Below are positions 1 through 64,000 of a stretch of 64,000 bases of DNA, one piece after another. The position numbers and the translations under genes are program-made. Location of the stretch: the IMG/VR virus record IMGVR_UViG_3300028394_000037; one strand, written 5' to 3'. This DNA comes from a virus. The notes below the pieces were generated by a model. That model saw only the letters and a program-made list of their open reading frames with translations, was not told the origin of the DNA and ran no database searches. How positions within the stretch are numbered: the first letter of the stretch is position 1; each line of letters opens with the position of its first letter.

Positions 1-367
1 TAGAACCACTTGATACCTGAACCGTTGCAGAGACTTGGTTCGTGGTATTGTTTGCTAATGTTCCACCAATCAAAATACTCTTCAATCCAGTTGATGCATA
101 TATCGTTGTAAGTCCAACAAAATTAACCGATTGGGATGAAGTTGCCGAAGTGTTTGTGGATGTGCTATCCACAGTAACTTGTCCTGCACCAATTGCAGAA
201 ACCTTTGAACCACCAATGAAGTTTCCGTTATCCACAAGATAACCAACCAAAACTCCTGCGGTTGAAATTCCAGTAATAATTGTGGAGGTAATTCCAATAG
301 AACCAGAAGAACTAGTTGTTACCACTCCGACTGCTTTCTTAAGTGCGTTTGTAAATACTTCTGCCAT
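1..367 (-). CDS. Virion structural protein, Ser/Thr/Gly-rich (3' end runs off window)
   Basis: ATG at 367 opens MAEVFTNALKKAVGVVTTSSSGSIGITST..., open to the window edge; ATAAATA late-promoter-like motif upstream; follows a fibre-like gene. Confidence 0.6.
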   Translation of the reverse strand, partial: MAEVFTNALKKAVGVVTTSSSGSIGITSTIITGISTAGVLVGYLVDNGNFIGGSKVSAIGAGQVTVDSTSTNTSATSSQSVNFVGLTTIYASTGLKSILIGGTLANNTTNQVSATVQVSSGS

Positions 368-396
368 TTTTCTTTACGTGTTAGTGTTATTTATTA

Positions 397-1170
397 TTAA
401 CCGCCTAAAGCGATTGCAAGACCAAGTGATACTCCAGGAGCAGGTAAATACACATTTGATGTATTACCTGATTGTGATGCAGTTAATCCCGTTCCAACAA
501 AATTCACAGTTGTAATGGCAGTCCCAACTGAGACTCCACCAGATTGAATACCAATTGAACCACCAGAACTTGCAGAAACTCCTGATAATTTAGAACCATC
601 ACCATAATAAGTAACAGAACTACCAACAATACTAGAAGTTACAATACCAGAAGAAATTTGAAGTGTTCCAAGAGTAGAAACACCAGTTACATTTAAATTT
701 TGAGTTGTGGTAATACCTGTTGCATTTAAATTAAGAGTTGTTGCTTGACTATTAGCAGTAATATTTCTGACTGTTACTTCATCAAGTGTTATATCATCTT
801 CAACAACCAAATCACCAGTAACTCTTACATCACCCTTTACATAAAGTGCTGTTGCTCCTGTAGAAACCGGAGAACGAACATCTAATAAGTATGCAGGTGC
901 TGCGGTTCCAATACCAACAGAACCACCAACACCAGTAAGAGTTGTTCCGTTAGTTCCTACACTTAACTTTGTTACAAAGGTTCCTACACCAACAGTATAT
1001 AAATTATTTCTTATATAAGCATCAGTAACGCCAATTCCACCGGCAACATCAAGTAGATATCCTGGTTGCGAAGTACCAATACCCACCTTGCCAGTTGTTG
1101 CATTGGCAAGAATAAGCTTCTGATTTACTTCTAATCCGTTTTTGACTACAAAATTCTTATTGACAGACAT
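397..1170 (-). CDS. Tail fibre-like virion structural protein
   Basis: MSVNKNFVVKNGLEV N-terminus, repeated VGIGT..P...LDV motifs and C-terminal LGLAIALG, typical of cyanomyovirus fibre proteins. Confidence 0.7.
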   Translation of the reverse strand: MSVNKNFVVKNGLEVNQKLILANATTGKVGIGTSQPGYLLDVAGGIGVTDAYIRNNLYTVGVGTFVTKLSVGTNGTTLTGVGGSVGIGTAAPAYLLDVRSPVSTGATALYVKGDVRVTGDLVVEDDITLDEVTVRNITANSQATTLNLNATGITTTQNLNVTGVSTLGTLQISSGIVTSSIVGSSVTYYGDGSKLSGVSASSGGSIGIQSGGVSVGTAITTVNFVGTGLTASQSGNTSNVYLPAPGVSLGLAIALGG

Positions 1171-1201
1171 AGGTGGAGAGCGCCAACCTGTGAGTTATTA
1201 T

Positions 1202-1209
1202 TATTTATA
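1202..1209 (-). promoter_or_regulatory. T4-type late promoter TATAAATA
   Basis: Exact TATAAATA on the minus strand ~30 nt upstream of the 1170 start. Confidence 0.65.
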
Positions 1210-3352
1210 CTTTTCTAATTACAATCTTTGCGCCGCCAGTATTTCCACCTTGTTGAGAAGTAGATACTACATTAACTGAACCATCGGTATATCCACTTCC
1301 TCCTCCACCTCCGCTACTATTTGTTCCACCATTACCACCAGTTGCACCAGATCCACCACTGCCACTACCAGATACAGTAACTGTTCTATATTGAGTGCAG
1401 GAATATGGATTACTATATGTGTCATCATAAGGAACCCAAAGATTTTCTTCCACCCATACTGTAAATATAAAATATCTAATATAAGTTGATATCCCACTTC
1501 TTAAAAATCTGATTGTAAATTCTCTACTTTGAGAATTATAATCTAGAGATTTTACTGTAAATCCATCAGGATATTCAACTCCAGAACCAGCAGTTGTTAC
1601 AATACTTCTATCAGGATAAATTACTTTTCCAGAAGGATCTGGTCCTAAAGATCTTTCAACATAACTATTAAATATTGTACTACCTATAGTATCTGTATTT
1701 TTATCAATTTTAACTGTATACCATCTATCTTCACCATTTATTCCTCTGGATACGCTAAAGTATCCACTAACATCTTGAGGAGCATATCCCGACGGCCCAA
1801 TTGCTCTTACTTCATTATGACTCATTGAACCTTGATTATCAACGTTTCCAATCTGAAATGTCACTCGGCGCATTTCATTTCGGTATCCACTACTACCACC
1901 AGTATCATAACAAGTATCAGTATAAGGTTCTTGTGTACTATATTGTGCTTGTCCTTGTCCAGCAGTCTGACGAACATCATATCCAGATTTAAATCCTCTG
2001 GTAATTGATGCCGAGTTAGTAACTAATGTTCCATTTGCAAGATATATTTTAGACGTACCAACATCAGCACAAGCAGTCTTTCCTTGTGATATCCAATAGT
2101 TTCCTTTTGGACACGGAATTACTCTTCCGCCATTTTGCCCAGTTGCTTTTGTATCCGAACCAATTGGAGTTGAACTTGAAGATGATCCAAAAATACCATT
2201 AGATGGTAATGTTCCCGCCGAATATACACTTCCACCACTTCCACCACCTCTACCAGCACCAGATGCGCCAGCAACATTTATTCCACCACCATTACCACCA
2301 TTACCACTAGATGCAGCATCACCACCCTTTCCACAAACTGCAATTAGTGAACCTTTACGATAAACAAAAGGACATTGATTAGTTGAATCCAATCCAGCAA
2401 TAGTATATTCTTCATTTTTTTTCATAGTAAATCTAATTTTAGAAACTCCCCCTTGCCCACCAGTATATGATCCAGAGTTTGCTCCAGCACCAGCGTATAT
2501 TTCCATTTCAACATTAGTATCAATATCTTTAGCATAAAGAGATATTAAACTTGTTGCACTTGTATTATCTTGAGCATATAAAGTTACATCTCCACTTACT
2601 AATAAGTCAGTAGTACTTAATGTTGCAGTTGATGATGTTGTATCATATTTCTCTATGGTTATATTTTTAGATGGAGGAACATTATAAAAATTAACCACAT
2701 CAGAATATAATGGAGAATTGGATGCAATAGAATTTGTGATTCTTACCTGAATTGAATATACTCCAATTTGAGAATATGAAATTGTAAGATTTGGTGTATT
2801 AGAACCACTTACAGTAGAACTATCAACAAGATCTGTTCCATCCAATATCCACTTATATGATAATGTCCCTTGAGTAGTATCAGTAGAGGATGCAACAACA
2901 CTAAAAGATGCACTTACATTTTGTACAGCAGTTGTTTCTATAGGTTGAGTTGTTATACTCAATACTGGATATACAGTTACGATTCCAACATTTGAATTTG
3001 TTGGTTCATTCAATGCATTAGCAGAGACTCCTGATGGTGCATAATCTGCCTGCAAATAAATCTGACGATTATGATCTGTTGGACTTACAAGATTACTAAT
3101 CGTTAATGTGGTTGTTGCTGCACCAGTTACATAAGTTCCATTTGATATGATACCATTTTGATCGTACCACTGATAAACAATACTTCCACTATTTGATGCT
3201 GCCTGTGCAAATGTTGCAGTCGCAATTCCAATAAAAGTTGCAGATCCACCATTAATAGTTGCTATTCCAACAGGTTGTGTAGTGAATGATAAAGTTGGAC
3301 CGTTTAATTCAAAATTTGTAGGAATTTCTTGAAAAAGATTATTCTCTATCAT
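1205..3352 (-). CDS. Virion structural protein with two Ig-like domains and a glycine-rich C-terminal domain
   Basis: Two 'TTQP...F.V.A....YQW/YKW...SG..T..LTIS' Ig-like repeats; GGxGG-rich region ending GGGGSGY. Confidence 0.7.
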   Translation of the reverse strand: MIENNLFQEIPTNFELNGPTLSFTTQPVGIATINGGSATFIGIATATFAQAASNSGSIVYQWYDQNGIISNGTYVTGAATTTLTISNLVSPTDHNRQIYLQADYAPSGVSANALNEPTNSNVGIVTVYPVLSITTQPIETTAVQNVSASFSVVASSTDTTQGTLSYKWILDGTDLVDSSTVSGSNTPNLTISYSQIGVYSIQVRITNSIASNSPLYSDVVNFYNVPPSKNITIEKYDTTSSTATLSTTDLLVSGDVTLYAQDNTSATSLISLYAKDIDTNVEMEIYAGAGANSGSYTGGQGGVSKIRFTMKKNEEYTIAGLDSTNQCPFVYRKGSLIAVCGKGGDAASSGNGGNGGGINVAGASGAGRGGGSGGSVYSAGTLPSNGIFGSSSSSTPIGSDTKATGQNGGRVIPCPKGNYWISQGKTACADVGTSKIYLANGTLVTNSASITRGFKSGYDVRQTAGQGQAQYSTQEPYTDTCYDTGGSSGYRNEMRRVTFQIGNVDNQGSMSHNEVRAIGPSGYAPQDVSGYFSVSRGINGEDRWYTVKIDKNTDTIGSTIFNSYVERSLGPDPSGKVIYPDRSIVTTAGSGVEYPDGFTVKSLDYNSQSREFTIRFLRSGISTYIRYFIFTVWVEENLWVPYDDTYSNPYSCTQYRTVTVSGSGSGGSGATGGNGGTNSSGGGGGSGYTDGSVNVVSTSQQGGNTGGAKIVIRKV

Positions 3353-6300
3353 AGAAAGTTTTGTCCTCCAACAATACCAAATATTCCTGAAGTTGTAATA
3401 TTTGTTCCATCAAAGGTCTTAAAGGAGTAAATATCAGTTCGGTTTGCTGTAGTTGTTACAATCGGAATAACTCCACCACCAGCCCAATAAATCGGAATTG
3501 CCGTTCCAACAGAATTCCTAAAGGTATCAATTCCAACCGAATATCCAGTAGAACCTTGAGTGATCTTTAATGTAAATCCAGTAGATCCTGCTGGTGGATT
3601 TAATAATGTGAATGATGTTACTGCTTCTGTTGGAGTAAATGTAAATGTCTGTGCCTTTGAAAGATCAATTGTCACAACACCCGAAGAACTTGTGAGTGCT
3701 TCTACTACCTCAAAATAAGTCTTAAATCTTACAGATCCTTCAATATCAAGTTTCGCTCTTGGTGATACTGTACCAATACCAACCAAATCAGAACTTGCAG
3801 TAATAGCAGATCCATTAGTACCAACAGAAAGTGTGGTTGCAGTAATAATACCAGCACGAATATTACTTGAGGTACTATCAAATCGGAATGATGTAGATGT
3901 CAACATTCCACCAACAATTACATCTTGAGTTGTTGTAAATCCAGCAAAGACTGCTTTACCATTTACATAAAGTGATGTTGATGATGAACCAACAGAACCA
4001 AGTTCAAGATTAAATCTTGGAACAGAAGTACCAATACCAACATTATTCAGATTTGTATTATAAATCCCACCAGTAACTTGTTGCCATCCAGCAGCAGATA
4101 CATTTACATTTGTAATTAGACTACCATCGCCAGAGAAATAATTTGCATAACAAGTTCCAATAACATTAGTGGTTCCATTTACTTGCAACTTATATGAACC
4201 AGAAGTAGTTCCAATACCAACACCAGTTCCATTTACCGAGAATAGTGATGAACCAGAACCAACAACAAATGATGCAGTTCCTGCTGTTGTAGTTGCAATT
4301 CCCACACGATCAAAAATCATATGATTTTCGGATTGGGAAAGACTAATGTTTCCAAAACGATACCAACCATTCTCAAGAGTATAAACCCAACCAGCATAAC
4401 CACCCTTAGATGGATCTGAAAAATAAGTTACATCTCCAGGATTTCCTGAAATAGATGGTTGAGTTACTCCAACAGTATATTTTCTAGAAATAGTAGCATC
4501 GCCCTGTAAGAACAATGAGTATGCTTCAATACCCTTACTTGAATTTGATGTGATTTTATTGTTAAAAACAACAGGGCCATCAAATTGTGAAATGAGCGTT
4601 GAATCCGTTCCACCTTCTACACGAATTGAACGTGAAACAGAAATTTCAAGAGGAGTAAGTGCATCAAATCCTACACTCACACCAGTTAGAACATCTTCAC
4701 CTGTTACAGTTGGAACTGGAGAATCAAATACTTGTTCCTGACCTGTTGCAGAATTGACCTTCTTGTTCCCAACATAAAATGCACCCTTATCATTCATTCC
4801 TGTGAAAACATTAATTCCACCATCAAGTTTTGTAGATATAGCAAGTAATTCTTCTTGTTCAGTTAATTGCCTATCCTGACGATCTGGGAATGCAGTGGAA
4901 TAATTACCAGGACCAAATCCAAGATACTCAAAGGTATGTCCAGATGCACGAATGATTGAATTTCTTCTTAATTCAATTGGTTTCAGTTTTATTCTACGGA
5001 CAACAGATCCTGAAATATGAGATGTTGCATGAGTACCATAAATTCCTCTAAAAACACTTATTGGATTTCCAGAAACTGTTTGTTTTACTCTCAGTATTTC
5101 ATTATCAATTAGTAAATAATCACCAATTTCAAGATTCAAATTAGTAACATTAGTAAGACTTATTGTAGTATTTGTTGCATTAGAAATTGCTGCAGATAAT
5201 GTGGTGGTTATTCCTGCATATTGTGTCAATAATCTTCCTGAGATATTTTCATTTTCTACATTTATCACTCCACCTTGAGAAACAAATCCTTTGATATAAA
5301 TTGTCTTTGTTCCTGTTGTGGCAGGTGCAATTGTTCCAATACCAATATATGTTTCAAATTGAGTTAGACTATTAATTTTCTTTACAATAAAGTCAGAATT
5401 GTAAATTGAACTAGTTGCTCCACCAACAGTAAATTTATTTCCAATTCCTAATCCGTGATTTTGAATTGTTGTAATTGTACTAATTCCAGATACATTGTCA
5501 TATGTAAGTGTACTAATATTAATTGATTTGCCAGCATTAACTACATTTGCATAAGCAGTTGCAGTTACACCCAATCCGGTGGTGAGTGGTGGATATACAG
5601 TAGATGATGGTACTACATTAATTTCTTTAGATTTTCCTGTTGAAATTCCCGAAATCTTGTATACAGTATTATATACATCAAGTGATGCAGGAACAATACC
5701 TGCAATAGATAAACATTCTCCTGTTGCATCATAAATTCCAGTAACAGTTACAACTGCAGACGAATATCCACTTGTTGTTGCAACTCCTACAACAGAAAGA
5801 TTATTTCCAATACCATATGCACTACCACCATCAATAATCTTAACGTCAGTAATATTACCAGAAGTATTAACAGTAATTCTTGCAGTTGCGTGTTTACCAG
5901 TAGTATCTCCAACTCCAATCAATTGAGCATTATAAAGACTTCCTGCTGTACCAGAACCATAACCGGCACCACTAGATGCAATACTGACTGTTGTGATTCT
6001 ATTGAGTCCGTGATCAGTTTTTGTATAGAATGTATGTGCAGTTCCTACAGAGTTTGATACTATATTTGTTAGACCAATACCTACACCAAAATCAACTAAT
6101 CCCCTTCCAAGAGTTTCTTTTGTAATACTATTCTGAGGATCATCAACTACAACCTGTCCGATTGGATCAGAAAGTGCATATGATATTGCTGCTTTTGGAT
6201 CTGAATTTGGATTATCGCGGTTTGTTTGTGGATAAAAATTCTGAATTGGTTGTGAAAATCTTAGTTCAGTAAATGGATTTGCTGATGGACTATTTGAAGA

Positions 6301-9192
6301 ATTTACAATCAATAAATGATAAACACCATCTTGAACTCCAGGTAAATATTTTGTAATTTCCTGTGCTCTATAGATTGATAGAGTTTCTTTCAGTCTTCTT
6401 CTTACAAATCTTGGTAAAGATGTTGTTCTATTCGATACATCACTTTGAAATGTTCCAGGATCAGTAGTCAATCCAACAGTAAATTGTTTAAGACTTGAAA
6501 TACCAACAACAGAATAATTTAGATTATATCCAGAACCATAAGTTGATGTTGTGTTTGTAGAGCTCTTTACATTGTATACATCAACCTGACTTCCAACTGA
6601 TAAGTCGTGTGGAATTTCAGTATCAAAATATGCATAAGTCCCATCCCAAGATGCATTTGCAATAATTCTAAAGTTTCTTAACTCATTTTCATTGCTTAGT
6701 GTTGATGTTGTAGGACTGTATAGTGCAGAAACTTCAGAATCAGAAATTCCAATTGTTGTACTAGATTCTTGAATTACATATCCATCTAATGGTGGTCTTG
6801 CAGTTGTAACACCAGAAGAAGCTGGTATTACATAACGAATCCTATAAACAGTATCCAATACATTTCTGTTATCTACCTTTCTTGTAATATAAGATCTTGG
6901 TGTAACTGCTCCAAGTGAAGTTGTCCCAAAACCAACAATTGCAGAATATAACGTATTTTCAGTAGATGCTGATGATACATTAATATACCAATTATTTTGA
7001 GATGTATCATACTGAATTGGATGTCCAATATTCCCTACAATTTTATCAATAACTCTACTTTCTATTGTTAATATTCCACCTTTGTTATTGAGTGGTATTG
7101 CAGGTGTTGCATTAATAGCATCATTTAAAGTTTTTGCAATTTTAATTTGATCTGTTCCAACTCCAGAAGTAATTGCATAATAAGTTGTATTTGGAGTTAA
7201 ACCATCAGGTAAACTTCCATTATAACTCTTTATGCGAATTGTTTCTCCATTTATAAAGTTATGTGGTTGTGTTAATGATAAAGTATTGGAAGTAATACTA
7301 TTAATTCCTGCTGCAGATTGATTAACTTGGAACGACTTAATTGCGGAAATTTGATTTGAAGTTCCTTGTGTATTTGGCATCACAATTTTTGCCGAATACT
7401 GTGTAGAGGATCCAGAACTTGAAATTAATACATTGAGTGTATCATTTGTCTTTGCACCTATTCTGAAACCTTCAATTACGTGATTTGGTGGAGAACCTAA
7501 ATTAGTTTCATTATAAAGATATAATCTACTTGTGCTTGCAACACCTACAGTTTTTGCAACATCAATACCAATAAACTCAATTGAATTTTCTAATGTTTCA
7601 AGTTCTCTTGGTGGAATAATATGAGTAATATATCCAACATCATCTCTGGGAAATGCTTCTCTTTTAAATCCAGAAGCAACTAATGCTTTTGATCCAAAGT
7701 TTGAATTGGAGTTATTGATTGATTGGTCTCCACCAGATTCTGTTAAGAAATGTGCGTAAAATCCTATCGCAAAAATAGAAACATTTTGAATATATGCATC
7801 ATTAGTTGTTTTAATATGGAAGTTTCTATATGTTGGTTTATATACTGCTTTGGAATTATTACTAATCGTTTCATTTCCTGCTACAGTACTATCATCATAT
7901 GATCCTGTAATTGGATTATAAACTACAAAAGCATTATCATCTTTCTGTAAACTAATACCAGTAAATTGAGCAATAACCATAGACTTAAATCCGGTTGCTC
8001 TATCTCCATCTGCGAGAACACCACACATACCATAAACAGATCTCAGTGATAGATTAAAGATATATGGTGATGCCGAAGTTACAGTATCATTAGAAAGAGA
8101 TAATGATGAACCAGTAACTACAGGAAGTGCTATTGCCGGAGAGTTTTGTACTTTATATTTGATTTGAGTATCACTTACTTTTTCACTTACAACAAATTGG
8201 CCATTATATCCATTTGCAGTAATACCTTGAATACGGAAAGAAGTATCTACATCTAATCCATCAACTGCAGATGTTGTAGTAACAGTAATTGTTGTAGTTG
8301 CAGTGATTCCATCACCAGCCTTAATACTTGAAATACCTATGGACCCTCCACTTGGTCCCACAATACGATACTCATCAATTTTTGCTTGTATATCTAAACC
8401 TGAAGATGGATAATCTGGTTCAATTGCACGTCCAGAAGATTGTCCATATACAAGTCCAACTTTTTCATAATACATATCCAGATCAGTACGATCCGTTGAA
8501 TATGTTTGAAAATCATCATCAATATTTACAGAACTTACACCATCTGCATATTCAAAGCAAGAAAGTTTGTGATGTGAAAAATTAGGAACAAATACATTAC
8601 TAGTATAGTCCATATAGCACTGACCATTTGGATCAGCATCAAATATTGAAAATTGCCAAAAATAACATCCACCAGTTACACGAAATACTGTAGATCTTTC
8701 AATATTATCATTGATTGGATTTGGAACATATTTTGGACGAATCTTAGTTTTTCTTAAATCTAGTCCAACAATGGAAGTACCTCTTGGTACAATCACTCCA
8801 CCGTGAATACTATTCAGTTTATATAAAGAATTATTTGATACTGTTAAATCAAAATTTGATGTTAAATCCCAAGCAGGCAAATCATTAGATGTTGTTCCGT
8901 TTCTTAATCTATAATTATTTGCACCATCAGGTATCCAACCAGGACGATTATCTACAACGTGATCACCAGGATATAATAAAATCGTCGTTTTACCAAATCT
9001 ATCGTTATTCAGACCTCTCTGATATGAAAATCTTGCAGATTCAATCAGTGCTCTTTGAATTGTTTTAAATGGACGAGTTAAACTGTTTCCTTGATTTTCT
9101 ATGCTATCAGTGGCATCCAAATCATTTGGACTTACATATAGAATATTTCCACGAGCATTCTTCAAAAAATTATCTAAACGACTTAATCCCAT
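3349..9192 (-). CDS. Large virion structural/tail protein (1947 aa)
   Basis: Conserved cyanomyovirus N-terminus MGLSRLDNFLKN..GNILYV.P.DLDA.DSI.NQG.S..RPFKTIQRAL; HGL-type beta repeats; C-terminal VGIGT fibre repeats. Confidence 0.75.
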   Translation of the reverse strand: MGLSRLDNFLKNARGNILYVSPNDLDATDSIENQGNSLTRPFKTIQRALIESARFSYQRGLNNDRFGKTTILLYPGDHVVDNRPGWIPDGANNYRLRNGTTSNDLPAWDLTSNFDLTVSNNSLYKLNSIHGGVIVPRGTSIVGLDLRKTKIRPKYVPNPINDNIERSTVFRVTGGCYFWQFSIFDADPNGQCYMDYTSNVFVPNFSHHKLSCFEYADGVSSVNIDDDFQTYSTDRTDLDMYYEKVGLVYGQSSGRAIEPDYPSSGLDIQAKIDEYRIVGPSGGSIGISSIKAGDGITATTTITVTTTSAVDGLDVDTSFRIQGITANGYNGQFVVSEKVSDTQIKYKVQNSPAIALPVVTGSSLSLSNDTVTSASPYIFNLSLRSVYGMCGVLADGDRATGFKSMVIAQFTGISLQKDDNAFVVYNPITGSYDDSTVAGNETISNNSKAVYKPTYRNFHIKTTNDAYIQNVSIFAIGFYAHFLTESGGDQSINNSNSNFGSKALVASGFKREAFPRDDVGYITHIIPPRELETLENSIEFIGIDVAKTVGVASTSRLYLYNETNLGSPPNHVIEGFRIGAKTNDTLNVLISSSGSSTQYSAKIVMPNTQGTSNQISAIKSFQVNQSAAGINSITSNTLSLTQPHNFINGETIRIKSYNGSLPDGLTPNTTYYAITSGVGTDQIKIAKTLNDAINATPAIPLNNKGGILTIESRVIDKIVGNIGHPIQYDTSQNNWYINVSSASTENTLYSAIVGFGTTSLGAVTPRSYITRKVDNRNVLDTVYRIRYVIPASSGVTTARPPLDGYVIQESSTTIGISDSEVSALYSPTTSTLSNENELRNFRIIANASWDGTYAYFDTEIPHDLSVGSQVDVYNVKSSTNTTSTYGSGYNLNYSVVGISSLKQFTVGLTTDPGTFQSDVSNRTTSLPRFVRRRLKETLSIYRAQEITKYLPGVQDGVYHLLIVNSSNSPSANPFTELRFSQPIQNFYPQTNRDNPNSDPKAAISYALSDPIGQVVVDDPQNSITKETLGRGLVDFGVGIGLTNIVSNSVGTAHTFYTKTDHGLNRITTVSIASSGAGYGSGTAGSLYNAQLIGVGDTTGKHATARITVNTSGNITDVKIIDGGSAYGIGNNLSVVGVATTSGYSSAVVTVTGIYDATGECLSIAGIVPASLDVYNTVYKISGISTGKSKEINVVPSSTVYPPLTTGLGVTATAYANVVNAGKSINISTLTYDNVSGISTITTIQNHGLGIGNKFTVGGATSSIYNSDFIVKKINSLTQFETYIGIGTIAPATTGTKTIYIKGFVSQGGVINVENENISGRLLTQYAGITTTLSAAISNATNTTISLTNVTNLNLEIGDYLLIDNEILRVKQTVSGNPISVFRGIYGTHATSHISGSVVRRIKLKPIELRRNSIIRASGHTFEYLGFGPGNYSTAFPDRQDRQLTEQEELLAISTKLDGGINVFTGMNDKGAFYVGNKKVNSATGQEQVFDSPVPTVTGEDVLTGVSVGFDALTPLEISVSRSIRVEGGTDSTLISQFDGPVVFNNKITSNSSKGIEAYSLFLQGDATISRKYTVGVTQPSISGNPGDVTYFSDPSKGGYAGWVYTLENGWYRFGNISLSQSENHMIFDRVGIATTTAGTASFVVGSGSSLFSVNGTGVGIGTTSGSYKLQVNGTTNVIGTCYANYFSGDGSLITNVNVSAAGWQQVTGGIYNTNLNNVGIGTSVPRFNLELGSVGSSSTSLYVNGKAVFAGFTTTQDVIVGGMLTSTSFRFDSTSSNIRAGIITATTLSVGTNGSAITASSDLVGIGTVSPRAKLDIEGSVRFKTYFEVVEALTSSSGVVTIDLSKAQTFTFTPTEAVTSFTLLNPPAGSTGFTLKITQGSTGYSVGIDTFRNSVGTAIPIYWAGGGVIPIVTTTANRTDIYSFKTFDGTNITTSGIFGIVGGQNFL

Positions 9193-9234
9193 CTTATTTG
9201 CACTATAAGTTCTATTATGTTTTATTTATCATAC

Positions 9235-9294
9235 AACAAAACCTCCCAAGAAGGAGGTTATGAAGCACACGGAAGGGGTTTGGTTGTATCGCCT
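9235..9294 (-). ncRNA. Candidate phage small RNA (~60 nt)
   Basis: Lies between a sigma70-type promoter (9300-9328) and a terminator hairpin AACCTCC-TTCTTG-GGAGGTT-TT; contains no plausible ORF. Confidence 0.45.
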
Positions 9295-9299
9295 TTGAT

Positions 9300-9328
9300 A
9301 TTATATACTACTTATCAGAATATGTCGA
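9300..9328 (-). promoter_or_regulatory. sigma70-type promoter
   Basis: TCGACA-17 nt-TATAAT. Confidence 0.55.
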
Positions 9329-9476
9329 GACCTTTATAATCTGTAATGAAGCAAGTGCGGAAAAGACTAAAAGAAAGGCGTGAAAATAGTCCACGATTAA
9401 AATTTCTTTTTACCTTTCTATGTAGAAATATCAAAACATATATTGAGTATTTTTATCAGCATATTAAAACATTGAA

Positions 9477-9549
9477 TAGGAGTGGTGGGATTTGAACCCA
9501 CGCTGTATGGATTTTAAGTCCACTGCCTCTTCCGCTGGGCTACACTCCC
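9477..9549 (-). tRNA. tRNA-Leu(UAA), short variable arm, CCA not encoded
   Basis: Acceptor GGGAGTG/CACTCCT, anticodon arm GTGGA-CTTAAAA-TCCAT, T-arm GTGGG-TTCAAAT-CCCAC, discriminator A. Confidence 0.9.
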
Positions 9550-9573
9550 AAAAAGGGATCAGACCCTCTTTGA

Positions 9574-9735
9574 CTACATCAGTTCTCCACGAAGTTCAGC
9601 AAGCTTTGCAGTTGCAAGTGATTCTACACAAGTCCAATAGAGTTCTCCACTTACAATATTTTCATCCGCAAAATGTTCTGCCACATCTTCTTGAAGTTGT
9701 TGAAGTTCGGTCAAAGCGTCTCGGGTAATCATCAT
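9574..9735 (-). CDS. Small hypothetical protein (53 aa, MMITRDALTELQQLQEDVAEHF...)
   Basis: Clean ORF below the track cutoff, directly downstream of a sigma70-type promoter. Confidence 0.65.
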   Translation of the reverse strand: MMITRDALTELQQLQEDVAEHFADENIVSGELYWTCVESLATAKLAELRGELM

Positions 9736-9760
9736 GGGTGGTTCGTTGCATCACCCATAT

Positions 9761-9789
9761 ATCATAGCACGGATGCCCTGTGGTGTCAA
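9761..9789 (-). promoter_or_regulatory. sigma70-type early promoter
   Basis: TTGACA-17 nt-TATGAT upstream of the small ORF and tRNA-Leu. Confidence 0.7.
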
Positions 9790-10481
9790 GGGGTCTCAAC
9801 CACCAATTTTTCAACGTCTATTCTTTCTGCATGAACTAAATAAAAACAATCAATATTGGATTCGCACATAGATTTAATTCTAATATTCTTATCATCAAAA
9901 TCAGATACAACTAAATTTTGATTATATCCAATTTCAGTTAGAGAAACTGTAATGCTATCAATATTTACCAAGTCTTTCCAATAATCAGGAAGAGTTATTA
10001 TATTAGATCCAGTAATTCTTCCTCTAATATAAACAGCATGTTCTGGTCCTTCCAAACATCCGTGCATTAATCTCATACCATCTTTTGATGGATGTGGAAT
10101 GTCAAAAAATTTTACTGCTGCCGATAAAACTCCAAGAACTCCAAGATTTCCATTAACTCCAGCATTTCCAGCAACTCCAAGATTTCCAGTAACTCCAAGA
10201 CTAATAGCAACTGTTACATTTCCACTGAATGTAGATTGAGATGAATTTACGGTAAAAGTTGAAAGTGCTCCAGTATTACGTTCTAATGTAACATTTGATG
10301 TATCAGAACCAGTCAGATGCAAATAAACATAATCTGATGTTGTATTTAATAATGCCATTCCAACATCATTCAATTTAAATACTGGATCCTCAAAAATATT
10401 TGAGAAGTCATCATTATCTCTAAAAATATACTCTGTTCCAGTACCAGTAAATGTACCGTATTGCTGAAATGTAAATGCCAT
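9786..10481 (-). CDS. Tail/spike-associated protein with conserved C-terminal 'F.I.HP...L.H.CLEGPE' domain
   Basis: C-terminus paralogous to the adjacent gene; GNLGV repeats. Confidence 0.55.
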   Translation of the reverse strand: MAFTFQQYGTFTGTGTEYIFRDNDDFSNIFEDPVFKLNDVGMALLNTTSDYVYLHLTGSDTSNVTLERNTGALSTFTVNSSQSTFSGNVTVAISLGVTGNLGVAGNAGVNGNLGVLGVLSAAVKFFDIPHPSKDGMRLMHGCLEGPEHAVYIRGRITGSNIITLPDYWKDLVNIDSITVSLTEIGYNQNLVVSDFDDKNIRIKSMCESNIDCFYLVHAERIDVEKLVVETP

Positions 10482-11143
10482 TAAGCGTCAATCTCCGTAA
10501 CTAATCTTTCAACATCTTGTCTTGTACCAAAGATATGATAAAAACAATTAATAGGAATACCAGGTTTTGCTTGAAGATAAACTTTATTATCTGATATTCT
10601 TTTTACAATAACATCCTGATGAGCTCCGATTGGAGTCAGTGATACAGTAATTGTAGTTGAATCTACTAATTTTGTCCAATATTCCGGAAGTTCTATTTCT
10701 GTACGGTTCAAAACTCTTCCACGAACATATACTGCATTTTCTGGACCTTCTAAACAGGTATGAACTAATTGCTTTCCTTGTTTTGTTGGGTGATTAATTA
10801 CAAAGTTTTTAATTTGTGCTTGTAATATTCTTGTTCTTACAATATCTGCTTCAACAAACTTTGTCTTAATAAGTTCATCTACTCTTACAAACTTCTCAAA
10901 TCTTGCAGTTAATTTACACCACAAAGAATATAATGGTGCAGTTTTTACATCCTCATTTGCTGTAATTCCGATCATCAACGTTGCTTTATTTTCTGCAAAT
11001 TGTTGTGCTGCACCAACTTGCAATGGTCCTTCTACATACGCAGATCCACGAACTTTTTCATCACCCAATCCAAGAGCAGTTGGAGTTCCTGCACCAACCA
11101 TAAGTTGCCCACCAGAAGCAACATCATCAAATAACATTGACAT
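10481..11143 (-). CDS. Tail/spike-associated protein, paralogous C-terminal domain
   Basis: KNFVINHPTK.GKQLVHTCLEGPENAVYVRG..LPEYW motif shared with 9786..10481. Confidence 0.55.
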   Translation of the reverse strand: MSMLFDDVASGGQLMVGAGTPTALGLGDEKVRGSAYVEGPLQVGAAQQFAENKATLMIGITANEDVKTAPLYSLWCKLTARFEKFVRVDELIKTKFVEADIVRTRILQAQIKNFVINHPTKQGKQLVHTCLEGPENAVYVRGRVLNRTEIELPEYWTKLVDSTTITVSLTPIGAHQDVIVKRISDNKVYLQAKPGIPINCFYHIFGTRQDVERLVTEIDA

Positions 11144-11145
11144 TT

Positions 11146-11763
11146 TTAATCCTCCACTTGATTATTTTCATTGCAGACATCTTGCCCGCCAACTTTAGAA
11201 TCCCTAGTTTTAACTGCATCAGTCACACCACGAATTATAGAACTATAAATTTTCATTGAAGAATTTGCAACTATTTCTGCAGTTCCGGTTGTTACTAATT
11301 TATAATGTGCTGTTCCCTCAATGAATACTTTTTTACCTTTAACGATAGTAGATTCTGATGAGGTTATACGAATGTTACCCTTATCACCACCTTCACCAAC
11401 AGCAACTAAATCAATATTAACTCCCTCAAGACGAATATTACCTTTATCTGCCTTAATAATTATATTACCATTTACTGCATTTATAAGTAAAGTATCTTCT
11501 GCTTGTGCAGAATCCATTCCACATTTAATTTGAAATCTACCAGGACTTGTGGATGTTGTGGTTCCTTTTCTTTGACCGTTTTTATCCAAAACAATTGAGT
11601 GTCTTCCATCAGTTGCCTGAAGTAAAACATCTGCAGTTACAGCTCCATCTTTATGTATATGACCAAAAGATATTGAACCGTGATCATTTCCAAATCTGAT
11701 TCCAGTATAAGTACTATCTGCAGTTGACCCAGGCGTATTTTTTGTATTGATAGGTGTTGGCAT
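11146..11763 (-). CDS. Probable baseplate spike (gp5 C-terminal beta-helix-like) protein
   Basis: Short beta-repeat pattern (INAVNGNIIIKADKGNIRLEG.NI); position downstream of gp5. Confidence 0.45.
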   Translation of the reverse strand: MPTPINTKNTPGSTADSTYTGIRFGNDHGSISFGHIHKDGAVTADVLLQATDGRHSIVLDKNGQRKGTTTSTSPGRFQIKCGMDSAQAEDTLLINAVNGNIIIKADKGNIRLEGVNIDLVAVGEGGDKGNIRITSSESTIVKGKKVFIEGTAHYKLVTTGTAEIVANSSMKIYSSIIRGVTDAVKTRDSKVGGQDVCNENNQVED

Positions 11764-11765
11764 AG

Positions 11766-14700
11766 TTATTGTAGAGTTCCCGGAATGTTGAGTTTTGGAT
11801 CATTAGCAGTAACATCAGTACCAACTCTTTGAATTGCACTTGGAGGTGTTGTTACTTGAGCAGTAATACTTTCTTGAAGAGTATCATATACACGAATTGG
11901 TTCTCCAATCGTTTTATAATATCCAGCATATTTAGCACCCTGATCATAGAACACTGAACCATAATATGCTCTACCATCAACATATCCAGTTTGTTTCAAT
12001 CCAACCAAATCAGTAACCTGAAGAAGTTTTTGTCTTTCTCCGGTTAATGCAGGATCTAATGGATCTCTAATCACTTTAAATACCGGAGTGAAGGATGCAT
12101 TTATTCCTGTTTTAGATGGAAGAGTAATTCTTGGATATACTGAAAAACAAGTTCCTTCACTTACTATCTTCACTTCCTTTATTTTACCAAATGGATCACA
12201 TATGTAATCCAATACTACTCCATTATCAGGTACTATACTAAGTTTGTCAACTCCACATTCATAATTAATTCCAGGATCATCTATAATAACACTTTCCAAA
12301 ATTAAGCATACCGGATATCCCGAAACTTGTGGTCCTGGTGTTGGAGGTGGTGGTGTTGGTGTTGGAGGTGGTGGTGTTGGTGTTGGAGGTGGTGGTGTTG
12401 GTGTAGGAGTAGGTGTTGGAAATGGAGTTAATGATCCGCAACGTACAAAACTTCCAATAGGAGCACTTGCATTTAATGTCATAATAATATTACCATCAGT
12501 ATCAAGAATTACCAAATCATTATCCGATAATTTTGTTAATGGTGGTATTAATTCAGATCCTACATAAACTGTTCCTGATTTAGATGATATTGGACCATAT
12601 ATTCTTCCACCATCCAAATCATATACTTTACTTGCATTTATAGTTATGTTATTATTGCCATCTTTTACTTCAAATGAATCTGCTGGTGATGATATTTTTA
12701 TGTCTATTGATTGTTTTCCAGTTTTCTTAGTTAGATCCAAATAAATTCCTGGACCAGTATATCCTTTAGTTGATGTACTACAGATAGGATTTGGCCCTGG
12801 AGGTGGTGGTATTGGAGTAGTTTGTTCACATTTACCAGTAGTTGAATTAAGAGTATATCCAGGATTACATTCACATTTTTGTGTTACCAAATTATATGTT
12901 GCATTTGGATCTTTACAATTTTTAATAGAAGGAGTATTACCTTGAGCAGCAGGAATTACTTTAGATACAACACCCTTACCACTAATTTTCTTGGGACAGG
13001 GTGGAGAAATTAAAACTGCAGAAATCGCAACAGGATTTTGTTGCCAAGAAAAAGCATCCGCTTCTATGACGGAAGTTTGCTTTGTAATTTCAAGAGCAAC
13101 ACCAGATGGATTTACTGCGAATATATCAGATGCAACTTTAGTATTTGTAAGAGTTATTACAAGATCATAAGTCCCTTTAGTTATATTTGCAATATCTTCA
13201 ATAGGATCTCCAACAAAATCCGTTGTTGTTCTTATATCTACTCCATTAATTGTAAATGATGCAATATTATCTCCTTGCATTTTTACCTTATAGGAACCGT
13301 CCTCTGGAAAAGTTACATTTCTCCACGTAAGAGTGAATGTTCCAGTAATTGCTGCATTTGGAGAATTGACATCCCCCAGATATGGAGATACGGAATACTT
13401 ATTCATATAATCACTCCATCTCTTATCATTCCAATGAACTAATGGAATTCCCTCATATGTTATTTTATCCTTTTGTGTTATAAAATTACTATTTGTTTGT
13501 TGTGGTGAAGTTGGTATAACAGTAGGGGCATAAAAAGCAGTTCCTTCTCTTTGGAATCCTAATGCAGCCAAAGATGGCATTTCATTCGTATCCAATGTAA
13601 GAAAATGTTCTCCTGTTCCGAGACGAAAATACCTAATCACCTCAGATCTATCTACTCCTGGAGTATCATATGCTGCTCCAACAACACCCTCAAAGTTATA
13701 CCCTATAGCAACTGCATTATCTTTTTCAGGTATGCTGGTTGTATATAAGTGATCTCCAGTAGGTCCATGAAATAAACGATATACGGGTACAGTTCCCGAT
13801 ACTTGATTAATATCTTTAAATAACTTAAAGGCAAGACCTTCTTCATTTAGATTGTTTTGTTCTATAAATTCTGTTGTTGGATTTGAAGTATAGAAATGTT
13901 GACTTTGTGCTGGTCCACCAAAATCAAAGGTAAAAAACCTTCTCATATCAACAGTTTCTACTGGTTTAGATATTATTGGAATACTAGACTGCCAATCCAA
14001 AGTACTAAAAATCTTAAGATCAATAGTAGATTTTTTATCAATTGGTGAATTGGTAACTTCAGTTGTAATTTTATGTTTTCCTTTTGTAAGAAATATTTTT
14101 GATGAACCTGGATTTTCTACATTAAATCCTTCAGCATTATGAACTTCTTTTCCATCAATAAGTATTCTTCCACTATTATCTGCAGTTGCCTTAACAGCAT
14201 AATATCCATCATAAGCAATATCTACTTCCCAGTCATTACTATGAGTTACACCTGCAGAATCACTTGATGGAGTATCTAATGGAGGAACAGGAGACAATGC
14301 ATACCTGTTCATAAAGTTACTCCAAGGAGAATTTTTAGAGGGGGGCGGAGTAGAAGAATTAGAACTAGGAGTATTAGTTTGCTGTTTGGAAATAATATCT
14401 TTAAGTTTTAGTCCTTCCGCACCGTCTCCACTAATAGTAATAGATCTTCCGCTTCCAGCACCCGGTCTAGTTACCATTTGTCCAGGAGGAACCGAAAGAG
14501 TTGTAAAAAAATCTCCTTGTGCATCTTTTCCATAATATATTTCTGTTGCCCCACCAAGGATTGGTAATGGTTTATCCAAAACTATTTTTGTATCAGGAAC
14601 TAATGTTAATGGAGGTATAGGAGCAGGAGTAGTGATAGCAGGAGTAGGTGGAGTATATCCTACAGGATAATATCTTACAGGATACCAAGATTTTTTTGCA

Positions 14701-16847
14701 GGAAACCGAGTAGACCAAATTGGATTTGGAGGACATCTACCACTCTGAACTTTTGGTTTTTCTTGAGGAACTGGTGCAGGAGGAGCATCAATAGTTAATG
14801 ACACACCCATTGGATTTTCATTCCAAGATTTACTTGATATAATAGTTCCTGAATTAACTTCTGATGAAGAAAATATTCTTTTAAAAGATCCAGAACTAAC
14901 CTGCAATACCACATTATCCCAACCTTGGTATCCCTCATCAACTATAAAACTCTTATTATCTCCAGATGGAGTTTCATCCCCAGTATAAGAAGATATGCTA
15001 TTATTATAGATTGGAGTAATTACAGAAGCAGTACAAGGACCATAAATTTTTCCACCACTTATAGTATATGATTTTGTACTTGGTGTGGATATAGCACTGG
15101 ATAGTTTTGATATATTACTATCAACATTTGGTATAGAAATCATATAATCTAAACCAGATCTCCCGCTGACGGTTATTGTAACATTTTGATCTCCAGTATA
15201 TGAACTCAAATCTAAATAAATTCCTGGACCATTAAAACCAGTTACCGCACTTGGGGCAGATACTTGAGAAGATGTTGAACCACCAAGTATTGGTATGGTG
15301 ATTGGTGCATAAAAAGCAGTTAATTCTCTTTGAAATCCTAATGGCGACAAAAATTGCATTTCATTAGTATCTAATGTAAGAAAATGTTCTCCAGTTCCAG
15401 GACGAAAATATCTAACTACTTCAGCTCTATCTACTCCTGGAGTATCATATGCTGCTCCAACAATACCTTCAAAGTTATACCCTGCAGCAACTGCATTATC
15501 TCTTTCAACTATACTTGCCACATAAAGATGATCTCCAGTAGGTCCATAAAACAAACGATATACTGGTACAGTTCCAGGAACTTGATTGGTATCTTTAAAT
15601 AACTTAAAGGCAAGAACTTCTTCATATAGATTGTTTTCTGCTATAAATTCTGTTGATGGATTTGAAGTATAGAAATGTTGACTTTGTGCTGGTCCACCAA
15701 AATCAAAGGTAAAAAACCTTCTCATATCAACAGTTTCTGCATATTTAACTACAGGTGGTGGTGTTACAATTGGAGCATAAATTGGAACATTCAATAAATT
15801 TATATAAATTTTATGCTTACCTGCTTTATATGTTTTTTTGATTGGAGTTGGCACATCTAAAAATTGATTTAGATCTGCAATAAATTGATTGTCAATAAAA
15901 ACTTTTGCAACATTATCACACAATCCACGAATGATATATTCTCCATCATAAGGAAAATCAACTTCCCATTCAAACACAAATAACTTTCCAGAATTATCAG
16001 TACCGGGAACATTAGATGGTGGAACTGGAGATATTGCATATGTATTGGTAAATGGATTCCACGCAGGATGTGAAACCAGATATGTTTGATTATATAAAGT
16101 AGATCCGTAACTAATCTTTAAAGGTTTTTTCTTTCTTGTAGTCCAAAATGGATTAGATGCTGTAGATAATGATTTCTGATATTTGTCAATTTCATATGCA
16201 ATTGGATCTGCACCAATTCCAGTATATGCCTCTGGTTGCCAAGGCCCTAAATCTTCTCCATTAGGTCCCCAATTTCTGCCAAATCCAACAGTTGTATCAG
16301 GACATATTTCATAATCTTCAAAGTCTGCTTCTTTATCATATGTTTCATACGATTCTGTAACTTCACCTAAAACAGCAACTAATACTGCACCATTTGTATT
16401 ATTGCAAGGATCATTTAAATCAACCAGAGGTGGATATTGATATCCGTGCCCGCCTCTAATAAGATCTACAGCAAGTACTGCCCCATCAACACCTATAATA
16501 GGATTACCTGCTGCACCAATTCCACCACCACCAAAAAATTGAACTTTAGGCGCACCGCAAGGTTTAACTTGTTGCAATCCACCACAATCAGTCTCAGTAG
16601 AAAGAGTATCATTTGGAGTTAATTTATTGACTTCATTAATATTAAGATATCTTATATTGTTATCACCATCCTTAAAAATGAATACTGTTCCAGGATTTTT
16701 TTGAGCATATGCATTTGCTTCACATATAGTATAATCATATTCATATCCAGTAGCACCATCAATAAATCCTACTTTAATCGCAGCAGTAGTTACAGGTGCT
16801 GTTAAATTAAAAAGATCAACTCCACGTACTTTATTTGAATTTGCCAT
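11766..16847 (-). CDS. Large baseplate/virion protein with PA14-like domains, a duplicated DUF5648-like module, an EGF-like Cys cluster and Pro-rich linkers
   Basis: Three 'WEVD..YDG.Y....DN...I.IDG'-like units; two PVYRLF.GPTGDHLY modules; CKDPNATYN...CECNPGY...C. Confidence 0.65.
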   Translation of the reverse strand: MANSNKVRGVDLFNLTAPVTTAAIKVGFIDGATGYEYDYTICEANAYAQKNPGTVFIFKDGDNNIRYLNINEVNKLTPNDTLSTETDCGGLQQVKPCGAPKVQFFGGGGIGAAGNPIIGVDGAVLAVDLIRGGHGYQYPPLVDLNDPCNNTNGAVLVAVLGEVTESYETYDKEADFEDYEICPDTTVGFGRNWGPNGEDLGPWQPEAYTGIGADPIAYEIDKYQKSLSTASNPFWTTRKKKPLKISYGSTLYNQTYLVSHPAWNPFTNTYAISPVPPSNVPGTDNSGKLFVFEWEVDFPYDGEYIIRGLCDNVAKVFIDNQFIADLNQFLDVPTPIKKTYKAGKHKIYINLLNVPIYAPIVTPPPVVKYAETVDMRRFFTFDFGGPAQSQHFYTSNPSTEFIAENNLYEEVLAFKLFKDTNQVPGTVPVYRLFYGPTGDHLYVASIVERDNAVAAGYNFEGIVGAAYDTPGVDRAEVVRYFRPGTGEHFLTLDTNEMQFLSPLGFQRELTAFYAPITIPILGGSTSSQVSAPSAVTGFNGPGIYLDLSSYTGDQNVTITVSGRSGLDYMISIPNVDSNISKLSSAISTPSTKSYTISGGKIYGPCTASVITPIYNNSISSYTGDETPSGDNKSFIVDEGYQGWDNVVLQVSSGSFKRIFSSSEVNSGTIISSKSWNENPMGVSLTIDAPPAPVPQEKPKVQSGRCPPNPIWSTRFPAKKSWYPVRYYPVGYTPPTPAITTPAPIPPLTLVPDTKIVLDKPLPILGGATEIYYGKDAQGDFFTTLSVPPGQMVTRPGAGSGRSITISGDGAEGLKLKDIISKQQTNTPSSNSSTPPPSKNSPWSNFMNRYALSPVPPLDTPSSDSAGVTHSNDWEVDIAYDGYYAVKATADNSGRILIDGKEVHNAEGFNVENPGSSKIFLTKGKHKITTEVTNSPIDKKSTIDLKIFSTLDWQSSIPIISKPVETVDMRRFFTFDFGGPAQSQHFYTSNPTTEFIEQNNLNEEGLAFKLFKDINQVSGTVPVYRLFHGPTGDHLYTTSIPEKDNAVAIGYNFEGVVGAAYDTPGVDRSEVIRYFRLGTGEHFLTLDTNEMPSLAALGFQREGTAFYAPTVIPTSPQQTNSNFITQKDKITYEGIPLVHWNDKRWSDYMNKYSVSPYLGDVNSPNAAITGTFTLTWRNVTFPEDGSYKVKMQGDNIASFTINGVDIRTTTDFVGDPIEDIANITKGTYDLVITLTNTKVASDIFAVNPSGVALEITKQTSVIEADAFSWQQNPVAISAVLISPPCPKKISGKGVVSKVIPAAQGNTPSIKNCKDPNATYNLVTQKCECNPGYTLNSTTGKCEQTTPIPPPPGPNPICSTSTKGYTGPGIYLDLTKKTGKQSIDIKISSPADSFEVKDGNNNITINASKVYDLDGGRIYGPISSKSGTVYVGSELIPPLTKLSDNDLVILDTDGNIIMTLNASAPIGSFVRCGSLTPFPTPTPTPTPPPPTPTPPPPTPTPPPPTPGPQVSGYPVCLILESVIIDDPGINYECGVDKLSIVPDNGVVLDYICDPFGKIKEVKIVSEGTCFSVYPRITLPSKTGINASFTPVFKVIRDPLDPALTGERQKLLQVTDLVGLKQTGYVDGRAYYGSVFYDQGAKYAGYYKTIGEPIRVYDTLQESITAQVTTPPSAIQRVGTDVTANDPKLNIPGTLQ
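12338..12420 (-). repeat. 21-bp tandem repeat encoding PTPPPPT
   Basis: ggtgttggaggtggtggtgtt repeated about three times, plus PT dipeptide repeats. Confidence 0.85.
13530..15738 (-). repeat. ~430-bp intragenic direct duplication (13530-13958 and 15309-15738)
   Basis: Near-identical ETVDMRRFFTFDFGGPAQSQHFYTSNP...AFYAP modules with a long stretch identical at DNA level. Confidence 0.85.
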
Positions 16848-16900
16848 ATTTTTTTTATACGTCCTTCAATTCTCTTTTCATATGGAATTAATATTCATAT

Positions 16901-18406
16901 TTATGTGAAATCTTTGGATATAAGTTTTTTCAAATTTTGTATTGGAGTTGCAAATGGTATTTCTAGTTTTAATGGCTTATCAATAAATTCCTGAGTAGAC
17001 TTATCAACTTCAGATACTCTTGGATCATTTGGTGTAGTTGTTGCACCACCTCCTTTTTGTAATGTATAATAATCTGATATTGGACACTCTGGTTTTAAAT
17101 CACAACCAAAAACATTAAATGTAATATTTTCAAAATTTAAAGCAGAACTTATACTACCATTAATTCCACTAATTAATGAACTGACTTGGGATATACCACC
17201 ACTTACCTGAGATAAAGCATTGCCCACTTTATCAATTTCAGATAATGTATCAGAAAGAAATGAATTTGCAATATTTACCGCATTACTAACACCGTCTGTC
17301 ATCTCTTTCATATTCATGGCAATCATTGTTCCGGTTAATGACTCAACAGAACAAAGTGTAGTAAAAGTATATGTATTAGGTGGTGTTTCCTTCGTAGTAT
17401 TTAACATAAATGGATTATTTTTATTGTTTATAGTTTTGTCTTCAAAAAATCCTTGCAATTGAGCACAAAGATTTTGAGTAAGTTTATTGTAAAGACATAC
17501 AATCAATTTAGTAATTGTTTTTTTTATATCAATAAATTGATTTCTTTTATTTGGTGGAATTTTATTTACAGTTGGTGCCAGTGCTTTATTGATTTTCTTC
17601 AAAACGTACTGCATAATCTTATCAAAAATAATCTTAATATATTTTGCAATTTCACAAGCAAAGTTAGCAATCAGTGCTCTAATATCAGATAATATTTGTG
17701 ATGCAGCATCAACATAACTCTTTGCTGCATGGAGTATTTTATTAATCTCATCAGTAAGTTCTTGAATTTTGATTTGTATTGCTTTAAGTGCAGACTTCAT
17801 CATATTGCACGGATTCATCAATACTGTCTTCTTTTGATATAATTCATTACGCTTAATATCAGCAGCACTTTGCTGTTGAACAGCATTTACTCCTTCTAGA
17901 GTTGGTTCAGGATTTGCTGGTGTTGGTCCAATACTTTTTCCTTCATCAGGAACTTTAATAGTTTGATCAGTATATGCACTTGTTGGTGCAAAATTACTTT
18001 GTGTAGTTCCAACTGTTTTTCCTAATACAGTTTGTGCATTATTACCAAGCACTCCCATAATAACTGGAACTTGTGCATCAGAATCATCAAGAAAAAATCC
18101 AAATACAAAATTACCTTGTCTTATATTTGGAGTTTGAGAACTTGTTCCTTGCCCACCCCCAGCCGTAATTGGATACATTACCTGTGCCCAAGGTAATTGA
18201 TCCGAAGGAATTGTTTCTTCTTCTTTATCGTGATATCCTATAATTCTAACTTTATACCTATATCCCCATCCAGGAATTTGATCTGGACTTTCAAATTTTC
18301 CAGGAAGTATATTATCTTTCCAAGTAGAATCCTGAGCGATTTGTCCAATCCACCAATGAAACCCACCTGTTCCCAAAAATCCTGAATTAAATAATGTTCC
18401 TTCCAT
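16901..18406 (-). CDS. gp5: Baseplate hub/spike protein gp5 (N-terminal OB-fold)
   Basis: F.WWIG...RYKVRIIGYH...LPWA.VMYP.TAG....G..VFGFFLD...Q.PVIMG motif. Confidence 0.85.
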   Translation of the reverse strand: MEGTLFNSGFLGTGGFHWWIGQIAQDSTWKDNILPGKFESPDQIPGWGYRYKVRIIGYHDKEEETIPSDQLPWAQVMYPITAGGGQGTSSQTPNIRQGNFVFGFFLDDSDAQVPVIMGVLGNNAQTVLGKTVGTTQSNFAPTSAYTDQTIKVPDEGKSIGPTPANPEPTLEGVNAVQQQSAADIKRNELYQKKTVLMNPCNMMKSALKAIQIKIQELTDEINKILHAAKSYVDAASQILSDIRALIANFACEIAKYIKIIFDKIMQYVLKKINKALAPTVNKIPPNKRNQFIDIKKTITKLIVCLYNKLTQNLCAQLQGFFEDKTINNKNNPFMLNTTKETPPNTYTFTTLCSVESLTGTMIAMNMKEMTDGVSNAVNIANSFLSDTLSEIDKVGNALSQVSGGISQVSSLISGINGSISSALNFENITFNVFGCDLKPECPISDYYTLQKGGGATTTPNDPRVSEVDKSTQEFIDKPLKLEIPFATPIQNLKKLISKDFT

Positions 18407-18624
18407 TAGTTCTCGTATATTCTACATTCTGGTGAATCTGGATTTTCATCACAAAATAATTCTAATGATGATGGAGTTTTAGTTATTTCTGGATTATTTT
18501 TTTGATATCTTTCTAAATTATTCAGTTCATCTTCAAGATGACGAAGACGTTGACTACAAATATCTGAAGTATCAAGTTCTTGTCTAGTATCAAATATATG
18601 TTGTTGAAGAGTTTTAGTGTTCAT
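18406..18624 (-). CDS. cp12: CP12 Calvin-cycle inhibitor (auxiliary metabolic gene)
   Basis: C-terminal LELFCDENPDSPECRIYE CP12 motif; 72 aa. Confidence 0.9.
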   Translation of the reverse strand: MNTKTLQQHIFDTRQELDTSDICSQRLRHLEDELNNLERYQKNNPEITKTPSSLELFCDENPDSPECRIYEN

Positions 18625-19952
18625 ACAGTTGGATTTCCTGTTTTTCCATAAGAATCTCTAACCAAAATCAATTTAGTAAAAGTCCCTGTTGTAGAAATCA
18701 TATGACATAAATGTGATATCATATATATGCCACCAAATTGTTCGCTTTTACTTTTATCGGTATTTGAGGATAGTTCTGGATTATCAACAAAAATAAGATC
18801 TCCTGCGTGTAAACTAAAATCACCAGGAATCGTAATTCTTACTTTAATTGTAAACAGTTGATTATATCGCATTGCTGCTTGATTTAAGATACCATTCGGA
18901 TCAAAATTTTGTTCTTGTGATTTGCTAATTTGTTCTTTAGTATTTCCCGTAGGTAATGTTCCAGTATCAATGAGCATATATGATGTTCTAGTATGCTTAT
19001 TAGGAAACTCATCATTTAAAACTGGAAGTTCTTTTCCTGCAAGTTTTAAATTTTCTTTCGTTAATTCTGCTCTTGGATATTCTACTTTATAATAACAATT
19101 GAATGGATCAAACGTTATAATTTTTGTTGAATATGTGCCTATTTCAAATTTTGATACAACATCAGCAGTATTATCAATATCATACTCAAGAATCTTTCCA
19201 CCATATCCAACCGGAATATTTTGACCTCCAGAATCTGGCGAATCATTATAAATTAAAGACTTTACTGGTTTAGATAAAAATAATTTATCAATTGATTTAT
19301 ATTGAAATCCCTTTGAGGTTTCAAAGAAAAAATATCCCGCAGTATTTCCTTTTGCATTTTGAGTATTTGGTACTGATCTTTTTGATAACCAAGTGCAAAG
19401 ATAAATTGGTTTTTTATTATTTCCTATAAAGTTATAATTATTTAAAGTTTCTTCAATATCAATATTCTTTTTAGTATTTAAACAATTATTATCAGTAAGA
19501 ATATATTTAATATGATCAGAAATCTTACCATTAAATCTAGTTTTTACTCTAATTTGCTCATTTAAAATATATTCTTTTGATACCAAATCTAAAGAAATTA
19601 AAGATCTTCTTGAATCTTGATTTAATGGAGATATTTTATTTACATATAGTGCTAAATCTAATTTATTATCCAAATTATCAGTCATTACCAACTTCATTTT
19701 TTCTTGTCCAACCAAAGGTAAACCTTCAATTACACTCATATACTTACCATTATTTTCAACAGAATTACCAGTATCAGTATAAACACAAGTTACTTTTATT
19801 GTTTGTTGTAAAATACTTTCATAATAATATAACTCAGTTGTTCCATTCGCAATATCTACATTTTGTTTAGTCTTATTTGAGGTAACACTAAACAGATTTA
19901 TATTGGAAGGTTCTGCTAATTTTGAAAATAATTGTTGCTGTTCGTCTGCCAT
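18621..19952 (-). CDS. Baseplate hub protein (gp27-like)
   Basis: YYESIL...D.G....LP..G.E; G.FF.ET..GF..KSID; IPGDFSL.AG; GG.Y.IS.LCH; synteny. Confidence 0.6.
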   Translation of the reverse strand: MADEQQQLFSKLAEPSNINLFSVTSNKTKQNVDIANGTTELYYYESILQQTIKVTCVYTDTGNSVENNGKYMSVIEGLPLVGQEKMKLVMTDNLDNKLDLALYVNKISPLNQDSRRSLISLDLVSKEYILNEQIRVKTRFNGKISDHIKYILTDNNCLNTKKNIDIEETLNNYNFIGNNKKPIYLCTWLSKRSVPNTQNAKGNTAGYFFFETSKGFQYKSIDKLFLSKPVKSLIYNDSPDSGGQNIPVGYGGKILEYDIDNTADVVSKFEIGTYSTKIITFDPFNCYYKVEYPRAELTKENLKLAGKELPVLNDEFPNKHTRTSYMLIDTGTLPTGNTKEQISKSQEQNFDPNGILNQAAMRYNQLFTIKVRITIPGDFSLHAGDLIFVDNPELSSNTDKSKSEQFGGIYMISHLCHMISTTGTFTKLILVRDSYGKTGNPTV

Positions 19953-19976
19953 ATTATTATTTTACTATTTTATTAT

Positions 19977-22900
19977 TTAACCTATAAGTGCAAGAGATTC
20001 ATATGGATCACTATTAGAACCACCAATAAAACTACTTGTTCCTCTATTCATAGGAACAGGAACAGGAATTAACTCTGGTTCTGGAAGTTCTACAATAATA
20101 TCCTGCATTCCCATATTTTCATATCCAGCATAAGACTGAAGAACACTCATCAATTGAGGTTTAGTTTTTGCTGCGTTGAGATACTCTAAAAGATTTGGTG
20201 CAAGAGAATCCAATCCTCTTGTAGTATCGGCATCAAAAACGAATTCTGGTCTTCCGTTCTCGGCAAGAGTTGCAAGAGTGGGTTTCAAAACTCTTCCGCC
20301 TTTTGCAAATGCAGTTTTACCTCCACTTAAAGGTATATTTGGTAATGGTGTTATTTGTGGTTTAGTAGGTGGTTTCGGGGGTGGTGTTAATTGAAATGCT
20401 CGCGGAATTGTATAAGGTGTTGTTAAAGGTACTGGTGGTTTTGGTTTTGCTCTTGGCGCTGCTGGTGGTGATGATGCTACTGGTGACGAAGGTGCTTGTG
20501 GTCTAGATGCTGCATTACTTGGAATTCTATAAAATTTTCCAGAACCTCCATAAGTATTTTGATATTGTGATAGTGGAGCAATCCAGCTAAATTTTGCTCC
20601 ACTAGATGAATTTGATATAATATTACCATCTGGTAGAACAACTCCAATATGCTTTTGTCCATTTACAATATACAAATCTCCAGGCATTTGGTTTCCTGAA
20701 GCAATTCTTACATATCCAGAATTAATCATTGCAGATTCTGCATCCGGAACATTATTAGAATTTCCCCAAGGAGGAGTTAATCCCGCTTTTGAAAACACCT
20801 TATTTACTGCCCAAACACATGCATTATTTCCACCATCAGGTCCAGAAGCAGTAGACATTCCCTTTAACGATTTTGCAGATTCTGCTAAATTAGATGCTAC
20901 TGGACCAGAACCAGCTGGAGGTCTATAATTTCCATACTTGGCAAATAATTTATTTCCAAATGCTGCTCTACGTGGAGATTCTATTGCATAATCTCCAGGT
21001 ATTTCAAATTTCTTTAACCAAATATCAGATGCTTCTTGAAGACTCTTTGCGTTTTTAATTTCTTGCCATTGCCCTCTGTCTTGAGCTTCCCATTTTAAAC
21101 CAACCAATTGTCCCTCTAATGTATTGGGATCCATACCTTTAGAACTAATATATGCAGAAACTTTTGGCCACCTAATCTGTTTATCCCACTGTGCGATACC
21201 ATGATGTGTTATATTGTCTGCTTTTGGATCAAATCCACCTTCTTGTTGAAGATTTCCTGCAATACCTGCTGCTTGTTCTCCAGTCAATCCTTGAGATATC
21301 AAATAATGCATAGTTTTTTCTTCACCACTTGAACCAGAAAAATCTGCAGCACCTTCAACTCCAGGTTGTGATGGTGAAGAAGATGGGGTAGTTTTAATAT
21401 CCTCTGCCCCCTTTAATCTCATTTCTTTCATCAAATCATTAATAATATCATCAATTTTAGGAACAACTAAATTTTCAACTGAATTCTGCAACCATTTTGT
21501 TATATCTCCACCACCTAACATTGGTGAAACAGTAACTGGACCGCCAGATGCAAATGCTGTACCACCTCTTGTAATTTCATTTGAACTTGCAAGACTTATC
21601 CAGTTACTTAATCCATTTCCTGCATTCATATAATCAGTTTTATCTGGTTTTTGTCCAAGAATTGCTTTAATTGGCAATCCAAATAAAGGAGCTAAGTCAG
21701 AACCTTCACTCATAGTTTTGAAGGATTTCTCCATATAACCAAGTGGATTTATTGATTTATTATCGCTATTCTCTGGGAATATTTTTGATATATTCTTTTT
21801 ACCACCAATACTTGCACCAGGTTTTACTGGTGTTGACTTAACATTTAAGGTTCTTCTTGGTTTTTTTAATGTTCTTTTTATAGGACCACTTGTAGATTTT
21901 CCACCTCTTGTTATTCGTCCTCCCCCTGCCGCTTTTTGTTTTTCTCCACCAGTCAATGAATCATAAAGCATTCCACCTGCAATATCACCAAGATATCCAC
22001 CAAGAATCGTTCCTGCAAATGGAACTGGTATAAGAGTTCCAAGAGCAGCCCCAGCAGTAGAACCAACTGCTTTTGCTGCTGCTCTACCTATAGGTTCTTC
22101 TCCCATTGCAACATTAATTGCAAAATCAATTAATCCACCAATAACAGGAACTCTTCCCAAACCTTTTGTTAGAAACTTTGCAGGACCCTTTCCCAAAAAC
22201 TTTATTGCTGCTCTTTGTGGTGCCTTGGAAAGTCCCCTTTTCATAATATTACCTTCTCCAGTTCCACCAAGAAGTCCTCTTTGAGGACCAAATCTTTCTG
22301 CAAGAGGTTTGAATTGTGATCTTACCCTGTTAAGAGCACCTTTTTGTGATTTTCCATTTTTTAGATCATTTTCAAACATTCTGGCAGCATCATTGCCATA
22401 GGTTTTCTCAATTTTTTTTATTCTTTTATTTCTATCAAAATAATCTAAATTTGAACCTTTACCGCTATTACCATTAGGTCTTGTGGGTTTAGTTCCTTTA
22501 GGACCCTTGCCCTTTCCAGTTGCAAGCATACCAAAAATAAGAGCACCATTAATAAATGCAGTAAATGCTCCTTCAAATTTTTTAAACATCTTGAGGGCAC
22601 CGTCACCCCCAATATCTTTGATAAACTTTTCAGTTTTATCAATTGCTTTATATCCCCAATCAATAAAAGTTACTAATCCATCAAGTGCTTTTCCTCCCCA
22701 ATCAAGAAGAAAATTAAATACTGGAGTTGCAAGTTTTATAAAACCTATAAGTTTTGGTAAATGCGGTATTAAATTATAAACAAAATACCCAATCAATGTT
22801 TTAAAAATAAAATTTTTAAGAAAACCCAAAAATCCAAGTCCTGGTATAGAAGGAACTTTAAATTTATTATCCTTATCTTTTTGTTTATTTTCTAATTTTT

Positions 22901-23168
22901 TTTCATTCTTATCACTAGTTTCCTCTTCTTTTTGTATTCTATTTTTTTCTGTTTGTTTCTTTTTGAATAATGTAGTACTAGCAAATATATCTCTAATACG
23001 TAAAACTTTTTTACCAATTGAATTTAAAATATTATTATCATTATCTTCATTTTTATCTTCTACTGGAGATAATACTTTAGATGTATTAATTTTCGTCGTT
23101 TTTGGACGAATATTAATACTTACTTTTGGTTTTGATGATGGTAAAAGTTTATCTTTAGTAATTGCCAT
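19977..23168 (-). CDS. Tape-measure-like virion protein with a phage tail lysozyme domain and an NlpC/P60-like peptidase domain
   Basis: Helical N-terminus; AAGIAGNLQQEGGFDP..GIAQWD; NNACVWAV...PGD..HIGVV. Confidence 0.65.
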   Translation of the reverse strand: MAITKDKLLPSSKPKVSINIRPKTTKINTSKVLSPVEDKNEDNDNNILNSIGKKVLRIRDIFASTTLFKKKQTEKNRIQKEEETSDKNEKKLENKQKDKDNKFKVPSIPGLGFLGFLKNFIFKTLIGYFVYNLIPHLPKLIGFIKLATPVFNFLLDWGGKALDGLVTFIDWGYKAIDKTEKFIKDIGGDGALKMFKKFEGAFTAFINGALIFGMLATGKGKGPKGTKPTRPNGNSGKGSNLDYFDRNKRIKKIEKTYGNDAARMFENDLKNGKSQKGALNRVRSQFKPLAERFGPQRGLLGGTGEGNIMKRGLSKAPQRAAIKFLGKGPAKFLTKGLGRVPVIGGLIDFAINVAMGEEPIGRAAAKAVGSTAGAALGTLIPVPFAGTILGGYLGDIAGGMLYDSLTGGEKQKAAGGGRITRGGKSTSGPIKRTLKKPRRTLNVKSTPVKPGASIGGKKNISKIFPENSDNKSINPLGYMEKSFKTMSEGSDLAPLFGLPIKAILGQKPDKTDYMNAGNGLSNWISLASSNEITRGGTAFASGGPVTVSPMLGGGDITKWLQNSVENLVVPKIDDIINDLMKEMRLKGAEDIKTTPSSSPSQPGVEGAADFSGSSGEEKTMHYLISQGLTGEQAAGIAGNLQQEGGFDPKADNITHHGIAQWDKQIRWPKVSAYISSKGMDPNTLEGQLVGLKWEAQDRGQWQEIKNAKSLQEASDIWLKKFEIPGDYAIESPRRAAFGNKLFAKYGNYRPPAGSGPVASNLAESAKSLKGMSTASGPDGGNNACVWAVNKVFSKAGLTPPWGNSNNVPDAESAMINSGYVRIASGNQMPGDLYIVNGQKHIGVVLPDGNIISNSSSGAKFSWIAPLSQYQNTYGGSGKFYRIPSNAASRPQAPSSPVASSPPAAPRAKPKPPVPLTTPYTIPRAFQLTPPPKPPTKPQITPLPNIPLSGGKTAFAKGGRVLKPTLATLAENGRPEFVFDADTTRGLDSLAPNLLEYLNAAKTKPQLMSVLQSYAGYENMGMQDIIVELPEPELIPVPVPMNRGTSSFIGGSNSDPYESLALIG

Positions 23169-23172
23169 TGTT

Positions 23173-25827
23173 TTAATTTATTCCCAAAGTCTTTGCAGTT
23201 CTAGAATTACCATCAGGATGAATAGCACTAAAATTAGGAACAGATTGTGATTTTGAACTTCCAGATGACGGTTTTGATTTTTTACTTGCAGGAATAACTA
23301 TTACTCTTGGTTGTGATGAAATTGGAGGAGTAATTTGATTTACTGATGGATTGAGTTTTGTAGGAGCAATTGTAGATTCTTCTGCTCTTACAGGTGGTGT
23401 AAATACTGAATTAACTACCGATCCTATTGTAGATTTTAAGGATCCAAATAAATCTGGTTGTAATTGTGGTGCCTGTGATACCTGTTCTTTTAAATCAGAT
23501 TTGGGTTTAGAAGAATATGCTTTTGCAACATCAGGATTTCTAAAATATATTAATTGTTTTGTTCCTGGCCATCCTGCTTTAGACATTTCAGGAGTCATCA
23601 AATTAGTAAATGTTCCTCGACCCGAAGAATTATTTGCAATTCTACCATCTGGCATTACTATTCCAATATGCCCATATGGTTCAGGATCTCCAGTCCCACG
23701 CGGATCATTCCATATTACAATATCTCCAGGTTTTCTTTTATCTTCAGAAACTTTGACAAAAGTTTTGTTCAATGACTTATAAATTTTTGGAACATTCTTT
23801 ATATTATCAATACCTTTCCAAGGAAGTGTTAATCCTGCTCTATTATATACCTCATTAATTGCTGGCGCACATCCATTACCAGGATCTTCACGATATCCCC
23901 ATTGTTCTTTTTGCATTTGTGCTGCAGCTTTTACAAGAGGATCAACATATCTGGAGGGTTTAAACTTGGGAACTGACGGACCATATTTTTCAGGTACTTT
24001 ATTATCATTTTTATTAGAGAAAATATTTTTTATAACATTTGCACCTTGATTAATTGCACTTGAAACTAAATTAATTGGTGTAGTATTTTGATTTGTCAAA
24101 GGTGAAAATGGAGGGTCTCCAATCAATCCACCACCAGCAGCATAAGTGTTTCCTTTAATAATTCTTGGGCGATTCGTTCCTCCACCCATAGCATTCATTG
24201 TTTCTAAAGTATTGACACCGAACAGCTGGGTCGCACCAGGAGACATCACAAACTCACCATCGGAAAGCATAGCAGGAATTTTATCAATTCCAGATTCTCC
24301 AGATACTTTCCCATCATTATCAAAAAATTGCCTTACCTTATGTAATCCACCGCCTATCAGACCAGCCATTTGACCGGCACCAAAACTTCCTGCCTCAATT
24401 GTTGAGGTTATTATACCTTCTTTAGTTTGTTGTTCTTTTGATTTTTGAGTTGGTTTTGATTGATCTTCTTTACCAAAAAGTTGTTCTCTTCTATCTTTCT
24501 TCTGATTTATTTCATTTATTCCAACACCAGTCATTACTGCAGCACCAGCAATTATACCAGCGGCAAGTGGATTTGCTGCAGCAAATTGTGCAATACCACG
24601 AATTAATATACCACTAATAGTTCTAATAAATCCACCAAGAGTGGTTCCAAATAAGAAATATGCACTCAAAAGTGCAGGCCAATAATCTTTAAAAAATCTC
24701 AAAACAGACTTGAGTTTATCTTGATTTTCTTTTTTTCCAATCCAGTCTATTAAATTATAAATTACTTTACCAATAAGCATAGATACAAAGAAATCAATAA
24801 TCTTATCCAATATTGACTTAACTGGCGAAAGAAGTTTTTGTGCAATCTTTTGAACTGCACCAAATCTTTTTTCCATTCCTTCTTCAATGCCTTTTCTTTT
24901 ATTTGCCTCTTTCTTCTTTCTCTCGTTTTCTGCATTCTTTCTATCTTGCTTATCTTGATCAACAATGCTTTTTAAAATATTATCAAGTGCTTTTTGAATA
25001 TCCTTAATAGGACCTTTCTTTTCTTCTGATTTTTTTATATCAGGAACTTCTGATGTTCCTTTTAATAAAAAATTATTTTTTATTAAATTTGATGGTCTTG
25101 TAATTCTTACATTATCTACTGTTATTTTTTTCCTTTCTACTTTAAATCTACCTACTTTATCTTTAACTCTTTCAAACTCATCTTGAATTAAAATTTGCTC
25201 TTCTGGATGAAGGTTAGATTTTCCTGTAGAAATTAAAACAGATTGTTCTTTTAAAAGACTTTTATACGTTCCATAATCAATATCAACTACATCATCTAAT
25301 CCAAGAATACGAAGAATTCTTTCATCAATCTTCTCCGTAATCAGATCTGCTTCATTAACTCCTCCTGTAGGAACTAATGCAGATTTTGAAGGTTCTTTTG
25401 TTGCAGTAGCAGTAGCAGTAGCAGTAGATTTTGCTTTTGCTTTTGCTTTTTGTATTTCCCTTTCTTTTTGTATTTCCTTTAATCTAGACTCTATTGCGAC
25501 ATCTTCAATTTTTTTATCTGCCTGTTTACGAAATGGTTTTTCAAGATATTCATCCACCAACCACTTCTGATACTTTTCATATCTTTCAATAAATTCAGCA
25601 CTATTAGCAGAATAATTAAATATTGGAAAACCTCTTGGATCCTTTTTTAGATTCTCAATTAATCTATCAGAATCTGCGTCACCAAGATTGACAGTAGAAT
25701 ATTTTCCGGCACCAGTCAGTTGGTCTTTAAGTTGTGACCAAACTTTTTCAGGATCACGCGGGTTACCCCAAGACATTTCGGGGTTTAATACTCCTTCTGG
25801 TGGTTGTGGAAGATTATTCACATCCAT
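23173..25827 (-). CDS. Tape-measure-like virion protein with an NlpC/P60/CHAP-like domain
   Basis: Coiled-coil N-terminus; DKIPAMLSDGEFVM motif; GNGCAPAIN...PGDIVIW..GHIGIV. Confidence 0.6.
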   Translation of the reverse strand: MDVNNLPQPPEGVLNPEMSWGNPRDPEKVWSQLKDQLTGAGKYSTVNLGDADSDRLIENLKKDPRGFPIFNYSANSAEFIERYEKYQKWLVDEYLEKPFRKQADKKIEDVAIESRLKEIQKEREIQKAKAKAKSTATATATATKEPSKSALVPTGGVNEADLITEKIDERILRILGLDDVVDIDYGTYKSLLKEQSVLISTGKSNLHPEEQILIQDEFERVKDKVGRFKVERKKITVDNVRITRPSNLIKNNFLLKGTSEVPDIKKSEEKKGPIKDIQKALDNILKSIVDQDKQDRKNAENERKKKEANKRKGIEEGMEKRFGAVQKIAQKLLSPVKSILDKIIDFFVSMLIGKVIYNLIDWIGKKENQDKLKSVLRFFKDYWPALLSAYFLFGTTLGGFIRTISGILIRGIAQFAAANPLAAGIIAGAAVMTGVGINEINQKKDRREQLFGKEDQSKPTQKSKEQQTKEGIITSTIEAGSFGAGQMAGLIGGGLHKVRQFFDNDGKVSGESGIDKIPAMLSDGEFVMSPGATQLFGVNTLETMNAMGGGTNRPRIIKGNTYAAGGGLIGDPPFSPLTNQNTTPINLVSSAINQGANVIKNIFSNKNDNKVPEKYGPSVPKFKPSRYVDPLVKAAAQMQKEQWGYREDPGNGCAPAINEVYNRAGLTLPWKGIDNIKNVPKIYKSLNKTFVKVSEDKRKPGDIVIWNDPRGTGDPEPYGHIGIVMPDGRIANNSSGRGTFTNLMTPEMSKAGWPGTKQLIYFRNPDVAKAYSSKPKSDLKEQVSQAPQLQPDLFGSLKSTIGSVVNSVFTPPVRAEESTIAPTKLNPSVNQITPPISSQPRVIVIPASKKSKPSSGSSKSQSVPNFSAIHPDGNSRTAKTLGIN
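25401..25452 (-). repeat. In-frame hexamer microsatellites encoding KAKAKAKS-TATATATAT
   Basis: (gcagta)x4 next to (ttttgc)x3. Confidence 0.8.
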
Positions 25828-25994
25828 TAATTTTGCCTTTGCTGCTGTTTAAGTTTTTCTTCTTCTAAATGCTGTTTTAAGAGTTCAACATAAATATCCC
25901 TCTCCCATGGCATCATATTTTCAATCTCTGTTAATGAATATTTATGATACTGCATCAAGGCAAAATTAAGTCTAAAATAATTTTCCAGATCCAT
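25827..25994 (-). CDS. gp51: Baseplate hub assembly protein gp51 (55 aa; possibly made as a -1 frameshift extension of gp26)
   Basis: MDLENYFRLNFALMQYHKYSLTEIENMMPWERDIYVELL...; below the track cutoff. Confidence 0.8.
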   Translation of the reverse strand: MDLENYFRLNFALMQYHKYSLTEIENMMPWERDIYVELLKQHLEEEKLKQQQRQN

Positions 25995-26005
25995 ATGGAT
26001 CAGGG

Positions 26006-26725
26006 CTATGCGAAAAAACTTGATAACCCTTCTAAAGTAACTTCGTTTTCTACTTCTGTTTTTGGATTGATCACAATCAATTTATGAGAAAGTTTTGGCA
26101 TAGTCTCAAAAAATTCTTCAATTTTCTTAAATTGTGATGAATTCATTTGATCCAAAAATTCAATCATTTCTTTTTTAGTTACGTCAGAAGATGACCAAAC
26201 TTCTTCCTCCGTATAAATTTTATCCACACAAGATGCAATCAATTCAAATGATTGATCCATAGAGTTTTGATTTTTAAAATCAAAATTTGCTTTAATAAAC
26301 TGATCCAATGATGGATATTTCATTTCCATCATAACACTATCATCTATTTTTATTTTATTTGTATGTTCTTCATTCTTACAAACTTTAATTGAATCAACAT
26401 CAATTTTTACTAATACAGTTGTCTCGCCATCATCGGGACAAATCACATTAACTTCAATTTCTTCTCCAACAGATTTACCACGAATATTTAAAAACAGAAA
26501 CTCAATATCAAATGTGGGAAGTGTTTCTACTTTAATATTTTTTGTAAAAATGCAATTTTTGATAACATTTTTAATTGCATTTGTAATTTGTTTTGTATCT
26601 TCACTTTCCAATGCAATCAACAATACCTTTTCCTCTTTAACAAGAAATGGACGGTATTTAATCAGTTCTCCTGTTGATGGAAGTTCCAACTCATATGTTG
26701 GTGTAGAAATTTTTGGTAAAGGCAT
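26006..26725 (-). CDS. gp26: Baseplate hub subunit/chaperone gp26
   Basis: MPLPKI.TPTYELELPSTG..IKYRPFLVKEEK.LL...FDIE.LFL.IRGKSVGE. Confidence 0.9.
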   Translation of the reverse strand: MPLPKISTPTYELELPSTGELIKYRPFLVKEEKVLLIALESEDTKQITNAIKNVIKNCIFTKNIKVETLPTFDIEFLFLNIRGKSVGEEIEVNVICPDDGETTVLVKIDVDSIKVCKNEEHTNKIKIDDSVMMEMKYPSLDQFIKANFDFKNQNSMDQSFELIASCVDKIYTEEEVWSSSDVTKKEMIEFLDQMNSSQFKKIEEFFETMPKLSHKLIVINPKTEVENEVTLEGLSSFFA

Positions 26726-26754
26726 AATGTCCTATAAAATTCAGGTATGGTTAT

Positions 26755-27585
26755 TTATGCGCGAGCACCAAGATTAAAATTTGGAAAATTATTAGCAGGG
26801 TTTACAAATGTTGTTGGTGTTTGTATATCTGAAGTTCCAAAATTATTACCAACAGGACCAGAAACATATCCTTTTGGTGTTGGTATATTAGGATCAGTTC
26901 CCCAATCAGTTCCAAACTGAGGATCAGTAGAACCTGTTTGATTATTAATTTTTTCTTGAGTTATAGTATCACTACCAAGAACATATCTTATATAAGTAAA
27001 AGAAACAGTACATTTTAATAAAGATGAACTGTCATATGATACTGGCATAGATATGATACTAATTGGATATGCATTAATAAATCTATAACTCAAAGATTTT
27101 CCGGCATAGTCTTTTTCAAATTTTTTGATATATATTGCCGATGTAATATAATCATCTGGATAATGCATTCTATAATAATAATTTCCGGTATCCAATCCTT
27201 GAGATATTTGCTCATTCGTAATATATCCCAACCAATTTTCAAAAAAATAAATGATTGAATAATCGTGATCTACATAAAAAGTAAAATCCGCACGATCATC
27301 ATATAATCTTCTGTATGCAAATCTTTGAGTTACACCAGTATAATCACTATTATTCTCGTGAGTTGCCAATGATGATCCAGGAAGAGATGCCTCACAACAA
27401 GATAATGAAATGAGTTCAGAATTATATTCTTTACCTAAACCAGCCTCAGCACGTTGCTTTACCCACTTTTCTACCTCCTTTGGTGGATTAAACCAACATT
27501 GAAACTGTGAAGTAAGTGCAGGATTTAATAGTTTTGATTTAATATCAGAAACACTAACTCTTTTAGCAGATGGTGTTGAGGGCAT
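26755..27585 (-). CDS. Tail tube-like/baseplate-tube junction protein (gp19/gp54 family)
   Basis: C.EASLPG.S..T; R.Y....FTFYVD; AYP.SI....VSY....L....V.F.Y. Confidence 0.65.
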   Translation of the reverse strand: MPSTPSAKRVSVSDIKSKLLNPALTSQFQCWFNPPKEVEKWVKQRAEAGLGKEYNSELISLSCCEASLPGSSLATHENNSDYTGVTQRFAYRRLYDDRADFTFYVDHDYSIIYFFENWLGYITNEQISQGLDTGNYYYRMHYPDDYITSAIYIKKFEKDYAGKSLSYRFINAYPISIISMPVSYDSSSLLKCTVSFTYIRYVLGSDTITQEKINNQTGSTDPQFGTDWGTDPNIPTPKGYVSGPVGNNFGTSDIQTPTTFVNPANNFPNFNLGARA

Positions 27586-27633
27586 CTAAATAAATTTGAC
27601 ATTATATATTATGTATTAGACATAAGATTAAAA

Positions 27634-28086
27634 ATGCCTCGTGATTCAAAATACAATCAAGGTAGATTTCACCCACAAAATCCACAAAAATATAAGGGAA
27701 ATGTAAATAACATAATTTACAGAAGTTCTTGGGAATTGAAATTTATGAAATGGTGTGATTTAAGTGAAAATATTTTAGAGTATGGTTCTGAAGAATTTTG
27801 GATACCATATCTTTCTCCAGTTGATAATCGTGTTCACAGGTATTTTCCAGATTTTATTATCAAAGTGAAAGAAAATTCTGGGCAAATCAAAACTTATATT
27901 GTTGAAGTTAAACCAGAAAAACAAACAGTACCACCAAAACAAAGGTCAAGAGTGACTAAATCATATCTATATGAAGCACAAACCTATGCAGTAAATCAAG
28001 CAAAGTGGGAAGCAGCAAAGGAATGGTGTGCTGACAGAATGTTAAATTTTATGATTATAACAGAAAAAGAATTAGGTATCAAATGA
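27634..28086 (+). CDS. gp4: Head completion nuclease gp4
   Basis: P.NP.KY.G....I.YRSSWE..FM.WCD; RYFPDF; EVKP; NQAKW.AA. Confidence 0.92.
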   Translation: MPRDSKYNQGRFHPQNPQKYKGNVNNIIYRSSWELKFMKWCDLSENILEYGSEEFWIPYLSPVDNRVHRYFPDFIIKVKENSGQIKTYIVEVKPEKQTVPPKQRSRVTKSYLYEAQTYAVNQAKWEAAKEWCADRMLNFMIITEKELGIK

Positions 28087-28466
28087 TGGAAAAAGGTTTC
28101 GGTCAACATATTAAAAAAACATCAGAGAGGGTTAAACTTCTAAAAAGAAATATTACAAATATTAGAAATCCTGAAGATATTATGATGGAAATTATAAGAT
28201 TATTTCCAGATACTGAACTTATTCCTCAAGTAGGAAAATATTATACATTCATTTATAATGCTAAGACACCAAAACTTAGATATGATCAACATCCTTTAAT
28301 CGCAACGGTTGCAGTTGAAAGATGGGGATTTAAAGGAATTAATTATCACTGGGGAACAATTCGTAGTTATACCTGGAATGAAGTAGTTGGTAAATTGCAT
28401 ATTGTTGAACCAGAAGAAGTTAAAGATCTTCGTAAAATACGTTATGCAAAATTCCTCACTAAATAA
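28083..28466 (+). CDS. DNA end protector-like protein (gp2-like, short)
   Basis: GKYYTFIY.AKT....YD.HPLI....GF.GINYH; synteny with gp4. Confidence 0.55.
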   Translation: MMEKGFGQHIKKTSERVKLLKRNITNIRNPEDIMMEIIRLFPDTELIPQVGKYYTFIYNAKTPKLRYDQHPLIATVAVERWGFKGINYHWGTIRSYTWNEVVGKLHIVEPEEVKDLRKIRYAKFLTK

Positions 28467-28541
28467 CTAAAAAGTATATTCAATGTTTAGAATAGTAGGA
28501 AAATATATTTTAAACATCTTCTCTAATAGAGAGGTAACCTG

Positions 28542-29891
28542 ATGGCATATACACCAACATATACAACCGGTGCTGATGGCAAGTCAATGGCAAAGGTTGT
28601 AAAAACAGATACTGTTACGTTGGATATTGGTGGAAAAAAAATTCAAGGATATCAAACAACATATGCTGATGGAAAATCGAAATGGATAACTACAGGAGAT
28701 GCCTCAAATAATTCCGGTTATGATTATTCCACTTTCACTTCACAAAAAAATTCTTCTGGTAAATGGATATGGACCCCAACCACAACAGATAGTATTTCAA
28801 ATTTAGCAGATAGCACAGGGATATCTTCGAAACAAATAGAAAAAGATCTATATACACAAGCAATTCAAAATTCTTTAGATAATAATAGAGTTACTCAACT
28901 TGGTGGTACAGACAATGCAAAAAAAATTGATGATACAATACCAAAAGCAGGGGCATCTGCATCGCCACCACCAGCAGCAGATGAAAAACAACCAACAGCA
29001 GATGCACAAAAAGCAGCAAATGATGATCTTAAATCCCCAGCAGCAAGAGGTGAATATGGACATTTAAGATATCCAATCACAAAAGTAGATGATAATCAAG
29101 ATCATATATTATTTTCTATGTGGGAATATTCACCCAAACCAATTAATACAAGTAATACTCAAACTCCAGGAATATCTGGAAGCAGAAATAAAGACAGAAA
29201 CCCTATAGGTAGTGTTATATTACCAATTCCTGCAGGAATATCAGATTCAAATAGAGTAAGATGGGGAGAAGATTCATTATCTCCAGAACAGAGCTTTCTT
29301 GGAGATCTTTTATCTAGAGGTATTACAGGAGAAGATGGCGGAGCTCCAGGTGCTCTTGGTAAAGGAGCAGGTTATATAAAAGAAAACTCAACAACAGCAA
29401 AAGAATATTTTAAAAATAGATATGTACAAGCTGTAACTGGCGTAAATCTATTAGCAAGAAATGAAGGTGCAATAGTAAATCCAAATATGGAATTATTATT
29501 TAATTCACCATCTTTAAGGTCATTTCTATTTAATTTCAGATTAACTCCAAGAAGTGAACCTGAAGCAATAGAGGTTAGAAAAATAATCAGATTCTTTAAA
29601 CAGGGAATGAGCGTTAAAAAAACAAAAGGTGAGTTATTTTTAAAAGCACCAAATACATTTCAGATTACATATTATAATGGAACAAAGAAAGACCATCCAT
29701 ATCTAACTAAATTTAAAGAATGTGCATTAACAGATTTCACTGTTAATTATACTCCGGATGGAAGTTATATGACTTATGAAGGAAAAGAAGCATCTATGAC
29801 TGCATATGAAATATCAATACAACTTTCGGAACTTGAACCAATATTTAATGATGATTATCCAAAAGATGGCGATGCAACAATAGGATACTAA
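28542..29891 (+). CDS. gp48: Baseplate tail tube cap gp48
   Basis: LPIP..ISD.N...W; NPNMELLF..P.LR.F.F.F...PRS..EA; FKECAL...VNYTPDG. Confidence 0.85.
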   Translation: MAYTPTYTTGADGKSMAKVVKTDTVTLDIGGKKIQGYQTTYADGKSKWITTGDASNNSGYDYSTFTSQKNSSGKWIWTPTTTDSISNLADSTGISSKQIEKDLYTQAIQNSLDNNRVTQLGGTDNAKKIDDTIPKAGASASPPPAADEKQPTADAQKAANDDLKSPAARGEYGHLRYPITKVDDNQDHILFSMWEYSPKPINTSNTQTPGISGSRNKDRNPIGSVILPIPAGISDSNRVRWGEDSLSPEQSFLGDLLSRGITGEDGGAPGALGKGAGYIKENSTTAKEYFKNRYVQAVTGVNLLARNEGAIVNPNMELLFNSPSLRSFLFNFRLTPRSEPEAIEVRKIIRFFKQGMSVKKTKGELFLKAPNTFQITYYNGTKKDHPYLTKFKECALTDFTVNYTPDGSYMTYEGKEASMTAYEISIQLSELEPIFNDDYPKDGDATIGY

Positions 29892-29893
29892 AA

Positions 29894-30565
29894 ATGACAA
29901 GACCTTATTTCAGACAACTTCCAAACTTTGATTACGTTAGTAGACTACCAGATGCTAAAATATCAGATTATATTCAAGTAAAAAATCTTTTTAAGAAAGG
30001 AAAACTTCGTGAAGATATTTTTGAAAATATAGCATTTTTTACAAAATATAAAATTATTGGAGATGATCGTCCAGATAATGTAGCATATGAAGTTTATAAT
30101 GATTCAACATTAGATTGGATAGTTCTTCTTTCAAATAATATCATCAATATTCAAACAGAGTGGCCATTAACTCAACAGTCTTTTGATTCATATCTTCTAA
30201 ACAAGTATGGTTCATATGATGCATTGTATTCAAATATTCATCATTACGAAACTATAGAAGTTAAAAATACAGCAGGTACAATTATTGTTCCAGCAGGTAT
30301 GCAGGTCTCATCAGATTATAATGTAAGTTATTACGACTATTTCACAAATAGTCAAGTAAACAGATCAGATATCATAACACCAATTACAAATTATGAATAC
30401 GAAGAAAAAATAGAAAATGATAAAAGAAATATCTTTTTACTGAAACCAACATACATACATCTAATCTTTGATGATCTCAATGATATTATGCCATACAAAA
30501 AAGGGTCCTCACAGTATGTTAGTGAGGACCTAAAGAGAGGAGATAATATTAGATTAACAAATTAA
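29894..30565 (+). CDS. gp53: Baseplate wedge gp53
   Basis: YF...P...Y; RPD.VA...Y....LDW.VLL.N; TNYEYE...N..KR.I..LK. Confidence 0.9.
   Translation: MTRPYFRQLPNFDYVSRLPDAKISDYIQVKNLFKKGKLREDIFENIAFFTKYKIIGDDRPDNVAYEVYNDSTLDWIVLLSNNIINIQTEWPLTQQSFDSYLLNKYGSYDALYSNIHHYETIEVKNTAGTIIVPAGMQVSSDYNVSYYDYFTNSQVNRSDIITPITNYEYEEKIENDKRNIFLLKPTYIHLIFDDLNDIMPYKKGSSQYVSEDLKRGDNIRLTN
30497..30531 (-). terminator. Intrinsic terminator for gp32, embedded antisense in gp53
   Basis: GGTCCTCAC-loop-GTGAGGACC followed by CTTTTTT on the minus strand. Confidence 0.7.
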
Positions 30566-31504
30566 TCACTCGTCAGCAAGACGTTGAAAATAACTCAAGG
30601 CATCATCCTCATCTTCATCAGCAACAGGTTGCTTAACTTTAGGTGATGGTGCTTTACTACGAGAATAAGATTGCTCTAGTTCTTCCACTACACGACTTTC
30701 AATCGTTGGAGATTCAACCATAGAATCATATTCAGACTCTTCTTCTGATTGAACACGAGAATTACCCTTTTGACCCAAAACATACTTCAGACGCTTTTCA
30801 AGATCTTCATATGACTTGAATTGATCTGGAGCAACTACGGCAGCAAGAGAATACTCTTTCTTCCAGATTGCTTCCATTGCATCATCATCATCAAGAAGAG
30901 GTGCCTGACGATCAAACTCAGACTTATCATAGTTCCAGTAACCATCCTTCTTCACAATCTTCAGTTTGAAGTTTGCACCTTGCCAGAAGTCAAAAGGATT
31001 GATAGGAGTTTCATCCTCAAACTCAGGTTGCATTGCTTCCATAATCTTATCAAAGATCTTCTTACCATACTTGAATAAGAACACCTTACCTTCATTTGAA
31101 GGATTGGTAGGATCCTTTACAACATAAATGTTGGAGTAATATGACAACTTACGCTTTTGCTTACGAACAGTTTCCTTATTTGCTTCAGTACCAGTATTCC
31201 ATAGTTCACGATTATGCTCACCGAGAGGATCCTTACCACCAATGGTAGTCAGTGAGTTCTCAATGTACCATCCACCAGGACCTTGAAATGCGTGTGAGTA
31301 CATCTTTGCCCAAGGAAGTTCTTCTCCTTCAGGAGCGGGCAGGAAACGAATGATTGCGAATCCATTACCAGTCTTATCCATCTCTGGCTTCCACAGACGC
31401 TCATCAGCACCACCAGAAGTAGTGCTCATCTTCTCAACTTCTTTCACCAGTTTTGCGGTGAGAGAACCAATACTAGATTGCTTTTTTAGATTTTCAAAAG
31501 ACAT
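30566..31504 (-). CDS. gp32: Single-stranded DNA-binding protein gp32
   Basis: DERLWKP..DK.GNG.A.IRFLPA; FKYGKKIFDKI; acidic tail DDALSYFQRLA. Confidence 0.96.
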   Translation of the reverse strand: MSFENLKKQSSIGSLTAKLVKEVEKMSTTSGGADERLWKPEMDKTGNGFAIIRFLPAPEGEELPWAKMYSHAFQGPGGWYIENSLTTIGGKDPLGEHNRELWNTGTEANKETVRKQKRKLSYYSNIYVVKDPTNPSNEGKVFLFKYGKKIFDKIMEAMQPEFEDETPINPFDFWQGANFKLKIVKKDGYWNYDKSEFDRQAPLLDDDDAMEAIWKKEYSLAAVVAPDQFKSYEDLEKRLKYVLGQKGNSRVQSEEESEYDSMVESPTIESRVVEELEQSYSRSKAPSPKVKQPVADEDEDDALSYFQRLADE

Positions 31505-31548
31505 TTTTTTACCTCAGATTTGTACGGATTTGGCTTTTGTACTTCGTT

Positions 31549-31577
31549 ATTCTACAGGGAATCGTCAGTTTTGTCAA
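31549..31577 (-). promoter_or_regulatory. sigma70-type promoter of gp32
   Basis: TTGACA-17 nt-TAGAAT. Confidence 0.7.
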
Positions 31578-31896
31578 TCTGATTCTTCATCAACTCTATT
31601 AAATCTTTCATATTATTAAAAATAACACTCATATCTACTCCAGGAGGAAGTCCCATCATTGTTGCAGATTGAATAATTTTTTCTTTCATATTTTGAGCTT
31701 CAGGATCATCAGACAAACTCAATCTTGTATAAAGAACTTGTTGTTTTTCTAAAAGTTGCTGCAATAATTCAATATGGTAAATTTTTTCATCCTTTACCAT
31801 ATTGGGATAATCAAAAAGATTTCCATAAATTTCATTTTGAAGATCGTGAATTTCTTCTAATTCTTCACGAACAACTTCAGATTCAAAAAAACTCAT
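31552..31896 (-). CDS. Conserved cyanophage protein (DUF1825-like)
   Basis: MSFF.SE.V..E......Q...L.EKQ...Y.RLSLSDDP.A. Confidence 0.7.
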   Translation of the reverse strand: MSFFESEVVREELEEIHDLQNEIYGNLFDYPNMVKDEKIYHIELLQQLLEKQQVLYTRLSLSDDPEAQNMKEKIIQSATMMGLPPGVDMSVIFNNMKDLIELMKNQIDKTDDSL

Positions 31897-32492
31897 TGTT
31901 CTCCTAAGATAATTTCTTTCAAAATTTTTTTATAACGAAATACATCGGTATTTAGAAATGGACTATACTTAACAAGTTTTGTTGATGTCAATTTCCACAC
32001 CGGATCATCTAATTTTATATCAAAAATTGGTTTATATCCTAGAATTCTATTTAAAATTAACATTGATTCTATTGATATATTTCCTTGAAGATGTTCTTTA
32101 AAAATTAGTGGATGTTTTTTTCCACTAATTAAAAACATTTTATCAAAATTCTTTGCCTCAAAAACCTTCTCAATTTCTTCTTTAAAAATATAAGAAAGGG
32201 ATTGAACTTTTCTTTGCCATTGTTTATATTGAGTTTCTCCATTTTTAATAATCTCACCAATCCAAAGTGATTGTGGATCATCACAAGAAACAAAACTTGC
32301 AACAAAAAACTCTTCTACTTCTTTATTTGTTTTTTGCCTGGATACTTTTTCAAACCAAAAACGATCTTTACGTTTATAGAAAGAATTCAGTGATGCTCTA
32401 CTTTTTCCACAATATTTGTGATAATCGTAGTTATCTTTTGTAAAATGATTTTTAAGTGCAAGATAGGTTTTATAACAATCAAATGGTATCAT
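31893..32492 (-). CDS. gp59: Helicase loader gp59
   Basis: Y..YLA.K.HF....YDY.KY.GK.R....F.KRKDR..FEK. Confidence 0.88.
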   Translation of the reverse strand: MIPFDCYKTYLALKNHFTKDNYDYHKYCGKSRASLNSFYKRKDRFWFEKVSRQKTNKEVEEFFVASFVSCDDPQSLWIGEIIKNGETQYKQWQRKVQSLSYIFKEEIEKVFEAKNFDKMFLISGKKHPLIFKEHLQGNISIESMLILNRILGYKPIFDIKLDDPVWKLTSTKLVKYSPFLNTDVFRYKKILKEIILGEQ

Positions 32493-32552
32493 TTTTCAAA
32501 AAAAAGTAATATAGAGATTTTTTTCTGGAAAATTTTTCCTCCAAAAATGGAA

Positions 32553-32810
32553 TTAAATAGGCAATTTCGCACGAGAACTCTTTTTTAAGAAATTAAGTTC
32601 TGTTGCTTCATACTTAAGTTTTTCTTTTAATTGTTTTGAAAGAAGTTTTGGTACAGATTCAAGATCTATATTATTATTGTCGCAGAAATGTATAATAGCA
32701 TCAATATAATTCATATCAAGATTTTTCTTGACAAGACTTTCAACTTCTTGAGTAAAGCGAGTGGAACAAAAGAATTTATTTTCTAATGCTTTTTCTAATT
32801 CATTCTCCAT
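32553..32810 (-). CDS. gp33: Late transcription coactivator gp33
   Basis: F...VE......YIDAI..FC..N.I..E...KL.SK.LKEK...EA..LN.L; start moved to MENEL. Confidence 0.88.
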   Translation of the reverse strand: MENELEKALENKFFCSTRFTQEVESLVKKNLDMNYIDAIIHFCDNNNIDLESVPKLLSKQLKEKLKYEATELNFLKKSSRAKLPI

Positions 32811-33480
32811 TTGACCCAATATTGTGATGTACAAATTCTTTGATGTAACGAACTAACAATTTAATATACTCGTTTTTGTTTCTTTTGTCAAACACTTTAA
32901 CCTCACCACCGGGAGTTACCATAATGGTAATCAACTTTTTTACAGGTATTTCTGTAAGCTCATAATATGCTGATGCATAAAACATTTCTTGCACAAAATA
33001 ATTTTCTAACCATTTTTCTGGTTTGATTTTTTCAGAAGTCTTAAAGTCAATTACTGCAAGCTCACCTTCATATTCTGCAATACAATCAACTCTTCCAGCA
33101 AGACCAAGATACTTTGAATATAAAGTTCTTTCAATTGCGTGAATATTACCTATCTTATCAAGAGATTCTTTTGCATGATGAAACATAAACTTAGAGAGGG
33201 GTTGGTAGTCATCCCAGTTTAATTCCTTGTTTTCCAAATAATCCTGACAGACTTGGTGAAAATCAGTACCTCTTGCAGTTGCCTTGCGAGTAATATTATT
33301 TGCCTTTTCTACACCCACACGCTTACGCCATTCTACAAAGATTTGACGATTATAGAAACTTGTCACAGAAGTAATAGAAGGCACCCACTGACCATCAGGA
33401 AGATGGTATAGGCGGATGCCATTCTGTTCTTTCTTTTCTAATTCAAGATCACCTAAAAAATTATGATGAATAAATGTCAT
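32800..33480 (-). CDS. PD-(D/E)XK (Cas4-like) exonuclease
   Basis: PSITSV; RGT.FH; AGRVDCIAE...L.VIDFKTS; Y..Q...YA. Confidence 0.85.
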   Translation of the reverse strand: MTFIHHNFLGDLELEKKEQNGIRLYHLPDGQWVPSITSVTSFYNRQIFVEWRKRVGVEKANNITRKATARGTDFHQVCQDYLENKELNWDDYQPLSKFMFHHAKESLDKIGNIHAIERTLYSKYLGLAGRVDCIAEYEGELAVIDFKTSEKIKPEKWLENYFVQEMFYASAYYELTEIPVKKLITIMVTPGGEVKVFDKRNKNEYIKLLVRYIKEFVHHNIGSNGE

Positions 33481-34238
33481 AAATTAAGTTCCATTTTTGC
33501 AATCAGATATTCTTTAATTAAACCTGAACGAATAACATCATTGACACCAAACTCAATAGTCTCAAAAGAAGGCATCGCACCAATAATTCTCATAAAATCA
33601 ATCACACCATTCTTTTCATTTTGTCTAACCAAATCACTTTGAGTAGCATCCCCACAAAAAAGAATTTTTGTATTCTCACCAACACGAGTAATGATTGAAT
33701 CTAATTCATGAAAATTTAGATTCTCAAGTTCATCTACAATAATAACACAATTATCTAAAGTTGTTCCACGAATAAATGATGTGCTCCAAAAACTAATCGT
33801 TTCTTGTGCCTTTAGATTTGCATAAAGCATTTCAAATTCTGCATCATTCGGCATTTGAAACATATACTTTACCATATTCTTATAAGGAATTTGATAAAGA
33901 GATGCCTTGTCTTCGTGAGAACCAGGAAGAAAACCAATTTCTCTGGTAGGAACAAGAGACCTTACGATGTAAATCTTCTCATATGGAGTATAATCATTCA
34001 AAACATCTTGAAGTGCTTTGAAGAGGCATAGAAAGGTCTTTCCACTACCAGCAACACCATGAGCAACTAAATGCTTACCTTCGTCATATGCTTCAAATAA
34101 CTTTCTTTGATTTTCTGTAAGTGGTTCAATATCCAAAAGCAATTCTGAACCAATTGGTTTTCTTTTTTTTGTTTGCTTTGAATTAAAACTAATCTCGTTA
34201 GATTGGTTTTGAATACTCTTTCTTCTACTTCTTGACAT
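33477..34238 (-). CDS. phoH: PhoH-family ATPase
   Basis: Walker A GVAGSGKT; RS.V.TREIGFLPG; F.RG.T; DE..N; GD..QSD. Confidence 0.95.
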   Translation of the reverse strand: MSRSRRKSIQNQSNEISFNSKQTKKRKPIGSELLLDIEPLTENQRKLFEAYDEGKHLVAHGVAGSGKTFLCLFKALQDVLNDYTPYEKIYIVRSLVPTREIGFLPGSHEDKASLYQIPYKNMVKYMFQMPNDAEFEMLYANLKAQETISFWSTSFIRGTTLDNCVIIVDELENLNFHELDSIITRVGENTKILFCGDATQSDLVRQNEKNGVIDFMRIIGAMPSFETIEFGVNDVIRSGLIKEYLIAKMELNL

Positions 34239-34244
34239 ATGAGT

Positions 34245-34487
34245 TTAGTAAGGTTTTACTTGCGATTTTGGTGCTTTTGATACCCTATGAAGAACATCAT
34301 TCCATCCGGGATATTTTGAAATTAATTTATCTCTCCACTCACCCAACTCTCCACCAGATGCACATCCTTGTGACCAATCTCTTTGCCATTCTGGATTGTC
34401 ATTATACCACTGAGTAATCTCATGAACACTCATTTCAACTACTAGTTTTTCACCAGTTTCTTTATTAACTATAGGATAAATTGCCAT
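34245..34487 (-). CDS. Conserved hypothetical phage protein
   Basis: MAIYP..NKETGE....MS......W..DNP.W...GW.DVL..V; T4-like core synteny. Confidence 0.7.
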   Translation of the reverse strand: MAIYPIVNKETGEKLVVEMSVHEITQWYNDNPEWQRDWSQGCASGGELGEWRDKLISKYPGWNDVLHRVSKAPKSQVKPY

Positions 34488-34512
34488 TTATAAAAATAAT
34501 ATACAAAAATAT

Positions 34513-35202
34513 TTATTCTATCATAATAGAGCGTTGATATTCACAAGGCTCACATTCCTCACGAGTCCATTCAAGAGCAGCAGAGATTGCAGGAAACTGA
34601 CAAGTAAAAATACAACGAATTGCTTCTGCAACTTCCATGTGCTCTCTCTGCGTCCCGTGAGCACTTCTAAGAGTGATGTAATGAATCCAGGAGCGAACAC
34701 TTCCACTCATATAAAGTCGCGTCTGAGTCGCTTGTGGAAGCACAAAACGAGCACATTCTTTTGCAACACCCTGAGCAAGAAGAAGATTGTAAATATTCAA
34801 ACTCTCTTCAAAATGCTTTTTAATCAACAAACTCATAGTTTCTTTTAAATCACTTCCAAGATCATCTGTACTATTTTGTCTATTTTTTGTATCTTGTCTC
34901 CGCAAATCAGGTACAGGAATTTCAAGTTGAAGTTCTGTACTATCTGCATACCTCTGACTGAATTGCTGAAAAGTAAAACTCCGATGACGGAGGATTTGCG
35001 TAGCAATCGCAAGCGAGGTATTAATCTCAACTGTAAGGAATGCATGTTCAAAGATGCTCCAGTGTTGATTCTTGATACAATATTTAAGCAATCCTTCAAA
35101 AGAATCATTCTCTTGATTTTTTGGATTACTCACCCGAGCACAATAAGCAATATGCCTTTCTGCATCAGGAGTAACAGAGATTAATTTTGCTAACTGAGTC
35201 AT
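34513..35202 (-). CDS. thyX: Flavin-dependent thymidylate synthase
   Basis: HWSIFEH; QILRHRSFTFQQFSQRY ThyX motif; ARFVLP; TQ.EH. Confidence 0.95.
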   Translation of the reverse strand: MTQLAKLISVTPDAERHIAYCARVSNPKNQENDSFEGLLKYCIKNQHWSIFEHAFLTVEINTSLAIATQILRHRSFTFQQFSQRYADSTELQLEIPVPDLRRQDTKNRQNSTDDLGSDLKETMSLLIKKHFEESLNIYNLLLAQGVAKECARFVLPQATQTRLYMSGSVRSWIHYITLRSAHGTQREHMEVAEAIRCIFTCQFPAISAALEWTREECEPCEYQRSIMIE

Positions 35203-35429
35203 GAAAACCAACTTCCCTTTAATGTTTTATAAGATTGACGTAGTGATTTAGTGAGTTTTTTGATTTGCTGATATGCTTCTTCGGTTGATATTTTTCCACT
35301 GCTTGCAAGTGCAGAAATATACCCGACGTGAGTAGCATAGACACTAAGATTATTCTGTGCCGCAATATCAAGAAAGTCTCCGTCTCCACTTGGTACAGCA
35401 AAAATAAATTTTTCAGTTTCTTTTTCCAT
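35199..35429 (-). CDS. Hypothetical protein
   Basis: MEKETEKF... ORF overlapping the thyX start (ATGA). Confidence 0.55.
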   Translation of the reverse strand: MEKETEKFIFAVPSGDGDFLDIAAQNNLSVYATHVGYISALASSGKISTEEAYQQIKKLTKSLRQSYKTLKGSWFS

Positions 35430-35448
35430 AGTAGTTTTAATAGTAGTT

Positions 35449-35616
35449 TTAGTCGTCGTCATCTTCAAAAACCTCATCATAATCTTTTATGTCTCCAATA
35501 TATGGAGCATTCTTTTCATACATATAAGATTCTGGACTTGAATACACTTCTGCTTTTATAGAATCAACCAGAAGTTCCAGATTCTTAATTAGTATTTTAA
35601 GCTTGTCTTGATTCAT
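35449..35616 (-). CDS. Small acidic hypothetical protein (55 aa, MNQDKLKILIKNLELLVDSIKAEVYS...)
   Basis: ORF below the track cutoff, directly downstream of a consensus promoter. Confidence 0.7.
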   Translation of the reverse strand: MNQDKLKILIKNLELLVDSIKAEVYSSPESYMYEKNAPYIGDIKDYDEVFEDDDD

Positions 35617-35639
35617 TTCTTTTCATCCTTAACAAAGAT

Positions 35640-35677
35640 ATTATACACAAAAAAAGAGAGGGTGTCAACCCTCTCTT
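35640..35677 (-). promoter_or_regulatory. Fused terminator/promoter cassette, copy 1
   Basis: AAGAGAGGG-TTGACA-CCCTCTCTT-TTTTT hairpin with the -35 in the loop, 17 nt to TATAAT. Confidence 0.75.
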
Positions 35678-36387
35678 TAAAATTTTATAATTTTAAATAT
35701 TCCATCTTTCTCTACAATCGCAGAACAGGTATCCGTCCAGTCTCCACAACACATATAGATTGTACCATTCTGTTCACGAATATTTGCGTGATGAATATGC
35801 CCCACAATCACTCCGTCATAAGAAGCAAACTTTCTTACATAACGAATTAAATCCATTTCATAATTATCAATAAATCTCTTTCCTCTTGGAAGATCTTTCA
35901 GAAAGTTTACCAAAGAAAATCCAATAGTTTTATTCAGAAAGTTATTCAATGGAGTGATTGTCTCATATCCTTTATTCATAAAATATTGCTTCCAAGAACC
36001 AGAAGAGAACTCAGAATACATATCACCGTGAATACATAGAAACTTTTTATTTTTCTTACTGGTATGAATATACTCATCACAGATGACAAGATTATCAAAC
36101 TTAAAAGATTTATTATTCACATATTTTCTTGCCACTGCATCGTGATTACCAAGAACATAAATCACTTCGGTTCCCTTTCTACAAATATCAAGTATTTTTT
36201 CTACTGCCTTTGTATGCCTTGCTCTCCAATGCGTATTGTACTTTTCCATACAATGCACATCAAGAATATCGCCAACCATTACAAGTTTCTTGGTATCAAG
36301 TTCATTTAGAAACTTGAGAAACTTTTCAATATTACATCTGTCTGTCCCCAAATGAACATCAGAAATAAAGACTGTATCGTAAGTCAT
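35677..36387 (-). CDS. Calcineurin-like metallophosphoesterase (LpxH/YbbF-like)
   Basis: SDVHLG, GDILD, GNHD, HGD, GHIH and GDW motifs. Confidence 0.8.
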   Translation of the reverse strand: MTYDTVFISDVHLGTDRCNIEKFLKFLNELDTKKLVMVGDILDVHCMEKYNTHWRARHTKAVEKILDICRKGTEVIYVLGNHDAVARKYVNNKSFKFDNLVICDEYIHTSKKNKKFLCIHGDMYSEFSSGSWKQYFMNKGYETITPLNNFLNKTIGFSLVNFLKDLPRGKRFIDNYEMDLIRYVRKFASYDGVIVGHIHHANIREQNGTIYMCCGDWTDTCSAIVEKDGIFKIIKF

Positions 36388-36710
36388 CGTTCTATGTAAG
36401 AGAGTGTATGATTTGTTGAGTATAACTGACGAATAATCATATCACAACCCAGTTTTGGATTGGAGTTTCCACAGGTATAGACATCTACTGCTGCCTTACA
36501 TTCTTCAGGCCAAGTATGAATACTAATATGACTTTCTGCGAGCAAACAGATTACAGTCACTCCTTGCGGATCAAATTTTTTATAAATTGTTTGAAGTACT
36601 GTAGCACCACTCAAAATTGCTGCTTCCTCTAATAATTGAAGAAGATAATGCTCGTCGTTCAAAAGAACAAACGAGCATCCATATAAATTTAATAAGTAGT
36701 GCTTACCCAT
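36384..36710 (-). CDS. speD: S-adenosylmethionine decarboxylase proenzyme
   Basis: F.PQGVT...LLAESHISIHTWPE...AAVDVYTCG with the E-S autocleavage site. Confidence 0.92.
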   Translation of the reverse strand: MGKHYLLNLYGCSFVLLNDEHYLLQLLEEAAILSGATVLQTIYKKFDPQGVTVICLLAESHISIHTWPEECKAAVDVYTCGNSNPKLGCDMIIRQLYSTNHTLSYIER

Positions 36711-36885
36711 CTTCGGCATTATTTGACAATAGACTATTTACGATATTTTCATTTCCATCCATAGTCTTAATTGCAAATAATGGAGATTTCATATATTTTT
36801 TAATTTTTTTGTAATTCTTCAAAATTTTTTCAACTTCATCTTTATACACTGTTACTTTCGCAACATTATCAAATCCTTCTTTCAT
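36703..36885 (-). CDS. Hypothetical protein
   Basis: Tightly packed ORF overlapping both neighbours. Confidence 0.6.
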   Translation of the reverse strand: MKEGFDNVAKVTVYKDEVEKILKNYKKIKKYMKSPLFAIKTMDGNENIVNSLLSNNAEDG

Positions 36886-37193
36886 TTTCTTTTCTTTTTT
36901 CCTTCTGGTGCTTTATATCCCCACATTTTAGGGCTTAACTTTCCATATCCAAAATCAATCTTTTGAATTGATCCTGGACCATAATTATCATAATACATAT
37001 CAAAAAGATTTGATTTCTTTTGTGTACGACAAAGATCAATATATTCTATTTCATCAACAATATACCAAATTAAATAAGCATCTGTAGGAAAACCTAAATC
37101 TGCTGATCTTTCTAGAGTCGTTTTTTCCAATAAAATTTCACACCCATACTTAGAGGGAACAATAGATTTTTCTTCTTGTGTAGATTCTTCCAT
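36882..37193 (-). CDS. Conserved hypothetical cyanophage protein
   Basis: P.DAYL..Y; FD.YYD.YG; G.G...P..WG; start moved to MEEST. Confidence 0.65.
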   Translation of the reverse strand: MEESTQEEKSIVPSKYGCEILLEKTTLERSADLGFPTDAYLIWYIVDEIEYIDLCRTQKKSNLFDMYYDNYGPGSIQKIDFGYGKLSPKMWGYKAPEGKKKRK

Positions 37194-37222
37194 TTGTTTC
37201 TCCGAAGTATTTAAGACTAATC

Positions 37223-37807
37223 TCAAGAACGTCCTCCCCAAACAATGTCTGGATAAGATTCTGAAACAAGTTCTTTCGTAATATTATACTTGGTAGTAAG
37301 TTTTTTATCCTTTACGAGACAAAGAACTTCTGCTTCCTTTGGATGTAATCCCTGAAGAATATTGATAAACATTGTTTCTCTACGAATCGTAGAGAGTGTA
37401 TCATTTCCACCTTTCACAAAATGGTATAGGTTTTGATACTCTCTTCTTAAAGAAGTTTTTCCTCTACCTTCAAGATCTTGCTGTGTTGCAGATTCACCAC
37501 CACTTGCTTCCCGAATTAAATTATCTGAAAGATTTCCAGAATAAATGTTCTGATCCTTCAAATCACTATAAGGAACATCACCTTCTGGAAGAAGTGAAAT
37601 AATAGAGTCATCAAAATTCCAAATCAAAATAGATTTTAAAGAATCGTGTTCATAAGTTTTGAGAACTTCAATCTTCTTTTCATTTGTATTTTGACTTGAT
37701 ACTAAGTCAAGAATTTCAAATACAAATGGATTTGAAGGAAGTTTTATAATTGTTTCAGTTACTTTTCTAACTGTCCTCTTCGTCTTCGTCGTCTGAGTCA
37801 TAGTCAT
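37223..37807 (-). CDS. Conserved T4-like hypothetical protein
   Basis: IWNFD.....LP.G.VPY; L..E...LY.FVKGG..L....RE..FI..L.GLHP.EA. Confidence 0.7.
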   Translation of the reverse strand: MTMTQTTKTKRTVRKVTETIIKLPSNPFVFEILDLVSSQNTNEKKIEVLKTYEHDSLKSILIWNFDDSIISLLPEGDVPYSDLKDQNIYSGNLSDNLIREASGGESATQQDLEGRGKTSLRREYQNLYHFVKGGNDTLSTIRRETMFINILQGLHPKEAEVLCLVKDKKLTTKYNITKELVSESYPDIVWGGRS

Positions 37808-37994
37808 TTTCAAATCGTACTGCTAAAATTTCGTCAGGAAAAATATTCCCATTTTCATCATACATTTCAGGATGGAGATTATTGATATAATTTAATTCAT
37901 AAAAATGTTGTTTCAATAACCAACCTAACATACCACCAACAAAAAAGAACATAATTGAAACTAAGGTTCCTATCGTGAGTGTTACTGCCAACAT
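37767..37994 (-). CDS. Hypothetical membrane protein
   Basis: N-terminal TM helix then HPEMYDENG...DE..AVRF; start moved to MLAVT. Confidence 0.65.
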   Translation of the reverse strand: MLAVTLTIGTLVSIMFFFVGGMLGWLLKQHFYELNYINNLHPEMYDENGNIFPDEILAVRFENDYDSDDEDEEDS

Positions 37995-38010
37995 TTTTTT
38001 CTCCTGAGAG

Positions 38011-38205
38011 TTACTTTTTTTTAATATCCAAATGAAAATCAAAGTGGATGTATATCTCTCGTTGAAAGAGAGAAACCATTTTCCCAAACATTAATTGAAA
38101 TGTTTTTGGTTTTTCAGGTTTCCTCCTCCTATTCCTAAGTAACAATTCAAAACCCTTGTTAATTTGGGGGCTATCTTTATTTAGATTATTTTTATCATAG
38201 TCCAT
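38011..38205 (-). CDS. Hypothetical protein
   Basis: INKG.ELLLR.RR motif; start overlaps the glutaredoxin stop. Confidence 0.55.
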   Translation of the reverse strand: MDYDKNNLNKDSPQINKGFELLLRNRRRKPEKPKTFQLMFGKMVSLFQREIYIHFDFHLDIKKK

Positions 38206-38444
38206 TAGACCAAATTTTGTTCTTGTAGATATCTTACGGTATCTGAACAACCACCAAGATGCTGATTATCATTCAAAACAACCTGAGGAAACGTAGAACC
38301 TTGTCCAAACTGAGCATAAAACCCGTCACGCTCAAAGTGTTCTCCGAGATTATAAACAATATGTTCAAGATTTGCTAATTGTAGCACCTGTTTGATTTTA
38401 CTGCAATATGGGCAGCCATCTTTTGAATAAACTGTGAATTTCAT
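38205..38444 (-). CDS. nrdC: Glutaredoxin
   Basis: CPYC active site; TFPQV; GGC. Confidence 0.9.
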   Translation of the reverse strand: MKFTVYSKDGCPYCSKIKQVLQLANLEHIVYNLGEHFERDGFYAQFGQGSTFPQVVLNDNQHLGGCSDTVRYLQEQNLV

Positions 38445-38536
38445 ATAATTAAAATTATTGGTATAAGTAAAGTTAAAATTCCTATCACAAATCCCCCTAC
38501 TTGATAAAATAGGGGGTCTATACTGTCAGGATCCAT
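38441..38536 (-). CDS. Small membrane peptide (31 aa, MDPDSIDPLFYQVGGFVIGILTLLIPIILII)
   Basis: ATGA overlap with glutaredoxin; TATAAATA upstream. Confidence 0.45.
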   Translation of the reverse strand: MDPDSIDPLFYQVGGFVIGILTLLIPIILII

Positions 38537-38568
38537 AAATTTCTGTTATTGAATTTTATTTATAGGTT

Positions 38569-38688
38569 CTAACGAATCACTATAATTGAATTATGTTTTT
38601 CTGGCGTATTCGCACACATTTGTGCAAGCGAAACTCCAATACACATAAAGATAATAAAACTAATGGGAAGAGAAATCCATTCTTTCAT
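38569..38688 (-). CDS. Small membrane peptide (39 aa, MKEWISLPISFIIFMCIGVSLAQM...)
   Basis: ATGA overlap with the upstream ORF; hydrophobic stretch. Confidence 0.4.
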   Translation of the reverse strand: MKEWISLPISFIIFMCIGVSLAQMCANTPEKHNSIIVIR

Positions 38689-38939
38689 TGAGTACAATCC
38701 CCAGTACGAGTTCTCCAGGAAATCAAAAATAAATCAATTACATTTTCTCTACAAGATTTTTTGGAAGAACCTTGCTCACCAGCCATAATGACAGTTGGAG
38801 GAACGACTATAGGAGAACCGCCGCCACCAGGAGAGTAGAATGATGGGGGATTATATTGAGAGGTTTGATACTGAGCATTAGCAATGGTTGGAGTAAAAAG
38901 AACCAACGCACTCACGACAAAAAAAGAACGCGAAATCAT
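38685..38939 (-). CDS. Hypothetical secreted protein
   Basis: Signal peptide ending ANA-Q; own promoter TTGACA-17-TAGGAT (38964-38992). Confidence 0.55.
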   Translation of the reverse strand: MISRSFFVVSALVLFTPTIANAQYQTSQYNPPSFYSPGGGGSPIVVPPTVIMAGEQGSSKKSCRENVIDLFLISWRTRTGDCTQ

Positions 38940-39010
38940 GATAAAGTCTAGTTGGACAAACTCATCCTATCACGAATACCTTAGTATGTCAACCAAGAAT
39001 CATAAAAAAT

Positions 39011-39394
39011 TCAAGATGCATTATTTCTTCTTGGTCTATACTTATATAAATTTTCATTAGTTTTAGGTTTCATCCAATTCAGTATAGCAGTCATTCGCTC
39101 TTCTGAAAAAAAGTATTGATTATAATACCAAGTTTCCCAATCAGTATGCGCCTTAGAGCGATTACATTCTTCACAGCAACATAATACATTTGTAAGAAAA
39201 TCACTACCACCTTTACATTGTGGAACTATATGGTCAATTGTAAGTTTGTTTGTGCATCCACAATAAGCACATTTATTATTCCATTTTTCTCGAATTGACT
39301 TTCTCCACATTCGTTTTGCTTCTGATGATGAACTTGTATGTAACTGATACAAATAATCTGAAGAAGAATTGTAGAGTTCCATGTAGGAAAGCAT
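39011..39394 (-). CDS. Free-standing HNH endonuclease
   Basis: CAYCG...LTIDHIVP..KGG...N....C..CN..K. Confidence 0.88.
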   Translation of the reverse strand: MLSYMELYNSSSDYLYQLHTSSSSEAKRMWRKSIREKWNNKCAYCGCTNKLTIDHIVPQCKGGSDFLTNVLCCCEECNRSKAHTDWETWYYNQYFFSEERMTAILNWMKPKTNENLYKYRPRRNNAS

Positions 39395-39414
39395 CTATGA
39401 GTATTTATTTGTAT

Positions 39415-39442
39415 AAAAAAACTACCCCGAGTGGGGGTAGTT
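39415..39442 (-). terminator. psbA terminator
   Basis: AACTACCCC-CACTC-GGGGTAGTT followed by a T-run. Confidence 0.8.
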
Positions 39443-39464
39443 AAACTCATGTTATGAGTAGTTA

Positions 39465-40544
39465 TTAACCGATAGAAGGTGCAGTAAGAGCAACTTGAGT
39501 TGTCTCAGCAGCAGCAAGATCCAAGGGGAAATTGTGTGCGTTCCTTTCGTGCATAACTTCCATTCCAAGTCCTGCTTTGTTAAGAATATCAGCCCAAGTA
39601 GGAATTACTCGGTTTTGACTATCAAGCAGGGACTGATTGAAGTTGAAACCATTCAGGTTGAACGCCATAGTAGATACACCAAGAGCGGTAAACCAAATAC
39701 CCACGACGGGCCAAGCAGCAAGGAAGAAATGCAGACTACGAGAATTGTTAAACGAAGCATATTGGAAGATGAGACGACCAAAGTACCCGTGTGCCGCAAC
39801 AATGTTGTAGGTTTCTTCTTCTTGACCGAACTTGTATCCATAGTTTTGTGATTCATTTTCAGTAGTTTCACGAACCAGTGATGAGGTTACCAAACTTCCG
39901 TGCATCGCAGAGAACAATGAACCACCGAAGACACCAGCAACTCCCATCATATGAAAAGGGTGCATCAGAATGTTATGTTCTGCTTGGAAGACAAGCATAT
40001 AATTGAATGTGCCAGAAATACCAAGAGGCATAGCATCAGAGAATGAACCTTGACCGAAAGGATACACCAGGAATACAGCAGTCGCAGCAGCAACAGGTGC
40101 CGAGTATGCAACGCAAATCCAAGGACGCATACCTAAACGGTAAGAGAGTTCCCATTCACGTCCCATATAGCAGAAGATACCAATGAGAAAGTGAAATACA
40201 ACAAGTTGAAACGGACCCCCATTGTAGAGCCATTCGTCTAAACTTGCAGCTTCCCAGATAGGATACAAGTGAAGTCCAATAGCATTAGAGGAAGGAACAA
40301 CAGCACCAGAGATGATGTTATTTCCGTACATAAGTGAACCAGATACAGGTTCACGAATGCCATCAATGTCCACAGGGGGAGCACCGATGAATGCGATGAT
40401 AAAGCAAGTGGTTGCAGCAAGCAACGTTGGAATCATCAGAACACCGAACCAACCGACATAAAGACGGTTATCGGTAGAAGTCACCCAGGAGCAGAATTCG
40501 TCCCAGGCATTAAAAGTTTTGCGTGTAGCAATTGTAGCAGTCAT
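39465..40544 (-). CDS. psbA: Photosystem II reaction centre D1 protein
   Basis: Full-length 359 aa D1 ([29 protein letters not shown]), no intron. Confidence 0.99.
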
Positions 40545-40547
40545 TTT

Positions 40548-40665
40548 TCTTAAAAGGGTAAGTAGTAGTTCAGGAGGTGCTGAACGGTAAAAGTATTCCT
40601 ATGCAACCCTCCTGCATAGGTATGAGGACGGATTTTACTTGCCTAGTCCTGGTGCGGCAAGGTGA
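40548..40665 (-). ncRNA. Structured psbA 5' leader (PhotoRC-II-like motif)
   Basis: Hairpins CTTGCC/GGCAAG, CCTATGCA/TGCATAGG (GGAGGG loop) and GTTCAG/CTGAAC (loop with CCTC complementary to the GAGG loop). Confidence 0.6.
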
Positions 40666-40690
40666 AGAAAAGTTACATTCCTTAACACCT

Positions 40691-40723
40691 ATTTATCATA
40701 GCATTGTCAGGAAATCCTGTCAA
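40691..40723 (-). promoter_or_regulatory. psbA promoter (sigma70 with overlapping late ATAAATA)
   Basis: TTGACA-17 nt-TATGAT overlapping ATAAATA. Confidence 0.75.
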
Positions 40724-40727
40724 GACA

Positions 40728-40754
40728 TAAAAAAGGACCCCTTTCGGAGTCCTC
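40728..40754 (-). terminator. Intrinsic terminator
   Basis: AGGACTCC-GAAA-GGGGTCCT-TTTTT. Confidence 0.8.
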
Positions 40755-40812
40755 TTGAAAGTTTTAGTTGGTAATCAAATTTCAGAAAACAGTGCAACTC
40801 TATTTCCAATAG

Positions 40813-41328
40813 TCAAATTGTTTTGTATCCATAAAACACAGTTTGACCTATACCGCTATTATTAGTAATACCAAACGAAAAAGTATTAGTATTACTGACA
40901 GCGGGACTAGATGTACTTATAGATCCAGATGTGCCGATTATTTGACTTGGTATTGATGTTAATACTAATTGATTTCCAGCAATATAATACCAACCATATT
41001 GATTACCTATTACTGGAACATTTGAATTTGAAATGGAAACAGTAGCATTCCAAATACAAATACCATTTGATATATTACCTCTCATCCACATCACATAATT
41101 TGCATTTGCTGGTACAGTAAAACTATAAGTACCAATACCAGTAGATACAGTCCAACTACCTTGATTTCCACCACATATCGCCAACCCTCCCATAGTTGAT
41201 CCATCGGATAAACTTAAAGATGTAATATTAGGATCATAAAATATTTCTCCTTCATTTCCAACAAATTGGGTTGGTTGTGAATCTCCGAGTTTTTCAACAA
41301 GAATTCTATAGGTAGTGTTAGTAATCAT
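40813..41328 (-). CDS. Hypothetical, probable virion/fibre-associated protein
   Basis: G..GE.FYD....L.LSDG.T.GG N-terminal motif; Ser/Thr-rich beta region; late-promoter-like motif upstream. Confidence 0.5.
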   Translation of the reverse strand: MITNTTYRILVEKLGDSQPTQFVGNEGEIFYDPNITSLSLSDGSTMGGLAICGGNQGSWTVSTGIGTYSFTVPANANYVMWMRGNISNGICIWNATVSISNSNVPVIGNQYGWYYIAGNQLVLTSIPSQIIGTSGSISTSSPAVSNTNTFSFGITNNSGIGQTVFYGYKTI

Positions 41329-41462
41329 TTTTTTAGGATATTTTATTTTTATTTATTAAATCCTACATAACATTATTAATACAATAATTATTGTTGCACT
41401 ATAATTCGTGGATATTTATATTATAATACAAATTTCCTAAATATTTCAAGAACCTTCCAATA

Positions 41463-41651
41463 ATGTCTAGGGACTTCAACACTCCGATTAGAGAACCGTG
41501 GAATGGTCCTATTCATAGGATATTGAAGGCAATAGATAATCATACAGACATTTATATAAAAACCGGAGATACCTGGCATGAAGAACAAGCCAAATATCTC
41601 CGTCAATATGTTTATAATTTAAAAGACTGGATAATCAGTCAAGAAAATTAG
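41463..41651 (+). CDS. Hypothetical protein
   Basis: Lone plus-strand ORF filling the intergenic space. Confidence 0.55.
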
Positions 41652-42322
41652 ATTACATTACAACATCTTTTGTAATACATCTTACGATCATCCAATCCAT
41701 TATAACCACCATTTACTCTGAGAGTAACCTGATCTACGGTTGGATTTGTATCACATAGAGAATTCATTTGATTATTCATCCACCAGAAACCAGCACTGGT
41801 AAATGGATAGCGAGTAGCAACATATGATACACCACTCATCACTTCTGGATCTTTAATATAGTTAGCAAATGCCTGATAGTTTGCTCTACCAGTCAGTTGA
41901 ATATACCCAGCACCCTTATACTTCTTACCATCACCAGATTGAGTATTACCAAGATCATCACGACCCTCATAAGCATCACCGGATGCCAGTTCCATTTTAT
42001 ATCTTCCACCACCAGACTCATGAGAAATCTGTGAAAGAAAATGACGAATACGAGAAGGAGTAGTAATATCAAAAGTCTTCAGGCACTTATTCAGTTCAAC
42101 AATTTCTGTATCTTGAATGAGTTTAGTAGTACAGCCCCAGATGAATGCAAGTTGTTCTTTTGAAACAAGTTGCATACCATAAACTGGTGGTTTTGTTCTA
42201 TAGAGTTTTGCAAACTCTTCAAGAATATCAGGTGCTACGTGCTGTTGAAGATACTCCCATGCTTTCAGTTGCTCTGGAGTATTCTTATTATACTTAATCG
42301 CATCTAAAAAGTTAATAGTCAT
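41648..42322 (-). CDS. GH19-family (chitinase-like) endolysin
   Basis: HFLSQ..HESGG; LGN...GDG..YKG.G.IQLTGR.NY; VNGG.NGL.DR; start moved to MTINF. Confidence 0.88.
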
Positions 42323-43011
42323 GTGAAAATCCTTCCCCATCCATCGTTCCCATTTGGGCACCAACGAGCAACTAATTCAGACTTCTTATAGATAGCACCC
42401 TTACCATTATAAACATCCCCAGTATAACCATCATTAAGTGAACCATAAGGATCATTTACAACATAATCACCACCTTCTGTCTTACCAACTACAACGACCA
42501 TGTGGCCCCCAGTAGGATTAGACAAAGAACCTCTATGAAGAATGCCAATAACCACAGGTCGTCCAGCAGACAACTCACAATCAAGATCTGCGAAAGACAG
42601 ATTGTAACTAAACTCAGAACGGATACCGTAGTCAGATAATGCCTTTGTTTGAACTTCGTGATCTGTTGTATCACCGATTGAAAAGACTTTGCGAACATAC
42701 GCATCATCTCCTTTTACTCCTATTAAAGTGCCTGGTTTAAAATACTGAAGACACATCGCACAACTAGAACTATTACAAGTGCGCGATGCATCTGTATAAT
42801 TATCAGTTTGTGGATAATAAGGAACATCTAAACGAATAGATGATTTTGGCCTTTCAATTTTTGTTCTGTAAATGCGAACCCAATTTGCACTATCTTCAAG
42901 AAGTGCTGCAGCATACTTTTCAATATTTGATTCAAGTTCAGCTACTGCAGCAACGTGTTTTGGATTTTTTGCATCATAATTCTTAAAAAAGTTATGCAAA
43001 TCTATTTTCAT
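42319..43011 (-). CDS. Peptidase C39-like cell-wall hydrolase
   Basis: L.VPY..Q.DN....C..SS.AM; GGH..VVVG; VNDPYG. Confidence 0.8.
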
Positions 43012-43040
43012 ACAAATCTCGCGTATGCCTTTTATTTATT

Positions 43041-43250
43041 TCACCATAACCCAGGAATAATCTGCCCGGTCACAGCATAAGCACCAAGAGCAGCAATTAC
43101 TCCCAGCATCGCAAAACGACCATTCAGTTTTTCTGCACGTTCGCTATAAGTTTCTTGTTCGTGTTTCATTTGATCTTCCTCTGTGATATACATTTTGGGT
43201 TCTCTGGCGAACATATTTTGGCGTCCACCGTCTTCAGTCGTAACAGTCAT
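43041..43250 (-). CDS. hli: High-light inducible protein
   Basis: AEKLNGRFAMLG....TGQIIPG. Confidence 0.95.
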   Translation of the reverse strand: MTVTTEDGGRQNMFAREPKMYITEEDQMKHEQETYSERAEKLNGRFAMLGVIAALGAYAVTGQIIPGLW

Positions 43251-43277
43251 TATTGTTTTATGAAGTTTTACAACAAT

Positions 43278-43315
43278 ATTATATAGAAAAAAAGAGAGGG
43301 TGTCAACCCTCTCTT
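43278..43315 (-). promoter_or_regulatory. Fused terminator/promoter cassette, copy 2 (hli promoter)
   Basis: Same AAGAGAGGG-TTGACA-CCCTCTCTTTTTTT core as at ~35650; 17 nt to TATAAT. Confidence 0.75.
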
Positions 43316-43324
43316 GAAATTAGA

Positions 43325-44209
43325 TCAGAACTTGAAACCAAGTCCGACAGTGCCGGTTACATTGTAACCTTGACCACTGCCGTAGTTGTAGGTAGCCCTA
43401 CCAGCCCTGACAGATCCAAAGGTTTCGGCACCAGTGTTGCTGAAAGGAATCTTGGCATCGGCAAACAGAACAATGTTCTTTGCTACTGATACTTCAGCAC
43501 CTGCGACACCGATACCAGCACCCTGATTGCCACCAACCTGTCCACCAGCACCAAGATAGATGTTAGCAGTAGATACCTTACTACCATCAGCAAGAGTACG
43601 ACGGGCAATAGGAATATCCAGAGTAGCAAGTCCACCACCGAATACACCGCCACTCACATAGTTAGGAGTAGAAGTGAATGTTACATAAGGACGAGCAGAC
43701 ACTGCATACTGACTACCAAGATCAAATGCCTTTACACGACCTTGAAGAGTGATACCTGACTCATAAGCACGGGAAGCAAGAGGAGTAATACCAGGATAGT
43801 TAGCAGCATTGCCAGAAAAAGCAATACCACCATAGTTACCAACACCGAGTTCACGACGTTGAGTGGCAGTCACGGCAGCAACTTCCAACTTGGTTACACG
43901 GTTGCTCACAGCACCGATTTGAGCACGAAGAGCAGCACCCAACTTAGCATCTGCTTCAGTGTAGAATGCAGTGATGTTGTCAAGGCAATGATTTGTCAGA
44001 GCAAAAACTTCATCACGAGTTGCATCAGCAGCAGGCTTAAGAGTGCCGTTAGGATAACCAGCAAGACATCCATAGCGTGAGTTAAGATTTTGAATTGCCT
44101 GATATGCCCAGTCGGTAGGTTGCAGATCCGAATAGGTAGCAGGAGCAGCAAGTACAGGAGCAGAAGTTGCGATAACAGCAACACCAGCAAGAATTGAACG
44201 AGTAATCAT
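43325..44209 (-). CDS. SLH-domain outer-membrane beta-barrel protein (cyanobacterial porin-like)
   Basis: Signal peptide; SD..PTDWAYQA...L..RYGC..GYP.G....TR.E SLH motif; coiled coil; amphipathic strands ending GLGFKF. Confidence 0.8.
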   Translation of the reverse strand: MITRSILAGVAVIATSAPVLAAPATYSDLQPTDWAYQAIQNLNSRYGCLAGYPNGTLKPAADATRDEVFALTNHCLDNITAFYTEADAKLGAALRAQIGAVSNRVTKLEVAAVTATQRRELGVGNYGGIAFSGNAANYPGITPLASRAYESGITLQGRVKAFDLGSQYAVSARPYVTFTSTPNYVSGGVFGGGLATLDIPIARRTLADGSKVSTANIYLGAGGQVGGNQGAGIGVAGAEVSVAKNIVLFADAKIPFSNTGAETFGSVRAGRATYNYGSGQGYNVTGTVGLGFKF

Positions 44210-44260
44210 AAGTTTTATTAAAGTGAAATGTTAAAAGACTTTTTAGGAGTCTCAAGAACC

Positions 44261-44294
44261 TATTTAGTGTAACATATTGAAATGTGAATGTCAA
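44261..44294 (-). promoter_or_regulatory. Promoter of the SLH outer-membrane protein gene
   Basis: TTGACA-17 nt-TACACT followed by TAAATA. Confidence 0.6.
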
Positions 44295-45094
44295 CCCTCT
44301 TGTTGGGATTGTGCGGCAGAATTTTCGGTTATCCGCCCAAGATAAGGATCATAATCCATATAATCTTTGATGTCAATATTCGCACCATTCTGTGCCCAAA
44401 AATTTGATAGCGCATCATGTGGGGCTTTATGAAATATTGAAACGTGCTCTGGATGAATAGTAGATTCCATATTCAAATTATAAAGAAACAAGGGAATGGT
44501 ATAAGTTTTTCCAGATTCTAAAACAACATCTTCAGAAACTGCTCTTGGTTTTACACCATTATCAAGTTTATATTTTTCTCCTCGCATATGATTTTTTACA
44601 ATTTTAGAAGCATGATGACGAGTAATCAAATAAATTGCCGCAGAAAAATCATTTATAAACCGAATGTGAAGTTTAACGTGAATATCTCCGGTACAAATTG
44701 TAGTCAATTGTAAACAATCCCAATCATGAGGAGTATGAGAAAAGAAATCATCCCAAGTAAAATTCCAATATTTTACAAGATCAAAACTTACATCATCCTC
44801 AACAATTAAGCAATATTCATCTTCAGTATTTTCATAAAAATGTTTAATTGCTTTGAGATGTGACATACAACATCCAAGTTCATTTTGAGTTACATTGTCA
44901 GGTATCCTCCCCTTAAGATATGATGAGACATCATCAATTCTTCCATCATAACCAGAAATTCTGGTATGATTTTTAATATCCCAATACTCAAATTGCTGCT
45001 CCATATACTGGCGCCTATCAGTATCAGAATCAAGATTCAACCAGTAAATATGAGGGATATTTACTAACTTATAGATGGATTTATTCTTGTCCAT
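44291..45094 (-). CDS. Glycosyltransferase family 25
   Basis: Y.LNL....DRR..M; ELGC..SH..A; LI.EDD. Confidence 0.85.
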   Translation of the reverse strand: MDKNKSIYKLVNIPHIYWLNLDSDTDRRQYMEQQFEYWDIKNHTRISGYDGRIDDVSSYLKGRIPDNVTQNELGCCMSHLKAIKHFYENTEDEYCLIVEDDVSFDLVKYWNFTWDDFFSHTPHDWDCLQLTTICTGDIHVKLHIRFINDFSAAIYLITRHHASKIVKNHMRGEKYKLDNGVKPRAVSEDVVLESGKTYTIPLFLYNLNMESTIHPEHVSIFHKAPHDALSNFWAQNGANIDIKDYMDYDPYLGRITENSAAQSQQEG

Positions 45095-45905
45095 CACCAA
45101 TTCTTGTCCATTCATTGGGAATTAAATCTTTAGTATCGTGATTTTTAGTATAACCAATATTGCCAAACCATTGATTTGGTGATATTACTTTTTTATTTTG
45201 ATTTGAAGATAACCATGCTCCCCACCAAGAAAATGTAGAGTTTGCAATAATAAAATCATTGCAAAGAGACATTAAGCAAAGATCAACTCTATTATCAATA
45301 TTTTCTGAAATCATAAAGCGATCATCGGAAAATAATGTTTGATCATTACACCATTTGGGATCGTCTGAAAAAACAATCACATTACGATCATCATCAAAAT
45401 ATTTTAGAGCATCCTCATAATATTTAAGAGATAAGTTAAAATGATTTTCACTATTGGTAAGATAATCTGTGCGGCGAATATGAAGTGCAATTGGATTTTC
45501 AACTGAAGAAATCATCTCCTTACATGGATTTAAAATTTCATCTTTGAAGATAAAATCTTCACGAATCTCTGTCTCAATATGTTTGAAGTATTTTTCAGAT
45601 TGAAAAAATCCATGAAGAGATACGTGATCTGGACAGAGTTTGAAAAGTTCTTCATCAAAATGAAAAAATCTTTCTTGAACTACTGGTGCATTTCCATTGT
45701 TGAGTAATCCAATATTTGCCCTAAGATTAAAACTGTCAAATAGTTCTGAACGAAGTTTATTGCCAATTCCATCATCTACTGCATCCTTATAATAAGGAAC
45801 AATAATATCTGCTCCTACATTTCTAGCAATACCTTTGAGAGATGCATACTGAAACATCTGATTTGCCAGACGACCCATCCTACCAAGAGCATTAAATCCT
45901 ATCAT
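45081..45905 (-). CDS. Glycosyltransferase family 11 (alpha-1,2-fucosyltransferase-like)
   Basis: GRLANQMFQYA; G.FQSEKYF; HIRRTDY; FSDD; IIANSTFSWWGAWL. Confidence 0.9.
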   Translation of the reverse strand: MIGFNALGRMGRLANQMFQYASLKGIARNVGADIIVPYYKDAVDDGIGNKLRSELFDSFNLRANIGLLNNGNAPVVQERFFHFDEELFKLCPDHVSLHGFFQSEKYFKHIETEIREDFIFKDEILNPCKEMISSVENPIALHIRRTDYLTNSENHFNLSLKYYEDALKYFDDDRNVIVFSDDPKWCNDQTLFSDDRFMISENIDNRVDLCLMSLCNDFIIANSTFSWWGAWLSSNQNKKVISPNQWFGNIGYTKNHDTKDLIPNEWTRIGDGQE

Positions 45906-46708
45906 ACCAATTCTTGTCTGCGTTTTTTTAGATAGTCCAGATTCTCATAATACTGTATCAATTGATTTTTGTCAAATGTCTTGATTTGATTCCACAACTG
46001 ATAATTATTATTAAAATTTGGATTATTAAACCAAGAGTTTGGGGTTCTTGAATGCTCTAAATGATATGCATAATTATCAATTCTTGCAATACGATTACCA
46101 AGGACACTCATACGATAATAAAATTCATCATCCTCACATCCCCATGAAATAAAGTTTTCATTCATCATAAAGGAGTCAATATAAACTTGACGGTTTATAA
46201 ATTGACTCCATCCAATTGTGGAATTATAAAGTGTTTTATTTTTATCTAATATTCTTGTATCCAGATTTAAAATAAATTCATCATAGATGTCAAAATTATA
46301 TTCTGCTTTCCATTGATAAACACCACACTGATATGGATAAACCACATCTGCATGATTTTCATTAATCAATTGATAAGCATCAAAATATGATTGAACGGGT
46401 AAAATTGCATCAGCATCATAATTTGCTACGACTTTTGTGTTTGATGCAACAATTAGATCATTCAATACTTTACTTTTACAGAACCAAGGTTCAAAACTTT
46501 CTTCATAAAAATAAGTCAGATTAGATGTATCAACATACTTTCTAATTTCTGGAATTGCTCTAAATTGAAAAGTAGGATGATTTGATACTTCCTTTACAAT
46601 TACCTTTGCAGGAATATGTTTAAGAAGATAAGAAACGGAAGAAATAATATTCCTTAAACGATCTTCGGTTTCAATTTTAGTGGGAATTAAAAAAGTTAAA
46701 TCCATCAT
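45902..46708 (-). CDS. GT-A glycosyltransferase (GT2/GT7 C-terminal-like)
   Basis: DAD (DxD) motif; NENF.SWG.EDDE; YHL.H. Confidence 0.8.
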   Translation of the reverse strand: MMDLTFLIPTKIETEDRLRNIISSVSYLLKHIPAKVIVKEVSNHPTFQFRAIPEIRKYVDTSNLTYFYEESFEPWFCKSKVLNDLIVASNTKVVANYDADAILPVQSYFDAYQLINENHADVVYPYQCGVYQWKAEYNFDIYDEFILNLDTRILDKNKTLYNSTIGWSQFINRQVYIDSFMMNENFISWGCEDDEFYYRMSVLGNRIARIDNYAYHLEHSRTPNSWFNNPNFNNNYQLWNQIKTFDKNQLIQYYENLDYLKKRRQELV

Positions 46709-47559
46709 ACCTCAACAATTTTTCTTTCAATTTCTGTAAAATAATTTGGATGCATATCACTGGTATCCAAATGTAAAAGTGCCTTTCCAAACCATGGAGT
46801 AGGTACATAAACTTTTTTATTTTTATTAGAACTCAACCAAGCAATCCACCAAGAAAATGTGCTATTTGAAATAATAAAATCAGAACACAAAGATGATACA
46901 CACATATCAAAATATCCTTTACGAATATTTTCTGGCGTTTCTTCTACAAAAATAAAATTAGTACCATTAAATATTTCCTTACACCATGAAATATCATCAG
47001 ACGTAATTAGATATTGTCTATCTTTTCCCAAAAGATTAATGCATTCATAATAATAAGATTCTGTACAGGGAGCATGATAATTTTGAAACTTTATAAAATC
47101 ACCACGTCTTGCATTAATACAAACAGCATCTTGTATATTATTTTTACTATGAAACTTTTGAGATTCTTCTAATATATTAGACTTAAATGTAAAATCAGAT
47201 CTAATTTCTTCTTCAACATTTTGATAATACTTATGACTTTCAAAGTGGCCATGAAGAGTTACATTATCAGGACATTCATCAAATAGTTCTTGACAAAAAT
47301 GATGCTGCTCTAATTCAACAATATCACCCTCAACTTCACCGAATCTATTGCCCAGATGAGTCATTTCAAAGCAATGTTGAAGTTGATGATATACAGTAAC
47401 AATCCCATCACCCTGAGGACGATCAAACCAAGTTGCTTGAGAATGATCTGGAATACAGAAATCAAATCCTCTATTTTTTGCTATACCGACTAAAGCAGAA
47501 TATTGGAACATTTGATTTCCAAGTCTGCCATTAGCTCCCAAAGAATTCATACCAATCAT
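46705..47559 (-). CDS. Glycosyltransferase family 11, second paralog
   Basis: GRLGNQMFQY; RRGDF; SDD; NSTFSWW.AWL. Confidence 0.85.
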   Translation of the reverse strand: MIGMNSLGANGRLGNQMFQYSALVGIAKNRGFDFCIPDHSQATWFDRPQGDGIVTVYHQLQHCFEMTHLGNRFGEVEGDIVELEQHHFCQELFDECPDNVTLHGHFESHKYYQNVEEEIRSDFTFKSNILEESQKFHSKNNIQDAVCINARRGDFIKFQNYHAPCTESYYYECINLLGKDRQYLITSDDISWCKEIFNGTNFIFVEETPENIRKGYFDMCVSSLCSDFIISNSTFSWWIAWLSSNKNKKVYVPTPWFGKALLHLDTSDMHPNYFTEIERKIVEV

Positions 47560-47562
47560 AAA

Positions 47563-47919
47563 TTAGTCTCCTTTTGAAAGTCTATAACTATCTTCATCAA
47601 AATGCTGTGTAGAAAATTCAAATAATTCTGTATCTTCTAAAGCAAACATCTGATGCCGAAGTCCTCTGTAAATATGAAATTTATCTCCCATATTCAATAC
47701 GATTTCATCAGCATATGCCATCTCATCGCCATCAGAATATTTGAGAAGTATCTTCCCACTTTGAATGTAAAAAGTTTCATCTTTCAACTTATGGTAATGC
47801 CAAGAGCATTTCTTACCCTTTACAAAATAAAGAAGTTTGCCGCAGTATTCTTCTGTATTAACAATCCACTTTTCAAATCCCCATCCTTTTGGAACAAAAT
47901 TAATCTGCAAAGAATTCAT
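47563..47919 (-). CDS. Cupin-fold sugar(-phosphate) isomerase-like protein
   Basis: VPKGWG.E.W; S.HYH..KDETF; H.....H cupin motifs. Confidence 0.75.
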   Translation of the reverse strand: MNSLQINFVPKGWGFEKWIVNTEEYCGKLLYFVKGKKCSWHYHKLKDETFYIQSGKILLKYSDGDEMAYADEIVLNMGDKFHIYRGLRHQMFALEDTELFEFSTQHFDEDSYRLSKGD

Positions 47920-48226
47920 CTGAATTAATCCCTTTGTCATCAATGTAAAAATTACCAGAAGGTTTTCCTAAAAATAATTCATGATATTTACATTCCCACA
48001 ATCTCAATTGAAGTTCTGTAATGTCATAAAATCTTGATTTTGCCAGATCAGCATTATTATTGTACCGACCCATTCCTCTGGCAGTTAGATATACAATGTA
48101 GTTTCCTTCATCATATAACTTATTTATTTTGTCTATTCTATCATAAATTGGAAGAGCACTTGAATAATCACCATTAGTTACTGATGTACAAATAGTTCCG
48201 TCAATATCAACAACATATTTTTTCAT
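47900..48226 (-). CDS. Minimal HAD-family phosphatase
   Basis: DIDGT, TAR and GKP....YIDDK motifs. Confidence 0.8.
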   Translation of the reverse strand: MKKYVVDIDGTICTSVTNGDYSSALPIYDRIDKINKLYDEGNYIVYLTARGMGRYNNNADLAKSRFYDITELQLRLWECKYHELFLGKPSGNFYIDDKGINSDEFFAD

Positions 48227-48624
48227 GATTGATTTTGTAATTGCTCTAAAAACTTGGTAGTAGAATATTCACCGTACCTATCAAAGAATCTTACCTCATG
48301 TGCAAATTTGCCTCCCACTATTTCACCATTTCTCCAGTCACCACCCTTGACCAAAATATCTGGCCTATACAATTCTATCAAACGCTCAAGTTCAAGATTG
48401 GTATTAAAAGTCAAAACAGTATCAATATATTTGATTGATTCTAACATCAACTTTCTGTGAGATAATGTATTGATAGGCCTACAGTTTCCTTTATCAATTT
48501 TAATTTTTTCATCAGTATCTGTAGCAACAATCAAACGGTCACCAAGAGACTTTGCAATTTTAAACAATTCAATATGTCCAGGATGAAGAATATCAAAACA
48601 CCCATTCACAAAAATAGTTTTCAT
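48223..48624 (-). CDS. Nucleotidyltransferase, RfaE domain II/HldC-like
   Basis: NGCFDILHPGH; KG..RP.N; P...VKG.DW; YSTT. Confidence 0.85.
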   Translation of the reverse strand: MKTIFVNGCFDILHPGHIELFKIAKSLGDRLIVATDTDEKIKIDKGNCRPINTLSHRKLMLESIKYIDTVLTFNTNLELERLIELYRPDILVKGGDWRNGEIVGGKFAHEVRFFDRYGEYSTTKFLEQLQNQS

Positions 48625-49397
48625 GATAAAAATTCTTTTACAGTTTTAAACTCATAATCCAACCATTCAGATTTGGCACAAGTATAGTCCTGATACTTTC
48701 CTACCAAGTGCTGTGGGAATGGAACATAATTAATACTTCCATTATACTTGGAAGCAACGCATTCTGCAACATGCTGAAAACTTACAGGATTACCAGTGCC
48801 CAGATCATAAATTCCAGATGGTCTGTTATTATTAAGCACAATCTCAACCAAGTCACCAACCCAAATAAAATCTCTCAAAAACTTATCAGACCCTTCAAAC
48901 AAATTTAACAATCCAGTTTCTTTGATTTGTTTGGCGAATTTACTTACAGGACTTGCCTGATCTCCTTTGTTTTGCTCACCATCTCCATAAACATTGAAAT
49001 ATCTAAATCCTTGAATATGAGAAAATTTATCAATATTATCAGTAACCCAATAATCTATTTGAAGTTTAGAAATTGCATAGTAATTCAGAGGATTAAAAAT
49101 ACCTTGCTGATTGCCATAAACAGAAGCTGATGATGCATACTTTACAGGTATGCCATACTTAATTGCAAATTCAAATAACAATAAGGTATAATCAACATTC
49201 CATTTATGAATTTTATTAACATCAGTTTCAATGGTAGATGAAATTGCTCCCTGATGAAGAATTAGAGAGACATCATCCCATTCTTTAAACTCTCTAAAAA
49301 ACTGCCAACAATTATGTTGATCCAATTCAACAACATTATCTAATTTGGATTTAAAGTTTTTTCCAATAAATCCACTGGCACCAGTAAGTATAATCAT
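48621..49397 (-). CDS. hldD: ADP-L-glycero-D-manno-heptose 6-epimerase-like
   Basis: TGASGFIG; HQGAISST; YASSASVYG; PLN.YA.SK; RYFNVYG..E..KG..AS; RDFI.V; YQ.YT.A. Confidence 0.8.
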   Translation of the reverse strand: MIILTGASGFIGKNFKSKLDNVVELDQHNCWQFFREFKEWDDVSLILHQGAISSTIETDVNKIHKWNVDYTLLLFEFAIKYGIPVKYASSASVYGNQQGIFNPLNYYAISKLQIDYWVTDNIDKFSHIQGFRYFNVYGDGEQNKGDQASPVSKFAKQIKETGLLNLFEGSDKFLRDFIWVGDLVEIVLNNNRPSGIYDLGTGNPVSFQHVAECVASKYNGSINYVPFPQHLVGKYQDYTCAKSEWLDYEFKTVKEFLS

Positions 49398-50122
49398 ATT
49401 GTAGTCACTCCCCTTTGAGATACAACTTTTGAGGCACACTGATTTGCATACTTAATACTATCCCCAACATCATCAGTCTCTAAAAATTTAACTACAAATG
49501 CAGATATGAAGGTATCTCCTGCACCAGATAAATCCCGTACTTCTACTTTCTTTGTTGGGTATCTTTTCCCCCGATACTCACAACCCAATCCTCCCATTGT
49601 ATGAATAATTTTTTCCGATAACTCTTTAGTCAAAAACTGTTTTGAATTTTCATATTCAACATCATTAATTTTAATGAATCTTGCTTTGCTCGCCCAATCA
49701 CCAAGAATTTTTTTAGTATCAATAAAAACATTAGGATGATTTTCACAAATATAACTAATATCTTCTGAGGTTAAAAATCCTTTATTATAGTCAGATATTA
49801 CAATAGCATCATAATCTAGATCTATTTTTTTAACATTTGTTCTTTTTATTTCTTGAGTGGTATCAACTCTAAAAAACATATGATTAGTTTCTTGATGAAC
49901 ATATCTGGTTTTGGTTAGTTGATACCAATCCTTATTTGTATGAATATCAACCTTTCCATATATACTTTCAATATTTCTACGAACGTTTCCAGCCATTCCC
50001 GGATTTTCTCTTTGATCTATAATGTTTAATACTGGAACAGGTGCTTCTGGACATAATCTATTAGAATTACAATATACAAAAATGTCTCTGCAACTTTCAC
50101 CAATTACAAGAATTTTCTTCAT
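49394..50122 (-). CDS. PfkB-family heptose kinase, RfaE domain I/HldA-like
   Basis: RL.PEAPVPV; G.A.NV; SDY.KG; D.SGAGDT. Confidence 0.85.
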   Translation of the reverse strand: MKKILVIGESCRDIFVYCNSNRLCPEAPVPVLNIIDQRENPGMAGNVRRNIESIYGKVDIHTNKDWYQLTKTRYVHQETNHMFFRVDTTQEIKRTNVKKIDLDYDAIVISDYNKGFLTSEDISYICENHPNVFIDTKKILGDWASKARFIKINDVEYENSKQFLTKELSEKIIHTMGGLGCEYRGKRYPTKKVEVRDLSGAGDTFISAFVVKFLETDDVGDSIKYANQCASKVVSQRGVTTI

Positions 50123-50970
50123 GCATCACCAAGATAAGATTTGTAAAAATAAGCAATATCTTGTGGAGAGTGTGGATTAAAGTAGGAATACATAAATCCA
50201 CAGTTTCCACTCAATAAATTAGAAGTGATATTTGCATCATGAGTTTTCACATACAATTTTTCTTTTGGAAGTCTTTTTGACGACAAGATAGAACAGAAAG
50301 AATCACATCCGGCATAATATTCACAGTGTGCGACAAGATCTACAACTAATTGAATATTTGGATTAACCAAAAGATCATAGTTAGACAAAGGAATATTAAT
50401 CTCATGATCAGAAATTACAATGACTTTCAAATTTGTTTTCTGAGATAATTCTTCAACAAAGTTCCAATCTCTATCATCAATTTGACATATATCTTGCTTT
50501 GGTCTTGTAGAGGTTGGATAATGAAATAATATGTAATTTTTGTGTGGAGGAAGTTTTGCGTACTTCAAAAAAGTGGACTCATAAAAAAGTTGCTCTTTAG
50601 GTAATCCTCTTTTTACTCCATCACAAACTTCAGCAAAAGTTCCTGCAACATCGATTGCTTGAACTTCATCTGAATTTAATCCAAATAGAGATAATCCGAT
50701 TTGAAAACTTCTAGCAAAGTCAGGTCTGAAATGCCAAAAAGGAACAGCAATAGGATGAAGTTGATGCATTGCATTTTTTCCAATTTCATCATCAATAAAA
50801 TATTGATTTTTTAAATTTGGATATCCTGGATTGTTTTCCATCAAAGGAGCAAGAACTTTTCCAAATCTACATGCCCAATAGATTTCTGCTATACTCTCTC
50901 GCTCCTCTTCAACCAAAAGGGAATCTAGACACAGCATGTCCCCAATTCCCACAGAAAGATACGTCTTCAT
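50119..50970 (-). CDS. Putative glycosyltransferase (GT-B/GT9-like)
   Basis: N-terminal GIGD and C-terminal G.DS motifs; island context. Confidence 0.4.
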   Translation of the reverse strand: MKTYLSVGIGDMLCLDSLLVEEERESIAEIYWACRFGKVLAPLMENNPGYPNLKNQYFIDDEIGKNAMHQLHPIAVPFWHFRPDFARSFQIGLSLFGLNSDEVQAIDVAGTFAEVCDGVKRGLPKEQLFYESTFLKYAKLPPHKNYILFHYPTSTRPKQDICQIDDRDWNFVEELSQKTNLKVIVISDHEINIPLSNYDLLVNPNIQLVVDLVAHCEYYAGCDSFCSILSSKRLPKEKLYVKTHDANITSNLLSGNCGFMYSYFNPHSPQDIAYFYKSYLGDA

Positions 50971-52172
50971 CAGAAAAACTTTTTATGCTCAACAACCATT
51001 ACTGGCCTATCACTCTTTTGTGCATATCGATATGCTGCAAGAACTTCATCTGGACTTTGAGGATCTAACACAGGGAAATCTACCATTTCGCGGAATAGAT
51101 TAGTGAAATCTTGTTCGTGTGTTGGACCAGAGTAGAAGAGAGTGCTATCGTCAACAACTGTTTTGAGAATAACAGGGCACTTAAATTCACCATGAGAAAT
51201 TCTTTCAATTTTATCTACATGATTACCAATTGCATCAGCAGCAACAAGCATAAAATCATGCCTCTCAAAATACACTACAGGTCTGAATCCCTCAAAAGAC
51301 ATACCAATTGCGAGACCAACCATAAGATTTTCTGCGACTGGAGTTTCAATCTTTTGATCAAGACTTACATTTTTGAGGGTTTCCATTGCATCACCGGGAA
51401 CAATACTATACCCAATAAAAATATTCCCATCGTCTCCCATTTCAGTCATTGCTAGAGTCACAGACTCTTTGAATGAAAGATCAGTTTTTTGAATATCAAA
51501 ATTTACAGGACGTTCCTCAAGACGCGGGAAATATTCTTCATCTGTTTTCATTACAGATTTCATAACACTCAAAGGAGCAAAGTTTCCTGTGCGAATGTGT
51601 GGTCTACTTTTATTATAGTGATACCTAAGAACGCAAGGGGGCCATTGAATATCATCATCTTTCCCCCACCGCGACTTCTTGGATGCATTAACTGCCATTC
51701 CATCATCTTCGATAACAAAAGTTACTGGGAGATCCCAACCATCTACATAACGAACTGCTTCAGCAAAATGTCCTGTATCCTCAATTCCATCCCCAATAAA
51801 GCACCAAACTCTTTGATTTGATTTTTTTCTTTTCAGAGCGTATCCAATTCCAACGGCAATGCCAGGGGTTCCGCCAATGATAGCAGAAACATAAAAGTTT
51901 CGTTTACGGTCAAACATAAACATGCTTCTACCTTTGCGAATTTTATCCTCTACCTCCTCGGGTGGAATTCCGTGAAGAAGTGCATGATAGGAATTTCTAT
52001 GAGTGGAAAGAACATAATCTCCCTCATTAATATTTGCAAAAATGTCAATTAATTGTTGTTCATTTCCACCACACAGATGAACGGTAAATGGCAGATATCC
52101 AGCATCATGAACTTCTGCGATGTGATCAGAAAACTCAATTAGTTTTTCTGGTGTCCAATCAGTTCCTCGCAT
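50970..52172 (-). CDS. Fused TPP-dependent enzyme (E1-alpha-like plus transketolase pyrimidine-binding domain)
   Basis: STHR..H; GRSM; IGDG TPP motif; ETPVAEN.M.G.A.G...G.RPV; G.TH. Confidence 0.8.
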   Translation of the reverse strand: MRGTDWTPEKLIEFSDHIAEVHDAGYLPFTVHLCGGNEQQLIDIFANINEGDYVLSTHRNSYHALLHGIPPEEVEDKIRKGRSMFMFDRKRNFYVSAIIGGTPGIAVGIGYALKRKKSNQRVWCFIGDGIEDTGHFAEAVRYVDGWDLPVTFVIEDDGMAVNASKKSRWGKDDDIQWPPCVLRYHYNKSRPHIRTGNFAPLSVMKSVMKTDEEYFPRLEERPVNFDIQKTDLSFKESVTLAMTEMGDDGNIFIGYSIVPGDAMETLKNVSLDQKIETPVAENLMVGLAIGMSFEGFRPVVYFERHDFMLVAADAIGNHVDKIERISHGEFKCPVILKTVVDDSTLFYSGPTHEQDFTNLFREMVDFPVLDPQSPDEVLAAYRYAQKSDRPVMVVEHKKFF

Positions 52173-52177
52173 GTTTT

Positions 52178-53188
52178 TTATTCTCCTATTTTAATCATAA
52201 TTCTACCAGCATTTCCAGTTTTTAGCAAGTCAAATGCTTCGTTAATTTGGTCTAATGTAAATGTATGTGTTATTAGTTTACTTACATCCAATAGTCCTTC
52301 CTTATGTAGTCTAATATACCGAGGGATGTCTTCCTGAGGATTTGTTCTACCACCTTGAGTTGCTTTAATACTTTGTCCTATTCCATTAAAAAGATTGACG
52401 GCATTCATTACTTCAAGAAACTTTCCTGGAGCAGGTTGTCCTACAAGAATCATTCTACCAGTATTTGATAGAATAGAAATACCTTGACTAATAACTTCTG
52501 GAATTCCCGTAGTATCAATTACAATATCCACCTTTCCTTCAATTTGATCGATAGAAGTATAGAACTTACTTGCACCAATATCAAGACACATCTGTTCTTT
52601 ACTGATATTATTATCCACTGCAATAATAGGGCAAGCACTCTTCATTGCTGCTGCCTGAATCAAATTCAGACCAACACCACCAGTTCCAATAACTGCAACA
52701 CTCTCACCAAATTTCAAATCAACTTCATTATCAATAATTCCCATAGCAGTCGTAAGAGCACAACCAAGAATGGCACAAAGTTCGGGGGGAGTATCTTGTG
52801 GAACTGATGTCAATCTATTTTCAGAAACAATAGAGTATTCATTGAGAGTAGTGACCTTACCACTGCTCATAGATTTTCCATCAAGAACATAACTTGGGAA
52901 TGGTGCCTCAATGCCAGTTCCAGGACGCCAGTGCATTACAACCTTATCACCCACTTTAACAGTTGTTACACCGTCTCCGACTGCCTCAACAACTCCACAA
53001 CCTTCATGTCCCATCAAATGTGGAAGGAACTTAGCATTTCCTTTATGCCCCCTAATCTCATGAAGTTGGGCACCACATAGTCCACTTACAAGAACTTTAA
53101 CAAGAACTTGACCAACTTTGAGTTCGGTCAATTCAACATCCTTTACTGCAAGAGGTGCATCAATTTTTACCAATACTGCTGCTTTCAT
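52178..53188 (-). CDS. Zn-dependent alcohol dehydrogenase (MDR family)
   Basis: GLCG; GHEG.G.VE.VG; GCA..T; G.GGVG. Confidence 0.9.
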   Translation of the reverse strand: MKAAVLVKIDAPLAVKDVELTELKVGQVLVKVLVSGLCGAQLHEIRGHKGNAKFLPHLMGHEGCGVVEAVGDGVTTVKVGDKVVMHWRPGTGIEAPFPSYVLDGKSMSSGKVTTLNEYSIVSENRLTSVPQDTPPELCAILGCALTTAMGIIDNEVDLKFGESVAVIGTGGVGLNLIQAAAMKSACPIIAVDNNISKEQMCLDIGASKFYTSIDQIEGKVDIVIDTTGIPEVISQGISILSNTGRMILVGQPAPGKFLEVMNAVNLFNGIGQSIKATQGGRTNPQEDIPRYIRLHKEGLLDVSKLITHTFTLDQINEAFDLLKTGNAGRIMIKIGE

Positions 53189-53193
53189 AATCT

Positions 53194-53949
53194 TTAATTA
53201 ATATACTTCCATTTTTTACTACAATGGTCTTTCATATAAGAAAAATCATTTGCTCTATTTTGTGGTGTTGGTTTTGCGTAAATGTAAACATTTTCCAAAT
53301 TAAGTTTTTCTAAAATGTAGTATACAGATGTTTCTACGGTGTGAATTTCTTTGGCGTTTTCAAATACTTTAATCCAATCAAATAAATTTACATCATCATA
53401 AAATTCCATGTAAATATTTTGATAATCATTACTTGGAATTAAATCATCTCTGGTTCCATAATTAGGATATGTTCCAGAATTTTTATTAATAAGATTATAT
53501 GGTTTTGTTATATCCAAACCAATTCTTTGAATTAAATTATTTTCTCTTTCTTCATTTCGGTTGAAATTCAAATAATTTTTCCAATCTAAGTAATCAACAT
53601 TGCAAAAATCGTACTTCATGTGTCCATGTGCTAAGTTGTTATTATGACACTTACATACTTTTTGAACATAGTCAGATGTTTGGAGTGGGACAAACAAATA
53701 TTCATCAGTCTGCACCATGTATAAACTGTCTGAATTATAAATTTCTTTATAAGGAAATTCTTGATTTTCATCAACAAACTCAACACCATCTGCAATCATA
53801 TAATTTTTCAAATAAGAATATGTTGAAGTGACTGGCCAGATAACTTTTTTATATTCGGTTTCTGTTCTGACAGATTGTGCTATTTTTTGGCAGAAAAATA
53901 TATCTCCAATTCCTGCAGGTTGTTTAATTATACAAACTTTATGATTCAT
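53194..53949 (-). CDS. Hypothetical protein, possible glycosyltransferase
   Basis: N-terminal GIGDI; C-terminal A..IHTV.TS; island context. Confidence 0.4.
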   Translation of the reverse strand: MNHKVCIIKQPAGIGDIFFCQKIAQSVRTETEYKKVIWPVTSTYSYLKNYMIADGVEFVDENQEFPYKEIYNSDSLYMVQTDEYLFVPLQTSDYVQKVCKCHNNNLAHGHMKYDFCNVDYLDWKNYLNFNRNEERENNLIQRIGLDITKPYNLINKNSGTYPNYGTRDDLIPSNDYQNIYMEFYDDVNLFDWIKVFENAKEIHTVETSVYYILEKLNLENVYIYAKPTPQNRANDFSYMKDHCSKKWKYIN

Positions 53950-54574
53950 CTAATTTAACCTTCCAATAACTATCCCATTCTCTTTCATCAGATGGAATAT
54001 CTTTTTCTTTAACTATTGTTCCATTTAATCTACCCAAAGAAGCATGAATAAATTCATAATTTTCAGATAAAATTTGTTTGAATTCATCAAATTGATTATC
54101 TAATCCATCATACAGTTCAAAACCATTTCCATGAGTTTCTAAAAAAAGTTCTCCAATTTTTTTAGAATCAATAAAATCTTTAACAGTTTTTAATACATTT
54201 AAATCACTACCTTGAATATCTGATAGATAATAATCAATATATTCTACATTATTATCTTTTAAATATTTTCCCAGGTTGATTGTTTTTACTGTTATTTTTT
54301 TAAGCATTTCTGGGCATCCCAATTCCTTTTCACGTAAAGAAACATCTGCCAAACTACTTGAAACTCTATTGGGAGTGACATAAAAATCTTGTTCTCCATC
54401 AGATTCGGAACAAGCAGCATTAACTAAAGTAACCCATTCAAATTGTTTAAATCTTTTATTTAATTCGATAAACATTTCTGGGTCTGCTTCAAATGCATAT
54501 ACAGAATCATACTTATCAAACATTCCCCACAGAGAATTTCCAACATTAGTGCCAACGTAAACTAAAGTACTCAT
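53939..54574 (-). CDS. FkbM-family SAM methyltransferase
   Basis: VG.N.G; FEA.P; N.A; D.QG.D..VL. Confidence 0.8.
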   Translation of the reverse strand: MSTLVYVGTNVGNSLWGMFDKYDSVYAFEADPEMFIELNKRFKQFEWVTLVNAACSESDGEQDFYVTPNRVSSSLADVSLREKELGCPEMLKKITVKTINLGKYLKDNNVEYIDYYLSDIQGSDLNVLKTVKDFIDSKKIGELFLETHGNGFELYDGLDNQFDEFKQILSENYEFIHASLGRLNGTIVKEKDIPSDEREWDSYWKVKLDES

Positions 54575-54578
54575 AAAA

Positions 54579-55166
54579 TTATCCTTTTTTAGTAATTAAA
54601 ATTGACATACAATCATATCCAATATATGTTTTATATTTAACTTCATAATTTTTAAAGCATGAAACAATATTTTCTATAGAGATATCATCCCAACCAATCC
54701 AACCTCCACCAAATAAACGATAATCATCAATTACTATGATTCCAGAATCTGGTTGATAAAAATTATCAATAGAAGCACATTCTTTAAATAAGGGACACGA
54801 TTCGATGCCAAGAGCAGTATCTCCACCAGACCAATGACCATCAAGCCAAAAAACTGATTTATCTTTAGATTCAATACATTTTTGTAGAATCAAAGGCAAA
54901 ATATCTATAGTATCTCCAAAGTGATTGATAATTTTTTTATAGTTTTTTTCTTCAATAATTTTATCAAATCGTTCGTAATATTTTTGATCCAATTCAATTG
55001 TATGAAGAGTTTCAAATTCATTATATAATTTTTCTGGAGTTTCACCAGAATTAGTACCAGACTCCACAAACATCGTATATTCAGTTTTATCTTCACCAAA
55101 ATCAGAAATTATTTGCTGCAACATTTCTGGATATAATCCACCCTCGGTCCTTTTTTCAGTTGTCAT
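54579..55166 (-). CDS. Methyltransferase-like protein
   Basis: FVE.GT..G; TIELD; GD; FWLDGHWSGG; I.IDD.R. Confidence 0.6.
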   Translation of the reverse strand: MTTEKRTEGGLYPEMLQQIISDFGEDKTEYTMFVESGTNSGETPEKLYNEFETLHTIELDQKYYERFDKIIEEKNYKKIINHFGDTIDILPLILQKCIESKDKSVFWLDGHWSGGDTALGIESCPLFKECASIDNFYQPDSGIIVIDDYRLFGGGWIGWDDISIENIVSCFKNYEVKYKTYIGYDCMSILITKKG

Positions 55167-55962
55167 TGAAATAATTTCTCCAAATAAAATCTTCTAAAAT
55201 TTCCATTTTTTTAACCCTTTCCAAGTTATCTTTGATAGCATCCATCTTACTATAATACAATTCATCAGAAACGTCAAACTCTTCACTTAGGTCAATAATA
55301 CCATCTTTATTAAAATAATCTCCAATATTAGGAGCACCAAGATAGACAGGAATAGTTCCTGTAGCAAAACAATCCAAAAGTTTTTCTGTAAAATATGTTT
55401 CATATTCGGCATTCTCAATCGCAATAGAAAACATATAATCACAAAGACCTTCTTCTTTAGTTGAAATTTCATTGAAACCACGTCCAAAGAAATCAACTTG
55501 ATCTTTAAGTCTCTCAACCCATTCAAGACGCTTACGATGGCCCTCACACATATTTTTGTTGGATGCAATCATAGAAATGATTTTTGTCTTATCATATACT
55601 TTCAGATCTTTAATCCAAGTTCCTTGTGCAGGAACCCATTTAAATTTATCTGGATCAATCTCAATGAGTTCTTGATTGTGAGTAAAAATGATATCAAATG
55701 TATTCATTACTAAATTTGAATTCAACTTAACCCAATCAGTAATTTGAGGAAGAATTGCAGCAGATTCAAGAATCCAAGCATATTTGGGTCCAGATCGTGA
55801 ATCATCAAATGATAGTCCAATAGCAGAATCAATGTAAAAAGTTCCATCACCACCATCATCAACCCATTCAGTAAATTTAGAACTTTTTCCTGCTACTGAA
55901 CATTTAGGAGCATCAATATAATTGAAAGTATTTCCAACAAGATTAAATTTATGCTTTTGCAT
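55156..55962 (-). CDS. Glycosyltransferase family 10-like
   Basis: Y.FSIAIEN....YFTEKL.DCF..GT.P.Y.G motif. Confidence 0.8.
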   Translation of the reverse strand: MQKHKFNLVGNTFNYIDAPKCSVAGKSSKFTEWVDDGGDGTFYIDSAIGLSFDDSRSGPKYAWILESAAILPQITDWVKLNSNLVMNTFDIIFTHNQELIEIDPDKFKWVPAQGTWIKDLKVYDKTKIISMIASNKNMCEGHRKRLEWVERLKDQVDFFGRGFNEISTKEEGLCDYMFSIAIENAEYETYFTEKLLDCFATGTIPVYLGAPNIGDYFNKDGIIDLSEEFDVSDELYYSKMDAIKDNLERVKKMEILEDFIWRNYFNDN

Positions 55963-57001
55963 TTATTTGCTCCACAATCCAATCATAAGTTTTTGAAATT
56001 CCTTCCTCTAAACTTTGAGAATAATCCCAACCAAGTTCTCTACGAACTACGTCATTATTAGAATTGCGACCACGAACACCAAGAGGTGCATCCAACTTGT
56101 GCATTTTTTGCACATCTTTACCTGCAACTTTTGCAGCAGTTTCCACAAGTTGATTGATAGTTACCATTTCTTCTGAACCAATATTGACTGGTCCAATGAA
56201 ATCAGATTCCATCATACGACGAGTTGCTTCAATACATTCATCAATATAAAGGAATGAGCGAGTCTGTTTACCGTCTCCCCATACTTCAATACTTCCACCT
56301 TCTTCAGGAAGGTATGCTACTTTACGACAGATTGCTGCTGGTGCTTTCTCACGTCCACCTTCCCATGTTCCTTCGGGTCCAAAGATATTATGATAACGAG
56401 ATACCCTAACAGGTATGCCATGATTCCTATGATAGGCAAAGTAAAGTCTTTCTGAAAAAAGTTTTTCCCAACCATATTCAGAGTCTGGTGCAGCAGGATA
56501 AGCAGATTCTTCACGGCAGTCGGGATTATCAGGATCAAGTTGATTATGCTCTGGATACATACATGCAGAACCAGAATAGAAGATCTTGGTCTTATTGACA
56601 CCAATCCGTTCATTCATTTTATGTTGCATCTCAAGAACATTGAGATTAATTGTAACTGAATTATGCATAATGCCTGCATCATTTTCTCCAGTGAAAACAA
56701 ATCCAGCTCCACCCATATCAGCAGCAAACTGATAGATCTCATCAAATGATTGAATATAACGATAAGGAACCGAATGATAGAAGTTGCCCCTATCGCCCTT
56801 ATATTCAAGAACACGACGAACAAAATCTACATCACGAAGATCTCCCTGAACAAATTCATTTGCTTCAGTAAGAGAATACTCAGGCCTCTTGAGATCTACG
56901 CCTCGGACCCAGTATCCTTCGGAACGTAGTCTTTTAACCATATGACTTCCAATAAATCCACCAGCACCAAGAACAAGTGCCTTTTTAGTACAATTTGCCA
57001 T
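55949..57001 (-). CDS. GDP-mannose 3,5-epimerase-like NAD-dependent epimerase
   Basis: GAGGFIG.H; AADMGG.GF; SAC.YP; YGWEKL; GGREKAPAA.CRK; GVRGRNS. Confidence 0.85.
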   Translation of the reverse strand: MANCTKKALVLGAGGFIGSHMVKRLRSEGYWVRGVDLKRPEYSLTEANEFVQGDLRDVDFVRRVLEYKGDRGNFYHSVPYRYIQSFDEIYQFAADMGGAGFVFTGENDAGIMHNSVTINLNVLEMQHKMNERIGVNKTKIFYSGSACMYPEHNQLDPDNPDCREESAYPAAPDSEYGWEKLFSERLYFAYHRNHGIPVRVSRYHNIFGPEGTWEGGREKAPAAICRKVAYLPEEGGSIEVWGDGKQTRSFLYIDECIEATRRMMESDFIGPVNIGSEEMVTINQLVETAAKVAGKDVQKMHKLDAPLGVRGRNSNNDVVRRELGWDYSQSLEEGISKTYDWIVEQINAKA

Positions 57002-57017
57002 TATCAAATAAATAAGT

Positions 57018-58316
57018 TTAAAGAATTGTCTGGATGTATTTTACCACAACATCTTCTATGTAGTCAATCATTTCTTCAGTAATTACCGGGGAACATCCTA
57101 CAAAAAATACATTATCAAGAACTTTCATCGCATTTGGGTAGTTAAATGCAGATTCAAGATGACGATATGCTGGGTGAATAAGAAGATTTCCAGCAAAGTA
57201 ATTACGAGTTTGAATTTTATTATCTTCTAAGAATTTAACAAGTTCAGTTTTATCCCCATTACAAATAATGGGAACACCAAACCAACTTGTCTCTGCATCG
57301 GGAAGTTCACCAACAACACGAACTCCAGGAATTGTTTCAAAAATTTTATGAAGTCTTATTTTGTTGGATCTACGTTTTTGATGAACCTCATCAAATTTTT
57401 TAAGTTGAATAGATCCAATAGATCCAAGCATATCAATTGGTTTTAGATTATATCCAATTTGACCAAAAACATACTTATGGTCAACTACTTTATCATATCC
57501 TATCAACCAATTATCAAATCTTTTACCACAGGTTCCACAACTTAACAAATTCTGTGATCCTACACAGTAACAATCTCTACCCCACCAAGCAAAACTACGA
57601 GCAAGATCTACAACCTCTTTAATATTTGAAGATACCATACCACCTTCAATTGTAGTAATATGGTGGGCAGGATAGAAAGAGCAAGAAGAAGCAACTGCAT
57701 GATCTGTAAGATACTTACCTTTCCACTTACTACCTAAACTATCACAATTATCTGCAATTAGGTGAATATTATATTCATTACATATGCTAATAATTTCATC
57801 ATAGTTGTATGCATTTGCAAGAACTGGGGAAGAAAATAATGCTTTTGTGTTTGGTGTAATTTTTTTACGAATCTGTTCAATGTCCCAATTTAGATCGGAG
57901 TAGTCAATATCAACAAAAACTGGTTTTAGATTATTCTGGATAATAGGGTTAACAGTTGTGGGGAATCCGCAAACAGATACAATTATCTCACCACCATCAT
58001 TCCAACCAAAATATTTCTTAAGTGCTGCAATCATAACAAGATTTGCAGAACTTCCAGAGTTAACCATCACAGAATAATCAAAGTTAAATTTCTTTGAAAA
58101 CTCCTTCTCAAACTTATTTACATTTTCACCTGAAGAAAGCCACTTACCAGTTAAAAGGGTTTTTAAAGCTGCTTCAATTTCTTGGTTGTCCCAATATGGG
58201 CCAGAATAAAAGATATTGCTTTCTCCCTTTACATAATCATTGTTATAAAGATACGGAAAGAAGTTATCTTCAGTATCAAATAAATTGTCAATAAATTGTT
58301 TTACTTGTTCTTTCAT
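57018..58316 (-). CDS. rfbH: NDP-4-keto-6-deoxyhexose 3-dehydrase E1 (RfbH/DdhC)
   Basis: NSGSSANL; SFYPAHHIT (His in place of the aminotransferase Lys); Cys cluster GRDCYC...CGTCGKRF; HKY; GYNLK. Confidence 0.85.
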   Translation of the reverse strand: MKEQVKQFIDNLFDTEDNFFPYLYNNDYVKGESNIFYSGPYWDNQEIEAALKTLLTGKWLSSGENVNKFEKEFSKKFNFDYSVMVNSGSSANLVMIAALKKYFGWNDGGEIIVSVCGFPTTVNPIIQNNLKPVFVDIDYSDLNWDIEQIRKKITPNTKALFSSPVLANAYNYDEIISICNEYNIHLIADNCDSLGSKWKGKYLTDHAVASSCSFYPAHHITTIEGGMVSSNIKEVVDLARSFAWWGRDCYCVGSQNLLSCGTCGKRFDNWLIGYDKVVDHKYVFGQIGYNLKPIDMLGSIGSIQLKKFDEVHQKRRSNKIRLHKIFETIPGVRVVGELPDAETSWFGVPIICNGDKTELVKFLEDNKIQTRNYFAGNLLIHPAYRHLESAFNYPNAMKVLDNVFFVGCSPVITEEMIDYIEDVVVKYIQTIL

Positions 58317-58318
58317 GT

Positions 58319-59047
58319 TTATTCTACAATATAAGAGAAATTTTCTTTTAGGCAACCCTGCCATGCCATTTGCAAAATTCTTTCAAACCAATGCGATTCT
58401 ATTGGATTATTATTATAATCAGTATAGTGCATCATTTTTTTATAAAAATTTTTGCTGTATTTTAAAATACAATTTTTAGGAACTGCATAATTTGCACCAG
58501 GAGCAAAACTTAAAAATTTAGGAGTATTATCCATAACAAAAAGATCTTTAATAAATTCTTTAAGATTAGAAATTCTGGGATAGACTTTCATATTCCTGAT
58601 TTCTTCAAATTTTTTGCTTTCAATTTTTTCTTCCCATTCCATTGGTTGTGCAAACCAATTGTCATTGACAAATTGGGGAAAATAAGAATCGCATAATGTT
58701 CCACCATCAATAGGAACAAACCAATTAGATTCTAAAGCATAAATGAATCTTTCTTCGGTTGTATATTTTTTTTGAAGAAGATTGCCTTTAATATGTATCA
58801 TCATATCTGGTAGATTATCATAATGATCAAAAATATATCTACCAATATCATAAGGATTTGATCCTACATTTGGAGATTTTATTACTTTTCCAAGATGATC
58901 TATTTTTGATTTTTGAGGAAAATCATCAGCAGTTCTATCATAGATGATAGTGTTTTCTGGGGAAAAACCATATTCGTAAGTTAGTCTCAACCATTCCAAA
59001 TCATGATTTGCATGATTACTCACCACTAAAGTTTTAGATAGGCTCAT
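58319..59047 (-). CDS. Hypothetical glycan-related protein (DUF3431-like)
   Basis: PNVG....I..HYD.LPD; F.PG..Y.V....I; H..ER. Confidence 0.6.
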   Translation of the reverse strand: MSLSKTLVVSNHANHDLEWLRLTYEYGFSPENTIIYDRTADDFPQKSKIDHLGKVIKSPNVGSNPYDIGRYIFDHYDNLPDMMIHIKGNLLQKKYTTEERFIYALESNWFVPIDGGTLCDSYFPQFVNDNWFAQPMEWEEKIESKKFEEIRNMKVYPRISNLKEFIKDLFVMDNTPKFLSFAPGANYAVPKNCILKYSKNFYKKMMHYTDYNNNPIESHWFERILQMAWQGCLKENFSYIVE

Positions 59048-59075
59048 CAACAAATAATTATTTTTTTCATTTTTA

Positions 59076-59909
59076 TTATATCATATCACAAAGAATTTGT
59101 AAACCATTATGAAAATTGGTATCACAAGAAAATCCAAGTGATTTCAATTTATCATTATTCAATGTCATATTTTTGACTTGTATGAATTCTTGATCTGGCG
59201 GTATGAGTACATCTATAATTTCACTTGAACTATTAACAATTGATTTTGCATTTTCTATAATTTTTCTAAAAGATAAAGATTCTCCAGAAGATATATTATA
59301 AACTTCATTAATATTTCCAGAGTCTATAATCAATTTTATAGATTTACATATGTCTTCTACAAACATATAGTCTTTCAAAAAATTTCCACCATCATAAAGT
59401 TTGATTTGTTTATCTTCCTTTAAGAGTCTTACCATATAAGCAAGAACATTCTTTCCTGGGGAAATTGTTTTATCCAAACCATAAACATTACCAATTCTAA
59501 AAATTCTATATTTAATTTTAAAAGTTTCACAAAAAGAAATTAAAAGTTGCTCTGCACACCTTTTAGTAATTGAATAGAATCCAGTTGGATTGCAACAATC
59601 AGTTTCCTTTGCATCTATTATATCATTTCCATAAACAAAACCAGAACTTATAAAATTTATTGTTACATCTCTATTTTTACAATTAGAAAGAAAGTCAACA
59701 AATAATTTTAAATTAGTATCAATATCCACATGAACATCTTTAAAAACATTTTGATTTGTTGTGGTACTTATAAAATAAAGAACTTCATTCGTATGAAAGT
59801 TTTTACTATCTCTTGGAATAAGAGTAACATTTTCTTTGTACATTCTTGAAAATGTTCCACCAATAAATCCAGTACCACCAAAGACAGATATTTTATTCAT
59901 ATTTTTCAT
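59076..59909 (-). CDS. NAD-dependent epimerase/dehydratase (WcaG-like)
   Basis: GGTGFIG; SSG.VYG; YSITK (YxxxK); R..NVYG. Confidence 0.85.
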   Translation of the reverse strand: MKNMNKISVFGGTGFIGGTFSRMYKENVTLIPRDSKNFHTNEVLYFISTTTNQNVFKDVHVDIDTNLKLFVDFLSNCKNRDVTINFISSGFVYGNDIIDAKETDCCNPTGFYSITKRCAEQLLISFCETFKIKYRIFRIGNVYGLDKTISPGKNVLAYMVRLLKEDKQIKLYDGGNFLKDYMFVEDICKSIKLIIDSGNINEVYNISSGESLSFRKIIENAKSIVNSSSEIIDVLIPPDQEFIQVKNMTLNNDKLKSLGFSCDTNFHNGLQILCDMI

Positions 59910-59976
59910 ATTCAACAAAAAATTTTTTTACTTTATCCTTTAATTTAGTTTCAATTACATTCGTATCATTGATTTT

Positions 59977-60011
59977 ATTATAGCAAAAAAGGAGAGTTTA
60001 TGCAACTCTCC
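59977..60011 (-). promoter_or_regulatory. Fused terminator/promoter cassette variant driving the glycosylation island
   Basis: GGAGAGTT-GCATA-AACTCTCC-TTTTTT with TTGCAT-17-TATAAT. Confidence 0.6.
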
Positions 60012-60015
60012 CATT

Positions 60016-60117
60016 AGGTCTTTCAGGCTCGCCACTTGCTCTTTGACTAGAAGCAAGAAACTAGGCGGGAGAGAGTCCCATCCGCACCAACAATTCTTTA
60101 AGGAAATTGTAAACCTA
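60016..60117 (-). ncRNA. wcaG-like RNA motif
   Basis: Two pseudoknot-like units each ending in UGGYG (TTGGTGCGG and GTGGCGAGCC), upstream of an NDP-sugar epimerase, the context described for the cyanophage wcaG motif. Confidence 0.6.
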
Positions 60118-60315
60118 TTTACAACTCACAAAAGAATTAATTTTCTCCGCAAGTTTTTCAATATTCTCATAAGAAGGATATTGAGGATACTCCGTAGTAT
60201 CATCCGGATTTAGATCTTTCAATCTATCCACTGTAGCAAAACTAGTATGAAATTCTTGATCAGCAAGAGTTTGTGCTTGCCTAAAGATTTCAAAACGAAG
60301 TTCGTAAGGTGTCAT
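60115..60315 (-). CDS. Small hypothetical phage protein (MTPYELRFEI...)
   Basis: Strong AAGGAG RBS; (AC)n leader; YP....I...A.....FV C-terminus. Confidence 0.8.
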   Translation of the reverse strand: MTPYELRFEIFRQAQTLADQEFHTSFATVDRLKDLNPDDTTEYPQYPSYENIEKLAEKINSFVSCK

Positions 60316-60372
60316 TTGTTTTCTCCTTTAATGTGTGTGTTTGTGTGTAACCATAGGGTCATAATTGACTCC

Positions 60373-60444
60373 ACCAGTACTTTTAAAGTCTCTCCGTGAC
60401 TTGCAGGGGTCCCCGACCAGTACTTTTTAAGTCTCTCCGTGACT
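60373..60444 (-). repeat. Tandem 29-bp repeat (1 mismatch, 14-nt spacer), likely structured RNA
   Basis: AGTCACGGAGAGACTT(A/T)AAAAGTACTGGT at 60416-60444 and 60373-60401. Confidence 0.85.
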
Positions 60445-60527
60445 ATTGGTCCCAATCAAGAATATCATTAGGATCCATATAACAAGGATCATCGCTCAAC
60501 CATTTCGGATTGCTAAAGGAGCCAGAC

Positions 60528-60674
60528 TTACTTATTATTCCACATTTTTTCCATTGGGTCAACACCAGTTCTCATTACTTCACAAGCTCTCTTGTAGAAC
60601 ATATTTTTAGTGTTTCCTGATGCCTCCATAGTATCCTTAATCTTTTGCCAGTTTTCCCGAGTTCTGTCGTCCAT
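60528..60674 (-). CDS. Small hypothetical protein (48 aa, MDDRTRENWQKIKDTME.SGNT...)
   Basis: TAATG overlap with the upstream gene. Confidence 0.65.
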   Translation of the reverse strand: MDDRTRENWQKIKDTMEASGNTKNMFYKRACEVMRTGVDPMEKMWNNK

Positions 60675-60925
60675 TAACGTACCTCAAAATCTAACTTACG
60701 AATTTTACGATTTGCTCTTGCGTGTTGCCAAGCAAGTTCTTCTTCAGTAAAATAAGATTTTTTTTCTTGTGGACGCATTGAATTTAGCATCACAACACTC
60801 TTCAAATCAACTGCTGTTATTTTTTCACCAACAACAGTAGTCATATTTGTACATCCACAAGAACGTGTTTGTGTAGGATGACTGGATAATTCTGTATTAC
60901 AGAGTTTACAACGTACTTCAACCAT
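60674..60925 (-). CDS. Hypothetical Cys-motif protein
   Basis: CKLC...CGC.N motif. Confidence 0.7.
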   Translation of the reverse strand: MVEVRCKLCNTELSSHPTQTRSCGCTNMTTVVGEKITAVDLKSVVMLNSMRPQEKKSYFTEEELAWQHARANRKIRKLDFEVR

Positions 60926-60932
60926 TTTATTT

Positions 60933-61367
60933 CTATTGTAAATGTGATCTTAATTGCCAAACAAATTTTCCGTGAGATTCCATCAAATCTTGAACCAAAT
61001 TAGCAGTTGCGTATTGATTTTGTGTTTCAGATTCTTTGGAAATTTCAACAAATATCTCACATATCTTTTTATTATCTTCTAAAAGTTCTGAAAGCATTTT
61101 ATCTGCTGTAGTTGAACTTGATGCTTCTTGAACTTGAGTCACTTCAAGCATTCTTGAAAGAGAACTTAAAGGTTTAATATTTAAGTATCTCATATGCTCA
61201 GATAATCTGTCAATCTCTTCAAACATAGTTTCATATTGACCACCAAAAAGTTGATGAAGTTGAGTAAAATTTTCACCAACAACATTCCAATGAAATGCCC
61301 AAGTTTTATGAAAGATGACAAAAAGTGAAGATTGAGCATCACTTAAAAGTTTGAAAAGTTTTTCCAT
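60933..61367 (-). CDS. dps: Dps/ferritin-like DNA protection protein
   Basis: HWNV.G..F..LH..F...Y......D...E ferroxidase motif; H.K..W.L; TATAAATA at 61382-61389. Confidence 0.9.
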   Translation of the reverse strand: MEKLFKLLSDAQSSLFVIFHKTWAFHWNVVGENFTQLHQLFGGQYETMFEEIDRLSEHMRYLNIKPLSSLSRMLEVTQVQEASSSTTADKMLSELLEDNKKICEIFVEISKESETQNQYATANLVQDLMESHGKFVWQLRSHLQ

Positions 61368-61399
61368 CAAAGTTTTTTATGTATTTATATGAAAGAAAG

Positions 61400-61471
61400 A
61401 GCGGATGATCGGACTTGAACCGACGACATCTAACTTGGAAGGATAGCGTTCTACCACTGAACTACATCCGC
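61400..61471 (-). tRNA. tRNA-Gly(UCC), CCA not encoded
   Basis: Acceptor GCGGATG/CATCCGC, D-arm GTTC/GAAC, anticodon loop CTTCCAA, T-arm GTCGG-TTCAAGT-CCGAT, discriminator U. Confidence 0.92.
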
Positions 61472-61876
61472 ACGATTTTCTTTTGGACAATCAGGAACCC
61501 AAGAACCACATATTCTCATTTCACCACCTAATAGTTTTTGAGCATTGCTCTTATCAGGTGCTTTCTCTGAAAAATATGATGGACTTATTCTAACACTCCT
61601 ATCGTCCCCTGTCAAGTCCTCATAATCTTTGATTGCCTTGTCTACATCTCTATGAACTCTGCGGTCCAAAAGTTGTGGAGTATTTATGAGTATATCATTC
61701 AAATCAGTTTGTGGAAAGTATTTTCTCTGAACCTCATCAATAAAATCGTAAATGTTTTCTTCTGGAATATAAGTACATTGTGATACTCCCGTCACCAAAG
61801 AAGTGAATACAACTCCTATTACGGCATATCTAAAAATAGTCTTTGGTTTCTTTCCAAATTGAAAATTAAATTCCAT
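61451..61876 (-). CDS. Hypothetical membrane-anchored protein
   Basis: N-terminal TM segment; C...VPDC near the C-terminus; stop lies inside tRNA-Gly. Confidence 0.65.
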   Translation of the reverse strand: MEFNFQFGKKPKTIFRYAVIGVVFTSLVTGVSQCTYIPEENIYDFIDEVQRKYFPQTDLNDILINTPQLLDRRVHRDVDKAIKDYEDLTGDDRSVRISPSYFSEKAPDKSNAQKLLGGEMRICGSWVPDCPKENRADVVQW

Positions 61877-61900
61877 AAAAAGGGAGGCAATTAACCTCCC
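61877..61900 (-). terminator. Intrinsic terminator after rlpA
   Basis: GGGAGG-TTAATTG-CCTCCC-TTTTT. Confidence 0.65.
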
Positions 61901-61911
61901 ATATTTATCTG

Positions 61912-62280
61912 TTAGGCAGGAGCATAACAGACGTTAGCAACTCCTTGTCCTGGAGGCGCAATTGCCACAAACGCCCCGTAGGACAAGTCAAGGTCTCTTC
62001 CTCCAACAAAAGGACCTCTATCATTTACACGCACAACAACTGACTTACCATTTGCCTGATTTGTCACTCTAAGTTTGGTTCCAAATGGCAGCCAACGATG
62101 TGCTACCGAATAACCGTATGCATTGAACCTTTCGCCATTGGCAGTTGTCTGCCCATTATATCCATCCCCCACACCATAGTTAGAAGCAAGACTGCATGAA
62201 CTTGCCGGGGATGCTGCTTTTGCTGTTACGGGTGCTACACCGACAAAACCAAAAGCAAGAAGTAAACTGAATAAACGCAT
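61912..62280 (-). CDS. rlpA: RlpA-family (DPBB) lytic transglycosylase-like protein
   Basis: AS.YG...G..TANGE.F.....AH..LPFGT...VTN..NG.SV.VR.NDRGPF..GR..DLS. Confidence 0.9.
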   Translation of the reverse strand: MRLFSLLLAFGFVGVAPVTAKAASPASSCSLASNYGVGDGYNGQTTANGERFNAYGYSVAHRWLPFGTKLRVTNQANGKSVVVRVNDRGPFVGGRDLDLSYGAFVAIAPPGQGVANVCYAPA

Positions 62281-62288
62281 TTAAAAAA

Positions 62289-62362
62289 ATAGAACTCTAC
62301 ATCCGTATAGGTAAAGGAGAAGTTCCCATCCTCTCGGAGGGCATTACCCACGGCTCTAATTG
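62289..62362 (-). ncRNA. Candidate structured 5' leader of rlpA
   Basis: Nested stems TAGAGC/GTTCTA and CCGTGGGTAA/TTACCTATACGG, plus CCCTCC-GAGA-GGATGGG with a GNRA loop. Confidence 0.5.
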
Positions 62363-62408
62363 CACTCAAAATCTCATAATAAAAAAGACACTTTAATTGT
62401 GCCTTAAT

Positions 62409-62437
62409 AGTATAAGTGATTATTTATGAATTGTCAA
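62409..62437 (-). promoter_or_regulatory. sigma70 promoter with an embedded late ATAAATA
   Basis: TTGACA-ATTCATAAATAATCACT-TATACT. Confidence 0.7.
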
Positions 62438-62444
62438 GGAATCA

Positions 62445-62645
62445 TCACTTTACGTCAATTTCCTGATCCCCATACTCTTCTTTTGTTTCCAAAGAAAAAT
62501 ACTCCAATTCTTCCTCATCTTCTGGGTCTAACCATTCTAGAAATTCTTCTGTAATAGCAACAGCAATATCATAATTTTCGGTAGATTGAATTCTTTCAAT
62601 TGCCCAATTACGTGCTTGAATAACAGGTTCAATCTTTGTTGCCAT
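62445..62645 (-). CDS. Small acidic hypothetical protein (MATKIEPV...)
   Basis: Start moved to 62645; the upstream part of the track ORF overlaps the nuclease gene. Confidence 0.6.
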   Translation of the reverse strand: MATKIEPVIQARNWAIERIQSTENYDIAVAITEEFLEWLDPEDEEELEYFSLETKEEYGDQEIDVK

Positions 62646-63060
62646 AATAATCTTTTCGGAAATACCTGGAGAGGATGTTGCTATTGTAGTATGCGGGCAT
62701 TCCGTCGTCAAGTGCTTCCGTGAGGACATTGTTTGTGAAGAGTTGTCGTGTCTCCTCAAAATTTGTTTTGCCCTTTGTTTTGTGTAGTGAAATAATAGTT
62801 CTTGAAAAATTTTCTTTACCGTATTTTTCAATATCTTCTTTAAGTTCCGGACAAGATCCATAATAATTCTTCCAATCCGATTCTGATTTTACTTTTCTAT
62901 TTTTTCCTTTCGGCGTTCTAAATTGCCATAAGTACTTTCTACCAATATAACAGCGGTGATTAATATTATTTCGTATATGATATACAAACCCATAGTAATC
63001 TTGGATTTGATCTGAGTCAAAAATTTTTCCTTCATAGATCCAAGGATTATCGTAACTCAT
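62629..63060 (-). CDS. GIY-YIG endonuclease (T4 DenA/Seg-like)
   Basis: GFVY.I.N......YIG.K; ESDW..YYGS; E...F...VL; YN.NI. Confidence 0.8.
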   Translation of the reverse strand: MSYDNPWIYEGKIFDSDQIQDYYGFVYHIRNNINHRCYIGRKYLWQFRTPKGKNRKVKSESDWKNYYGSCPELKEDIEKYGKENFSRTIISLHKTKGKTNFEETRQLFTNNVLTEALDDGMPAYYNSNILSRYFRKDYYGNKD

Positions 63061-63196
63061 CAATATAATCCAACACTCTATTCAGATATTTATTGACTAC
63101 TAATTTATCATTTGAAAAAACAATTTCTTCGTTAACTTTATGCTTAAGTTTATAAATTTTTGCCTTTAAAGCGTAAATATCTGTGATATGAATCAT
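63047..63196 (-). CDS. Small hypothetical protein (49 aa, MIHITDIYALKAKIYKLK...)
   Basis: Clean ORF filling the gap between nrdB and the nuclease gene. Confidence 0.5.
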   Translation of the reverse strand: MIHITDIYALKAKIYKLKHKVNEEIVFSNDKLVVNKYLNRVLDYIDELR

Positions 63197-63224
63197 AAAA
63201 ATAGGGGAGATTTCTCTCCCCTAT
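63197..63224 (-). terminator. nrdB terminator
   Basis: ATAGGGGAGA-GAAA-TCTCCCCTAT-TTTT. Confidence 0.75.
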
Positions 63225-63235
63225 CTATAACGGAT

Positions 63236-64000
63236 TCAGAGTTTGAACCCACTAAATGTGTCCTTTTTCACATCTTGTTTTATTCCACCGACTACATAAC
63301 TTTCAACTTCAGTTTCCTGTGGTGCTACTTGAAGTCCTTTAGAAGAAATCCAGTGCTGAGTCCAAGGAAGAGGATTGTTATTTGCGGAAATATCATATTG
63401 TGGTTTTAAACCAATCCCTTTCATTCTTCGGTTTGCAATCCATTCAATATATTGTTGAAGAAGTTTATCATTAAGTCCAATCATGCTGCCATCTTTAAAG
63501 AGATAGTCAGCCCATCTCTTTTCTTCCATTACTGCACGATCAAACATCATAGTAACCCATTCTTCTTCTTCTTTCGCAATTTGTTTCATTTCAGGATCAT
63601 CACCTTCTCTCCACTTATTCATAATATTTTGAGTGATTGCTAAATGTTGATTTTCATCTCTTGCTATGAGAGAGATGATTTTAGCTGATCCTTCCATAAG
63701 CTTAAGTTCACCAAAGGCGAAACTGCAAGCAAAACTAACGTAAAACCGAATACCTTCAAGAATGTTAACGTTTGCAACTGCTCTGTATAATTTTCGTTTG
63801 ACATCATTGAGTGTTTCTTTTGCTAATGGAACTCCTTCAAGTTGATGCACCCATTGGTTGGATGATCCATAATTTTGTGCTGCTTGAATAAAGTCATTAT
63901 ATGACCCTGTAACGCTTTCAGCACGTTCCAGAATACGTTCGTCGGAAATAATAGTATCAAACACTTCTGATGGGTCAGAATAAATGTTCTTGATGATATA
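63236..64000 (-). CDS. nrdB: Class Ia ribonucleotide reductase beta subunit (5' end outside window)
   Basis: LEGIRFYVSFACSFAF; IARDE..H; QVAPQETE..SY. Confidence 0.96.
   Translation of the reverse strand, partial: YIIKNIYSDPSEVFDTIISDERILERAESVTGSYNDFIQAAQNYGSSNQWVHQLEGVPLAKETLNDVKRKLYRAVANVNILEGIRFYVSFACSFAFGELKLMEGSAKIISLIARDENQHLAITQNIMNKWREGDDPEMKQIAKEEEEWVTMMFDRAVMEEKRWADYLFKDGSMIGLNDKLLQQYIEWIANRRMKGIGLKPQYDISANNNPLPWTQHWISSKGLQVAPQETEVESYVVGGIKQDVKKDTFSGFKL

Follow-up and report, generated by a model that had tools for sequence, protein, structure and literature searches.

The locus lies on the minus strand of the window, a 64,000-nt stretch of the IMG/VR virus record IMGVR_UViG_3300028394_000037, where a paralog of the tail tube family is followed by gp26, by the short ORF annotated as gp51 and by two large tape-measure-like genes (Table 1). 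This order, which puts the pair at the chaperone position between tube and tape measure, is identical in S-SM2, S-PM2, phiM7 and KVP40, and the expectation that tape-measure-like genes adjoin gp26/gp51 is borne out by the two directly downstream genes, both of them tape-measure-like. At the position of the tube paralog, the KVP40 record has a gene labelled as a duplicated gp19, and that of phiM7 one labelled tail tube monomer; we do not call the paralog gp54, since BLASTP searches against the gp54 proteins of T4 and Aeromonas phage 65 returned nothing.

On the coding strand gp26 ends with TCA AGT TTT TTC GCA TAG, and direct reading confirms the original prediction of a slippery T_TTT_TTC in the X_XXY_YYZ phase with a single sense codon (GCA) left before the TAG. 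The offset between the starts of gp26 and of the 55-aa ORF (26725-25994 = 731, that is 2 mod 3) places the latter in the -1 frame relative to gp26, and this frame runs into gp51 without a stop (CGC ATA GCC CTG ATC CAT ATG), as had been claimed. The conceptual fusion comprises 238 + 61 = 299 aa, which agrees with the length of about 299 aa first proposed; its junction peptides would read ...LEGLSSFFR and IALIHMDLENYFR, the zero-frame C-terminus being ...LEGLSSFFA. Likewise, no purine-rich motif precedes the gp51 ATG, in keeping with the reported lack of a Shine-Dalgarno sequence. The heptamer is not significant by itself, because TTTTTTC is found 47 times in this AT-rich window for 49 expected; its significance comes from conservation. 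As for a Shine-Dalgarno-like upstream stimulator in the LEGL codons (GAR GGN), the aligned relatives give no sign of selection, since all four Gly codons occur there.

Table 1. Features of the tail-assembly locus, with positions in the window
Feature	Position	Strand	Basis
Gene upstream of gp26, tail tube family paralog, 276 aa	26755..27585	-	phrog_45 'tail tube' E 4.8e-33; PF23849 Phage_TTP_2 E 7e-15
gp26, short chaperone form (TAC-N), 239 aa, TAG stop included in coordinates	26006..26725	-	PF12322 E 1.7e-73; phrog_150 E 1e-76
Slippery heptamer T_TTT_TTC, gp26 frame	26012..26018	-	Read directly; kept in relatives
Zero-frame TAG stop, one sense codon past the heptamer	26006..26008	-	Read directly
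Stem-loop enclosing the annotated gp51 ATG (25994..25992)	25985..26004	-	MFE -9.5 kcal/mol, covariation, energy rank
Putative -1 frame extension, 61 codons + stop, starting by re-reading C26012	25827..26012	-	phrog_634 E 9.8e-27; T4 gp51 C-terminus
Annotated 55-aa 'gp51' ORF, inside the -1 extension	25994..25827	-	ORF list
Tape-measure-like protein, 884 aa, with CHAP-like region	23173..25827	-	ATG overlaps gp51 stop
Second large tape-measure-like protein, 1063 aa, tail lysozyme domain	19977..23168	-	phrog_9570, phrog_167; PF18013 E 1.3e-24

Conservation of the putative slip site, the -1 frame and the stem-loop

The heptamer, its phase and the open -1 frame had been put forward as features that homologs should share, and they are conserved in all 155 metagenomic relatives, which fall into two clades. 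T_TTT_TTC is invariant in the 79 close relatives that form clade 1 and T_TTT_TTN in the 76 members of clade 2, the gap between heptamer and stop being one sense codon in 79/79 and 75/76 sequences, respectively. Elsewhere in gp26 of clade 1, Phe is encoded by TTT (72%) or TTC (28%), and still the codons of the slip site are fixed; the codon ahead of the T-run varies (AGT, TCT, GGT, GAT, AAT) and its final T is always kept. In clade 2 the last codon of the heptamer even swaps Phe for Leu (TTA in 47 loci, TTC in 22, TTG in 5 and TTT in 2) and the six T are retained 76 times out of 76. The run counts six T in about 150 of the 155 loci, T7 or T8 occurring in three loci as well as in Melnitz and phiM7. 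A T-run in the same phase was found in seven phages of other lineages, among them KVP40 and Aeromonas phage 65, this sample covering Kyanoviridae, Emdodecavirus, Busanvirus, Ionavirus, Schizotequatrovirus and Emmerichvirinae. Conversely, T4 and a Karamvirus, which carry two genes, encode the corresponding Phe-Phe with TTC TTT and TTC TTC, which are non-slippery.

The extension itself measures 59-70 aa in all loci. No ATG, GTG or TTG stands ahead of its conserved NYY motif in 55 of the 76 clade-2 loci, and an ATG is missing there in 74; a start is also missing in Melnitz, Acidovorax ACP17 and Aeromonas phage 65, and L012 has ATA at this place. Entropy by codon position in the -1 frame is about 0.52-0.53, 0.36-0.40 and 1.02-1.06, variability being concentrated at position 3. 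Judging from these start-less loci and from the variability at codon position 3, translation of the -1 frame very probably begins at the slip site. In clade 1, to which the window belongs, 77 of the 79 sequences have retained an ATG where gp51 is annotated to begin or close by; therefore a free 55-aa gp51 peptide could also arise by reinitiation, alongside the fusion.

The hairpin foreseen downstream, CC.GAUCC-AUAU-GGAUC.GG, proved to be the minimum free energy fold (-9.5 kcal/mol, z -1.86) and holds the gp51 ATG, as anticipated; its position past the heptamer stood, the distance being 7 nt instead of the "about 8 nt" given at first. This lies within the roughly 5-9 nt past the heptamer where the stimulatory structure of a canonical -1 site is expected. 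Covariation in the stem exceeds that of 500/500 shuffles, pair 27-38 being GC in 29, AU in 24 and GU in 11 cases, and in 65% of the loci the junction ranks by energy in the best 5% of the windows of its own gene. Non-homologous hairpins follow the slip site in S-PM2 (z -4.2), S-CRM01 (z -3.2) and ACP17 (z -2.8), and folding of KVP40 and Melnitz gave weak signals and no clear downstream structure. The hairpin of the window is short and its z is only -1.86, and it could instead regulate the gp51 ATG.

Relationship to T4 gp26 and gp51 and to tail assembly chaperones

The gp26 protein of the window spans positions 2-219 of the 219 of the PF12322 profile, a full-length match to the T4 gp26/gp51 baseplate hub assembly family, and the 55-aa ORF matches only positions 242-281 of phrog_150, the gp26/gp51 profile, and positions 63-117 of phrog_634. 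In T4, gp26 (208 aa) consists of the PF12322 domain only, and gp51 (249 aa) combines PF12322 (1-201) and a C-extension reaching position 280/282 of phrog_150, so that one chain covers both phrog_150 and phrog_634. In the alignment T4 gp26 stops at GLKEFFELL*, and from there the fusions run on colinear with T4 gp51. The statement that gp26 and gp51 are usually separate genes holds as far as annotation goes, but it hides the fact that T4 gp51 is a paralog of gp26 with an extension; it follows that T4 makes its short and long pair from two genes. The T4 proteins and those of the window phage thus share the PF12322/phrog_150 family, the GL..FF end of the short form and the same C-extension. They differ in that T4 and the Karamvirus have two divergent genes with non-slippery Phe codons, whereas the window phage has one PF12322 gene and a slip site. 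PF12322 copies number two in T4 and one each in S-PM2, phiM7, ACP17, KVP40 and the window's own record. A long form of the T4 gp51 type, with PF12322 and a C-extension of ~50 aa in one polypeptide, could be made from the window solely through the -1 slip.

The AlphaFold2 model of gp26 (pLDDT 94.8) was compared with 48,161 chains in a wide VIA-align search. Its best matches were 3fgx (Z 8.0, rmsd 4.0, 86 aligned), the HK97 chaperone 2ob9 (Z 7.6, rmsd 3.4, 83 aligned, residues 1-90) and YqbN 3klu (Z 7.5, rmsd 4.1, 86 aligned), a Z below 8 lying in the range where matches can mean a common arrangement only; all three fall on residues 1-96 of the model and the next best reaches Z 4.8. Like 2ob9, 3fgx and 3klu are reportedly chaperone relatives (Pell et al. 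2013). Foldseek, run with the same model on the PDB, had no hit at E <= 0.001, 2ob9 coming at rank 9, and a profile search of PDB sequences gave no match. The complex predicted for the 61-aa extension and the tube paralog scored 0.00 in a run made without controls, which speaks neither for nor against binding.

The gene may be compared with lambda gpG/gpGT, which is likewise placed between tube and tape measure, produces two forms sharing their N-terminus and has a heptamer of the X_XXY_YYZ type near its 3' end followed by a -1 extension of ~60 aa. The frameshift heptamer of lambda is G_GGA_AAG, unlike the U_UUU_UUC of the window, and the window phage is contractile-tailed with a more complex hub assembly. 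The N-domain model of gp26 matches the fold of the HK97 chaperone 2ob9. Sequence similarity to the lambda proteins is not detectable, and gp26 bears an extra region of ~150 residues past the chaperone-like domain. Conservation of a -1 frameshift among tail assembly chaperone genes is reported to have been described by Xu, Hendrix and Duda (Mol Cell 2004). The proposal that gp26 and gp51 form a G/GT pair is supported by the conserved heptamer and frame, the start-less relatives, the colinearity with T4 gp51, the match of the N-domain to the HK97 chaperone fold and the gene position.

Interpretation of the junction and its bearing on annotation

We consider it highly likely, from comparative sequence evidence, that gp26 and 'gp51' together form a single recoded gene, which encodes the tail assembly chaperone of this T4-like cyanophage and is expressed via a -1 ribosomal slip. 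This gene very probably yields proteins of 239 and 299 residues by a one-base back-slip on TTTTTTC. Most ribosomes would stop at the TAG and release the short form (TAC-N), the counterpart of T4 gp26. A minority would slip by -1 on U_UUU_UUC, aided by the stem-loop and perhaps by the nearby stop, and read 61 further codons to give the long form (TAC-NC), the counterpart of T4 gp51 in its full length. By analogy with lambda G/GT, both forms may work together on the tape-measure protein and bring in tube subunits, and both would be absent from the virion.

An identical protein would be obtained if the slip were made by RNA polymerase, adding one U on T6 and so giving a minority of in-frame mRNA. 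An invariant homopolymeric T-run is predicted by both models, and the long form may be needed at no more than a few per cent, as with lambda GT. However, efficient transcriptional slippage in bacteria usually needs ~8-9 or more identical bases (A or T) and is indifferent to phase, while the run of these loci is rarely longer than T6 and always stands in the X_XXY_YYZ phase. Moreover, the covarying hairpin lies 3' of the run, where stimulators of ribosomal slippage sit, and would be untranscribed while the polymerase is on the run. Accordingly we regard transcriptional slippage as an unlikely source of the long form.

It might also be argued that gp26 and gp51 are two independent genes, gp51 being only a free 55-aa protein, its synthesis started at its own ATG through termination-reinitiation, with the T-run encoding no more than a conserved Phe-Phe. 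The linker ATG of clade 1, the TAATG overlaps of KVP40 and S-CRM01, which are typical of coupling, and the annotation in every public record inspected all speak in this sense. Yet two separate genes would leave unexplained the invariant synonymous sites at the T-run, the T6 retained through a Phe-to-Leu change, the conserved and codon-periodic N-part of start-less loci, the fused architecture of T4 gp51 and the non-slippery Phe codons of the two-gene phages, and we find this explanation very improbable. A chance juxtaposition without function could appeal to the frequency of TTTTTTC in the window; it is already refuted, and hardly credible any longer, given the position, phase and open -1 frame of 155/155 relatives and the same-phase run of the seven phages from other lineages.

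A frameshifting chaperone at gp26/gp51 appears to have been published already, and what remains appears to be mainly a correction of annotation: according to two citing papers, Vladimirov, Gautam and Davidson (Virology 2022;566:9-15, doi 10.1016/j.virol.2021.11.003) identified gp26/gp51 as the T4-like chaperones; one of the two credits them with poly-T -1 slippery sequences in T4-like TAC-N genes, and the other relates that some T4-like phages carry a short gene and a fused long gene instead. It is conceivable, if rather doubtful, that the 2022 paper goes into detail for T4 and its close kin alone, in which case the U_UUU_UUN slip, the covarying stem-loop burying a vestigial gp51 AUG and the large start-less marine clades would be undescribed. 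On that reading a recoded single gene would prevail in Kyanoviridae and in several further T4-like lineages, and the two genes of T4 would putatively stem from a later duplication. Since the biology is already published, the practical value of the locus lies in annotation and in the natural variants of its slip site (Z = C, A, G, T), which form a well-controlled series. With recoding at gp26/gp51, T4-like phages would cease to look like an exception among long-tailed phages, which as a rule make short and long chaperones from overlapping frames.

According to the Pseudomonas phage Adele paper (PMC12846349), the chaperone locus of Vandenendeviridae/Andersonviridae, with a GTTTTT motif, resembles that of the window: the short-form gene has a T-run at its 3' end, the -1 frame is uninterrupted, and the ORF that follows has been misannotated as a hypothetical gene of its own. 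The two loci differ in protein family and lineage. The records of S-SM2, S-PM2, S-CRM01, Melnitz, phiM7, ACP17, KVP40, Aeromonas phage 65 and PhiW-14 contain no annotation of a slip, and the extension is sometimes missed altogether or begun at an internal Met. The cyanophage 'gp51, baseplate hub assembly catalyst' would be no more than the C-terminal part of the actual protein.

The gp26 junction and its gene neighbourhood

The slippery heptamer that the original prediction placed at the 3' end of gp26 is indeed in phase, the 12 nt separating gp26 from the 55-codon ORF are open in the -1 frame, and conceptual slippage gives, as proposed, a product of 238 + 61 = 299 aa. The hairpin envisaged over the gp51 ATG likewise proved to be the minimum-free-energy fold. 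It should be kept in mind that TTTTTTC occurs 47 times in the window against 49 expected; a lone copy carries little weight, and the case therefore rests wholly on comparison.

Junction features in the window, and 3' ends of gp26 in eight phages
Feature	Position	Strand	Description
gp26	26725..26006	minus	239 aa; 3' end AGT TTT TTC GCA TAG
Heptamer T_TTT_TTC	26018..26012	minus	X_XXY_YYZ phase
55-codon ORF, named gp51 in relatives	25994..25827	minus	-1 frame
Downstream hairpin	26004..25985	minus	Minimum-free-energy fold, -9.5 kcal/mol; 7-nt spacer; ATG enclosed
S-PM2			TCT TTT TTC GCA TAA
S-CRM01			GAT TTT TTC TAA
Methylophilales phage Melnitz			AGT TTT TTT TAA; annotated gp51 begins at internal Met
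Sinorhizobium phiM7			AAT TTT TTT ACT TTG TGA
Acidovorax ACP17	L087:3262-3416		GAT TTT TTC GTA TAA; extension unannotated, without start codon
Vibrio KVP40			GAT TTT TTC GTA TAA
Aeromonas phage 65	L176:2292-2372		AGT TTT TTC GCT TAA; only a 26-codon fragment annotated, as hypothetical protein
Delftia PhiW-14			GAT TTT TTC GGT TGA

The product of gp26 is a full-length PF12322/phrog_150 protein filling the phrog_150 profile up to position 232, and the 55-aa ORF, besides matching phrog_634 ("baseplate hub assembly catalyst"), matches positions 242-281 of that same profile. A tail-tube-family paralog lies upstream of gp26; downstream of the pair, as the original prediction had it, are genes for two large tape-measure-like proteins that carry CHAP and lysozyme domains. 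These two consecutive genes (window 19977-25827, minus strand; 884 and 1063 aa) differ in content: one contains a CHAP-like region, and the other combines such a region with a tail lysozyme; either is a candidate length ruler, equivalent to T4 gp29. The closest cultured relatives are T4-like cyanophages, e.g., S-SM2 and Bellamy (~74% nucleotide identity). Several JGI records of gp26 homologs (P0020, P0054, P0077, P0084) carry the name "citrate lyase gamma subunit", evidently an annotation error.

Conservation of the predicted slip site and probable mechanism

As expected under the original prediction, the heptamer and the open -1 frame are kept in 79/79 sequences of the window's clade (78 IMG/VR loci plus the window; 70-99% protein identity; 76 distinct junctions), all of which read AGT, TCT, GGT, GAT or AAT and then TTT TTC. 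Elsewhere in the same genes Phe is encoded by TTT (72%) or TTC (28%), and Ser is often written with A, C or G in third position, yet such codons never occur just before the TTT TTC of the heptamer. The stop lies one codon past the heptamer in every sequence, the extension measuring 60-66 aa. Opposite the gp51 ATG in the alignment, the related locus L045 has TTG and a close relative, the 258-kb IMG/VR contig L012 (3214-3405), has ATA, its linker being devoid of ATG, GTG and TTG. A start of the long form's own can be missing even inside this clade.

In a second clade (76 loci around the family protein P0125, ~50% identical to the window), T6 is retained in 76/76 loci though the encoded residue alternates between Phe and Leu, the final codon being TTA in 47, TTC in 22, TTG in 5 and TTT in 2. 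The extension has a conserved NYY motif, ahead of which 74/76 loci lack ATG and 55/76 lack ATG, GTG and TTG altogether; its first Met is usually residue 18-19. Variability of the -1 frame is highest at codon position 3 in both clades (0.52/0.36/1.06 and 0.53/0.40/1.02 bits for positions 1 to 3), also in the part that precedes any start codon, a coding signature which indicates that translation of this frame starts at the slip site.

Across the 76 distinct junctions, the 7-pair helix of the hairpin shows double-sided changes in 57 cells against 23 expected; these changes and the covariation score exceed all 500 shuffles, the helix outscores every slid register, and its core was recovered independently by RNAalifold. 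The 30-nt window beginning 5 nt past the heptamer ranks among the best 5% of own-gene windows in 65% of loci. S-PM2 (-14 kcal/mol, z -4.2), S-CRM01 (z -3.2) and ACP17 (z -2.8) each have a hairpin after the site that differs from this one, and RNA folding gave no clear hairpin there in KVP40 or Melnitz.

Ribosomal -1 slippage fits these sequences best: the ribosome would slip on the heptamer and then read the extension, giving the long form. Transcriptional slippage on T6 would yield an identical protein, but seems improbable to us, because the run is exactly heptamer-long, always in phase and seldom lengthened, and because a selected structure follows it at the usual distance; a hairpin would be powerless over a polymerase on the T-run, since the structure is then still untranscribed. 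Alongside ribosomal slippage, a free gp51 peptide may additionally be made in clades retaining the ATG. By analogy with lambda G/GT, we infer putative roles for the two forms in tape-measure binding and tube recruitment.

Other lineages and the two-gene arrangement of T4

The eight phages listed, which represent other lineages, share this T-run, its phase and the -1 extension. Two Phe followed by at most three residues form the C-terminus of 96 of the 122 full-length family representatives (50% clustering), most others ending in F-L-x. In Vibrio phage VAP7 (Ackermannviridae; L178:2200-2430), gp26 ends CAC GTT TTT CGC TAA TG: the run is T5, lies in a different phase and forms no canonical heptamer, and the -1 ORF begins at the TAATG overlap. 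A similar motif, GTTTTT, has been described in Vandenendeviridae (PMC12846349), and in VAP7 the mechanism may differ.

T4 carries genes 26 and 51 next to each other as a divergent pair; gp26 (208 aa) consists of the PF12322 domain only, whereas in gp51 (249 aa) this domain (1-201) is followed by a C-terminal extension that matches phrog_150 as far as position 280/282. When both were aligned with the conceptual -1 fusion products from the window and from seven further phages, the end of T4 gp26 (GLKEFFELL*) coincided with the frame-change point, and T4 gp51 was colinear with the -1 extensions through conserved N-F, S-L and P-x-E-R positions. T4 has two PF12322 genes, against one each in S-PM2, phiM7, ACP17, KVP40 and the record to which the window belongs (108 kb, roughly half complete). 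The Phe-Phe codons of two-gene phages, TTC TTT in T4 and TTC TTC in a Karamvirus, are incapable of slipping.

[quoted passage not shown] On these citing accounts, we treat the gp26/gp51 frameshift as already known.

Predicted fold of gp26

An AlphaFold2 model of gp26 built on 90 diverse sequences was confident (pLDDT 94.8). Foldseek returned no significant match to it; an exhaustive VIA-align search ranked 3fgx (Z 8.0), the HK97 tail assembly chaperone 2ob9 (Z 7.6) and YqbN 3klu (Z 7.5) highest, all covering residues 1-96. These values are middling, yet a gap separates the three chains from all others (next Z 4.8) and one is a named tail assembly chaperone. Residues 88-239 gave weak structural matches to zinc ribbons. 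Comparison of the window (26006-26725, minus strand) with the related loci L081, L087 and L088 revealed two Cys pairs in gp26 of T4, ACP17 and KVP40 (e.g., KCPECG or KCPKCG near the C-terminus), which suggests a zinc ribbon; the C-terminal pair is lost in the cyanophage proteins, the window having NPKTEVEN, and KVP40 gp26 carries an insertion of ~45 residues.

What the first reader, a model, noticed from the sequence alone, without database searches (positions are those of the whole stretch)
60016..60450. RNA-module locus: tandem hairpin repeats, a small ORF with an (AC)n leader, and double-pseudoknot wcaG-like RNA
Seen, on the minus strand in order: two 29-nt repeats (AGTC-ACGGAGA-GACT hairpin, A-run, GTACTGGT); the leader ACACACAAACACACACATTAAAGGAG; a 66-aa ORF; then, overlapping its stop, two H-type pseudoknot-like units (AGG/CCT with ACAATT/AATTGT; CTAG/CTAG with CTTGCT/AGCAAG). 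All four RNA units end in TGGY. The 5' TAGGTTT can alternatively pair with the 3' AGACCTA, and a terminator follows. Known: wcaG is an orphan cyanophage RNA motif with no established ligand. Inference: this may be an RNA-protein system, in which the ORF binds the repeats or its own leader, or an array of decoy/antitoxin-like RNAs resembling pseudoknot repeats of type III toxin-antitoxin systems, rather than a simple riboswitch for the epimerase, which has its own downstream promoter.
Basis: partly seen in the sequence, partly recalled or inferred. Interest (0 to 1): 0.72.

Follow-up and report, generated by a model that had tools for sequence, protein, structure and literature searches.

The report
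Modular pseudoknot RNA array around wcaG
This stretch of a marine cyanophage holds the known but unexplained wcaG RNA plus two copies of an uncatalogued small pseudoknot module of the same design, so wcaG is the tail of a chain of independent modules; the small gene lying between the modules is an unrelated insert.

Summary
The 3' element is a full-length Rfam wcaG RNA (101.9 bits) and is already known.

The two upstream 29-nt repeats are not plain hairpins. They are copies of a ~45-nt H-type pseudoknot module: a 4-bp hairpin, a loop with invariant GG, an A-rich linker, invariant C-UGGU-S, then a G/C hairpin. About 115 of the 119 IMG/VR contigs that matched a module-b search pattern carry it, as do phages S-SM2, Bellamy and S-SCSM1. 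Compensatory changes support both the hairpin and a loop-to-linker pair (C:G 83, U:A 40, other 2). No Rfam family matched it.

The two halves of wcaG follow the same design, and its second pseudoknot covaries strongly. Module number and order vary between phages: a-b-c-d, a-b-ORF-c-d as here, a-ORF-b-c-d, b-a and others.

The 66-aa gene always travels with its CA-rich leader. It is acidic, and only 17 of 80 loci of its family carry the modules, so an ORF-RNA pairing is not supported.

The terminator after wcaG holds a -35-like box in its loop and TATAAT 17 nt later in 61 of 86 loci. That is a PeSL-type terminator/promoter, so the epimerase has its own promoter.

The function is still unknown. 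My preferred reading is autonomous binding modules on an early transcript. This scan has noted the same module chain before on other DNA.

The parts
60443..60565 (-). Upstream small ORF (40 aa). Its C-terminal motif (..DPCY..) recurs before the array in S-SM2 and Bellamy. Its TAG stop (60445..60443) overlaps the first base pairs of module a.
60406..60444 (-). Module a. Hairpin AGUC-ACGGAGA-GACU, A-rich linker UAAAAAGUA, CUGGUC, then the G/C hairpin GGGGACCCC. Loop base C (position 2) pairs with the G four bases before UGGU, which makes a pseudoknot.
   Evidence: R1 model, 46.1 bits
60356..60401 (-). Module b. It has the same pseudoknot core as module a (28 of 29 bases identical), followed by CUGGUG and the hairpin GGAGUC-AAUUAU-GACCC with a bulged A.
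   Evidence: 45.8 bits
60316..60348 (-). CA-rich unstructured leader with the GGAG Shine-Dalgarno sequence. It belongs to the ORF cassette and not to the RNA array.
   Evidence: a leader is present in all 60 unique loci of the ORF family, with or without modules
60115..60315 (-). 66-aa gene (MTPYELRFEIF...FVS.K). It is a conserved acidic helical-hairpin protein of unknown function, inserted between modules b and c.
60065..60118 (-). Module c, the 5' half of wcaG. AGG (60116..60114) pairs with the loop CCU (60103..60101). Then come 7-bp hairpin P1 (60110..60090), UGGUG (60089..60085) and hairpin P2 with a bulged A.
60021..60064 (-). Module d, the 3' half of wcaG. CUAG (60064..60061) pairs with the loop CUAG (60050..60047). 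Then come 7-bp hairpin P3 (60057..60035), UGGCG (60034..60030) and the AGCCUGAAA tail.
59977..60012 (-). Composite terminator/promoter. Terminator stem GGGAGAG/CUCUCC plus a U-run. A -35-like TTGCAT (60005..60000) sits in the loop, and TATAAT (59982..59977) follows exactly 17 nt later.
   Evidence: PeSL description in PMC2839356
59076..59918 (-). First gene of the sugar island, an NAD-dependent epimerase/dehydratase (PF01370). It is followed by DUF3431, a DegT aminotransferase and a GDP-mannose-dehydratase-like gene.

Best explanation
The locus is one arrangement of a modular RNA array found in T4-like cyanophages.

Anatomy (shown). Four autonomous modules share one design: an H-type pseudoknot, then an invariant single-stranded (C)UGGY(S), then a G-rich hairpin. 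Modules a and b are a type not in Rfam. In them a 4-bp hairpin comes first, and its loop, around an invariant GG, pairs with the end of an A-rich linker. Modules c and d together make up the catalogued wcaG motif. In them a short 5' strand pairs into the loop of a 7-bp hairpin.

The array is the untranslated part of a multi-gene transcript. It ends at a terminator that has a sigma-70-type promoter built into it, so the epimerase operon downstream has its own start. The 66-aa gene and its CA-rich leader form a separate small-gene cassette. Elsewhere that cassette sits between tRNA genes; here it has landed at the b/c module boundary.

Function (inferred, about 0.3). Each module is an independent binding site for one common partner, read through the invariant unpaired GG and UGGY. 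The chain would then act as a multivalent scaffold or decoy RNA made early in infection. It would not be a single riboswitch aptamer for the epimerase.
For: wcaG is identified at 101.9 bits.

The module a/b core occurs in about 115 of 119 pattern-matched IMG/VR contigs and in three isolate genomes.

In 126 aligned cores, the loop-to-linker pair at columns 8:27 is C:G 83, U:A 40, other 2, and this pair played no part in selecting the sequences. Columns 11:26 give G:C 23, A:U 20, U:A 3 and none unpaired. Three of the four hairpin pairs covary. GG and C-UGGU are invariant.

In 78 wcaG sequences, P1, P2 and P3 covary and the second pseudoknot is 98% paired with U:A/C:G/A:U and G:C/U:A/A:U variants. 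The first pseudoknot shows class covariation (AGG:CCU, GAG:CUC, AAAG:CUUU).

Intermediate forms link the two module types: hairpin loop GUCGG or GUCGU pairs with CCGAC or ACGAC directly before UGGUG.

The census of 114 arrays gives a-b-c-d 25, a-b-gap-c-d 17, a-gap-b-c-d 13, b-c-d 7, b-a 6 and others. The gaps hold at least five unrelated small-gene families. In S-SCSM1 about 2 kb, holding two annotated enzyme genes, lies between the two module hits.

Each genome tested has a single locus with two a/b-type modules.

The terminator/promoter pair TTGCAT or TTGACA, 17 nt, TATAAT occurs in 61 of 86 loci while the stems covary.

The ORF family is mostly without modules.
Against: No transcript ends, binding partner or ligand are known, so the functional part is inference only.

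Some modules sit where a cis-regulator would sit. In about 16 loci the G-rich hairpin of module a contains the only Shine-Dalgarno-like GGGAG and ends 2 nt before an AUG. Module d is usually followed by a terminator.

The hairpin stem of modules a/b was a selection criterion, so its 100% pairing is partly by construction.

Every array locus was found through a module-b pattern, so the census is biased towards arrays that contain b.

Single-sequence folding of the a-b region is no more stable than shuffles (z = -0.29).
Confidence: 0.55

Rival explanations
1. Classical cis-acting riboswitch array. Each module is a small-molecule aptamer and the hairpin after it is the expression platform. In module a that hairpin would sequester the ribosome-binding site; in module d it is the terminator. 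The array would tune read-through into the sugar island and translation of the small genes.
For: wcaG was proposed as a riboswitch candidate because it lies before exopolysaccharide genes (PMC2864571). Invariant unpaired bases inside compact pseudoknots with an A-rich third loop are typical of small pseudoknot aptamers (my own knowledge). About 16 loci have UGGUC-GGGAG..CCCC-UU-AUG. 72 of 86 module d copies are followed by a run of at least 5 T.
Against: Module number and order vary freely, and genes are inserted between modules. No conserved alternative pairing links a module to the terminator: the only candidate helix is 60% paired, as in the controls. A conserved promoter lies between wcaG and the gene it is supposed to control. 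As far as the searches here show, no ligand has been reported since 2010.
Confidence: 0.2
2. Processing or stability punctuation. The modules are self-folding spacers in tRNA and small-gene transcripts. They would guide or block ribonucleases and so define or protect RNA ends, much as tRNAs do in the same clusters.
For: 12 of 114 arrays begin within about 5 nt of the 3' end of a tRNA gene, and 7 are followed by a tRNA 36-46 nt later. The ORF cassette that follows module b here follows a tRNA 3' end directly in most other loci, so a module and a tRNA occupy equivalent positions.
Against: Most arrays, including this one (nearest tRNA about 950 nt upstream), are not next to a tRNA. A simple nuclease barrier would not need invariant single-stranded GG and UGGY.
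Confidence: 0.15
3. The 66-aa protein binds the repeats or its own leader.
For: The gene lies between the modules here and in 17 of the 80 retrieved loci of its family. Its stop codon overlaps the start of wcaG.
Against: 63 of 80 family loci had no module hit within the 1.2-kb flanks retrieved. Most arrays have other genes or none at that place. The protein is acidic (pI 4.6, charge -5.4). It is a two-helix hairpin with no Pfam, PHROG or fold match.
Confidence: 0.04
4. Antitoxin-like decoy. The pseudoknot repeats mimic the RNA antitoxin of a host type III toxin-antitoxin or abortive-infection system and neutralise its nuclease.
For: The units are tandem pseudoknots with A-rich linkers in a lytic phage. 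Phage-borne pseudo-ToxI repeats are a known escape route (my own knowledge). The module core is essentially absent from prokaryote genomes: 2 MAG contigs among the representative genomes of 185,579 species.
Against: No toxin gene follows the array. The units differ from each other and vary in order. No host counterpart of the repeat was found, whereas a mimic should resemble a host antitoxin.
Confidence: 0.06

Closest known systems
wcaG RNA motif (Rfam RF01761; Weinberg et al. 2010, PMC2864571)
   Same: Window 60118..60021 is a full-length member at 101.9 bits. It has the three hairpins and the usual setting: a T4-like cyanophage, ahead of nucleotide-sugar genes.
   Different: The Rfam model covers only modules c and d. 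Modules a and b upstream, the shared module design, the free shuffling of modules and the promoter built into the terminator are not mentioned in the passages I read.
PeSL, composite promoter-early stem-loop cassettes of T4-type phages (Arbiol et al. 2010, PMC2839356; Comeau et al. 2014, PMC4122927)
   Same: A sigma-70-like -35/-10 pair with a terminator stem-loop placed between or over the boxes. It lies between small variable genes. In coliphages such cassettes are linked to modular shuffling.
   Different: PeSLs were described in phages of enterobacteria, Vibrio and Aeromonas. Here the same layout follows wcaG in cyanophages, with the -35 box in the loop and a fixed 17-nt spacer. Promoter and terminator activity were not tested.
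ToxI-type RNA antitoxins (type III toxin-antitoxin systems)
   Same: Tandem small pseudoknot-forming RNA units ahead of a terminator.
   Different: There is no adjacent toxin gene, the units are heterogeneous, and there is no evidence of processing.
T-box antiterminator bulge, a UGGN element that pairs with the NCCA 3' end of tRNA
   Same: An invariant single-stranded UGGY lies between two helices in every module (UGGU in a, b, c; UGGC in d).
   Different: There is no Stem I, no specifier and no competing terminator helix. The resemblance is a 4-nt motif only.

Membership tests
wcaG RNA (RF01761) | Covariance-model score at or above the gathering score (42 bits) over the whole model | tested here: met
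   101.9 bits, model positions 1-98 of 98, E = 1.9e-18
wcaG RNA (RF01761) | Three hairpins kept by compensatory changes | tested here: met
   P1 96.8%, P2 92.5% and P3 99.8% paired. 6, 2 and 5 of their pairs change on both sides.
wcaG RNA (RF01761) | Cyanophage or marine setting ahead of exopolysaccharide / nucleotide-sugar genes | tested here: met
   The best DNA matches are all Synechococcus phages. An epimerase, DegT and a GDP-mannose-dehydratase-like gene lie downstream.
Riboswitch (cis-acting, metabolite-sensing) | Conserved alternative pairing that links the aptamer to the terminator or ribosome-binding site | tested here: not met
   The only candidate (UAGGUUU/AGACCUA) is 60% paired against 39-55% in the slid controls. 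Terminator stems covary with no matching partner inside wcaG.
Riboswitch (cis-acting, metabolite-sensing) | Specific binding of a small-molecule ligand | not testable with these tools
   No ligand is reported in the papers found.
Type III toxin-antitoxin RNA antitoxin | Repeat array directly followed by its endoribonuclease toxin gene | tested here: not met
   Downstream lie the 66-aa protein with no family match, then an epimerase.
Type III toxin-antitoxin RNA antitoxin | Near-identical tandem units processed to unit length | tested here: inconclusive
   In this window the two cores are 28 of 29 bases identical. Across loci the a and b cores differ, and c and d are a different type. Processing cannot be tested here.
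PeSL terminator/promoter cassette | Sigma-70-like -35 and -10 boxes with a stem-loop terminator between or over them, in an intergenic position | tested here: met
   Window: TTGCAT, 17 nt, TATAAT around the terminator. 61 of 86 loci have the pair, 59 of them with a 17-nt spacer. Activity was not tested.
CsrA/Rsm-type protein sponge RNA | Several free GGA motifs in hairpin loops, plus a CsrA-family protein in phage or host | tested here: inconclusive
   The loops read nYGG(A/G/U)nn, but loop bases 2 and 5 are engaged in pseudoknot pairs. There is no CsrA (PF02599) in the window's own 107.8-kb record. The host was not searched.
T-box-like tRNA 3'-end binding | Single-stranded UGGN that pairs with the tRNA NCCA end, together with a tRNA-body recognition element | not tested
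   UGGU/UGGC is invariant. No Stem I-like element was seen, and no Rfam T-box match was found.

The most novel reading that the evidence does not exclude
wcaG is not a riboswitch. It is the 3' part of a multivalent, trans-acting cyanophage RNA. Its interchangeable pseudoknot modules each present an invariant single-stranded UGGY (and GG) to capture one common host partner early in infection. The most concrete candidate is the NCCA 3' end of tRNAs; the alternative is a host RNA-binding protein.
Probability: 0.2. Interest if true: 0.8.

Novelty: new variant of a known kind. Interest (0 to 1): 0.55.

Why it matters
wcaG has been an orphan riboswitch candidate since 2010, and it has been modelled as one compact 98-nt fold that controls the gene behind it.

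Three results here change what should be tested. First, wcaG is two members of a larger family of autonomous pseudoknot modules, and other members (a, b) lie upstream. Second, modules are reshuffled and genes are dropped between them. Third, a conserved promoter separates wcaG from its presumed target gene.

The experiments this points to are searches for a partner of a single ~45-nt module, transcript-end mapping, and tests of the invariant GG/UGGY. A ligand screen on the 98-nt element alone is less likely to succeed.

The results also give a clean seed alignment (126 cores) for a new RNA family. They extend PeSL-type terminator/promoter cassettes to cyanophages.

Tried and rejected
A permissive Rfam scan (E up to 10) of 59900-60700 and of three isolate loci found only wcaG for this region. 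The other rows were weak chance hits: snoR101, freshwater-2 (on the Shine-Dalgarno stretch only), mir-2996 and ceN47. There was no manA match.

Single-sequence folding of the a-b region gave z = -0.29 and a fold unrelated to the conserved one. It is uninformative because pseudoknots are not modelled. The wcaG plus terminator stretch gave z = -2.05.

The closing helix UAGGUUU/AGACCUA is not conserved.

P2-loop CUCUCCC is complementary to the terminator 5' arm GGGAGAG in this window, but not in other loci, so I rejected it as an antiterminator.

The consensus promoter scan of 59800-61500 found 10 sites against 6.1 +/- 2.9 in shuffles, which is not informative. It missed TTGCAT-17-TATAAT because TTGCAT matches only 3 of 6 positions of TTGACA.

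The ORF protein has no Pfam or PHROG family. Its AlphaFold model is confident (pLDDT 92) but is a plain two-helix hairpin with no fold match (best E = 2.2).

CsrA is absent from the window's record.

The module core pattern in the prokaryote genome collection hit only two short MAG contigs, which are probably mis-binned phage DNA.

A guanidine-II-like ACGR loop and a preQ1-I-like fold were considered from memory. I dropped them because loop base 2 covaries with the linker and no Rfam model matched.

Full report
WHAT IS THERE

On the minus strand the window reads, in order, as follows.
- A 40-aa ORF whose TAG stop lies at 60445..60443.
- Module a (60444..60406).
- Module b (60401..60356).
- A CA-rich leader with GGAG (60348..60316).
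- A 66-aa ORF (60315..60115).
- The wcaG RNA (60118..60021).
- An intrinsic terminator (60012..59985).
- An epimerase gene (from 59918).

Rfam calls 60118..60021 a full-length wcaG RNA at 101.9 bits, against a gathering score of 42. The two 29-nt repeats differ at one base and never arise in shuffles. The window is part of a 107.8-kb IMG/VR virus record. Its best DNA matches are all Synechococcus myoviruses.

THE REPEATS ARE MEMBERS OF A WIDESPREAD MODULE

The stretch holding the repeats has homologues upstream of wcaG in phages S-SM2 and Bellamy. In S-SCSM1 one copy is fused directly to the 3' half of wcaG and is annotated there as 'wcaG', although it scores only 37 bits, below the threshold.

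All but about four show the full module.

I aligned 126 distinct cores (A1). The invariant positions are the closing C-G pair, the loop GG, two linker A's and C-UGGU.

Counting pairs on A1 gave these results.
- Three of the four pairs of the 4-bp hairpin change on both sides (A:U/C:G/U:A, G:C/A:U, U:A/A:U/C:G). Its 100% pairing is partly by construction, because I required a stem when extracting the units.
- The loop-to-linker pair at columns 8:27 played no part in the selection. It reads C:G 83, U:A 40, other 2.
- In the long-linker class, columns 11:26 read G:C 23, A:U 20, U:A 3, none unpaired.
- Slid controls fall to 20-34% paired.

The unit is therefore an H-type pseudoknot. The invariant GG is looped out between two pseudoknot pairs, the third loop is A-rich, and the second stem abuts UGGU.

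No Rfam family matches it at E up to 10. I found no description of it in the wcaG literature that I could read.

wcaG IS TWO MODULES OF THE SAME DESIGN

On 78 wcaG sequences (A2) P1, P2 and P3 covary.

The first pseudoknot (AGG with loop CCU) could not be counted by column because the loop alignment shifts. A direct test gave class covariation (AGG:CCU, GAG:CUC, AAAG:CUUU), and 8 of 1000 shuffles reached the observed helix length. That is moderate support.

Both wcaG halves thus read: 5' strand, hairpin whose loop pairs with that strand, UGGYG, G-rich hairpin or tail. Topologically this matches a/b: stem A, stem B, then UGGY.

Variant first halves bridge the two types. A 4-bp hairpin whose loop GUCGG (or GUCGU) pairs with CCGAC (or ACGAC) lies directly before UGGUG.

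The alternative closing helix UAGGUUU/AGACCUA is not conserved: 60% paired against 39-55% in the slid controls.

THE MODULES ARE AUTONOMOUS AND RESHUFFLED

Among 114 distinct arrays, all found through module b (a stated bias), the orders are as follows.
- a-b-c-d: 25
- a-b-gap-c-d (this window's order): 17
- a-gap-b-c-d: 13
- b-c-d: 7
- b-a: 6
- many minor forms, including b-d and b alone

The gaps hold at least five unrelated small-gene families.
- This window's MTPYELRFEIF family.
- An MA(A/T)KG..SKYDVEVE coiled-coil family, as in S-SM2 and Bellamy.
- A 78-aa protein that looks like a membrane protein.
- Two further families.

In S-SCSM1 about 2 kb, holding a carbamoyltransferase gene and a mannose-6-phosphate isomerase gene, lies between the two module hits.

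A covariance model of the core (R1) finds exactly two copies, in one locus, in the window's record and in each of three complete phage genomes. The core pattern is essentially absent from the representative genomes of 185,579 prokaryote species: it hit two short MAG contigs only.

THE ORF AND ITS LEADER ARE A SEPARATE CASSETTE

The 66-aa protein has 194 relatives in IMG/VR and 79 protein clusters. All are unnamed, and none has a Pfam or PHROG family.

Its N-terminus (TPYELRF.IF) and C-terminus (FVS) are invariant. AlphaFold gives a confident two-helix hairpin (pLDDT 92.4) with no fold match. The protein is acidic (pI 4.6, charge -5.4).

Among 80 loci retrieved through the protein alone, only 17 carry R1 modules. 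The CA-rich leader is present in all. In most of the module-free loci I inspected, the leader starts right at the 3' end of a tRNA gene, and the ORF is followed by a hairpin and another tRNA.

The leader therefore belongs to the gene and not to the RNA array. The gene is a small cassette of phage tRNA regions that here sits at the b/c boundary. The junctions keep a short duplicated piece of the start of module c: UAUGGUU before the leader and UAGGUUU at the stop.

THE TERMINATOR CARRIES A PROMOTER

After module d the terminator stems covary between loci, but the loop keeps TTGCAT (40 loci) or TTGACA (15). TATAAT (47 loci) or a near variant follows, in 61 of 86 distinct loci and with a 17-nt spacer in 59 of those. 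Further loci have TTTACA in the same place. The window has TTGCAT (60005..60000), 17 nt, then TATAAT (59982..59977).

This is the layout described as PeSL, a composite early promoter plus stem-loop terminator, in other T4-type phages. There it is linked to shuffling of small genes (PMC2839356 and PMC4122927).

If this promoter is active, epimerase mRNA made from it lacks wcaG, and wcaG is the 3' end of the upstream transcript.

In a few loci module d is instead followed by a G/C hairpin and a tRNA.

HOW IT MOST LIKELY WORKS

Shown: the module structure, its conservation, its autonomy, and the transcription signals at the sequence level.

Inferred: the function. Three things fit repeated binding sites for one partner better than one metabolite-sensing fold.
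- The invariant unpaired bases (GG, UGGY).
- The variable number and order of modules.
- The lack of any conserved switch helix.

My preferred reading (about 0.3) is a multivalent scaffold or decoy on an early transcript.

The rivals are these.
- A cis-acting riboswitch array (0.2). It is helped by about 16 loci where the hairpin of module a holds the only GGGAG and ends 2 nt before an AUG.
- Processing or stability punctuation in tRNA and small-gene transcripts (0.15). 12 of 114 arrays start within about 5 nt of a tRNA end.
- An antitoxin-like decoy (0.06).
- The ORF-binding idea (0.04).

The motif is indeed invariant (UGGU in a, b, c; UGGC in d), but I did not test the idea.

NOVELTY

wcaG itself is known. 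The a/b module, the common design, the shuffling and the embedded promoter are not in Rfam or in the papers I could read. This scan has noted the same module chain before on other genomes. I rate the finding a new variant of a known kind.

Noticed in passing
window 40585-40675 (-): Rfam PhotoRC-II RNA at 53.9 bits (gathering score 39). This is another orphan cyanophage cis-regulatory motif, usually found ahead of psbA.
   Followed up: no
window 61400-61471 (-) and 9477-9549 (-): Two phage tRNA genes (69.5 and 63.2 bits). By my reading the first has anticodon UCC (Gly) and discriminator U. It lies about 950 nt upstream of the array.
   Followed up: partly
window 60933-61370 (-): A 145-aa ORF that looks Dps/ferritin-like by eye (..HWNVVG..F..LH..F..). 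It lies between the tRNA and the small-ORF block. I did not search it against any library.
   Followed up: no
window 60534-60562 (-): A promoter-like site, TTGACC-17-AATAAT with an upstream TG (10 of 12 matches), about 90 nt before module a. It could start the transcript that carries the array. The scan as a whole was not above shuffles.
   Followed up: no
L130-L202 (loci of the ORF family without modules): The CA-leader/ORF cassette usually lies between tRNA genes and is followed by a conserved hairpin (GUGGGGUGGCAACACCCCCG, then UUAGUAUUCC) directly before the next tRNA. This looks like a second repeated RNA element of phage tRNA clusters.
   Followed up: no
L018, L028, L038, L101, L116 (b-a arrays): These arrays have no wcaG. 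Module a is followed at once by an ORF start inside its G-rich stretch (UGGUC GGGAU.. AUG). A conserved ORF and a tRNA lie about 270 nt upstream.
   Followed up: partly
L205 and L206 (MAG contigs JAYPLH010000030.1 and NHGE01000021.1): The module core occurs in 10-14-kb contigs binned as Neomarinimicrobiota and Euryarchaeota. These are probably cyanophage contigs that were mis-binned.
   Followed up: no
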